From positions 1 to 50,633 of the forward strand of contig NW_021834469.1 in NCBI RefSeq assembly GCF_006345805.1: DNA of 50,633 nucleotides, in the 5' to 3' direction. Position 1 is the first letter of the stretch, and every line of letters begins with the position of its first letter. The notes under the pieces are model-generated. The model saw nothing but the letters and a program-made list of their open reading frames with translations, was not told where the DNA came from and made no database searches. Positions 1 to 50,633 of the stretch are shown here, in pieces. The stretch comes from Octopus sinensis. Its lineage: Eukaryota. Both the position numbers and the translations under genes were made by a program.

Positions 1-109
1 GGCCGAGAAGAAGAAGTTATGGACGGACCAACACCTTACGCAATCTCCTCACAGCCAAGCCAGCTCGACTAGCACTGACGCCGTTAAACACACCGAGCCA
101 GATAATATA

Positions 110-421
110 TAAAGCTACTCTACTACTATATACTACTTACTACTATACACTACTACTACTACTATACTACTACTACCAACAACAACACGAACAGAACAAC
201 AGAAACACTACTACTACTTCGTATACTACCACATTTATCTCCTCCACCACGATATCTCCGCCACCAACCACCCACCATCAGTATTACTACTAATACTACT
301 AATACTACTACACTACTACTACTATACTACTCTACTGCTACCACCACCAACAAGAACAGCCAACCACTACTACTTTTACTACGCCACTATCATCTCTCCA
401 CCACCAACAACCCACCACTAC

Positions 422-466
<45 letters not shown>

Positions 467-585
467 CAACAACAACACGAACAGCAACAGAAACACTACT
501 ACTACTTCGTATACTACCACATTTATCTCCTCCACCACGATTATCTCCGCCACCAACACCACCACCATCAGTATTACTACTACTA

Positions 586-630
<45 letters not shown>

Positions 631-703
631 TGCTACCACCACCAACAAGAACAGCAACACTACTACTACTTTTACTACCGCCACTATCATCTCCTCCACC
701 ACC

Positions 704-748
<45 letters not shown>

Positions 749-790
749 GTTGCTGCTGTTGCTGCTGCTGCTGCTGCTACTGTTACTACT
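110..790. repeat. (CTA)n/(CCA)n/(CAA)n low-complexity tract with an internal ~290-nt tandem duplication
   Basis: Long CTA runs; the block tactaccaacaacaacacgaacag...cgtatactaccacatttatctcctccaccacga occurs at ~171 and ~461. Confidence 0.9.
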
Positions 791-1074
791 AAATTAGCGA
801 CTACCACTCCCTCCGATGACTCTCACCTTGTTACAAAACCGATAATGCCCTTGATAATGTAGTCTTAGGTACCTTCTGCGTATCATTCTCTAACGAAAGA
901 AAGGGTTCACTGGTTAAAGCAGAGTTATGCCTGGTGCTTCCTCCATAGAACTGCCGCGATTTTCGGTGGCATTTGAACTCCCCACCTTTAGGGGTTCAAT
1001 GCTAACAATGTCTCACCGAGGGTTTCCCTATATAGACGCAAAGTCTGCAAGTCGCAGCAGCCAAGCAGAACAAC

Positions 1075-1155
1075 GTAGAAGGCACTTGCCGAAGGTGTCA
1101 CGCAGTAGGACTGAACCCGGAGCCATGTGGCTGGGAAGCACACTTCTTACGACAT
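1075..1155 (-). mobile_element. SINE family A, 5' head fragment
   Basis: agaaggcacttgccgaaggtgtcacgcagtaggactgaacccgg matches the reverse complement of the family A head at 41847. Confidence 0.8.
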
Positions 1156-1174
1156 AGGGTCTCCCATGCATATA

Positions 1175-1388
1175 TAGCCACGCCCGTGCCCAATCGCCAC
1201 GCCCGCGCCTAATAGCCACACCTGTGCCTAATAGCCATGTCTGTGCCTAATAGCCACGCCTGTGCCTAATAGCCACGCCTGTGCCTAATAGCCACGCCTG
1301 TGCCTAATAGCCACGCCTGTTCCTAATCGCCACTCCTGTGCCTAATAGCCACGCCAGTACCTAATAGCCACGTCTGCGCCAATAGAGC
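1175..1388. repeat. 19-nt minisatellite (tagccacgcctgtgcctaa)n, about 10-11 units
   Basis: Unit directly visible in tandem with few substitutions. Confidence 0.95.
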
Positions 1389-2052
1389 CTGTATAATGAA
1401 ATAGATTTGCGAAGGGAGTGGTGTGTTGAAATAACTTCGCCAGGCGTTCCTCTGCGGACATTGGTACAACAAAGGCAACAACAGTAGAATCAGTAACAAC
1501 AAAAACAACAACAACAACAGCCAGAACAGCATCAGCAGCAGCAAAGGAGATGACAATAACAATAGCGAAAGACGAATTAACTGAAACAATATAAGTCATC
1601 GTAGCTTCAGCATCTTTAAGTGGAAAGATGTTGAGTTGATATAATTGCCTAAGCGTTGAAAGCTGTTTCGTGCAAACGGCTTTTGGTGTTTGCAAAGTAA
1701 GGAGATGAAACATGAGACATTAACAGGTAGGATGTGTCGTAATTTGATGGATGGCCATAGAGAAATAAACAATGGCGATTGGTGACTTATTGGACAGAAT
1801 GAATAGAGAAACACGGACAAAATGGCGACGGGATTTAACGTCATTGTGTGTGGACGTGTATGCGAGCAAGTGTGTGTGTGTGTTTGTGCGCATATGTGTG
1901 TGTGAGTGTGTGTGTGTGTATGTGTATGTGTATGTCAGGGGTTAGCTTACAACATCAATGATACAAGAACTGGAAGATCAATCAGGAAGACAAAACCATT
2001 CGATATCTATCTATCTACACAAATATATATATATATATCATACACACATACT

Positions 2053-2104
<52 letters not shown>

Positions 2105-2249
2105 CGTTCAAATATATATATAATATATATATATATTATATAATGCGTGTGTATAATATGTATGTATGTATATATTAGTGTGTGTGTGCGTGTATGTATA
2201 TGTATATATATATATATATATTATATATTATATATATGTATATATAATC

Positions 2250-2462
2250 GTTTCTGCTATAGGTACAAGACCTGAAATTTTCGGAGAGGTAGTGAATCGA
2301 TTACATCGACTCCCAGTGCGTAACTGGTGCTTAGTTTATCGACCCCGAAAGCATGAAAGGAAAACTAGACCGCCGGCGGCATTTGAACTCACAACGTAAA
2401 GACAGACGAAATACTGCTGAGTATTTTGTCCTGCGTGCTACTGATTCTACCAGCTCGCCGCC
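2250..2462 (-). mobile_element. SINE family B copy (short-tail variant)
   Basis: Reverse complement reads ggcggcgagctggtagaatc...gagttcaaatgccgcc...ctttcatgctttcggggtcgataaactaagcacc; homologous to 37934-38142. Confidence 0.85.
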
Positions 2463-3324
2463 CAACGCATATACGTAATAATATACTTTGACACACACAC
2501 ACACATATATAGAGAGATTTGTGCGCATGCGTGACTGGTACTTTGGTTCTGTGTGTCACGAAATGATGAAAGCGTTAAGTGACTCGCTAGGATTTGAACC
2601 GCAAAACGTAAATGCCAGAAGAAACAACGCAAAACATATTCCAACTTTCCAACGACCCTGCTCTTCCAACCACCACCACCACCACCACCACCACCACCAC
2701 CACCACCAGCACCAGCACTGCCACGAGCACCACCACTACCGCCATCATCATCATCATCATCACCATCATCTTCTTCCAATAATAATAAATAATAATAATA
2801 ATAATAATAATAATATTAATAATAATAATGATAATAATAATTAGAATGGTAATAATAATATCGAAATTGATAAATATCTTAATTATATTTCCAGGCGCTA
2901 TAGTCAGATATTCCTCACAGCCCTGCAACAGTCTTCCGGGAACCTATTAAAATTATTACGTAACATTATCTGCTTGCAGATCTTTAAAATTAATTATTTC
3001 CTTAATTTATGCAGACATTTGTCAGATAATGATGCTATTCCTATTTGCCAATTTCGGATCAGGTGTCATTACTGAAGAATCATCCAAAACGGCTGCCGAT
3101 TTGCAGAAGTTGTTGAGCGACTGGGGCAACGTACTTTGCAGTATTTAGTTACAAACATTTACGTTCTGGGTTCAAATTGAGACAGCGACTTATAAACATC
3201 TCTTGTTAGATATAGCTACGGCCCTTTATGTTCTGCGTTTAAATTGGTAGAGGGACAGATGATATGCCCAGTGGTGGTTAATTTTGCTTCTTTTCGTTCC
3301 TGGTTCAAATTGATAGAACACCGG

Positions 3325-3543
3325 GGCAGAAACGTAGCGCGTAGGGCGAAATGCGTAGCCGTATTTCGTCGGCCGTTACGTTCTGAGTTCAAATTCTGCC
3401 GAGGTCGACTTTGGCTTCCATCCTTTCGGGGTCGAATAAATAAGTACCAGTTACGCACTGGGGTCGATATAATCGACTTAATCCATTTGTCTGTCCTTGT
3501 TCGTCCCTTTTGTGTTTAGCCCCTTGTGGGTAGTAAAGAAATA
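3325..3543 (+). mobile_element. SINE family B copy (long-tail variant)
   Basis: ggcagaaacgtagc...gttctgagttcaaattctgccgaggtcgactttggcttccatcctttcggggtcg...agccccttgtgggtagtaaagaaata; B-box-like GAGTTCAAAT. Confidence 0.88.
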
Positions 3544-4544
3544 AATATATAGTTATGTGCCTTTACGTTCAAAGACCAGTAGAGTAAATTAGACCGCTAA
3601 AGCAACTGGCTGGTGGAGCAACGGACATCATGTCTTCTGATGTTTAGTTACGACCCTTTACGTTATGAGTTCAAATCAGTAGAGCGGCAGACAACATGTC
3701 TTGCGCTATTTATCTATAATCCTTTACGTTCCAATCTCACCAAAGTCAGCTCTTCTTTTCATTATGATTCTTAAGGGCGAAAAACTAAAGTATTAATTAC
3801 GTAAGCAGATATTCTTAATTTGCAACCAATTCTAATCCTTCCCATTCCTGATGGTCTCTCACACGCCTAAAGCTGTATGTTAGAGACTGCTTATCTTTTC
3901 AGAAAAGAAAAATTACTTCCGGTCCCGACTCTTGCTAAATCTCTCTAGAACTCAAATGTGTTTCACCCACAGCGAAATTCTATTAATATATATGAAGCAC
4001 TGCTGCTGCCGTCCCTATGCACGGACGCCGGTAGTTTCTAACGTCTCTCAAACCTCATCATCGCTTCAAACAACCTTCTCCCACTTAAATTGTGTGATCC
4101 CCATATTAAACCTCCGTGATAAAATTAAATAATGGCTACAGTATACTAGATTGCAGCGACGTCCGGGTTGTTATTGACACAGACACACACAAACACGCAT
4201 ATAAACTTGTTACCGATTCCAATATGTTTGGGGCAAATTCAAACTCGTGAGAAAGTCATTCACAATATTTCATCATGGAGAAAATTTCTCGCTCCGTGTG
4301 CAAATACACCGCGTCTGCTTACAACGTCTCCAAACAAGATCGTGGGATGCACGTATTTCGGTGTTTTTATCACCTCTTCAGTAGCAGAGATCGGAAAGAC
4401 AGACGCTGCGAACTGACAGGAGAATATGCATATCTCTCTCTCTCAATATTTATATCCATATATATGTAACTACATACGTATTTTACATTTATACCTACCG
4501 GGTAATTCGCGATCACATTCACTCTTCCCTATAACCTTCTACTA

Positions 4545-4545
4545 G

Positions 4546-4603
<58 letters not shown>

Positions 4604-4642
4604 TTATCTATCCATCTATCTATCTATCTGTTTATCTATCTT

Positions 4643-4713
<71 letters not shown>

Positions 4714-4727
4714 ATCTATCTATCTAT

Positions 4728-4785
<58 letters not shown>

Positions 4786-4786
4786 C
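4545..4786. repeat. (CT)n + (TCTA)n microsatellite
   Basis: Directly visible. Confidence 0.95.
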
Positions 4787-5199
4787 ATATTTTTATGTGC
4801 TTATTGTATCTCCGGGTGAACCGCCCGTTTCATCTTTTATTTAAACCTTCATCAGGAGACAAAAATTCAGAGGTCCTCTTTGTAAATGGCTTTATAAACC
4901 ATATTCAACGACGCAAAGGATATCCCTCACCACCAAAAACTAAACCAGAGAATAACACAAAATATCATATTTAATGGCCCAAAATCCAATTTAATTTTAG
5001 AAAAGTTTTCAATTATTAGGAGTATGCCTAATTTGCCAGCTTTGTTAAATTAGCTTTATATACCGGTTTATATAAATTTCACGTGCTCCTATATCTGATT
5101 TATGTGTTATCAGTACCTGCTCATCCCTATGATATTTGATTTATATATAGTTTTAATTAATAGAATTATGGCAAGCAATTCAATTCAGTTTATTAATTT

Positions 5200-5208
5200 T
5201 AATTATCA

Positions 5209-5285
<77 letters not shown>

Positions 5286-5310
5286 GTCATTATATTATTA
5301 TTATTATATA

Positions 5311-5361
<51 letters not shown>

Positions 5362-5641
5362 CATCATTACCATTATTATTATTTCAATTTTAACTAATGT
5401 CGTAATATCGTCAATTTCATGTCCTTATACGTAGATGAACACACACACGCACCACACACACACACACATACACACACACACACCACACACACAGACATAT
5501 ATATATTTATATATATGTGTGTGTACATGAATTTATATATATGCATATATCATTATTATTATCGTTATTATCATTATTGTTATCATCATCTTCATTATTA
5601 TTATTATTATTATTATTATCATTATTATCATCACCACCACC

Positions 5642-5709
<68 letters not shown>

Positions 5710-5710
5710 T
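5200..5710. repeat. (TTA)n, (CA)n and (CAT)n microsatellite cluster
   Basis: Directly visible; explains the poly-Y/poly-H ORFs. Confidence 0.95.
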
Positions 5711-6405
5711 TTTATAATTGTGATATCAACTTAAATAATCTCGTATAACATCGTATATTTCAATTAATATAATTAGATCTTTCCATCTGATTTATGGATT
5801 GTCAGTATCACTTAACCGCCATGCATATTTCGTTCATTTAATTTACTTAATCAATAAGACAACTGCTAATAATCAACACTGTTAATTTCTCTACCTCCAT
5901 TACATACATCGCCTACATTTTTTTCCTGCTCACAGGTTTATGAAATATTAAAAATTGCATTCACATTTTATAGCTTAGTTACTTCCATACTTTTTTTATT
6001 CGCTTCTTTAGAGTAACGACTGAAATATAAATCCATCTTCGTGATTAATATTTATTACACCTATTTAGCTCATTTAGACGTATTAACACTGTAATGTGTC
6101 TTAACGGTTAAAGTCTTGTGCTCAAAAACATGTTGCCTGATCGATTTCTGGCAATGTGTATCTGGGCAAAGTAAGACACATCCCGTGGAACTAGACCAAC
6201 GTAAATATGGCAAACCATGTCTAGTTCAGTCTGATTAATGTGAATATCAGCAGGGTACAATCGTCCAATCCAGGGGCATGGCTTCAAAGATTGAGATATC
6301 GATTGCTCAGTTCTTTATTTTTTTCTATAGAAAATTCTATTTAATTCTATTTTGATAATCAGAACTTCACAAATGACCTCGACTCGATGACTCCTTAATG
6401 CGAAT

Positions 6406-6449
6406 CATATACATTTGCTGTTTCGATGTCACTGGCTCTCTTCAGTACG
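6406..6449 (-). ncRNA. Candidate type I hammerhead ribozyme
   Basis: Minus strand: CGUA-CUGAAGA-GAgccagugacaUC-GAAA-CAgcaaaUG-UA-UAUG; complete core, GUA triplet, short helices I and III, weak helix II. Confidence 0.55.
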
Positions 6450-6524
6450 GTGTAGAAAGACTTGCGGTGAAAGACTGATGCGCTTTTCACTTCTAAATGG
6501 CTGAGTACTTTCCATTGGCTTTGC

Positions 6525-6910
6525 TGAGTGGTAAGAAGTTTGCTTCTCGATCACATGTTTCCGCGATCGGTTCTACTAAGGAGAATCTAGGAGAAATGTC
6601 TTCTAAAGTAGCCTCGGTATGACCAAAACCTTGTGAGAGGATCTGGTAGACGGAAACTGAAAGAAGCCCGTCATATATATCTTTGTGTGTATGTCTTTGT
6701 ATCTCTATTTGTGCACACTACCGCATAATCACCGGTGTTGGTGTGTTTCTGTTCCCGTAATTAGCGGTTCGGTGAAAAAGACCAGATAAAATAACTACCA
6801 GTCTTTAAAAAAGAAAATACTGAGGTTGATCCAATCAGCTAAAATTTCACAAAGGGGTAGCCCCACCATGGCCGCCGGTAAACGAAACGACTGACAAGGT
6901 TAAAAGATAA
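6525..6910 (+). mobile_element. SINE family A, diverged copy
   Basis: ccttgtgagaggatctggtagacggaaactgaaagaagcccgtc and ttagcggttcggtgaaaaagacc match family A. Confidence 0.85.
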
Positions 6911-6939
6911 AAAAATTATATTAGGTGCTGTTTATTTTC

Positions 6940-7265
6940 ATTCCTTTGTTTTCAAAAGTTTATTTTAAGCGGTTGCCATGACGATAACACAGCAGCTGCA
7001 ATGCTCGCAGAAATTACAACGAACTTTGCTGTTATTATCCACAGAATAACTATTTGTTCTATTACCATTCTCTGTACGATTTCAACATACCTATTATGGA
7101 AATCTGAGAATGATATAGTAGTGTGTCATGATTGCATAGCTAAAGATTTAGAATTCGGAGGAGAGACGAAAGACGAGAACCGGGAGATTAGAAAACTTGA
7201 AAGAACTAGACGTGGCCTGCTTCTGTAGAAACCAGATACAATTTTTGTAGTTTTATTTACCCTGT
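6940..7265. repeat. Non-SINE segment duplicated in inverted orientation at 20132-20470
   Basis: Core ~7000-7262 differs from the reverse complement of ~20137-20400 at only about 4 positions by eye. Confidence 0.95.
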
Positions 7266-7507
7266 TTTATTTATATGTATATATATATATATCTATATAT
7301 ATATATATATAATATATATATAATATAATATAATATGAGGATATATAGATTGGCTACACTAGAATATTTCAAGCAGTGCCCCAGCATGACCGTGGTCAAA
7401 TGACTAGAACAAATAAATAGTAAAAAAGATGCATATAAACACATATATATGCATATAAATATGCACATATACATACATATATATACTTACACATATTATA
7501 TATATTG

Positions 7508-7557
<50 letters not shown>

Positions 7558-7952
7558 TTTTTCTCTTTTATTCATTTAATTTTTTTCAGTCATCTGACTA
7601 CGGCCATGCTGGAGCAACCCTCCAGTCGAGCAAATCGACCCCGGAACTTATTCCTGTTAAGCCTACTACTTATTCTACCAGTTTCATTTGCCGAACCGCA
7701 AAGTTACGGGGACGTAGAGACATTAAAATCGGTTGTCAAGCGATGGCTGGGGAGGGGCGGACAAACGCAGACGTACAATCATATACATACATATACGAAG
7801 GGCTTCTTTCAGTTTCCGTCAACAAAATCCACTCACAAGGCTTCGGTCGGCCCGAGACTATAGCAGAAGACACTTGCCCAAGGTGCCATGCAGTGGGACT
7901 GAACCCGGAACCATGTGGTTGGTAAGCAACCAGCTTCCCATGCAGCCGCGCC
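7558..7952 (-). mobile_element. SINE family A, near full-length
   Basis: Reverse complement of the family A consensus from head (…gcgcc) to A-rich tail. Confidence 0.92.
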
Positions 7953-8022
7953 TACATCTATATGTATATATACAATATTAAATCTTTGAGTGATATATAT
8001 ATATATATATACATATATACAT

Positions 8023-8110
8023 GAAGCTCCTTCTATAAAATAAATTAATTTACTCTGCTATGTATTGAGTACCTTATTGACTGTGGTTAACCCCGACTCA
8101 ACCCGGGACC
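8023..8110 (+). mobile_element. 88-nt insert between (TA)n tracts, starting with the 3' cleavage-product sequence of the 44108 hammerhead
   Basis: GAAGCTCCTTCTATA at 8023-8037 is identical to 44154-44168; TA repeats on both sides. Confidence 0.55.
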
Positions 8111-8141
<31 letters not shown>

Positions 8142-8384
8142 ATGTACACACACACACATGTATGTATTGTATATGTACCTATATATATATTTGTATTACA
8201 CCAACAGACACCTATTATAATGTATTAAACATACACAAATTTCAAACAATTTCTATATTGACCATTCTTGGTGCAGTGTCCAAAATTTTACTACATCGAT
8301 CCGATAATGTGTGGCTTGTAAAATAGACAGACTTGCGAATATAATTACTTCATTAGTCCTTTATTTGTTGTCTGTAACAAGTTT

Positions 8385-8420
8385 ATTGATGTTCGAAGAT
8401 CTCGACCTCATCTTCAGAAT
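8385..8420 (-). other. Degenerate hammerhead-like motif, possible Penelope-like pLTR remnant
   Basis: Minus strand AUU-CUGAAGA-u-GAGGucgagauCUUC-GAA-C-AUC-AAU followed by AATAAA; one core A missing. Confidence 0.4.
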
Positions 8421-8635
8421 GAAGGGTTTGGTGTGGTCCGTTGTCGATGAATCTTGCAATGGCGAACTGGCGATAGCAGTGTTGTGACCGAAAAAATAAT
8501 CATCATTGCGTTTAAGTTCAAAGTCAATACAATGTAATCCTATACGGCTTTATAATATAACACACACACACATATATTTCTGTGCTTGTCTGTCTGTCTG
8601 TACCTCTCCCCCCTCTCTCTCTCTCTCTCCTCTCT

Positions 8636-8688
<53 letters not shown>

Positions 8689-8814
8689 GCAAATGTATGT
8701 ATATAAAGATATATGTATAAGTGTAAACACATATATCTCTGTGTTTATATATGTGTGATGTATATATAACGTATTTCTACATGAAAGCACATATAATGAG
8801 GCATGTTTATGTAA

Positions 8815-8845
<31 letters not shown>

Positions 8846-8849
8846 AATA

Positions 8850-8889
<40 letters not shown>

Positions 8890-9248
8890 TACGGACACAC
8901 ACACACACACAAACATATATTGCTGTTCATCATATACATACGCAGATTCACAGACATATATAGACATACCTAAATAACATACTGTCTCTATCTCTCTCTC
9001 TCTCTCTCTATCTCTCTGACCATCTCTCTCCATCTCTTTCTCTCTATCTACCTATCTATCTATCTATCTCCATCTCTCTCTCTCCATCTCTTTCTCTCTC
9101 CCTATCTCTCTCTTTATCTATCTATCTATCTCCATCTCTCTCTCCATCTCTTTCTCTTCTCTATCTCTCTCTTTATCTATCTATCTGTCTCCATCTCTCT
9201 CTCTCCATCTCTTTCTCTCTCTCTATCTCTCGCTTTATCTATTTATCC

Positions 9249-9286
<38 letters not shown>

Positions 9287-9869
9287 ATATCTATCTATCT
9301 ATCTATCTATATATCTATCTATCTATCTATATATCTATCTATCTATCTATCTCTCCATTTCCCTTTCTGTCTCTCTATATCCATTCTCTAAGCATTTGTA
9401 TATATACATTTATGACTATTTAATACTCTTTATGTCGTACTTCTCACAGAACATCCTTAACTGCACATCTTCATCTACAACCTATCCTACTTTCATCGCT
9501 TAATTTTACACTTAATTCAATAAATACTATTTGCCGTTCGTCTTCTACGCTCCTCTGCTCCTAATTTCATTTGTACAGAGTGTTTTTATATATTTATTTA
9601 TGAGTATATGATATATCCACGTGAAACATTTACGACATGTCGGGATATTGGCTTATCTCTTAAGAGCATTATGTGCACTTTGAATGCTACCAAAATACTA
9701 AATAACAACCCGTTTGGGACTAATTTTGCTGTATCTTAATTAACAAGTATTTAGGTTTATTTATAAATTTTGTGAAGTTTGCTTCTTTTTAGCTGTTCAA
9801 AGTCCTTAATTCAGTATTCTTCGTCTTCAACTTAAGGTTAGTCTAGTGTTTGCACCTCTTATCATTTAT

Positions 9870-10220
9870 ATTTCACTTTCGCAAGCCATTAGACTCCAAC
9901 CATGTTGTACATGAATCGAACTCATGTACTTAATTTTTTTTTTAAAACCTGGTACATATTATATAGATCTGTTTTGCCGAACTGCTAAGTTACGGGGAAG
10001 TAAACACACCAACATCGATTTTGAAGTGGTTTTACGGGGAAAAAATCAGACACGAACACACACACACACACACACAAACGCAGGCTTCTTTTGGGTTCCG
10101 TCTATTGAAATCTACTCACAAGAATTTAGTCGGCCCGAAGTTATAGTAATAGACACTTGCCTAAGGTGTCCATGTGTGGTAGGGAAGCAAGATTCTTAAC
10201 CCATAGCCATATCTGCGCCT
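9870..10220 (-). mobile_element. SINE family A, diverged copy
   Basis: ttttgccgaactgctaagttacgggga...agacacttgcctaaggtg...catagccatatctgcgcc. Confidence 0.85.
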
Positions 10221-10247
10221 AGCATGTGTGTATATAGATATAATATA

Positions 10248-10280
<33 letters not shown>

Positions 10281-13200
10281 GTTTATATTTGAAATAACAC
10301 ATTGTAATAAGTTGTGCTTGCCATAAATCAAATTTAATGCTAACATTTAATCGCTAGGGGGTACTCCAAAGAAACCGGAACTTTGCAATATTATTCTATT
10401 CACTAGGGAGCAGCGCAGAAGGAAGTCGAAACAATTACTGTGCTGAATAAAGCTTCTACTTGTACCCTCACCTTCCGTACCAATCATTATATATATACAA
10501 TCATATATATATATATATATATATTATATATGACAGAGGTCTTGAAATTCTTCGAAGGGATGTCAAACATCCAAGTCCACTGGTTCAATCCAATCAAAGA
10601 ATATATATATAAATATATATTCAATATTTACAAAATCAATAAATTAAGTATAAGGAAAAGAAAAAGATATATAGGTGTAGACGATCTTTAATTCAAATCA
10701 AAGTTGGTACGAATCCAATATATATTCTACAAATTGTTTCGGGGTCAAATTTGTTCCAAAGACCAAAGCGTAAAACTCTTCTTGAAATAAAAAAATTAGA
10801 TTCTTCGGCATGAATTACATATTGGTATGAATAATTAAGACCAAAGAAAAATATAAAAAATACCTCTTATGGTCCAGATAGGAACGAACAATTAAATAAT
10901 GGTAGAAGGAAAATTACCAGAACGCCAGACCGTTCAAAACGAGAAAAAAAAAAGGTTAAAAACCTTTTCAGCGTTTTATTAACATTACAATTCTAGTAAA
11001 AACAGATAAATTTAACAAAACAAACAAATTATCTAACTACAAAAATAATAGGGTTAGCTAATGAAAAATGATAAAAATAAAAAAATAAAAAAGTTAAAAA
11101 AAATTTAAATTAAGAAAATTAAAAAATTAAAACCTGAAAGCTAATATATAATCCACTAAAACGTAATAAATGTCATAATTCAAAGTTAATAAATTGATAA
11201 TATCAAACGAAAATAAAAATAAGAAGAAAACGAAAAAAAACAATGCTTTTGTTTACGAAATGACCGAGTTCAGGTAAACGAGAAGGACGGAGAAAAAGAA
11301 AGAGTAGTATCAGTGAAGGGAGGGGAGAGAGAGAGAGAGTAGTAAGACAGTGAAGGAGAGGTAGTGAGAGTAATAGCCCTGACTGAGAGAGTAAGAGAAA
11401 GTAAGTCACGTGAGAAAGGAAATAACAAAGAACGCGCAGTGTCGCTACTGTTTTCAACATATGAAAGAGAAAGGAAGGGGCGATAGGAGAATAAAGAAGG
11501 AAGGGTGTGAAAAATCAGCCATTCAAATTTGTGTGAATATATGTGTGTGAATGTAAAAGAGAGTATGTGAATGCTTGTGTGTATGTGTGTGTGCTTGTGA
11601 GTGTGTGTGTGTTTTGTGAATGTGTCTTTTCACAATGGAAATAGGATGGTGAACGTGCAACTCTGAAAAGAAAAATCTGACAACATTACAATTGTATTTG
11701 AGTATATGTGTGCGCATGCGTGCGCCTGTACAAGAGAAGTATGTGAGTGTTTGTATCTGAGATGATTGTGTATCTTATTTTGTACATTATTTAAGTATAA
11801 AAGACTACAATTAGCCGTCAATTGTGACACCCCGGGGTCAGTTAGTAAATGGATAAACAGAAAATTCAAAAAGGTTGCAAAATAATTAAATGTAAAAATG
11901 CATCGTCTCACAATAACATATAAACCTAAATTAAAACACTCAAAATATCTTTAAAAATTTAATTTAAATTTAGAAAAAGGAAAAAAGAAAAATGCGAGAG
12001 AAACCAACGTGAGTAGTAAATATAAAGGACGAAACCGTGTTGATCATTCAGTAACCGCTTGAACAGAAATAAAACCGGAAATAATAAAACACCGATAATG
12101 AACTTTCTTATTTTTAAACGCACATTTATTCCTATGAACACGGAAAAAAAATTCTTTCAGATTTAGAGGTTAGCAGGCTTCTTCTGGAAAATAAAATCAA
12201 AAATAATTCCTCAGTAGAAAATGACCAGAACCTATTACCAATCCGATAAGCCGGGACCGTCCCTAAAATGCTCCATTCAATAAAAAAAGTTTTATTACTA
12301 TAAGATTCCAGATGAAATTATGAGACTAGTATATATATATCAAAACAATTTGAATGAAATTCGTTGGTGCTCTTGTGTTTCAAGCGTGATGTTATTTGTG
12401 AGCCATTTTGAATAATAGCAATTCGGTAAAACAAACCTATAGAATAAGTAACAGGTTTAAAAATAATTCAAAATGGCTGACGACTAGCATGACGCTTAGA
12501 ATACAAGAGTACCAACGAATTTGAATCAAGCTGATTTGGTCCATACATGTAACTAACTCCCAATAAATTGGTCGAGAGGTGTTATTCGTTCGTTTATCCA
12601 CTCACTGGTATATATATATATGTGTATATATATATATATAAGTATATATATATATGTATATATATATATATTTATATACACATATATATATATGTATATA
12701 TATGTATATATATATATTTGTCTATATCTATCTATATATATATCTATCTATATATATCTATCTACACACGCACACATATATATATATGGGTATATAGACT
12801 GATATGTATTGCGTAAAATATCTAAAGGTAATGATTTCTTTCCCACATTGCTGTCATGGTTTGGACGTTTATATATTTCTGCAGGACTTTAATAGTTGAA
12901 AGCAAGAACAAAGGAAAATCAACAACGAAATATATAAATAAATAACGAAGAAAATATATTGTAAGTGAATCTCTATCAAGACGCATGCGCGTTGTTTCCA
13001 TAGCGATAGGTGTATACTGATAAGCAAATTTATAAATACTCCTAAATTTGCACATCACAACACACATCCACATAGACATATATGCATGCATAGACACACA
13101 TATATACAGGCGTGCACAGAGATATATATACACACACAGCGACACTGAAAGTCATAAATATCAATTTAGCAGTCTGTCCTGACAATTTTTTTTCTCACGG

Positions 13201-13297
13201 TTTACGGAAGCGTATAATCTGTAAGGAAATTACTGGTTCCAACAGACTGGAACGTATCAATGGCAGATCATGTAGTATATATATGTATATATATATG

Positions 13298-13346
<49 letters not shown>

Positions 13347-13716
13347 ATATATATGTATATATATAAATATATATATAATATATATATATATTATATAATA
13401 TATATATATATATATTATATATATATATATATACGTATATATAAGTGTGTGTGGAATGTATGTATGCATGCATCTATATTGGTATGCCATGTATATAGGT
13501 ATGTATATTAGTATATATGTGTATATATAAGTATAGATCTGTTATCACACAGATTCACACATTTATATAACCTGTATATATAAATACGTAAATATATATA
13601 TATATAAAATGTGGTAGCAAATTATATATATTTATATTGTAATATGTATATGTATATAGATTATGTATGCATGTGTATGTAGGTATGTATGTATATATGT
13701 ATGTATGTATGTATGT

Positions 13717-13824
<108 letters not shown>

Positions 13825-14520
13825 AAACTTAGATTTCTAAACATTTCTGTATTCACATACATTCTGTATTCTGCATTCACATACATTTTTACCTATGTAT
13901 AAATACATGTATATACACGCATACACGCTTGTGCACACCCAACTAAATACATAGACACACACAAGCGTATATATATCTTTCTCTCATACATAAAACAATG
14001 GATAAAAACACACGCACCAACACAAACACTCAGAAAAAAAAGCCAAAAATTCACTAAGATTTAAAAAAGTAAACTAAATACAGGAAAGCACTCACGCACA
14101 CACACACACATAAATAGTTATATATACACACAGTCTCTTACACGTCCACACAACCACGTTACAGAACTGGCTATTAAAGAAAGAAAGCTATAATGACCAT
14201 CGAAAGATGCAGTGTATCGCTTTGTAGCCAACAAGTATTGACCGAACCGTTGTAATTACACGCTTTGTTTAAGAGAACCGTGGAATATTCAGTTCAACAA
14301 ACCTCTTTAACATATGTAGAGTCACACACTCGTCTACAGTTTCCTCGTCTCTTTTTTTCTTTCGTTACTCTTTTTACTCCGTTGTTGTTTCTTCTCTTCT
14401 CTGAAGGTTTTGGACGTTCTTTCACTTCTTTACAGAGGAGACGAGTGGTTGTGGTTGCGGTGATAGTGTTGGAGGCTCTGAGAGAAAGAATACACGGAAG
14501 AATTTATTTTGTCAGAATAC

Positions 14521-14737
14521 TCTCTTTACTCTTTTACTCTTTTACTTGTTTCCGTCATTTGACTGCGGCCATGCTGGAGTACCGCCTTTAGTTGAGCAAA
14601 TCGACCCCGGGACTTATTCTTTGTAAGCCTAGTACTTATTCTATCGGTCTCTTTTGCCGAACCGCTAAGTGACGGGGACGTAAACACACCAGCATCGGTT
14701 GTCAAGCAATGCTAGGGAGACAAACACAGACACACAA

Positions 14738-14792
<55 letters not shown>

Positions 14793-14898
14793 TACGAGAG
14801 GCTTCTTTCAGTTTCCATCTACCAAATCTGCTATAGCCCCGGGCCGACCAATGCCTTGTGAGTGGATTTGGTAGACGGAAACTGAAAGAAGCCTGTCG

Positions 14899-14978
<80 letters not shown>

Positions 14979-15222
14979 GTGTGTGTGTGCATGCGTGTGT
15001 GTTTGTGTGTTTGTGTTTATCACCCTAGCATTGCTTGACAACCGATGCTGGTGCGTTTACATCCCCGTCACTTAGCGGTTCGGCAAAAAGAGACCGATAG
15101 AATAAGTACTGGGTTTACAAAGAATAAGTCCCGGCGTCGATTTGCCCGACTAAAGGCGGTGCTCCAGCATGGCCGCAGTCAAATGACTGAAACAAGTAAA
15201 AGAGTAAAAAGAGTAAAAGAGA
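14521..15222. mobile_element. Inverted (fold-back) pair of 5'-truncated family A SINEs
   Basis: 14521-14828 is the reverse complement of 14865-15222, separated by 36 nt of SINE-internal sequence. Confidence 0.93.
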
Positions 15223-15253
<31 letters not shown>

Positions 15254-16390
15254 ATACTTGACGTTCGTAATATTTCAGCTGTAGATTGCTGCACTCTGGA
15301 ATGATGGAAAATGAATCCCACCGTATTCATAAAACATAGTTTGGCATCTAGATCAATGATATCACCGTGCCTCATTAAAATTGATAAAATAAGAATATGC
15401 AAGTAATTCTTTACACCTGTTTCTAGAATAGTTTCGCAGGTCTCTTCGCGTTGACCGCACCACTGCAATTAAGTAGCAACTTAATGTATTGTCTGAAGGA
15501 TTGCTTTTAAATCTCTCCTTTGTGACCAACTATGATATGGTTAACCGTCACAGAGAATATTATACCATTTGATGAAGTGCTGGTTTTAGGAAAGCAATAG
15601 TCTCTGTGACAGTTGAACGTATACCGTCTGATGGAGTATTTGACAGTTGTTCTTAAAGTGTTATTTCTTAAGATGAAACATTTCCTAGTCTCACGGAAAT
15701 ATAGGTTTTAAAAAGAAAAAAAAATCTTTGAGCACTTTCAGTCGTCGAGTTGAGATGTACGTTGTTCAGTTCTTGAAAGTCTTCTATTACAGAAAGAGTT
15801 AGAAAGAGGGAGAGAGAGAGAGAGAAAGAGAAAGAGAGAGATAGAAATACAGGGAGAGAGAAAAGAGAGAGAGAGAGAGAAGAGAAAGAGAGAGAGAGCA
15901 AGAGAGAGAGAGGGGGAGAGGGAGAGGGAAAGGAGAGACAGACATACAGACAGAGAGAAACAAACAGTTATATACATACATATACTCACAAATATATATG
16001 GAGTGAGAGAAAGAAAATGAGAAACAGAGAGAGAGAGAGAGACTGAGAGAGAAAGAGGGGTGGGTGAGGGGCAGAAATGAGATGGAGGAAGCTGATTTTT
16101 GTGGTTAGTTTATATGTTTAAAGAGAACAACCTCTGATCAAATTTCACCTAATATGTCTTGGCGTAAACGACTTGGCTTTCGAAAATATATAAAAGAACA
16201 ATAGGAATTCAATAAAAAAGATACAAAGAAACATTACTACAGAATATCTTGAACAGATTCTTGCTAACATATTCTTTCCAATTACATTTTTTTTATATTA
16301 CTTCTATTTTATGTTCTTGCTTTTTTTTCAGAAATGTCTTGTAAAAATTCATGTCTGAAGAAGAGAACCTAAACAACAAAAAATCACACA

Positions 16391-16429
<39 letters not shown>

Positions 16430-17155
16430 TACATATAGATCATAATAATTATTATATGAATATAAATCAGACAAGTTCGATTTGTTATTAAAGATTATGA
16501 CGTACACAAAATCATTCAATTATATTTGGCACCGTTCCTGTAACTTGAGACGATTTTTATTCCTAATTCTTCAAGTTATTGCTAATCAATTCTTGTGTGG
16601 ATTTTTTTGAAAGAATCATCTGTTTAATATATTCTTTGTGAATGATAAAAATCAATTATAATATTCCAGCATGTTTAGCTTTTATGATTTCGATTTTCTC
16701 TTCTAACGTCCAGTTAGCAGGGTTTGTAAGCTTGGATGCCAGCGCGGATCCATGCATAGGAGAGACGTAAGGGCTGCAAGAATGAATTAGAAGCATGGCT
16801 TCCACACATGGGTTGCAAAGTGAAGCAGAAGTAAGGGTCCAAAGCAGAGCAAAGTGATGAAGGACTTTCTTCTTTGACTATTACACCTTGGAGTTTCAAT
16901 CCCATCATGCGCTAAATCGTACCCGTGTAAATTTTTACATTGACGTGGGTCGAACCAAAAATTGGGGATTGTGATTTGGTTGACGAAATATGTATAGAAA
17001 CTCGTTGTCGTCGGTGTTCTTCTTGAGTGAGTGTCTTCATGCATCGCTTAGTATAGCACATCGCACTTCCAGTTCCTTGGTATGCTTTTAACAAATTCCA
17101 CGTTCTTGTAAATATGAGGATCTAGGATCTTCGGTGTTAGGAAAATAAATATTAT

Positions 17156-17228
17156 TGTTCAGGTCACTGCATCGAACTCGGAATCTTGGGGTTAGTAGCC
17201 AGCACTCTTAACCACTACGCCATATGCA
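17156..17228 (-). mobile_element. tRNA-derived head of a third SINE type (or decayed tRNA pseudogene)
   Basis: Minus strand gcatatggcgtagtggttaagagtgctggctactaaccccaagattccgagttcgatgc: A-box TGGCGTAGTGG, B-box GAGTTCGAT, no proper acceptor stem. Confidence 0.65.
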
Positions 17229-17896
17229 TTTCAACAGAGACCAACTGAATGTTTGCGGGAAGATCAGGTAAAGATGACGGCGACTACCTGGTCACAGCGT
17301 GCACCACTCTCAACTGGAAGCTTCCACATCAGTCACGTAGAAGCCACTTCATGGTGATGCAAAAAATAAAGAAAGCGTCGTTACCTCGGCAACTTGATTG
17401 CAGACACTGGCTTGGAATGTATTCAGGACTTCGAGGCAGTGATGATGAATTAAGAAGCGTGGCAGGTAGAGAACTTTGATGCTGGGGTTCGAGTTTGAAC
17501 CCGAACATATTAATAATTTCAGAAGAAATAAATTACGTAAAAGTTTACCAAGTATATAGAAATGAGCACACACTACAACCACGTGACTGCACTTTCCAAG
17601 CAAGCCGTTGGTTTTCTATGAAGCAATACGCAGTAACGACATGTAAATAACGGAGAATTGAATATGTCTTAAACCAAAGATCTTATTAGAAGAATACATA
17701 ACAGAAAATGAAGTGCCGTCTCCCTAAAGTATACAGTATCGGATATCCGACAAGTTTCCAGAGATCTTCGGAAGCAGGAAATTTCCTGGCGTTGACAACT
17801 TTTACTGAGATGTGTAGGTCTGCTAGTGGTTTGTTATTGGACATATTTCACTGCTAAATTCCATGTTTTGAATACGTTAACACTAAGTTATCTGTA

Positions 17897-17970
<74 letters not shown>

Positions 17971-18309
17971 ATCTAATCTAGTCTATGTTGTCGCGTATGG
18001 AACGAATCCGATTGTCAGTCGAGTATTGCCCTGCCACGTTCCTTTAACTGGGAAGGCAAGGCGGTTTGCGTCGTACTGGTGGCTATGGTGAAAGAATGTG
18101 TGTGCGGTGGACTTGTTTAAAATGTTTAGAGTCAAACACTTTCCTCTCCAGCCAATCTCTCATCAACTTTTTCGAGTATCACTTGAAAAGGAAGGTAGGA
18201 GTAGAGAGGGAAGTTATTGTCTAATGAAAGATTCAATAAAAGGTGGGTGAATGTAGCAAAAATGACACGCATGAATGACGGAACCACTTTGAGTGTTAAC
18301 CCATAAAAC

Positions 18310-18341
<32 letters not shown>

Positions 18342-18841
18342 GGCACTTTGTTCGCATAGAATTTTCCTTTTGGCGCGGTTACCGTGATTATTTTTAATAG
18401 GTTTTTCCTTCCACGGATAATTCTATGTCAGTGTCAAATTTTCTCTTCCATTTGGGAATTCATATGGTTAAAAAACGTCACCTTGTTATCTATTTGTGCA
18501 CACGCATCCCGCCAAAATTTCTTTTTTCAATCCCTTTTGATCGATTTCGAAAAAGAAAAATTCTACATTGTTTTGTCCCCTCTGTGTTAAGCTCTGTTTG
18601 GCAAAATGATCTGTCTCTCTCTCTCTCTTTATCTATCTATCTCTTTCCCTGTTTCATTACGTAATAAAAGTTATTTCTACTAAACATTTTAATATTCCTT
18701 GCATGTAGTATATTAGAACTATCTTAACACAGCTTGATTAATATATTCATATTGTGAGCTCAGACGCCATAGAAATATCAAATTTCACAGTGAAAATACG
18801 GCTTTCGATAAAATAAATAAAAAATTAGCAGTAAATATATA

Positions 18842-19245
18842 GGCGCAGGAGTGGCTGTGTGGTAAGTAGCTTGCTTACCAACCACATGGTTCCGAGTTCA
18901 GTCCCACTGCGTGGCATCTTAGGCAAGTGTCTTCTGCTATAGCCCCGGGCCGACCAAAGCCTTGTGAGTGGATTTGTTAGACGGAAACTGAAAGAAGCCT
19001 GTCGTGTATATGTATATATATATGTGCGTGTATGTGTTTGTGTGTCTGTGTTTGTCCCCCTAGCATTGCTTGACAACCGATGTTGGTGTATTTACGTCCC
19101 CGTCACCTAGCGGTTCGGCAAAAGAGACCGATAGAATAAGTACTGGGCTTACAAAGAATAAGTCCCGGGTTCGATTTGCTCGACTAAAGGCGGTGCTCCA
19201 GCATGGCCGCAGTCAAATGACTGAAACAAGTAAAAGAGAGAAAGA
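18842..19245 (+). mobile_element. SINE family A, full-length young copy
   Basis: tRNA-like head with A-box (TGGCTGTGTGG) and B-box (AGTTCAGTCCC), internal TA/TG microsatellite, tail aaacaagtaaaagag; near-identical to 41847-42250. Confidence 0.95.
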
Positions 19246-19777
19246 GAGAGAGAGTGAGAGAGGGATTCGATACCTCGACCACGAGAATTCTGACTGTATT
19301 TTGGTCACGCTGCACTTTAATTACTTGTCGGGAGCCATTATTTTCTCAGTAACATTTATGTAGCTGTGTATTGGTTATTACCAAGTCTTGGAGATACCCA
19401 ATAGATATCTTAACCAGCTCTTATCTCATTCTTCTTACACACACACACATAAACACTCATACACAGATATATGAATAGATGTCTATGAACGGATATACTC
19501 AGATAGATGAATGCATGTCTATAAACGAGTGTATATATATATATACGCGTACATATCCACGAGTATGCCTATATTTTTTGCGTAAGGTTTATGTGTGCGC
19601 GCACAAAGAAGCATATGTATATACATGTATATGAATGTATGTCTGTATACACACAATATATGTGTACAGGAAATACTATATATATATATATATATATGTA
19701 TATTTATACAGTTATATATGTTCAGCATACATATACATGTAAGTATATATGTATACATGTAGGTATATATATAATAT

Positions 19778-19810
<33 letters not shown>

Positions 19811-20023
19811 GCATGTATGTTTGCATGCGTTTGTGTATGTGCATACATTTACATGGCGCATGTGTAAGCGAACGAGGCAAAGGCAAAAAATAAAAGAAAG
19901 ATGGCGGATATGTAATCATCTCAATGCAAGTTTAAAAGAAATACATGATTGCTAGTATGGTGAAGTAGTGTCCAACACGAAACATTAGAATTTTCTTCTA
20001 CTCCCAGTCCTCATATATTATCC

Positions 20024-20063
<40 letters not shown>

Positions 20064-20131
20064 TTATATACGTACACACACATGTATATTATATATATAT
20101 ATAGTATATATATATATATATATATATATAT

Positions 20132-20470
20132 AACCAGGTAAATAAAACTACAAAAATTGTATCTGGTTTCGGCAGAAGCAGGCCACGTCTAGTTCTTTCA
20201 AGTTTTCTAATCTCCCGGTTCTCGTCTATCGTCTCTCCTCCGAATTCCAAATCTTTAGCTATGCAATCATGACACACTACTATATCATTCTCAGATTTCC
20301 ATAATAGGTATGTTGAAATCGTACAGAGAATGGTAATAGAACAAATAGTTATTCTGTGGATAATAACAGCAAAGTTCGTTGTAATTTCTGCGAGCATTGC
20401 AGTTGCTGTGTTCTCGCCATGGCGACCGCTTAAAATAAACTTTTGGAAACAAAGAAATAACGAAAAACAA
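20132..20470. repeat. Second, inverted copy of the 6940-7265 segment
   Basis: ORF track gives the same peptide MLAEITTNFAVIIHR... on opposite strands at the two loci. Confidence 0.95.
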
Positions 20471-20487
20471 CACAAACTAAATCTTGT

Positions 20488-20716
20488 ATCTTTTACTTGT
20501 TTGAGACGTTTGACTGCGGCCATGCTGTGGCACCCCGTGCAAAATTTTACTCCACGGAATCGATCTTACTACTTTGATTTATTTTAACCCTGGTAGTTAT
20601 CCTATCGTTGTATTTTGCCGAACCGCTAACTTACGGGGACGCAAACACACCAACAGCCGTTGTCAAGCGTTGATGGTTGGTGGTGGTGGGTTTGGCAAAC
20701 ACAGACACACAGACAT

Positions 20717-20752
<36 letters not shown>

Positions 20753-20910
20753 CACACACACACACACACGTATGTACGATGGGCTTCTTTCAGTTTCCTC
20801 CTGTCAAATTCACTCGCAAGATTTTGCTCAGCCCTTGCATGCATTGGGATTGAACCTAGAACCATGTCTTTATAAAACAGATTTCTTACAACGCAGTAAT
20901 TCCTGCATCT
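20488..20910 (-). mobile_element. SINE family A, diverged copy
   Basis: ttgactgcggccatgctg...ttttgccgaaccgctaacttacggggacg...gggcttctttcagtttcc. Confidence 0.87.
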
Positions 20911-22196
20911 ACATGGTCAAGTATGAAACTTAAATGACACACCTAGCGCGTTGACTATTATTAGCACTAAGCTTACACTAGTATATAAGTAACTACTAAG
21001 TTCAATCCACTGCTATGTCCAACTGAAATTATTTAATAAGGAAAACACCAGAAATCTTCATCAGAAGCGCCAAAAGTACGAATCTTCTTACAAATTTGGT
21101 GCAAAAATGGAGAATCTACATGTATGTGTGTGCGCGTGCGTGTGTGCGCGTGCGTGTGTGTGTATATTTGTGAGATTATATGTGTGTATATTTGTGTGTT
21201 CGCGCGAGTGTTTGTGCGTGAATATGTGTGTGTATATATATGTGTGAGCGTGCGTGTGTGTATGTATGTATGTGTGCGTGTGTTTGTGTGTGAGTGTATG
21301 TGAGTGTGTGCGTATTTGTGGTGTGTTTCTGTGTGTGCCTCTGTGTGTGTGTGTGGCGGGGGTGTTTCGTTCAGAAGACATTAATTAAATATTCCTCTGA
21401 TTACAACACAGTGTTCAAGATAAATAGCTTGCTGACTAATTTCTACGAGTTTCGCTGTACATCAGAGAAATGAAAATTAAAAGACTCACTGACCGCGTGT
21501 GGAATGTCCTTTATTGGCTCGGGTCCACCAGGCCTGGATTGGACTTAGAAAATGATACTGGTCAACAATTTTTGAAAAGTTGTGTGCTTCTTAAATGAGA
21601 TTGGTTTATTCACAAGTATTTTTATGCACTGAATCCAAATATCACCTGCAAAAAGGCTTCTTGGCTATAGATTGAAAGAGAAGCTGTATGTAATATTTGA
21701 TTCACGTACAATACGTGTCATCACAAGTTTTAAACTCTAATCCATATCTACTCTCTACATTTTCGCTTGACGCTTAAAATGGGCCGAAGCATCATCTCTT
21801 GCCAATGTCCACCAATAGTGAACATTGGCACTTTTGTTAGTGCGGTAAGAAACGCACAGCCACAATTGTGTTGGAACCCGTTGTGACAAGTAGGTGTATC
21901 TTGAAGAGCCGACCGCACACATACGCGCGCACGCATGTGACCTGCAGGGAGTTAAGTACAAAAAAAGAGACAGATAGTGCTTGGCATCAAATCATAAAAG
22001 ATTTACACAGAAGAGAATATAGAAATATAGAGATACAGTAGAGAACCAAGAAAATCCAGAAGTTCATGACGATTCCTCATAGGCACGTCTATATATATGC
22101 ATATATATATGCATATATATGTATACACACATACGTGAAGCTACAAACACACATGCGTTCATATATATACACAGACATGTATACATATACATATAA

Positions 22197-22227
<31 letters not shown>

Positions 22228-22284
22228 AATATATATATATATTATATATATATATATGAATATATATATATATATACATACATT

Positions 22285-22325
<41 letters not shown>

Positions 22326-22472
22326 CACATTTCACACCGAGAAAGTACAAATTCTCGCAGTGACTGACAATTTTAATCTCCATCATAAATTTGCCAGTAA
22401 AATATGCACTCTATATGTACATATTTAGTTCCCTTTCCCCTCGGGATAGGCTTATTCGGTAATGTACTTACA

Positions 22473-22557
<85 letters not shown>

Positions 22558-22777
22558 CTCTATCTATCTATCTTTCTATCCATCTGTCTGTCTGTCAACA
22601 TGCCAGCCTACCTACCTACCTACCTACATACCTACATACCTACCTACATACCTACATACCTACCTACCTACCTACCTACCTACCTACCTACCTAACTACC
22701 TACCTACATACATACCTACCTACCTACCTACCTTCCTACCTACCTACCTTCCTACCTACCTAAGTATGTACCTTTCC

Positions 22778-22833
<56 letters not shown>

Positions 22834-22840
22834 ATCTACC
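22473..22840. repeat. (TCTA)n/(CCTA)n microsatellite
   Basis: Directly visible. Confidence 0.95.
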
Positions 22841-23002
22841 TAGCCGTACATACATATTCGAATGCATAACATTTAACGCGAGTTAGTCATGGCTGGAATC
22901 CGTGTAATCATAGGTTTGCTTCATTAGGGTCTCCTTGGTGGCTAAACGAAAACAATCGTCAACAACACTAACACCACCACCAACAACAACAAAAACAGCA
23001 AG

Positions 23003-23033
<31 letters not shown>

Positions 23034-23664
23034 TCAGCCTAATAAAAATCAATAGCAATATAATTGTAACGACGACAGACAATAAATTCAACAACAACTG
23101 CAGTAATTTTGATGACGCCACCATAACAACAACAACAACAACAACACCAACGACATCAGTAACAACAGTAAATACTTCAACGTAATAAAATGTAGAACAA
23201 AAGGAGGCGAACAACAACAACAACGAGAAAAATGATAACATTTAGAGCAGCACCAATAAAAATTCAATCAATACAATCAGTCTGGGTTTAAGCTGTTATT
23301 TGATTAATTAAGTATAATTATTAAATTGATTAGGATTGTTTTCATATGTATGGTGTTTAGAATTAGAGGAAAATGCATATATATATATAATATATATTAT
23401 ATATATATATATAATATATAATATATATATGTATATATATATGTATATATGTATATATATGTATATATATGACTATTTATCTATAATTATATACATACAT
23501 ATGTATATATATATATATATATATACATATATTTACATTTATATATATGTAGAGAGTGAAAGATAGATGATTCATATATGTACATATATGAATATATATG
23601 TGTTTATATATGTATGTTTATATATATGTGTATATATATATTGTGTGTATATATATATTGTGTA

Positions 23665-23701
<37 letters not shown>

Positions 23702-23725
23702 GTAAATACATATATATATATGCGT

Positions 23726-23765
<40 letters not shown>

Positions 23766-24254
23766 TACATACACACATACGCACCAACACCCACACATCC
23801 ACACACACATATATGTATGTATCGGCTGTGTGAGTGTGATTATGTCTGTACAAATTAGAATGTCGAAACAAAGCCGTTTAATAAAGCATATAATTTCATT
23901 AGCATTTACATTTCGCTTCTTTTAAATTTTCGACCGTAAAAATGGCCTTTTCAAAAATCAATGTTGTACACAAATTTGTATGTTTTTTTTTTTTTTATCT
24001 TTCTTGTCGAACCCCGAAGGCCAACAAAAATATTCAATAATTACTGCAGCTCCATGACAAACTTTCTACCAATCAGACGAGCCGACATTATTTGGCATTG
24101 TTCACTATCAGCTCATTTACTGCGTAGGTGAACAGTTTTGTTTTCAGATATTTCAAAGACGGCAAAAAATATAAGTTGTATAAAGCAGATATATTACCTC
24201 AAATCCTTTCGATGTTGTAAATTGTATTTCTTCAAAGTGTTGTATGAAGAAAAC

Positions 24255-24435
24255 ATGGAGAGAATATTGATGATAGCATGGACAGAGGAAGTCTCTCGTG
24301 AAGAAATGACGATCCGTGTTGCGGTAAATTGGAAACTGTTAACGTTGGATATGGGGCCAAGCAACTGGGATTTCTTGGTCCTGTAATGAAGAGGACCTGG
24401 AGGATTCAGTGATGACCGAAACAATTGAAGATTCA
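24255..24435 (+). mobile_element. Decayed RTE-type LINE fragment downstream of the RT core
   Basis: Translates (with frameshifts) as RILMIAWTEEVSREEM...KLLTL/QLGFLGPVMKR/LEDSVMTETIE, resembling RxLRISWTEKVTNEEVL...RQLxFLGHVMR...LExLVxTGKIEG. Confidence 0.65.
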
Positions 24436-25069
24436 CTTTTGTACACAGAACAGTTATGCGACATTTTAAACTGAAGACTAGCAGATTGTAACATATCCAT
24501 GAAATTCCAACGTGTGTGAATTGTAAAATAAACTGTGGATACGCGTGACTGCGTGATAAATGGTTTCTTTCCCAACCACACGGTTCTGAGTTCAGTCCCA
24601 GAACCATGTGGAAAAAAAAAAAGCAATGGACTCGATTCATTCGACTAAAAGTCTTCAAGGCTATGCCCCAGCATGGCCGCAGTCTAATGACTAGAACAAG
24701 TAAAAGTAAAGCTAGATAAAAGTAAAGGTAGAAAAACTAGTGAACGAGGATCATTAAAAATGTATGGCGATGACAAATGGAAGCAATCACAAGGGGCGTG
24801 AATTGAAATAGAATTTATTTCTAAATTTCCAGCTGACGCAACTTGAGATATGAATCTCTTACAAAGCAAAGATTTAGAAGGAAAGATCGTTTGTATTTTT
24901 GTTTTAATTATTTTTATGTAATTAAGATTGTAAACATGGGAACGTGCCAGTGAATAAATAAATGGTGTATGAAAGTTGGTGTTGGAGGTAAACATATTCT
25001 GCTGAGTTAATACAGAAATGCTGAATGGTATAAAATCAAACAGTGTTTGGGAATAATATTTAAATAGAA

Positions 25070-25225
25070 ATATATGGCCGTGTGGGTAAGAAGCTTGCTT
25101 TGCCACCACGTGGTTTCAGGTTCAATCTCACTGCACGGCACATTGAATATGTGCCTCTTACTGTAGCATCGGAGCGACCAATATTCTGTGAGTGACTTTA
25201 AACGACAGAAACAGTATAGAAGTTT
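25070..25225 (+). mobile_element. SINE family A 5' half, diverged
   Basis: tggccgtgtgggtaagaagcttgc...ggttcaatctcactgcacggcac. Confidence 0.75.
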
Positions 25226-25234
25226 CTTAGCTCC

Positions 25235-25399
25235 TACACGCATTTTTTCTCTCCTTGACTTTTTCTGTGTATTTTTCTGTCGAAGAGCGTAGGCTCGAAA
25301 CATAAAAGACTTTTTCTATTCCTGAGCGCTATACTAATATATTTGTTTGATTGTACTCCACCTGCCTTCGTCTTTTGTTTATTTTCGTAAACTTTCCCG

Positions 25400-25400
<1 letters not shown>
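25235..25400 (+). mobile_element. Repeat family C (variant-hammerhead element) 3' end
   Basis: ttttctgtcgaagagcgtaggctcgaaacataaaagac...gagcgctatactaata...cttcgtcttttg...then (TA)n. Confidence 0.8.
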
Positions 25401-25432
<32 letters not shown>

Positions 25433-25435
<3 letters not shown>

Positions 25436-25585
25436 CAAATTTACAGAGAAACAAAACACGAAGACCGGTGTATGAACAACAAACAGATGTATTAGTTTAA
25501 TGCTCGCTCCTTTATGTTTCGAGCTTACGCTCTTCGGCAGAAATGAATACGAAGGAAAAAATCGAGAGATAATGAGAAAATAACA
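25433..25585 (-). mobile_element. Repeat family C 3' end, tail-to-tail with the previous copy
   Basis: cgaagaccggtgt...aacaaacagatgtattagtttaatgctcg...tttcgagcttacgctcttcggcag. Confidence 0.78.
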
Positions 25586-25976
25586 AATTTCAGCAGTCCA
25601 ACATGGCGGATAACTGGGGGAAAAAAAGATGTTGAATGAAAGAGATAAAAATGGTGCCCCCATTGAACTCAACTGCACAATCGTGTGTGTGTTTGTGAGA
25701 ATTGTTTGTGTGAGTGTGTATGTGTATATGTTTGAATGGGGTGAGTAAGTCTGTTGTATGATTGTGTTGTGTGTAGCAGTTGATGTGTACTTTTTTTTTT
25801 CCTGTGGTGTGTGCACGTGTGTATGTGTGTATGTATGTGTGTCTGTGACGGAATAATATGTATATGTATAGGGAATGTTTGTGGGCGACAGTTATTTCTG
25901 TCGATGCGAGTTGCGCGTGTGTGTATATTGTGTGTGTTCAGGTATTATGTGCTTGTGTGGGTGTGAGAGTGTGCAC

Positions 25977-26245
25977 GATGGTGATGAAGATGATGATAGT
26001 GATGGTGATGAGGACGATGATGATGGTGATATTGTTGATGATGGTGGTGGTGGTGATGATGATGGTAATGATGAGGACGATGATGCTGATGGTGGTGATA
26101 ACGACGATGACGATAATGATGATGATGATGATGATGGTGACGATAGTAATGATGATGGTTGTGGTGATGACGACGAGGACGATGATGATTATGGTTATGA
26201 GGATGATGATGACGATGATGATGATGATGGTGGTGTTGGTGGTGT
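25977..26245. repeat. (GAT)n-type degenerate trinucleotide tract
   Basis: Directly visible. Confidence 0.92.
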
Positions 26246-26254
26246 GCTTGTAAT

Positions 26255-26570
26255 AGCCATGACATTCACCCGGTGTGGGTTGATTTGGCATTGACCACTA
26301 TGTCTCTCACGAATGCTGACCACGTCTGTCGGTCGGGCGCAGTCGAGGTTGTAATGGATAAGCCATTCCCGATTAAACTGCCAAAGACCTTAGGCACAAA
26401 ACCCCCGATTTTCCTTCCACGTCCGCCTTTACCGTCGCCATCTACATCCTCAGTTGTCCTCCAGCTCGTTTGAGTCAAACCGGAAGGACGGGCGTTGAGT
26501 TCGGGTTGACCGCCGTCTTCCGAATGCATTACCCTGGTGGCGAACGGAAAGTATGTCCAAGCCACCTTAG
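26255..26570 (-). mobile_element. 3' end of an RTE-like LINE
   Basis: Minus strand gives RWLGHTFR, then ...APDRQTWSAFVRDIV...STHTG*, resembling the RWxGH and AxDRxxW motifs of RTE ORF C-termini. Confidence 0.65.
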
Positions 26571-26804
26571 ATGTCTCGTGTTAGAGCTTGTTGCAAAGAG
26601 TTGTTGAGGCAGTGTTATATTTTGCGGTTCAAAACGAAGTCCAATGGGCGAACATACACAATTTGACTTAGGCGGTAGTTGCCGACGACTTCGAGGTTTT
26701 CGTGATCATCAGCTTTCATTGACCAAGAGTAACATCTATATAGAAAGATGGTCCACATAACTGTTTGGATAATGATGATGCAAGCAATATTTTTTTATAT
26801 TTTT

Positions 26805-27220
26805 AACTACCCACAAGAGGTTAAACACAAAGGAGACAAACAAGGACAGTCAAACGGATTAAGTCGATTACATCGACCCTAGTGCATAACTGGTACTTAA
26901 TTTATCGACCCCGAAAGGATGAAATGTAAAGTCGAACTCGGCGGATTTTGAACTCAGAACGTAAAGACAGACGAAATACATATTTCTATTTCTTTACTAC
27001 CCACAAGGAGCTAAACACAGAGAGAACAAACAAGAAGAGTCAAACGGATTAAATCGATTATATCGACCCCAGTGCGTAACTGGTACTTAATTTATCGACC
27101 CCGAAAGGATGAAAGGCAAAGTCGACCTCGCCGGAATTTGAACTCAGAACGTAACGGCAGTCGAAATACGGCTACGCATTTCGCCCCGCGTGCTAACGAT
27201 TCTGCCAGCTCCCCGCCGCC
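26805..27220 (-). mobile_element. SINE family B, full copy plus tandem partial copy (long tail)
   Basis: Two consecutive actacccacaag...gcgtaactggtacttaatttatcgaccccgaaaggatgaa...gaactcagaacgtaa units. Confidence 0.9.
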
Positions 27221-27378
27221 GTCGATGCAAGCAAGATTTGACATCAGGAACACGTTCAGACAAAGCTAGAGAATGTCGTAAGTTTCATTTTGCCGTACAT
27301 AAACCACCGCCAAATTTGTTTGAGAACCTCTAAAAGTCAGTCATTACTATCGAATGATACACACAACACGCACACACT

Positions 27379-27389
<11 letters not shown>

Positions 27390-27409
<20 letters not shown>

Positions 27410-28180
27410 AAGCGTATAAGAACACAAACATATATGAGTACACACACACACATACGCATACAAAAATAAGCGTTACTGTCAGACAGTACACATGCATATC
27501 TATAGATCTATAGGTAATAATAATGGTAGATCAATATTTAAAGCTATCGATTTTTCACTTGCAAATAAATACAAAGAAACTTCATGCGCACACACACGCA
27601 TCGCATATATATCTATGATTTATATGTGTATATATCCGTCCCACCCTCCAACCATCCATCCATCCATATATATATATATATATATATACTATATATATAT
27701 ATATATATATATATACTATATATATATATATACATACACATATATGCATTTATATATATGTATGCACACACACACACACCACACACACACACACAGAGAA
27801 GCGTATAAGAACACAAACATATATGAGTACACACACACACATACGCATACAAAAATAAGCGTTACTGTCAGACAGTACACATGCATATCTATAGATCTAT
27901 AGGTAATAATAATGGTAGATCAATATTTAAAGCTATCGATTTTTCACTTGCAAATAAATACAAAGAAACTTCATGCGCACACACACGCATCGCATATATA
28001 TCTATGATTTATATGTGTATATATCCGTCCCACCCTCCAACCATCCATCCATCCATATATATATATATATATATATATACTATATATATACTATATATAT
28101 ATATATATACTATATATATATATATATATATACATACACATATATGCATTTATATATATGTATGCACACACACACACACA
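27390..28180. repeat. ~389-nt direct tandem duplication
   Basis: Identical ORF starts [21 protein letters not shown] at 27492 and 27881; copies differ mainly in microsatellite lengths. Confidence 0.95.
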
Positions 28181-28956
28181 CATATATATATGTGCGTGTG
28201 TGTATATGTGTGTATATATGTATGTATGTATTTCTATATACTTATATTTACGATTATAATTTTTATAGTTTCCTGATATCAAAATGTTACAAAACACACA
28301 TATATACACCAACACAAAATGCACACACATGTACACACGAACACACAGTCTCCCTCTCTTAAACACACATAGACATACACACACCCACATGATTACAGTT
28401 GATTTGTTTTGGTCTAATATTTTTTTCCCCAAAATTTTAAATTTGTACTGAAGAATTACCAGGAATAGTAAATAAGATTTTAAGAAACCTTACTATTTTT
28501 GCGCTTCTTTGAAAGAATTTTAAGTCCTAGAAAATCAGACCTTCAAATATATGTTATGTACATATATATGTGTCTATGCGTGTGTGTGTCTGTGTGAGAG
28601 AGAGAAAGAGAGAGAGAGTATGTGTGTGTGTATGTGTGAGTGTGTGTGAGTGTGTAAGTATATGTTTTTACATTTATTTTTCTGCTCGTTTGTGTGTATA
28701 TATACATGTGTGTGGTGCTTGTGTGTGTGAATATACATAAGTACATATTTGTGTATGGATATATATTTTCTGCATATATATATACACGTGTGTATGTATA
28801 TATACATATGTATTTATGTATATGTATATATGAATGCTTATACACCCTCACACGCACACACACATACGCACCCAGACACTCACACAAACATATACATAAA
28901 CCTAGTATAGAAAGGAAGGAGTCAATAATAATAATAATAATAATAATAATGATAAA

Positions 28957-29018
<62 letters not shown>

Positions 29019-29631
29019 TACAACCACCACACCACTACTACCAGCACCACTATAGTACTACTGATGATGATGATGATGATGAGGATGAGGAGGAGGAGGA
29101 AAATGAGCAGAATATGTTTGCCTACAAAAACAAGAAGAATAAGATCCACAATACTACAACTATTAAAATAATAGAATTAAACAATGATGCTGATAACAAT
29201 AAACAACAATAATACTGACAATAATATTAAGAAGAAGAACAATGATAACAATAAATGCTACTCAGAAAAGAAACTTATGAATTCAAATGGAGATAAGGTG
29301 GAAAATTTATAAGAATACTTATTCCTCAAAGTTGAGACAGCGTACACTTGTTTAAAGACAGTTAGAACGTAAAGATTTTGCGCATTAATCCGTGAACTAA
29401 TCCTATTAGGCTAAGCCTGTTGGAGGACACCGAAGGAATAACAAATATATATATAAAGGGATGGTGGGCGGGGTGAGTGAAAGTAAGCGCACACCGAAAA
29501 CTAAAACATATTTGGAGGAGGATTATGGGAAGTAATGTGCGGGAGGTGAAAGGGAAAAAGAAAAAGAAAGAATGAAAAGGATTCGGAAGGTGGTTGAGCA
29601 ATCCGTTGTATATGTATATAGATATGGTGAG

Positions 29632-29925
29632 TCTGCGTGGTGTAGTGGTTAGGGTGTTGCACTCGCGATTGTGATTGCGAGACCATGGGTTCGATTTCAG
29701 AGTCGGGTGTTGCGGTGTGTTCCTGAGCAAAGCACTTCATTTCACGTTGCTCTGTGATCATTTCGTCGTCTCCCATGTGGCACCCAGTTGCACCTGTGCA
29801 GGAAATATCAATATGATGGACGGAAAGAGCTTATGTCTACACAAACATTTGACCACTAAGAACAATAATACCTGTTCGGTAACTGTTGAATCTTCATGCG
29901 TCTTCTAACGTCGGGAGAATCCACC
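29632..29925 (+). mobile_element. tRNA-derived SINE of a further family
   Basis: A-box TGGTGTAGTGG, B-box GGTTCGATTTC, followed by gtgttcctgagcaaagcacttcatttcacgttgctc, typical of the post-tRNA region of animal SINEs. Confidence 0.75.
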
Positions 29926-29938
29926 ATCAAATATATAT

Positions 29939-29971
<33 letters not shown>

Positions 29972-29972
<1 letters not shown>

Positions 29973-30140
29973 GTGAGAATTTGCAAAAAAACAAAAATAC
30001 AAAAGATGAAGACAGGTGTGTAAATAACAAACAGTTGTATTAGTTTAACGCTCGGGAAGTGAGAAATTCATTTACGTTTCGAGCCTACGCTCTTCGACAG
30101 AAGGGAACAGAAGTAAACAGGGAAGAAAATAAAAATGGTT
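29972..30140 (-). mobile_element. Repeat family C 3' end abutting (TA)n
   Basis: gaagacaggtgtgt...gtattagtttaacgctcgggaagt...acgtttcgagcctacgctcttcgacag. Confidence 0.8.
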
Positions 30141-30169
30141 TAGGGGCTATCTATTTATCTATCTATCTC

Positions 30170-30243
<74 letters not shown>

Positions 30244-30720
30244 CATCTATCTGTTTATTTACATATTTATATACGTACGTGTGCATATATGTGTATGTGT
30301 GTGTATGTGTGTATGTTTTTTTTGTGTGTGTATGTGCGTATATGTGTGTGCGTTTGTGTGTGCTTGCAGTGTGTGTGTGTGTGTAGGTATGGGAAGCATG
30401 TTGTGTGAAAGAGAATGAGGCAAAGCAGCGAGTTGCTTTATGAGAGAATTGCTTCTCAATCAAGAATACAAAACAAGTACCTAGTGGCAAATGATAGAAA
30501 ATCACAAGGTAGGGGAGATAATTTCAAGTAATTAAGAACGACTTGGAAAGAAAATTGAATTCTCATGCTTTCGGGGAAAAGTATGAAATTTGGGAGAAGG
30601 CGAAGGAACTGGAATTGTTGTTCTTCTACACATACAGACACACACTATGCAAGAGTACGCATGCTCATACACGCACACCTACATAAATATTTAATTAGAC
30701 ACAAAACATACACATATATA

Positions 30721-30757
<37 letters not shown>

Positions 30758-30970
30758 ATATATATATATATTCGTATATATATATATATATTTATGTATA
30801 TGTATATACATATATATATTTATAATATATATATATTAATATATATATATATATATATATCTATATATATATATATATATATATAATGATATATATACAT
30901 AAACATACACCCACACATACACATATATTCTTTCATACATATTGATATGTATATTGCATGCATAGACATG

Positions 30971-31086
<116 letters not shown>

Positions 31087-31123
31087 TATTATATAATATA
31101 TATATATATTATATATATATATG

Positions 31124-31172
<49 letters not shown>

Positions 31173-31435
31173 GTAGTTATTATATATATATACGTATACA
31201 TTAACATATATATATATGTATATTGTGTGTGTGTGTATGTGTTCGTCTGCATATACGTATGTGTGCGTTAATGTATTTATGCATGACTTTAGACTTTGTA
31301 CACATCTTTCTTACATCGTCAAATAATTTAATCTACATAATAATTAGCTGATTAACTTAATGAATGACTTTCATTGTTCCACTGGTAATTATTCCTCGCT
31401 AACCTTGAATTGTATACAATATGTATGTGTGTGTG

Positions 31436-31480
<45 letters not shown>

Positions 31481-31519
31481 ATAACAATGCTGGTAAACTT
31501 GAGGTCGACGGTATAAGTT

Positions 31520-31538
31520 GGTGGTGATGGTGATGACA

Positions 31539-31572
<34 letters not shown>

Positions 31573-31576
31573 CGAC

Positions 31577-31612
<36 letters not shown>

Positions 31613-31831
31613 AAGCATGCTGCTGCTGATGTTGAAGATGATGATTGCTATGACGATGATGATGGTGATGAAGACGCCGAAAACGACGACGACTATGTTT
31701 GTTGAGGTGATGTTCATGATGATGATGATGATGGTAGTGAAATGCCGACGGGGAAGTTGAAACTGATGACGATTTTGATGATTTCGAAGTTGATAATGAA
31801 TAGAAGAATGAAGACAAATAAGAAGGCAGGG

Positions 31832-31875
<44 letters not shown>

Positions 31876-32310
31876 AGTAGTGGTGGTGGTGGTGGTTGTA
31901 GTGCTTGTGATAGTAGTTGCTTCAAGTAAAATATGCATGAAGTTAAGAAGGAAGACGTGGAGTCGATTAGGAGGAGAAATATGGATGAGATAAAGAAGAA
32001 GGCAAATGGGAAGGAGGAGGAGGGGGAAGGGGAGGGGAGGAGGAAAAGAAGGAGAAGAATTGGAAGAAGAAGACGAACAAGAAGGAGGAGGAGGAGGAGG
32101 AGTAGAAGAAGAAGAAGAAGAAGACGAACAAGAAGAAGAAGAAAAAGAAGAAGAAGAAGGAGAAGATGAGGAAGAAGCGGGAGAAGAAGAAGAATTGGAA
32201 GAAGAATGATTAGTAAAATAGTAGGAGTAGTAGTAGTAGAAGAAGAAGAAGAAGAACAACAACAACATCAAGAAGAAGAAGAAGAAGAAGAAGAAGAAGA
32301 AGAAGAAGGG
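31520..32310. repeat. (GAT)n, (CTA)n and (GAA)n trinucleotide cluster
   Basis: Directly visible. Confidence 0.92.
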
Positions 32311-32796
32311 AAAAGGTGTGAGGAATATGACCAGTATTTACAACTAAAAGCATTGTTCGTTAGAATAAATAATCAATTGAAAGTTTAAATGAATGATGGA
32401 CAGGAGAAACCAGATTTGCTAAATGAAAGGAAACCATTTGCTGAGGAATTCGAAACGGTGCCCCATCTCGAAACCGTGCCCCACTGGAATGATAAGTTGA
32501 CAAAAAGAGAGAGAGAGAGAGAGAGAAGTAATGATGGAGAAGTAATTGCAAAATCTAGTTGTCATTGGGGGCGATGAAGGACCCGAAGAGAGAACCTCCA
32601 AACCAATTCTTGGTAATGACTTACAAGTGTGGAGATTGGAATTGAAACAGGATAACTTCATTGCTGCATCGTGAAAGTGGTTTGGCGCTGCAAAGACAAT
32701 AAATATTAAGCCTTAACGGAAGCGGAAGTGGAACTCAATACTGCAATCGCATGATTATTAAACAAGTATTTAGGATATACAGTTCTATATTTAAGA

Positions 32797-32992
32797 GATG
32801 AGGAATTATTTACGTTATTTACATTTGGCGGGTACTTGTCCTCATCTTGTTTGTTGTAAACACAACGTTTCGTCTGATATACCCTCCAGCCTTCATCAGG
32901 TGTCTTGGGGAAATTCCGAACGTTCTGTTAACAACAAACAAGATGAGGACAAATATCCTTCAAATATAAATAATCTAAATAATGTAAATATT
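32797..32992 (-). mobile_element. Penelope-like terminal remnant with inverted partial repeat and minimal hammerhead
   Basis: ~55-nt imperfect inverted arms (cttgtcctcatcttgtttgttg / caacaaacaagatgaggacaa) enclosing an HHR motif. Confidence 0.65.
32858..32905 (-). ncRNA. Minimal type I hammerhead ribozyme
   Basis: Minus strand AGACAC-CUGAUGA-a-GGCUGgaggguauauCAGAC-GAAAC-GUU-GUGUUU; 6-bp helix I, palindromic AACGUU helix III. Confidence 0.7.
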
Positions 32993-33089
32993 TAGAAGAT
33001 CTCTCACAGACCAAACAGCAGGCAATTAGTCGCCTTAAACATGTATCAAACATTGCTAAACTTTCGCTAACACATAAACGTTCTGTCCT

Positions 33090-33320
33090 CGATTGTCCTA
33101 TCTGTGTTTAGCCCCTTGTGGGTAGTAAAGAAATAGATATTTCGTCCGCCGCTACGTTTTGAGTTCAAATTCCGCCGTGGTCGACGTTGCCTTTCATCCT
33201 TTCGAGGTCGATAAATTAAGTACAAGTTTTGCACTGGGGTTGATGTAATCGACTTAATCTCTTTGTCTGTCCTTGTTTGCCCCCTCTATGTTTAGCCCTT
33301 TGTGGGTAATAAAGAAATAA
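33090..33320 (+). mobile_element. SINE family B (long tail), partial tandem
   Basis: gagttcaaattccgccgtggtcgacgttgcctttcatcctttcgaggtcgataaattaagtac...gtgggtaataaagaaata. Confidence 0.88.
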
Positions 33321-33986
33321 GAAACTTTGAATCAGTAGAAAGAAAAAGAAAGAAATAATAAATTCTAAAATTATATTGCTCCTAATGCAGGTATTGCACT
33401 GCGATTACTCTACGTTTTGGTAATTGAGAAAGAATGTGCTAGAAGATGTTTCAGCAAACAAATTTATCGAAAGCTTTTTGAAGTGCAGGTTGACACAGAG
33501 AGACACTGAATGACCCAGCTGTAATCCGTATTGAAAGCAAAACATGTGCTGAAAATTGTCTTCAATGGAATAAAGAAAAATAAAATAGAAAAAACACTGA
33601 TTGCAAAATAGATTGCAAGTAAAGCATGTTTTGTTTAATTAAAACAGTTCTCAATTCTGTAATACGGAAGCCATTAATGTAACTCTTGACAATGTATTTA
33701 AATTTTCAATAGATTATCCATTTAAATTAACAAATGTTTAATTTTGATTTTCTTTTCCTACAAATGGTGCTGGTGATTTTTCAGGCCTTTCTCACTGCAA
33801 AATGTCACAAATGGAATCGGCGTTTTAAACCATAATTTACAGCAACGAAAGCTTGAAGAATTAATGCTAAAACTGATAATAGTTGAGTGTGCTTTGCAAA
33901 TTCAATATGGGGACTAGCTTCCGCATTCGCATCGGATTGCAGTTCAATGTACACACACACACGCACATCTATATATGCATATGTGA

Positions 33987-34044
<58 letters not shown>

Positions 34045-34048
34045 ATGT

Positions 34049-34079
<31 letters not shown>

Positions 34080-34114
34080 TATATATATAGTATATATATA
34101 TATATACACAAATT

Positions 34115-34292
34115 CAGTGTGCGGTGAATAAATTGTCGTTTAAATGAGGCAATAATGAAAATAACAAACCTGATTTTAACAAATACATGTACCAAACTTT
34201 CGTAAAAATATCTTGAAATATTAAAGACTAAATTTATTCAATAAAATAGCCATTGGCTTCAACTGCAGGCTCCAGGCGACATCGGAATCTGA
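34115..34292 (-). mobile_element. 3' end of a Tc1/mariner-superfamily transposon
   Basis: Minus strand encodes RFRCRLEPAVEANGYFIE*, resembling the RxRLEAVxxAxGGxIE C-terminus; TIR-like cagtgtgcggtgaataaattgtc at the end. Confidence 0.7.
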
Positions 34293-34349
34293 AAAATTCA
34301 GCAAAAAATCTGTGTATAGTTCCGCAAATTATATTGAATTAAGACGGTC

Positions 34350-34411
34350 GTACTGAAGAGCCACGGATGTTTGTTACGTATGTAAATTCGTTGATGGCGA
34401 AACTAGTCTAC
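34350..34411 (+). ncRNA. Minimal type I hammerhead ribozyme with canonical core
   Basis: GUA-CUGAAGA-GCCA(31 nt)UGGC-GAAA-CUAG-UC-UAC; GUC triplet, palindromic ACUAGU helix III; predicted cut after 34408. Confidence 0.75.
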
Positions 34412-35157
34412 TAATAATTCCTTATTTTGTATATTTTCATTTGTCCTACCGGCTTCTGTTCTGGTGTTCGCTGAATTTTTCTAGAGAACATTCTTTTCCT
34501 TTGTGGTTAGATCGTAGGTGAGCTATTTCTAGCATATTGGATGTTCACTTAGTGGTCATCCCTTCTTATACGCATATGTGTGTATGTGTGTGTATAAATA
34601 TATACACATAAACATACACACACACGTATACACACGTACACACACGTATACACACACAAACACACATATACACATAAACGCACATACACGTATACACACA
34701 CAAGACCACATACAGATAAACACACATTCATATACATATATATGCATATGTACATATACATGTGTGTATACATATATATACACACAAACATACGCACACA
34801 CGTACACATAAGTATACACACACAAGCACACACATACACATAAACACATATACATGTATACACAGACAAGAACTCTCACATACACACACGTATACACACA
34901 AACACACACACACACGCATACATATAAACACACATACATATGTTTCTTCTTAACAGAAGTGTGCCACCTTATATTGAATATTTATGTTTCCAGTTTCTGC
35001 ACGAGTATAACAGCGCAAGTGTCTCGATGTATTCTCCTTGATTCCTATGTACCTTTTAAAATCCCCGGTAGACCTACAAACCCTTCTTACAATTCAAACA
35101 ACCCCTTTATATTAGTCTTGGTGCGAGTAAGATCCGATACAAATCATGATTTTCTCA

Positions 35158-36566
35158 TCGTTATGTGATCTTTCATGCCTGACTAATCCAGGTTTTGTTA
35201 ATAATTTACGGTTATAGCGACCACACATGAAACCTCCCTCAAACTCACTTGTTTCATGTCCCTGCTTTTCAAAAGCCTATTTCGTCTTTGTACGTTGAAT
35301 TCTGTTCTCCTCAGATGTTTCACAAACTTTCTTGATTGTATGGCGCCATTTTGTTTGATCTAACGCGAGAGTTTCTTAATCTTCATTTCCTATATTTAAA
35401 CGGTTTGAGGTTTGCCTTTATATCACAATTTTATACCTCTTCCGGAGTTTCTGCAGTGGGCGATTATCTAGTGTTAGTTCAACTATAAAATAATTGTTTA
35501 GAAATCGTTGTGTCATCCATTCTAATTAAATGACCATTCCAGCGCATTTGGTTCTTTTATATTCTTAATATAAGGAAGCAGCGGGGGAACGAAGTATATA
35601 CACGACGCGGTAGTATTACTATTATACGAGACTCAACACTCTATGTTAAAGGCTCACAATGAACTGCTTTCAACACGAACTGCCACTCGCTCACAGTTCT
35701 TTGTTTTATGACAATGAGTCAGTCCACCTTCTAGTGAAGGGTGGTCGGAATCCTTCCACAACAGGTTCTAAATAATGTTTTCAATGCTGGGCATATTAGC
35801 GTTTGCAAGAACAATGGCGTCTGCAGGTGTTGTCGGCCATTTCATTCTTAGTATGTGCCTTAAAATGTTTTGATGGGATTTTTCAAGTGGTGCATTTTTA
35901 TGGCGATAATGTGTCATAGTATTGTTGCTGAAGCATAGAGAAAGTAGCCTAAAAACACAAATCTCATAGAGAGAAAGCTTCGTTTTAAGAGTGATTTTTT
36001 CGCCCTTCCATACTCGTTTTCAAGACAAAGAAAAGCAACAGTTACTTTCACAATCCTTTGATAAATTTCAGCATCTCAACATCCATCCGATGACATAATG
36101 GATCCACAATATAGAAAACTCACCACGACATCCAACCATGTTCCGTTTACCCCGATGTTAAGCTCGGCATAAGCTCCTCCAGGTGTCGGCATGAACAATA
36201 TTTTAAACAGTGCCAAAACTTGGGAAATTGTCAATTAACAATTGCATATCATGTTCAGTGAAACCCCAAGTCGACATCGTTGTCAGCATGTAACAGTTCA
36301 GTCAAAATCTCATCAGAGAACTTAGATCCGAATGTACGTATACACACACAAATCTCATCAGAGAACATAGATCCGAATCTCAACCGAGCCAGGTGAAATA
36401 TATTACAAGAGGTTCGGCATCTTAGACACCAATGGTACATACTTGAAAGCCATGGTCAATAGCAACAGCGAAATAACAGAGAAAAGAGTAGGAGCAAGTG
36501 TGTCTCCTTGCTTCACACCATTATACATTGCCATAGGTCTTACAGGATACCAGCAACATTAACATG
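35158..36566 (-). mobile_element. Decayed, 5'-truncated RTE-clade LINE (RT to C-terminus)
   Basis: Minus strand motifs in order: NGVKQGDTLAPTLF, ELLHADND, FLYCGSIMSSDG..DAEIYQRI, KTKLSLY, LRHILRMKW, QMRWNGHLIRMDD..SKQLFY, LALDQTKWR, FMC...GLVRHERSH; many stops and frameshifts. Confidence 0.9.
35556..35763. mobile_element. 208-nt insertion nested in the RTE LINE with a 6-bp target duplication
   Basis: GGTTCT at 35550-35555 and 35764-35769; removal rejoins ENII*NQMRW in frame. Confidence 0.75.
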
Positions 36567-37623
36567 TGTTTAAGAGTTGAGATAAAGATTATGTATACAC
36601 TACTGTATACTTGCATACGACGTCTACACATCGATGTGTACTTATATACATATACACAAACGTGTGTAGTTATATATTAACAACATTTTATTAGACGTCT
36701 TCTTAAGTAATGATAAATTATCACGTTATTTGTATCGATTATTCGTCGATATACAATCGATATCCCATTCTTCACTACAATAGGTGGATGGTAGAAACAA
36801 TAGATTTTTGATCTCACTACTTTGCAATATTTAATTAAATCACTTTAAGTTTGCAGTTCAAATCCCACCGTGGTTGAATTTCAATTAATTGTCCTCCATA
36901 TCAAAGAACATCTTGAAGCTATTTTCTAGACAGACGAAAATTATCAATTATTTTTCTATGGTTGAGTCAGATTAACAGAAGCAGCAGCAGTAGCAACAGC
37001 AGCAGCAATGTTCTCTTTTCATGAACTTGTAAGATAGGTGTGAGGTATTGTAAGTTATTCTTTAGTCAGCCAACAACACTCAATGGTTGCATTACACCGG
37101 ATTCAATAAATTGCACTCGAGTGGAGTGTGGTAGTGAGAGGTACCCCTTATCACACGACTGTACTAACATGCGTCTCAGGTAAGTTATGGAGGTGTAAGA
37201 AATATATCAATTTTTCAGTGAAAATATACTTACCTGGTGATTGTCTCATCAAATATTTAAGTATTTGCAACAAACTCATTGTATAATCTGTAGAGAAATA
37301 TAATAAAACTACACATACACACACGCGGCGCATACACAAACACGCACACACACACTCACAGACAGACAAACCAATACACACATATATGTATATATACATA
37401 CCACACACACATATATATATGTATATATATACATATACATTATATATACATACATATATATACACAAACATATATATAGATAGCACACATGTTGATATAT
37501 ATATATATATATACAGGTAGATCGATCGATAGATAGATAGGCACACATTGATATATATATATATATATATTTACAGGTAGATCGATATATAGATAGACAG
37601 ATATGCACACATATTGACACAGA

Positions 37624-37682
37624 GACTCGAGGTTCGAGAATGCCGATGCATTGGCGTGTACGAAGCTCTCGAACCTTGAGTC
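37624..37682. other. Long hairpin (16-bp stem, structured 27-nt loop)
   Basis: GACTCGAGGTTCGAGA pairs with TCTCGAACCTTGAGTC (one G:U). Confidence 0.8.
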
Positions 37683-37933
37683 GCTTTGTAGCTTTTGCGA
37701 TTAAATAAAGTATATTCACACTTTTTAGGCTCTATTTTGCTGCGTGTGTTTTCAGATCTATCCCCACCACACACCACTATATAGATTCTTAGAAAGTAAG
37801 GCCCCACGACGCGTAGGACGTACTATAAAACGTTGGTAGGATGATCCTACACCTTGTCGTTTTTGCTTTTCCTCTCTTTCTTTTCTTTCCTGCAATTTCC
37901 AGAAGAAAACTGTTTTAGAAAGGCATTGTTCTT

Positions 37934-38142
37934 TTCTACTCTAGGCACAAGATCCGAAATTTTGGGGGAGTGGGTTGGTCGATTAGATCGACCCCAGTAC
38001 GCAACTGGTACTTAATTCATCGACCCCGAAAGGATGAAATGCAAAGTCGACCTCAGCGGAATTTGAACTCAGAACGAAAAGACAGACGAAATACCGGTAG
38101 GCATTTCGTCCGGCGTGCTAACGTTTCTGCCAGCTCACCGCC
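37934..38142 (-). mobile_element. SINE family B full copy (short tail) with 19-bp target-site duplication
   Basis: TSD ttagaaaggcattgttctt (37915-37933) / ttagaaaggcatcgttctt (38143-38161). Confidence 0.93.
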
Positions 38143-38603
38143 TTAGAAAGGCATCGTTCTTGTAACAAGAGTATGTGCTCTGCTAGTATCAATCATAGTT
38201 CTGTGACAATTTCTCTAAGTCGTCTCTTGTTGGCTCTTTTAGATTATCTTCATTGGTATTCAGAATCGTTCTCAAGCGTCTTTGGTGAAACTCATTCAGC
38301 TTTCTGCCTATTTTACCATTGTTCTTTTATATCTCAATAGCATAAAAAAAAAGACAAAAACATTTGGTACAACTCTGCCATTACGGTGCCGGATATTTAT
38401 GTTATCGTTTAGGATGATCAAATAGCGCTCACTCAGGAATACAGTCACAGCTTCGCCATTATCAATAATTATTCAAAATAAGGTGGTACCCTTCTGTCAA
38501 GAAGAAACATGTATGTGTGTGTTTATGTGTATATGTGCATGTGTGTATACGTGTGCGTGTATACGTGTGTATATGTTTGTTTCAGTATCAGTGCCAATAT
38601 TTA

Positions 38604-38810
38604 AGGCGGTTAAATAGCAGAATCGTTGCCGCGCCATGAAAAACATGTTTAGCGGAATGTTCTCTGAGTTCGATTGCCGCTGGGGGTCGACGTTGCCTTC
38701 TATCCGTTCAGTCTCGATAAAATAAATACCACTTGAACACTGGGGCCGATTTCATCGATTTACCCCATTCCCCCTATTTTGCTGGCCGTTTACCAAAATT
38801 TGAAATCGAT
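38604..38810 (+). mobile_element. SINE family B, diverged copy
   Basis: ggcggttaaatagcagaatcgtt...gagttcgattgccgc...gtcgacgttgccttctatcc. Confidence 0.75.
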
Positions 38811-39473
38811 ATCAATCTCAATATCGCCATTGTTATTAACCAGCCTGACCAGATGGTTAAATATCGCAAGTGTCTCGATATTTTGTTGATTGGTCGTTAG
38901 GCTTTTTATCGTTTGTTTTAGTTTTTCTTGACATTGATTTTGAAACCAAACTTTTCAGAATTCCGTTCTTGTTCTGATGTGAGCCGTTCTAGGACCTTGG
39001 TTTCTCAAAGTAAGCAAAACAATTTCACGAGCAGTATTCAAGCCATTCAGTCGCAGCTGTCGTTTCCACAGTTTTCTCCTACCATTGAGTATCATTGCTG
39101 TTTTCTTTGGCAAAGTCTACAGCCAGCAACAACAACAGGAGCGACAGAATGCAGCCTTGTATCTCTCCAGTAAAAATAACATACACAAACTGACACACAC
39201 ACATATAACCACACATTGGATTGGCATCCTTTCTGTCTCGGGAGACAATAAAGTTGAAGTAGTCTAGTCCGGCTTTTATATTTCATGTCCTGATACATTT
39301 CCTGCTGTGGCTGTGTAGTCCTATCCTGGCAAAACACTCCCTCTGGCAGGTACCGCAAATGTAGCGAAGACTTGTCCTGGCTGGTTGTAGTGCCAGGTCT
39401 TCTTGTTTACGTCTTTCCTTTCTTTCCATTTCTCCTCTCTCTCTCTCTGTCACTCCTTTGTATTCCCTCTTTT

Positions 39474-39656
39474 ATAAACACACAAGTATATACATATACA
39501 TATATAAACACACAAGTATATACATATACATATATAAACACACAAGTATATACATATACATATATAAACACACAAGTATATACATATACATATATAAACA
39601 CACAAGTATATACATATACATATATAAACACACAAGTATATACATATACATATATA
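39474..39656. repeat. 30-nt minisatellite, 6 essentially perfect units, at the internal repeat of a minus-strand family A SINE
   Basis: (ataaacacacaagtatatacatatacatat)6 followed by gagcttctttcagc...aatccactcacaagg. Confidence 0.95.
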
Positions 39657-40527
39657 CAACGAGCTTCTTTCAGCTCTCTTCTGCAAAATCCACTCACAAG
39701 GATTTGGTTCGGCCCAGGGCTGTAGTGGAATACACCTCGCCCAACATAACACGCAGTGGGACTGAATCTGGAACTATGTGATTCAGAATTAAGCTTCGGA
39801 AGAATTTTTATCCTGAGAAAGAGATAAAGAAATGAAAAGAACATTCCACTCATATCAAGCAACTGTAGACCTACTATGCTTGCCCCTCTCTTATATATCA
39901 ATTTCCTATACGTTGCTTCAAATTCTGATTATCTATGTTACATATGATTGTCTTTTCTACGCTGTGTATTTGTATTTTCAAAGTTATCAACACAATTATA
40001 TATTCATGTCATAGCCGTACACTAATCTGTATTATAAGGAAATATCTATATTGAAATCAATTTACGAAATTCATTCACCGATGCCTACACAATATGTATA
40101 TGTATAATATATATATATATCACAATACACACATACACATAGATTAGTACATACATACAGAAAAGAAACTATACATATAATAATATATATATATATATAT
40201 ATAATATATATATATATATATACACTTACACACACGTATATATACACATATGTATGTATTATGTATGCATAAGTATATACGTATTTTCCACTTGTCGATC
40301 CTTCTATACACACACACACACACACACACCCGTATGTAAATGAACCTTCGTCTAGCGTCTGACGTCAGTCTTATATATATATTTGTCCCATAGCTGAACA
40401 TCAAGCGCTGTAGAAAGATTTGCCTGAAATGAGCGAAGACATAAAATAACAATAAAATAGTCTTCTTGTTCTTCATCATCATCGTCGACATCCCCCTACT
40501 CATTATCATCATGATCATCATCGTCAC

Positions 40528-40742
40528 CTTCTTCTTCTTCTTCTTCTTCTTCTTCTTCTTCTTCTTCTTCTTCTTCTTCTTCCCCTTCTTCTTCTTCCCC
40601 TTCTTCTTTTTCTTCTTCTTCTTCCCCTTCTTCTTTTTCTTCCTCTTCTTCTCCTCCTTCTTGTTCTTGTTCTCTTCTTCTCCCTTCTTCTTCTTCTTCT
40701 TCTTCTTCTTCTTCTTCTTCTTCTCCTCCTCCTTCATCTTCT
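40528..40742. repeat. (CTT)n tract
   Basis: Directly visible; explains the poly-K/poly-F ORFs. Confidence 0.95.
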
Positions 40743-40824
40743 TTATATTATGTGAACCCCCATACTTTATGTTTCTCCTTGTACTGTCCTTTTCATCCTT
40801 CGCCTTTGTGGCACATAAATGTAA

Positions 40825-40880
<56 letters not shown>

Positions 40881-40890
40881 TATCATTAGT

Positions 40891-41150
40891 ATTGCCTTTG
40901 CACAGCTTCTAACGCTGGAGATGTACTACGGTGTCAGCTGTTCACTACCAGTGAACTAAGGTAACACCCCTTATTTTTCGAATAATTTCCGGAATATTCG
41001 AGCGTTCTAAGCAGTGCTGTTTTCTGCAAGTGCTCCAACCTTATTGCAGCCCCTATTTGTTCCACGTACTTCTCAAGATTTTTACTTAATGTCCCCAGGG
41101 CTCCGACGATTATTGGTACTACTGCTACCTCTTTCATCGACCACAACTGT
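40891..41150 (-). mobile_element. 3' end of an RLE-type non-LTR retrotransposon (R4/Dong-like)
   Basis: VAVVPIIVGALGTLSKNLEKYVEQIG...LQKTALLRT(frameshift)RIFRKLF matches the VPIVIGALG...LQKxALLGTARILR C-terminus; (TAA)n arrays on both sides. Confidence 0.82.
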
Positions 41151-41506
41151 TTTACATCCCAAACTAATCTGTTGTATTCATTATTATTACAATTATTATT
41201 ATTATTATTATATTATTATTATTATTATTATTATTTATTATTATTATTATTATTAAAATTTTTGTTGTACTTGACTTTCATAGTGTGAAGACGTTATATT
41301 TTCTTCTCCCTACGAAACACATTCTTATTGAAGCAAAGTTAAACTTTCAAGTAAAAAGAATTATAATTTCTTTTTTTTTTTTTCATTTTTTCTCTTCTTT
41401 TACACCTTTGATACTTGGTTGTAGAAAACAGAAAAGAAAGGTTTTTTTTTTTCTTTCTTACAAACTTTTAAAATTTTATTTCACCCTTTGCAGTTTCAGA
41501 TCGAAG

Positions 41507-41552
41507 ATGGCAACGAAACCTAATCATGCTGCGCAACAAAGCAACGTAATGG
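41507..41552 (+). CDS. Candidate first coding exon of an unidentified gene (MATKPNHAAQQSNVM, phase 1)
   Basis: Long pyrimidine tract and ccctttgcag acceptor (41493; alternative tttcag 41499), AAGATGG start context, G|GTAAGA donor at 41553; no homology recognised. Confidence 0.35.
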
Positions 41553-41846
41553 GTAAGAAAAAAGGCTACGCAAAACCAAAAACTTACAAATTAAATTTAG
41601 CAGCGGAACTTGAGAATAAAAAAGCTCAGTGAAGATTTAATAGAAGGAAATGTTCCAAATACGCAAATAAGTAATTTGGAAGCATGCAGCATTATCAAAA
41701 ACAGGAGCCGTAATAGTTACAACAGTATCAAGTCTTGCATAATTCTCGTTCATTTAGCTGTCGTCTGAAGACAAGCGATCGCTCCACAATGAATAATCAA
41801 ATAGAATTTTGTGACCTGGCAGAGTTACATGGAAAAAATATGGATA

Positions 41847-42250
41847 GGCGCAGGAGTGGCTGTGTGGTAAGTAGCTTGCTTACCAACCGCATGGTTCCGG
41901 GTTCAGTCCCACTGCGTGGCACCTTGGGCAAGTGTCTTCTGCTATAGCCCCGGGCCGACCAATGCCTTGTGAGTGGATTTGGTAGACGGAAACTGAAAGA
42001 AGCCTGTCGTATATATGTATATATATATATATGTATGTGTTTGTGTGTCTGTGTTTGTCCCCCTAGCATTGCTTGACAACCGATGCTGGTGTGTTTACGT
42101 CCCCGTCACTTAGCGGTTCGGCAAAAGAGACCGATAGAATAAGTACTGGGCTTACAAAGAATAAAGTCCCGGGGTCGATTTGCTCGACTAAAGGCGGTGC
42201 TCCAGCATGGCCGCAGTCAAATGACTGAAACAAGTAAAAGTGTAAAGAGA
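41847..42250 (+). mobile_element. SINE family A, full-length young copy
   Basis: ggcgcaggagtggctgtgtggtaag...gggttcagtcccactgcgtggcaccttgggcaagtgtc...catggccgcagtcaaatgactgaaacaagtaaaag. Confidence 0.95.
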
Positions 42251-42319
42251 GATAGGAGGATTTTTCAAAACCCAATTGCATTTCTTTGCCAAAGGAAGCG
42301 AAATAAAATAAAATTATAC

Positions 42320-42545
42320 AGCGTGGGTGTGTGGTAAGAAGCTTGCTTTCAAACCACGTGGTTCCGGTTCAGTCCCACTGCTTAGAACATTGGGTTGGTG
42401 TCATCCTCTATAGCCTGCGGCCGACGAAAGCCTTGTGAATGGATTTGGAAGACGGAAACTGAAAGAAACCAGTGATATATGTATGCGTGTGTGTGAGAGT
42501 TTGTGCGTGTGTGTGTAATTGTGTGTGTCTGTGTTTGTTTCCTGG
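42320..42545 (+). mobile_element. SINE family A 5' half, older copy
   Basis: gtgtggtaagaagcttgc...gttcagtcccactgc...gacggaaactgaaagaa. Confidence 0.85.
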
Positions 42546-42547
42546 TG

Positions 42548-42797
42548 GCGCGCGTTGCGCCCCGGAGCAAGGTACTTTATTTCCCCTTCCTCTAGTCCAC
42601 TCAGCTGTCAAAAATGAGTTATACCAGTATTTCTAAGTGCCGTCCTTGTCAAATTCCGTGTTACACTGAATCTCACTCAGAACTACATTAAGAGAAAGAG
42701 TGTCTGTGGAATGCTCAGCCAGTTGCACGATAATTTCCCGAGAAGGCTCTTCCGTCGATCGAATGAACTGGAAACTTCACCTTTGTAACCGGCGGGC
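42548..42797 (+). mobile_element. Body of another SINE type (CORE-like)
   Basis: gagcaaggtactttatt...agtccactcagctgtcaaaaatgagt resembles CORE-type SINE bodies; single copy here. Confidence 0.5.
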
Positions 42798-42809
42798 CGC
42801 CAGCTGTTG

Positions 42810-42972
42810 CACACACACATACACACTTTCTTATACACACGCACCTTCGTTTTGGGATCACTACTACTTTATTATCGCCCCTTCTTCCTAGCTCTCCTGT
42901 GTGACCATTCTGTCCGGCATTCCTCATGATAGATCGCTAGTCACTACACATTCTTTATTTTCTCTCCTTGTA
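42810..42972 (+). mobile_element. Internal fragment of repeat family C
   Basis: ccttcgttttgggatcactactacttt...atagatcgctagtcactacacattctttattt matches 44615-44745. Confidence 0.8.
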
Positions 42973-43959
42973 ATCAGCCAAAGATGCTTTTAGCATCGCA
43001 TTTGAGGACATATAGAAAATACTCCCGGAACTGGAAAAAATTTTCTTGCAGTAACCCTTCGGGCAATGAAGTACCGTCTTCGTCGTATCTTCTCACATCG
43101 ACATTTCCCTTAGATCACAATCCTAGAATGCGACGACTGTTGTCGTTGCATTCTCTCTTATAGATTCTCTTCGTACAATTTGTATTGTTTCTTTTACATT
43201 AGAATTAATGTTTGCAAAACTATAAGAGTTTTTTTTTTACCTATTCTCATCATGTAACTGGTTATCGTGCAGCTGTTAACAGCACAAATGTTTACGCTTG
43301 AAGCTGTGTCCGTCTGTCTGTTTAATGTTCCTACTGTCTGTCTCGCTTAAAAGTTTGAATTCGTGTTTGAAAACAATGGAGACGGATGTGTTTGTTTATA
43401 TCGTCGAAGCTGTTGTTGCTATTACCTCCACCGTGACGGCGAGTGTCTCTTCCTATTACCTTTGCAGCGGCCATCTTGTTGCAGGAGCAATTATTGGAAA
43501 TGACATAGAGCAGCAATTAATACGGAGAAACAAAACAATGTCAAGACAAGCAGTTCTCCATCACAAGGAATTGGATGGATTCTTAAATAACCCGAAAGGC
43601 TTTCTTGATATTTCCGAACGTCAAAGGGCAAAACAAACAAAAACCTGTTTGCAATGAGGGATAATCGTGTTATAATCGACTTTCAGCTGAGGCTCCAAAG
43701 AAGGCATCCGTTCGTTTGGATAGCAACAAAAACAACAACAACAACAACAACAGCAACAACAACTATTTCACAATCCCATGATTCCGGGTTCAGTCCCAAT
43801 GTATGGAACCTTGGCAAGTGTCTCCTACACTCTCATTCTCTCTCTCTCCCTGTCTCTCTATCTCTCTCTCCAGCATAGGCAAATCCTTGAGAGTGGATAT
43901 GGTAGACAGAAACTGAAAGAAGCCCTTCTCAGATGTATATGCATACATACATACATATA

Positions 43960-43995
<36 letters not shown>

Positions 43996-44107
43996 TATAA
44001 CCATATATATATATTATATAGATACTACATACATATATACATACATACATACATACATACATACTACATAACATACATACATACATACATCATATATATA
44101 TATATAT

Positions 44108-44160
44108 GAGCTTCCTGAAGATTTCTCTTGAATGAAACAGTTCTAGTCCTGTAGAAGCTC
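44108..44160 (+). ncRNA. Type I hammerhead ribozyme
   Basis: GAGCUUC-CUGAAGA-uUUCucuuGAAu-GAAA-CAGuucuagucCUG-UA-GAAGCUC; perfect 7-bp helix I, ACAG/CUGU helix III, GUA triplet, predicted cut after 44153; helix II closing pair is U-U. Confidence 0.8.
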
Positions 44161-44173
44161 CTTCTATATAATA

Positions 44174-44208
<35 letters not shown>

Positions 44209-44231
44209 ATATATAATATATTATATATATA

Positions 44232-44893
44232 CACAGGGACGCTCCCACTTGAACGCAGCGGCATGGATGATACAGAGAATAGAATAAAAGTGTGTGTGTG
44301 TGGTATATATATATATATAACCTCTACCCCCACCATCAGCGTAACCCACGTCCCACCCTTGCTCTCCCCACTCTCGCCTCCCCCACCTCCCAACACCATC
44401 ACACCACACCACACACCACTACACCATACACCACCATACTACACAACACATCACATCATATCACACCACCACGCACACACTAGCACTGACCACTTCCCAG
44501 CCCCACATTTTCACACCTACACATACGCACACCTACACATACGCACACGCAGACATCAAGGTCACCAGCCCTCTTCCACATGCACATACAAACTCTTTTA
44601 TACACACGCACGCACACCTTCGGTTTGGGATCACCACTACTTTGTTATCTCCCATTCTTCCTATCTCTCCCGTTCTGTGGCACCTCTCTCCTAATCCTGC
44701 CTGAATAGATCGCTAGCCACTACACATTCTTTATTTTCTCTCCTTGTTTCTTTCTGTGTTCCTTTCTGTAGAAGAGCGTAGGTTCGAAACGTTAAAAACT
44801 TTTTCACTTCCCGAGCGGTGTTATACTAATACATCTGTTTGTTGTCTACACCACCTGTCTTAGCCTTTTGTTTTTTTTTGTGAATTCTCCACT
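44232..44893 (+). mobile_element. Longest copy of repeat family C (~660 nt, non-coding, CA-rich) between TA tracts
   Basis: Contains the 42810 segment plus the variant HHR (44761-44798) and shared 3' end; 5' boundary approximate. Confidence 0.75.
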
Positions 44894-45779
44894 AATATAT
44901 ATATTAGTACATTATAAATAAATCAGAGCTGATGTCTTTCTGCCACCACACATTCAAATATATTATGGCATTGCTATCTGACATGGCCATTCTCCTTGCA
45001 CTACATTTTAAGATATTCACTGGCCTCATGATATTTTCATGGTTTATAAATTACTATGAACTTTGTTGATTGCTGATAGAACGAGTACAGAAAATATGCA
45101 GACTTTTGTAGAATCGCTTATTTTCACGAATCTTTTTTTCCATATATTTATTATTTTTTTCCAAACGTCTGTGTCTATTTTGAAATACATGTACCATTGT
45201 ATCTCACTGTAAGATTTAATCACTATTTAGATGACAAGTGTATACTTAAACATTTAAACTGCGTATTTGTATACCTACGTGTATGCACATTAATAATTCT
45301 ATCTCTGTCACAAAATTCGAAGGTGATAATCAGAGTTGCAATGAATAAAATACAATTCTATTTTTTTTCTTTTGAGTCTCATTTCTTCTGTTTGTTTGCA
45401 ACTGTTTCATTAACCCTTCTTCGATATCTTAGACACAGATCGATAGAAACATACGAAGACTTATTTACAGGTACATGGACATATAAATAAATAAACAATC
45501 GCATTACCTTTGATTTGTTTTCCAATTGGTAGAACATAATTTTTTTGTTTCTAGATATTTTATATTAAAGTATTCACGAGTCATATGCTTAAACATGTGT
45601 GTGTGTGTGTGTGTGGTGTGTGTGTGTGTGTGTGTGTATGAATGTGTCTCTGTATATGTTTATCCGTAATTAAAGTTGACACAGGCACATATTTACATAC
45701 ACATATATACGTGTATTTATGTGTCGTCTTATGTTTTCGGTAAATTTGAACTATATATTATATGGCCACGGGTTCACCT

Positions 45780-45945
45780 CACTTTGATCCTGCCTGCCTG
45801 AACTTTCTATTTCTTATTCCTTTATGTCATAGAGGTAGGCTCGAAACGTAAAATACTTTTCTATTTTCCATTTTTCTTAAAGTTAAACTAATACACCTCC
45901 TTGTTGTTCCTACACCTATCTTCGTCTTTCCTTTTCTGTAAACCT
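45780..45945 (+). mobile_element. Repeat family C, decayed 3' end
   Basis: gtaggctcgaaacgtaaaatacttttc...aaactaatacac...tcttcgtcttt. Confidence 0.65.
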
Positions 45946-46076
45946 GAACAAAACACCTCCACAAATACATATATACACACACACACATATATAAATATAC
46001 ATATATGTATGTATGTTTGTATTACAATATAATAAACATATAATACATATGCATCTTAAATGAGATATATATGCAT

Positions 46077-46127
<51 letters not shown>

Positions 46128-46559
46128 CACATATATTTATTAAAAAAAAAATAGGGAAAAATAAGTATTCCAGGTTATCAGGATATTTACTATTTTACAC
46201 ATAACTAAACAGTATCATTTATAATATTATTACAAATTTGGGGGTTTACCAATATATATGTAGTAATACATATATACATTTATACACATACATGTATAAA
46301 TATATGTATATATATATACATATAATATATACATGCATAAATATGCCTATTCGTTTATATACGTATGTGTATTGGTTCGCTAGAATGCATGCGTTTAATG
46401 TATGTAGACATGGGAATGAGATGGATTTACTAAGATAATGCTCTACTAAAAGAAAAACTTTACTGAAACAGAAAAAAACAGAAAGTGGAATAAAATAATG
46501 GCAAGTAACAACAAACAAAACAAATAATAATAAAAAGCAACAGCAATAATCGCAACAGC

Positions 46560-46706
46560 AATAAAAATACCAATAATGATAATATATTAATATTAATAAT
46601 ACTAGTAGCTGTAATGATAATAATAATAGAAATAATAGGACTCGTGATGACGATGATATGATGATGAGGATGATGCTGATGCTGATGATAATAATAATAT
46701 AATATA

Positions 46707-46751
<45 letters not shown>

Positions 46752-46949
46752 TAATAGTAATAATAATAATAATAATAAAAATAATAATAATAATATAATA
46801 AAAATAATAATAATAATAATAATGATAATAATAATATAATAAAAATAATAATAAGAAAATAATAATAATGAATAAATAATACTAATTATAATAATGATAA
46901 TAAAATAATAATAATAAATAATAATATAATAATTAATAATAATAATATA

Positions 46950-46984
<35 letters not shown>

Positions 46985-47000
46985 AATAATAATAATAATT
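46560..47000. repeat. (TAA)n degenerate tract
   Basis: Directly visible. Confidence 0.93.
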
Positions 47001-47889
47001 GCCACCGCAATAAAAGAAACCCCAATCACGAGTCAAAAAACATTGTTGTAGAACACTCGCGTAAAAAGGTGCGAGTAATTTGAAAATTACTGTTGTGATT
47101 GAAAGAGCTTTTTAGCAAATGGACGTATTCTTGATTTCTGCCACTTTAGAGATTGCCTGAGTTTCATCGCCTGTTATATGTAGGCTTTTTTCGTTTGTTT
47201 GTTTGTTTTTATTTCATGTATAATGCGTATGTGTATGTGTGCAGTTGTGTTTGCATTACATGAGGCATAGCGTGATCCTGTTGCAATGCCATGCAAGTGT
47301 TCACTTAACTATGAAATAAAACGTGGCGAAAGTACGTGAATAAAATGTTCAAATGTTTTGATTGATATTTTTCATCCTTTTTATTCTGTTTCTTATTTAT
47401 AGTTCCCACTAATTTCATTTATTTATGTATTATTTGTATTATTTTACTTTATAATTTGTTATGTTTTTCTTCAAAATTATAGTTATATATATATGTTATT
47501 TTTATAGGACTGTTGTTTTATGTTGGTGTTTGTTTTAGGTATTTCATGGGAAATGAATGGAAAGTTCACCGAATAATTTACTTGAAAAATAAGAAAAAAA
47601 TATTCTACATATGTGATTCTAACTATGATAACGAAGAATGATTTTTAGATGCCGTGAATAGTTAGAAGAATCGGTAAATCGGTAAATTGAACGAAAGAGG
47701 GATTTTTACGATATTTAGGCAGCAGTCATATCCTTATATCCCAAGTTCAAGCCATACCAACTTGAATAATCTCATTTGTTCTTCTGCGGTTGGAAAAATA
47801 ACGCCAAAGGAATTTTGGTGTGTTTTGTAAGAATTCCGGGACCTAGAGCGTGATTCTTTCTACCGGCACTAGACAGCTCAATGAATGGT

Positions 47890-48181
47890 AAAATCTGGAG
47901 GAATAGCATTCTGATGGAAGAACACATTTCTTCTGGAAGCCAAAGACGGTCGTTTTTCTTCCCGCCCTGACTGAAGACGCTGAAGCTGCTCGCAGTAGAT
48001 CTCGTTTGTTATCGTTTGGTTCGGGTTTAAGAGCTCAAAGCGGACTAAGCTTTTCATATCCCACCAAGCAGATAACAACACCTTATGTGGGTGGAATCCT
48101 TCTTTGCCCAGGGGTGCCTGCGTTTCTCCTTTCCCTACCCACTGTCTTTGAAGCTTGATATTCTTTTAGAGAACCCATTTC
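47890..48181 (-). mobile_element. Mariner transposase fragment (catalytic domain, pseudogenised)
   Basis: KWVL*KN...QW...HPHKVLLSAWWDMKSLVRFELLNPNQTITNEIYCEQLQRL...EKRPSLASRRNVFFHQNA matches mariner KWxxY, HxxKvML.vWWD, YCxQL and HxDNA motifs. Confidence 0.92.
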
Positions 48182-49498
48182 AATATTTAAAATATATATT
48201 TTTGAAATATTTTTTGAGGTGATTGGGTGTGCTAGATTCCCTTGTTCGAAAATATAAGGACACAGATCATGTTCTATAGCCAGCTGGAGTCTATGTCTCT
48301 TGGGACTAAATTACAGCAACATTAGTCCTCAACCAGGACTGCCATGTTATGTTGGCAAACAATCTTTACTTCGATAATATACTTGTTAGGAGAAAGGCCA
48401 GTAACAGAGACGCACAGACTACAAATGCACCGCATTTGCTTTTAGGTTTGAGTGAATGTTAAAATATAATATGTAAAACTAAAATAAAGAAAGAGACAAT
48501 CAAACAAACAGATTTACAGTTCACTTCCTACAGTTGCTTCCGACTTTCTATAAAAGTTTGTGGATGGGTCCTGGTGATTTTTTGGACCTTAATATAAACG
48601 GAAATGACAAATGTCCACTTTATGCATTCGCAATTGTATTATTAGGGGCTGGCATAGTGTACAACAGATATTTACTATCCTACAGTCATATTCAGGGACT
48701 TACATATGATTCACGCAGATGTCTCTTTGAAGTTGTGATTCAGTTATCAGCGATAGTGCACAGGTCTTCAAGTTGTGATTCTCTTATTGTTGAGAGTATG
48801 TAGTACTTGAAATTTTATGGTTGCTAGTATGCAATGGTGGAGTCTATGATTCTCTTAGTTTTCATAGAAAAAAATCACGATGTTAAATTATTTCCAGTCA
48901 AGTAGAACAACCACTACTTAAAAAGTCTTCTGTGATCAATACAAAAAATATAGAAGCAAATATTTAAATTATTTCTTAAAAATATTCGGATGCATTATAA
49001 GGCTTCGCTATCTTTAATTTCTTATCTGCTATTTAATTAGCAGTTTTCTGCGTTTCTCTTGGTTCTTTTCTAGAAAGTAATGGTAGAGAGGTGAGGATTA
49101 ATACTTTCGGATAAATTTTTAAGTTAATTTGTGGGTTAGTTGAATATTTTTGTTGTATCTATTTGAAAATATTCGTATGAGTCCATTTCGTTTCTTTTAT
49201 ATTTTGTTTGTGTGAATATATGAAATGATTTATGCGGTTTCTTATAAGTGTGTTTTTCTGAAGCCTTTGAGTTCAAGAGAATAGCAAGAAAATTATCTTT
49301 TTAACGGAAGAGTCAAATGTGATTGCTAAGCTTAATTTTTTTAAATAAGATTAAATTTTTCTTTAATTCTTTCGACTATTTTATACATACGTACACGCAT
49401 GCTTACACACACACACACAATATATATATATATAATACATTGACATATATACAGATATACATATATATATGAGGTACTATATAAATATATATATATAC

Positions 49499-49538
<40 letters not shown>

Positions 49539-49539
<1 letters not shown>

Positions 49540-49730
49540 TTTACGAAAAAAACAAAAGACGAAGACAGGTGGTGTACAAAACAAACGGATGTATTAGTAT
49601 AACGCTCAGGAATAGAAAAAGATTTTTACGTTTCGAGCCTACACTCTTCTACAGAAAGGGAAACAGCAAAACAAGGAGAGAAACAAGGAGAGAGAAAAAT
49701 GTGTGTAGTGGCTAACGACCTATCATGGCG
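49539..49730 (-). mobile_element. Repeat family C 3' end abutting (TA)n(GA)n
   Basis: aaaagacgaagacaggtggtgt...gtattagtataacgctcagg...acgtttcgagcctacactcttctacag. Confidence 0.82.
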
Positions 49731-49929
49731 ACTGATATGTATATACGTTTGTGTGTGTGTTGACTACTCATCTATAAAATATGTAGTATTAAAAGACTAT
49801 CGTATCATATGATCCTGGTACAAATTTGAATCATGTTTGCAGTAAGTCTTTCAAGTACAAAGACAAATGAATACGGAAACTGTGTCGAATCCTGTGCACG
49901 TAATCACATAAAACTGATGCGGTGTCTTT

Positions 49930-50160
49930 ATCTTTTCTGCTCCTTGTTTTATTCATTTGAATGTGGCCATGTTGAGCAACACCTTTGGAGGGTTTAGGCG
50001 GACAAATCGCGCTCCGTACGTATTTCTTTACAATCTCGTACTTATTGTTTTGGCCTGATTCGCCGAACTGTTATGTTATAAGGATTTAAACAAACCAGCT
50101 CTGGATGTCTGCCTGCTAACCGTTTGTTGGGGCAAATACAAGACGTACAAATATATACAT
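49930..50160 (-). mobile_element. SINE family A, highly diverged 3' half
   Basis: catttgaatgtggccatgttgagcaacacc...cgccgaactgttatgtta. Confidence 0.6.
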
Positions 50161-50633
50161 ATATATATATATGCATATTTTATTTATTTGCTTATTTTAT
50201 TTTATTTATTTGCTTATTTACTTACTTATACTTTCCCATTCCATCTTTAGTCTGTGTATGTGTGTCTTGTGTGTGTGTGTATGTGGGCTTATGTACTATA
50301 CAGCTTGTTTCTGTGCCATATTTTGGGGGCCACACGTTTGATCAGACAGACCAAGAATCAACAGAAAACGTGAATGGAATAATAACACCCCTCCACTCCA
50401 CCTCACTACGCAACCGACTAAAGAGAGAAAGAGAGAATAAAAAATGACTGTAAAGCGAGATTCTTAACCACACAGTCATGCCAGTGTCTACAATAATTAT
50501 CTTTATGCAAAACTCACTAATGGACGCCTTTTCCTCACTCAAATATAATAGAAGACAAGTGATTTTGAAGAGAAGTGATTCAGCGATAGACATGTATTTC
50601 TTCTGATATCACACAATGTGAATCTAAACTTAT

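Follow-up and report, generated by a model that had tools for sequence, protein, structure and literature searches.

A short octopus Penelope-like copy beginning at a predicted hammerhead cut site, in a family probably copied from uncut, capped RNA

Why should a short insert begin at exactly the base where a hammerhead elsewhere in the same DNA is predicted to cut? The window, the whole stretch of 50,633 nucleotides of repeat-rich DNA from the 2.7-Gb genome of Octopus sinensis analysed here, contains an 88-nt island at 8023 and a hammerhead-like motif at 44108, and a sequence-only reading had proposed that the island is a retrotransposed copy of self-cleaved RNA and a genomic footprint of ribozyme activity in vivo. 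The identity behind this proposal is exact: the 15 nt of 8023-8037 and 44154-44168 form the longest substring common to 8023-8110 and 44108-44200, and BLAST lengthens the match to 20 of 21 nt (8023-8043 against 44154-44174). It is not a chance match, because genome copies of the island and of the hammerhead continue into each other's sequence. The island has at least 40 genome matches, and in 27 of the best 30 the homology continues upstream across the cut into the hammerhead. The hammerhead piece, 44108-44168, has at least 71, of which the best 30 comprise 12 that run through the whole island and 18 that end in (TA)n at about +15 to +25. Throughout, position 0 is the first base after the predicted cut, with minus values upstream and plus values downstream.

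The two pieces do belong to one family: both are short copies from the pseudo-LTR and tail region of a Penelope-like retroelement (PLE), and each comes from a different subfamily. The island is identical at 88 of 88 positions to the 3' end of L151, a copy that carries an ORF, and that it is a retrotransposed copy was borne out, as a stub of the PLE. Its start at the cut site also stood, to the base, but the trailing (TA)n did not prove to be part of the insert: the element's tail passes directly into the ORF, so that the (TA)n following 8110 belongs to the target and is not an RNA tail. Within (TA)n a target-site duplication at 8023 is unreadable. Table 1 gives the coordinates. Just left of the insert lie two SINE-like repeats, at about 7600-7770 and 7797-7945 of the window, which we take to resemble octopus SINEs.

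Table 1. Features of the two short copies, in window coordinates
Feature	Position	Strand	Basis
(TA)n / TACA microsatellite, left flank (target)	7993-8022	.	Sequence
5'-truncated Penelope-like element copy, from predicted cut site (0) to distal 3' end (about +88 to +95)	8023-8110	+	Lone arm, without inverted partner; flanks read
Right-hand (TA)n flank (target); the element itself continues differently after 2 bases	8111-8143	.	TRF; comparison with L174
Extra G that long copies lack; probably a 5' cap copied by reverse transcription	44108	+	Flanked copies against long copies
Type I hammerhead-like motif; predicted cut after A44153	44109-44159	+	Sequence and folds; activity predicted
Stem I; core CUGAAGA	44109-44114 / 44154-44159; 44115-44121	+	Within hammerhead-like motif 44109-44159
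GAAA; stem III; stem II with U.U at 10.1/11.1	44134-44137; 44138-44140 / 44149-44151	+	Within hammerhead-like motif 44109-44159
Second short copy, other subfamily, lying within (TA)n; from putative start site to proximal 3' end (about +15 to +25)	44109-44174	+	60/61 to L174

Walking upstream from 11 long copies led to a 5'-truncated reverse transcriptase (RT)-endonuclease ORF in L151, and a protein search returned at least 150 scored matches, which fall into a group about 67-100% identical and a second family whose identity is about 46% (45-47%). Among 20 regions round long ORFs, L174 and L183 hold the order pseudo-LTR, tail, ORF, long 3' region and pseudo-LTR, with the pseudo-LTRs direct on both sides of the ORF; the two cut sites of L174 are 5,837 nt apart. 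The long copies carry a single ORF with RT and a C-terminal endonuclease-like region, and a microsatellite-rich 3' region. ORFs of natural copies span 652-688 aa and include YRDD and, at the C-terminal end, a VY..YIG region, the arrangement of a single-ORF, endonuclease-bearing (EN+) PLE. Their Atlas neighbours, at 0.95-0.98, bear HTH_animal, GIY-YIG or RVT_1; a Pfam search with one truncated ORF copy found no RT or GIY-YIG family and one sub-threshold unrelated match. Inverted arms occur in L151 and in most short copies, and many copies are head-to-head palindromes. The family has two classes of 3' end, at about +15-26 and +88-96, and the 96 unselected arms described below place 13 of their 3' ends at +25/26, 81 at +92-96 and 2 between.

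Judged by eye from its protein motifs and its likeness to published Hydra sequences, this is a new family of a known clade, the Hydra-clade PLEs. Translations of L175 and L176, read by eye, have DKT, the CxCX5C linker, no CCHH, and CxxC and CxH flanking E and N; in them the GIY-like and YIG-like halves are not separated by a cysteine pair. The single ORF with RT followed by endonuclease is that of the C-terminal EN+ Hydra elements (e.g. Hydra-1_Obim and Hydra-2_Amil), and DKT, the CxCX5C linker, CxxC/CxH, the (TA)n target and a hammerhead in the pseudo-LTR are likewise common to both in the published description of the clade (PMC8557442). The octopus element, in L174, differs in having RWR where the clade has RWK, which the second family has, and its repeat unit of about 5.8 kb exceeds the clade's 'generally <3 kb' (PMC8557442) because of the microsatellite-rich 3' region. 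The element is not the Hydra-1_Obim listed there: protein and ribozyme differ by eye, and motif look-ups in the PMC8557442 supplement returned nothing.

The motif has the CUGANGA core, the GAAA, the NUH and the stems I-III of a type I hammerhead, and A44153 lies in a GUA triplet directly 5' of the 3' strand of stem I. The hammerhead placed at 44108 was thus recovered except for its first base, since G44108 is outside the long element and the motif starts at 44109; the copy agrees with L174 at 60 of 61 positions, G44108 being the sole difference. Hammerheads normally carry G10.1-C11.1 in stem II. Here the 10.1/11.1 position is an unpaired U.U in the common variants. For 44109-44159 the best fold reaches -8.6 kcal/mol and the catalytic fold -7.4, and in none of five copies folded is the latter the minimum-energy fold. 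A 7-bp hairpin spanning the predicted cut site (44151-44168; 8023-8037) competes with stem I, and in the 8023 subfamily it is the minimum-energy fold. The proximal class of 3' ends sits at the base of this hairpin. In two subfamilies (L156, L159, L160, L161) the GAAA box could be tied up in an alternative hairpin of 6 bp, and their best and catalytic folds are 3-7 kcal/mol apart in two copies folded, both altered near the cut. An Rfam scan returned no hammerhead, only low-complexity microRNA look-alikes, among the 150 matches listed of 173 at E<=1.

We used the 24-mer beginning at the cut site as a genome anchor, requiring exact matches; there are 3,605, a total that includes both arms of palindromes. 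The unselected sample consists of 96 arms with this 24-mer at 90 loci, practically all of the first 97 of 100 matches listed, with 5' ends placed against four natural copies. It was drawn from one contig arm, the anchor favours long-tailed arms, and the need for an exact 24-mer depresses the counts of old copies and of starts downstream of 0. The pile-up of 5' ends expected at the GTA/GAAGCTC junction did not appear: no arm ended at -2 to 0 and 21 ended at exactly -45. In all, 35 ends lay beyond -60, 2 at -57/-54, 28 at -46 to -43 (the 21 included), 16 at -42 to -35 and 15 at -34 to -3. The upper 95% bound on starts at the cut is 3% (0/96). Scaled to the genome, the sample corresponds to about 790 arms that end at -45 and to an average of about 18 at each position across -34 to -3 (95% range 10-28), where a genome-wide count found 22 starting at 0; nearer the cut the background is lower, with 4 of the 96 arms over -19 to -3.

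That genome-wide count came from the 42 of the 3,605 matches in which the template A at -1 is missing; in about 99% of copies the sequence continues across the cut site. Point changes with continuing homology explain 18 of the 42 and internal deletions 2. Thirteen join an inverted arm, ending at the 5' border of the hammerhead, to a sense arm through stem-I homology, and one (L224) is another inverted join. Five arms, from four events, belong to palindromes whose two arms each stop no more than 2 nt from 0, and three are clean starts from flanking DNA, the 8023 insert among them. Controls of the same design gave 25 matches at -8 (3 real events and 1 deletion), 8 at +3 (1 real end) and 60 at -14, of which the 30 read held 7 real ends and 1 deletion. 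Real ends at 0 are thus more numerous than at any control position, and clean flank starts number 3 at 0, 1 at -8 and none at +3 or -14. A small local excess of starts at the cut may exist.

TA-flanked starts between -14 and 0 were also gathered, giving 100 rows that a hand count reduced to 56 loci, two duplicates noted. Ten are clean at -2 to 0 and 2 more are ambiguous there, 9 are at -4, and 8 are at -10 to -8, 2 of these with an inverted arm further upstream. Another 12 near 0 retain a remnant of the inverted arm, which has 6 nt in common with the cut region; the structure of 2 more is complex. Positions offering T or TA microhomology gather similar numbers of starts. Any local peak at the cut site is modest at best, and microhomology explains most of it.

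The strongest 5' boundary lies elsewhere. A search with a TA-flank pattern returned 95 reverse-strand matches at the 5' border of the hammerhead against 27 at the cut, and under a strict TATAT flank 21 copies have a G before a -45 start against 2 that start at the cut. Across the 31 TATAT-flanked copies starting at -45, the free base between TATAT and the start is G in 21 (the 44108 copy among them), C in 7, A in 2 and T in 1, in both core variants. The same base was never G in 67 long copies, being T in 57, A in 9 and C in 1; one further copy, L293, which reaches -70, has G at -46. A TATA-like box lies 29 nt upstream of -45 in 62 of these 67 and 27-28 nt upstream in the other 5. In L1, an extra G is the published sign of a capped, full-length insertion (PMC11702581), and the pattern here points to a likely capped transcription start at -45 (A44109), the first base of the ribozyme, read from DNA. 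In the open-access papers searched we found no description of an extra-G start signature for a PLE.

This interpretation needs some care. All 28 arms of the 96-arm sample that end at -46 to -43 have an inverted partner, and a self-complementary AGCT at -45 accounts for part of the -45 peak among palindromes; because of this inflation the argument from the extra G rests on the TA-flanked class. Ten of the 31 TATAT-flanked copies are without the extra G. The same pattern would result if RT added a non-templated C on running off its template, and it would likewise mark a physical end of the RNA. We also considered a splice acceptor at -45/-44, where AG follows pyrimidines in all four subfamilies, and rejected it: short copies keep the AG and have no common upstream exon. 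In D. virilis an intron is reported to end at helix I (PMC4209133). In the second family TA-flanked 5' ends form a cluster upstream of the ribozyme core, about 12 nt away; that family is uninformative on the cap because this cluster falls on TA microhomology with a natural G.

Because ends peak at -45 with an extra G and are few at the cut, the usual template of the family is likely to be uncut, capped RNA, primed internally at (TA)n. RNA polymerase II would start at -45, downstream of the TATA-like box, and the element's endonuclease would nick the (TA)n target. RT would prime internally at either of two sites near the 5' end of the RNA and cross the uncut hammerhead up to the cap, adding the extra G. 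Two such cDNAs joined together, or one folded back, would give palindromes, and cDNAs halted early or trimmed at joining would give stubs such as that at 8023. The 7-bp hairpin over the cut site may hold the ribozyme off. A re-ligated circular template would also read through the cut, but would leave the -45 ends with G unexplained; circular templates have been proposed for PLE hammerheads, whose activity in vitro is described as low (PMC4209133).

It seems probable, given a template that is likely uncut and capped, that 8023-8110 is a short 5'-truncated Penelope-like copy in (TA)n whose start at the cut site is ordinary truncation. The proposal that it is a footprint of ribozyme activity in vivo loses much of its force: the insert could be a rare run-off, and a single copy does not show cutting. 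As nearly all copies cross the cut site and many stop 45 bases upstream, it is weak evidence for cutting in the cell.

The best-placed alternative, which we regard as rather unlikely, is that the hammerhead cuts a few transcripts and that 8023 is an RT run-off from the 5'-OH end of the 3' product, which keeps both priming sites. The geometry at 8023 is exactly right, it is joined by the other two clean flank starts and the four palindromic events among the 42, and L144 is an additional, short-ended clean start. The 13 stem-I joins would also be expected if cap-ended cDNA annealed to cut-ended cDNA, and the anole PLE ribozyme is reported to cut with protein bound, in protein-assisted cleavage (PMC11167929). 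Set against the matched control at -8, however, the excess without the stem-I class is not significant (7 against 3 events, p=0.17; 3 against 1 clean starts, p=0.31), nor is it when L224 is included (8 against 3, about p=0.11 by hand). The unselected arms have no end at the cut, symmetric arm ends occur likewise at -5/-6, -8 and -14, stem II is without its G-C pair, and folding does not favour the active structure.

We consider it quite improbable that the stubs are strong-stop-like cDNAs, with a capped start at -45, an RNA end at the downstream cut and a 45-nt terminal repeat available for a retrovirus-style jump. The cDNA would then jump across this repeat to copy the rest of the element, and run-offs like 8023, from RNA cut at the upstream ribozyme, would be rare by-products. 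Were this true, PLE hammerheads would gain a defined role.

Later deletion, in which an insert once longer or palindromic lost its upstream part by (TA)n slippage or hairpin collapse, is very unlikely. Palindromes are common, inverted and sense arms have a 6-nt direct repeat in common at the cut, collapsed forms with an inverted-arm remnant occur among the 56 TA-flanked loci, and the 42 include the two internal deletions ending at 0. At 8023, however, a T in a TACA-type repeat precedes the insert, with no inverted-arm remnant and no shared TA, and deletion is disfavoured because the insert, 100% identical to other copies, is likely young. A non-LTR retrozyme built of tandem hammerhead monomers was rejected, as the window copies are single stubs and the retrieved loci are stubs, palindromes or ORF-linked.

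Ordinary truncation from an uncut template fits with work on the Poseidon element of Anolis (PAc), where two internal RT start sites 3' of the hammerhead define the tail, the target is AT-rich and uncut RNA is the main template, as we infer here (PMC11167929). In vitro the unprocessed anole RNA was used and no reads began or ended at the cut site (PMC11167929), a result that the genome-wide read-through of the cut supports. PAc belongs to another clade, its two sites are 30-40 nt apart against about 70 nt in the octopus element, and the text of that study drawn on here describes no 5'-end pile-up or extra G (PMC11167929). As in other PLE hammerheads and retrozymes, the predicted octopus ribozyme is type I and lies in a pseudo-LTR, and single or opposite-strand motifs from truncated PLEs are known in thousands (PMC4209133; bioRxiv 10.64898/2026.07.22.740005). 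It differs from those in its full 3-bp stem III with an 8-nt loop, which is not minimal, in its U.U at 10.1/11.1, and in occurring as dispersed stubs and palindromes and not as tandem monomers.

Head-to-head inverted pseudo-LTRs with palindromic junctions, an optional one-arm tail and a putative pseudo-LTR TATA box are shared with the Penelope elements of Adineta vaga, whose palindromes were read as self-priming on an antisense template (PMC3846280). The rotifer elements are of low copy number, unlike the octopus family, and the part of that report drawn on here describes no cap signature (PMC3846280). Unlike the start proposed for the octopus element, the promoter in D. virilis is internal and has no TATA box (PMC3846280, PMC2377424). 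The value of this young, high-copy family is that the in-cell role of PLE hammerheads becomes countable from DNA. Its peak of starts with an extra G marks where a capped transcript probably begins, on the ribozyme's first base, and such family-wide signs of an uncut, likely capped template are more useful than the single copy at 8023, which adds little.

The second Hydra-like family (L184-L193; e.g. L184:3650-6095) has many open frames of 700-766 aa, a hammerhead-like motif of its own that is mismatched at 10.1/11.1, a (TA)n target and two classes of 3' end; a PDB sequence search with its ORF gave two weak unrelated matches. Elsewhere in the window, other CUGANGA...GAAA motifs lie on the reverse strand at 32899, 4381, 4855 and 6445 and resemble the minimal hammerheads of other repeat families. 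The window also holds tandem duplications at 27379-28179 (389 nt, 97% alike) and 26794-27169 (190 nt, 87%).

Follow-up and report, generated by a model that had tools for sequence, protein, structure and literature searches.

A type I hammerhead motif in an Octopus sinensis microsatellite belongs to a high-copy repeat family and is likely the 3′-terminal ribozyme of a Penelope-like element

A complete type I hammerhead motif, with a predicted cut after A44153, is located at 44108–44160 of the window, the whole stretch of 50,633 nt analysed here (positions 1 to 50,633 of Octopus sinensis contig NW_021834469.1), which is AT-rich animal DNA laden with microsatellites. The motif is carried by an insert of 67 bases between the tandem arrays at 43942–44106 and 44165–44231, and this insert is a truncated copy of a high-copy repeat family of its own. 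We consider it probable that the hammerhead of this highly repeated family is the 3′-terminal ribozyme of a Penelope-like element (PLE), with the Hydra clade being the closest known group, and that the insert is a 5′-truncated copy in a TA microsatellite. Observed directly were the motif itself, many variant copies, family flanks on both sides, a recurrent junction with (TA)n and a second piece of the family beginning at the predicted cut site. The insert and its surroundings consist of the following parts:

43942–44106 (no strand): (CATA)n/(TA)n array, a tandem repeat 5′ of the insertion
44108–44114 (+): helix I, 5′ strand; the family sequence begins at 44109, and G44108 is probably from the flank
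44115–44121 (+): catalytic core C3-A9, CUGAAGA
44122–44133 (+): helix II, with a U10.1·U11.1 mismatch (U44122·U44133), 3 bp and a UCUU loop
44134–44137 (+): core G12-A13-A14-A15.1, GAAA
44137–44152 (+): helix III, ACAG/CUGU (44137–44140/44149–44152), with an 8-nt loop containing a centred CUAG palindrome
44151–44153 (+): GUA cleavage triplet, predicted cut after 44153
44154–44160 (+): helix I, 3′ strand, 7 bp with 44108–44114
44161–44174 (+): short 3′ end of the element, merging into (TA)n; other copies also reach (TA)n here
44165–44231 (no strand): (TA)n array, a tandem repeat 3′ of the insertion

The motif at 44108–44160 has the CUGANGA, GAAA and NUH core of type I hammerheads and the three helices with helix I open-ended, although helix II is weak (pair probability ~0.06). 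The R10.1-Y11.1 pair, usually G-C, is absent with U·U in its place, and the loop 1 region of the family is absent from the truncated copy at 44108–44174. A full core, an ACAG/CUGU helix III with an 8-nt loop and a GUA site had been proposed in the first-pass annotation, and all of these were recovered. Both strands of the window were scanned with a hammerhead pattern requiring at least 6, 3 and 3 pairs in helices I, II and III, respectively, and 44108–44160 was the only match on either strand. At these thresholds a match of any kind was seen in only 1/1000 dinucleotide shuffles of the window (0/1000 with at least 7 pairs in helix I, 7/1000 at the loosest setting), which makes it scarcely credible that the motif is a chance arrangement of bases. 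Such a reading could draw on the Rfam searches, in which no hammerhead model was among the 12 matches of the motif at E≤10 or among the 150 of 173 matches listed for the window, with the matches listed being microsatellite-driven miRNA models only, and on the unremarkable folding energy (z-score −0.66 to −1.30). It is opposed, next to the shuffles, by the strong likeness of the motif to published PLE hammerheads and by the sole variant with readable letters, which is changed at N7 and loop II alone. The fold with all three helices represents ~2% of the predicted ensemble, because bases of the core can also pair with loop II. We conclude that 44108–44160 is a real hammerhead motif, whose cleavage is predicted only.

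Copies of the insert were sought by comparing 44104–44178 at 80% likeness with the assembled contigs of four public runs, X1, X2, X14 and X15, the last of which is known from its contigs alone, is only guessed to be RNA and gives no indication of transcription. X14 returned 0 contigs, a zero that may be false and is not counted as absence. Matching contigs numbered 426 in X1, 4,754 in X2 and 72 in X15, with 197, 1,470 and 50 of these, respectively, being at least 99% identical. They cover the insert from about 44108 to about 44175, and the loose ends of the contigs show that the family sequence extends both upstream of 44109 and downstream of 44174. The insert had previously been described as an island within microsatellites, which is accurate for the arrays on both sides, but given the numbers of contigs in X1 and X2 and the continuation of the family in both directions it is not a lone one. 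The contigs departing from the window sequence at 44109 (13 in X1, 48 in X2 and 2 in X15) have a pyrimidine consensus at 44108, so that helix I of the family is likely to be 6 bp; the 7-bp helix I noted earlier does have seven pairs in the window, but the seventh is likely not that of the family. Behind 44174 there is a (TA)n consensus in 19 X1 contigs and a further unique stretch instead of (TA)n in X15, with X2 being mixed. One X15 contig has an inverted variant copy joined to the hammerhead motif, and inverted copies joined to another copy are frequent in PLE insertions (PMC8557442). With the motif being one of very many near-identical copies, and with no sign of conservation at the locus, it is highly improbable that a stand-alone or host-domesticated monomeric hammerhead, or a 5′ ribozyme of the neighbouring repeat family C, acts at this position, even though closure of helix III within a monomer is feasible and the core bases are all intact.

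The upstream loose ends gave a consensus of 30 noisy letters (agreement 0.63–0.83), of which no copy was found in the window (one match at 3 mismatches versus 0.77 expected). One frame of this consensus resembles a GIY-YIG terminus, '(G)LN', with a stop codon at helix I behind it; this reading was set aside, as two other frames read about equally well at that level of agreement; GLN occurs in Neptune and Naiad endonucleases (PMC8557442). A similarity at 39651–39668 proved to be the tail of another repeat. Pattern scans for the motif gave 0 loci in viral_contigs and 0 in metagenome_contigs, and exact matching of 20 nt yielded eight loci, 4 metagenome and 4 GTDB, none extending past 20–22 nt of the insert, which were dismissed as chance. 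The family was not found in the literature and supplements searched, and may be contained in the Zenodo O. vulgaris repeat library, in Repbase or in one supplement file of PMC4209133.

The U·U pair closing helix II had been regarded as the only defect of the motif. The mismatch is present (U44122·U44133), but is probably the state of the family and not a sign of decay, judging from the contigs. Of the 24 contig pieces listed, six cover both 44122 and 44133 and depart from the window at one position only; as G-C would require two changes, there is no G-C in these pieces. The inverted variant of the X15 contig comprises the 5′ half and is altered, by eye, at N7 and in loop II alone, with the U·U retained. 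No position had a second letter at a 5% threshold among the contigs, which by itself does not prove identity. U10.1-U11.1 occurs in natural hammerheads and, among mispairs, is the one that supports the most cleavage (Perreault et al. 2011, PMC3088659), and the axolotl HHR_Amex2, whose helix II likewise has a basal U·U, was 22% cleaved in 1 h (Cervera and de la Pena 2020, PMC7229834).

That the family behaves as a PLE terminus is well supported, and comparison was made with the Hydra-clade PLEs, for which the hammerheads of 25 families have been tabulated (Craig et al. 2021, PMC8557442, Files S1, S2 and S7). By our count, the base of helix II has a U on either strand in 14/25 of these families, as seen here, with Hydra-clade and window motifs alike showing CUGANGA-U ... 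U-GAA around a short helix II, and 4/25 share helix III ACAG/CUGU, three of them with A at the cut. A ribozyme near the 3′ end is also common to Hydra-clade PLEs and the window family. A preference for (TA)n is listed for 26/27 Hydra-clade families, and (TA)n insertion was likewise found for both pieces in the window and in the 19 X1 contigs; it is not unique to the Hydra clade, as Naiads also insert in (TA)n (PMC8557442). The same source shows several differences. Loop III is 1–3 nt in all 25 listed hammerheads (a common property and not a stated definition) but 8 nt here, no listed hammerhead combines U·U with ACAG/CUGU as the window motif does, helix II of the window motif is weaker (two U-A pairs and one C-G), and the hammerhead of the octopus element Hydra-1_oBim is unlike the window motif in sequence. 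Hydra-clade elements have a single ORF encoding a PLE reverse transcriptase (RWK and DKT motifs) with, at its C terminus, a GIY-YIG endonuclease lacking CCHH (PMC8557442). Of 174 window frames left after filtering, 111 were scanned with Pfam, and none matched a PLE reverse transcriptase or GIY-YIG domain; as the reading frame was not found, we can only infer from likeness that the family is closest to, and may belong in, the Hydra clade. In the Octopus vulgaris genome, 190 families of PLE-like repeats together account for 6.83% (PMC13282606), and the available part of that paper does not mention ribozymes.

The window contains a second piece of the hammerhead family, which includes a tail hairpin:

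8023–8110 (+): second piece, 88 nt, beginning at cut +1, with TA repeats on both sides and ending in (TA)n
8051–8073 (+): tail hairpin of the form RCUC-stem-loop-stem-2-nt bulge-GAGY-AC, with the only match to this form in the window at 8052–8073

The sequence of 8023–8043 is identical to 44154–44174 at 20/21 bases, and the 3 bases before 8023 are unlike the 3 bases before the cut in the hammerhead copy; the piece therefore begins exactly at the predicted cut site, in what is a single copy (n=1). Its continuation matches the X15 loose end (first 15 nt identical, 24/30 by eye), and the family has 3′ ends ~20 and 88 nt after the predicted cut. The distance from cut to end is 88 nt in Hydra-2_Ajap and 97 nt in Hydra-2_Amil, compared with 88 nt in 8023–8110, and both elements have a tail hairpin ~40 nt past the cut with, by eye, the layout of 8051–8073 (PMC8557442), the latter having an A-U outer pair where the two Hydra-2 elements have G-C. 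The outer stem has a folding z of −2.46. The hairpin descriptor was found in 0/20,000 shuffles of the piece and 18/500 of the window, a result which is inflated because the descriptor was drawn up with the sequence already in view. The tail hairpin, shared with Hydra-clade elements, is a candidate reverse transcriptase binding or priming signal.

A comparable arrangement is known from PAc (Poseidon) of Anolis, in which reverse transcription starts 85–92 nt past the hammerhead cut, as computed from the published positions, and which has two alternative 3′ ends and AT-rich targets like the window family (Frangieh et al. 2024, PMC11167929). The alternative ends of that element arise because reverse transcription starts at two internal sites. 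PAc differs in that its ORF begins inside the ribozyme, and in that its RNA reads reportedly did not start at the cut, whereas the window family has a genomic piece that does begin at the predicted position. The PAc ribozyme needed protein to cleave, and PAc insertion in vitro proceeded without a need for hammerhead cleavage (PMC11167929). The minimal hammerheads (min-HHRs) of metazoan PLEs resemble the window motif in being type I and located at a PLE terminus, in occurring mostly as single truncated copies, and in a helix III region whose palindromic sequence lends itself to dimers (Cervera and de la Pena 2014, PMC4209133). They are without helix III and have a bulged base after A9 and a G10.1-C11.1 pair, whereas in the window motif helix III comprises 4 bp and the pair is U·U. 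PLE hammerheads are mostly of low activity (PMC4209133).

The first-pass annotation had called the hammerhead monomeric in type. The 8-nt loop III may indeed permit action as a monomer, but the assignment is not secure, as helix III alone is predicted at only −1.4 kcal/mol, and a double hammerhead at −30.4 kcal/mol versus 2 × −10.2 kcal/mol for monomers, making the dimer 10 kcal/mol better. The centred CUAG in loop III allows two copies to pair at 12/16 positions; however, 105/840 permutations of the loop dimerise equally well, and the palindrome is therefore weak evidence for a dimer. The axolotl HHR_Amex2 shares a more stable helix III with the window motif, next to the U·U, and is weakly active as a monomer and better as a dimer, to which the window motif can be likened on predicted energies only (PMC7229834).

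HHR_Amex2 also illustrates a second possible origin, as it occurs in 350-bp tandem repeats producing circular RNA (PMC7229834), a tandem arrangement not seen in the window. The family could be a non-coding non-LTR retrozyme or another non-autonomous PLE derivative, the RNA of which would be cut to monomers and circularised, with the insert being a stray truncated monomer; we regard this as unlikely. Helix I of 6 bp, helix II of 4 positions and a stable helix III are nearer to canonical type I hammerheads than to minimal PLE hammerheads, the U·U is shared with a retrozyme that does cleave to the extent given above, and the motif is abundant in X15, with the reservation that this run is only guessed to be RNA. 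Retrozymes have also been proposed to derive from PLE termini (Li et al. 2026, bioRxiv 10.64898/2026.07.22.740005). Metazoan non-LTR retrozymes are marked by abundant circular monomer RNA and by tandem hammerhead repeats of 170–400 nt; repeats of this kind were searched for within the window and not found, and copies run out into (TA)n at a position that recurs. Furthermore, 8023–8110 runs into (TA)n without wrapping round to a second hammerhead, and its tail hairpin is like those of autonomous Hydra elements.

We therefore favour a terminal PLE ribozyme, and propose a route by which the two pieces in the window could have arisen. The endonuclease of the element would nick (TA)n DNA, allowing target-primed insertion by the PLE protein, with reverse transcriptase beginning at one of two sites downstream of the ribozyme, ~+20 or +88 nt from the cut. 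Reverse transcription would often stop early, resulting in 5′ truncation and the 67-nt copy. The parent RNA may be cut after GUA, probably slowly and aided by dimer formation or protein, and if the cut RNA were copied up to its new 5′ terminus, an insertion such as 8023–8110 would result. The genomic copy at 44108–44174 is most likely inert unless read through in the sense direction.

One more copy of such a motif would be ordinary, since PLE-terminal hammerheads are well documented and number thousands in animal genomes. The distinctive points are the longer loop III, the insertion bounded by the cut site and the shared tail hairpin. A bolder version of the PLE reading, which we hold to be possible yet doubtful, is that of a high-copy Hydra-type PLE in which the enlargement of loop III to 8 nt would let the hammerhead act as a monomer, and in which it would cleave in vivo, with insertions starting at the cut and ending past a conserved tail hairpin that marks the start of reverse transcription. 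If this were true, cut-site junctions would form a genomic record of PLE hammerheads cutting transposition RNA, and a pile-up of 5′ junctions at the cut site, as 8023–8110 hints, would point to cleavage in vivo. This bears on the role of PLE hammerheads, which show low activity in vitro and whose cleavage was dispensable for insertion in the one reconstituted system, and the family would provide a cheap test of that role because its copies are many and close in sequence.

The insert had also been placed directly upstream of the longest copy of family C. This was not borne out, as the first family C base aligning to another copy is 44571, ~400 nt past the end of the insert, and the family of the insert continues with a different sequence; family C is a repeat separate from the hammerhead family. 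Together with the presence in family C of a hammerhead-like motif of its own, this argues against the 44108–44160 motif serving as its 5′ ribozyme. The family C motif resembles a minimal hammerhead, with U for A6, a base bulged out ahead of its GAGC/GCUC helix II and no helix III, and was found in the following copies:

44766–44793 (+): family C motif
49627–49654 (−): family C motif
30073–30100 (−): family C motif
25277–25304 (+): family C motif
25513–25540 (−): family C motif
~45820–45850 (+): family C motif

In the five matched copies the motif lies 80–102 nt before (TA)n, and it fits the min-HHR description (PMC4209133) better than the motif at 44108–44160. A second PLE family likely ends in this motif, which is probably poorly active or inactive. 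The family C copies at 25245–25407 (+) and 25449–25573 (−) share a single (TA)n tract, which their tails face from opposite sides. The sequence between the insert and family C (44232–44570) consists of a short unique piece followed by pyrimidine- and CA-rich sequence, and may be an unaligned upstream part of family C.

Other repeats are scattered over the window. An abundant SINE-like repeat with (TA)/(CA) tails is present at 43770–43940, 7760–7970, 14530–14770, 18830–19250 and 41830–42170, with one copy located just 5′ of the hammerhead-bearing microsatellite. A frame at 40937–41212 (−), beside (AAT)n, lacks a Pfam match and is presumably like the restriction-like endonuclease end of an R4/Dong-type LINE, and a mariner-type transposase fragment was detected at 47881–48165 (−; Pfam Transposase_1, E 9.5e-19). 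The regions 27379–28179, 26794–27169, 39473–39656 and 1174–1385 contain tandemly duplicated units of 389 bp (97% match) and 190 bp, besides minisatellites with units of 30 bp (perfect) and 19 bp. Finally, 6904–7292 and 20106–20494 form an inverted repeat pair of 389 nt, which is 92% complementary and 12.8 kb apart.
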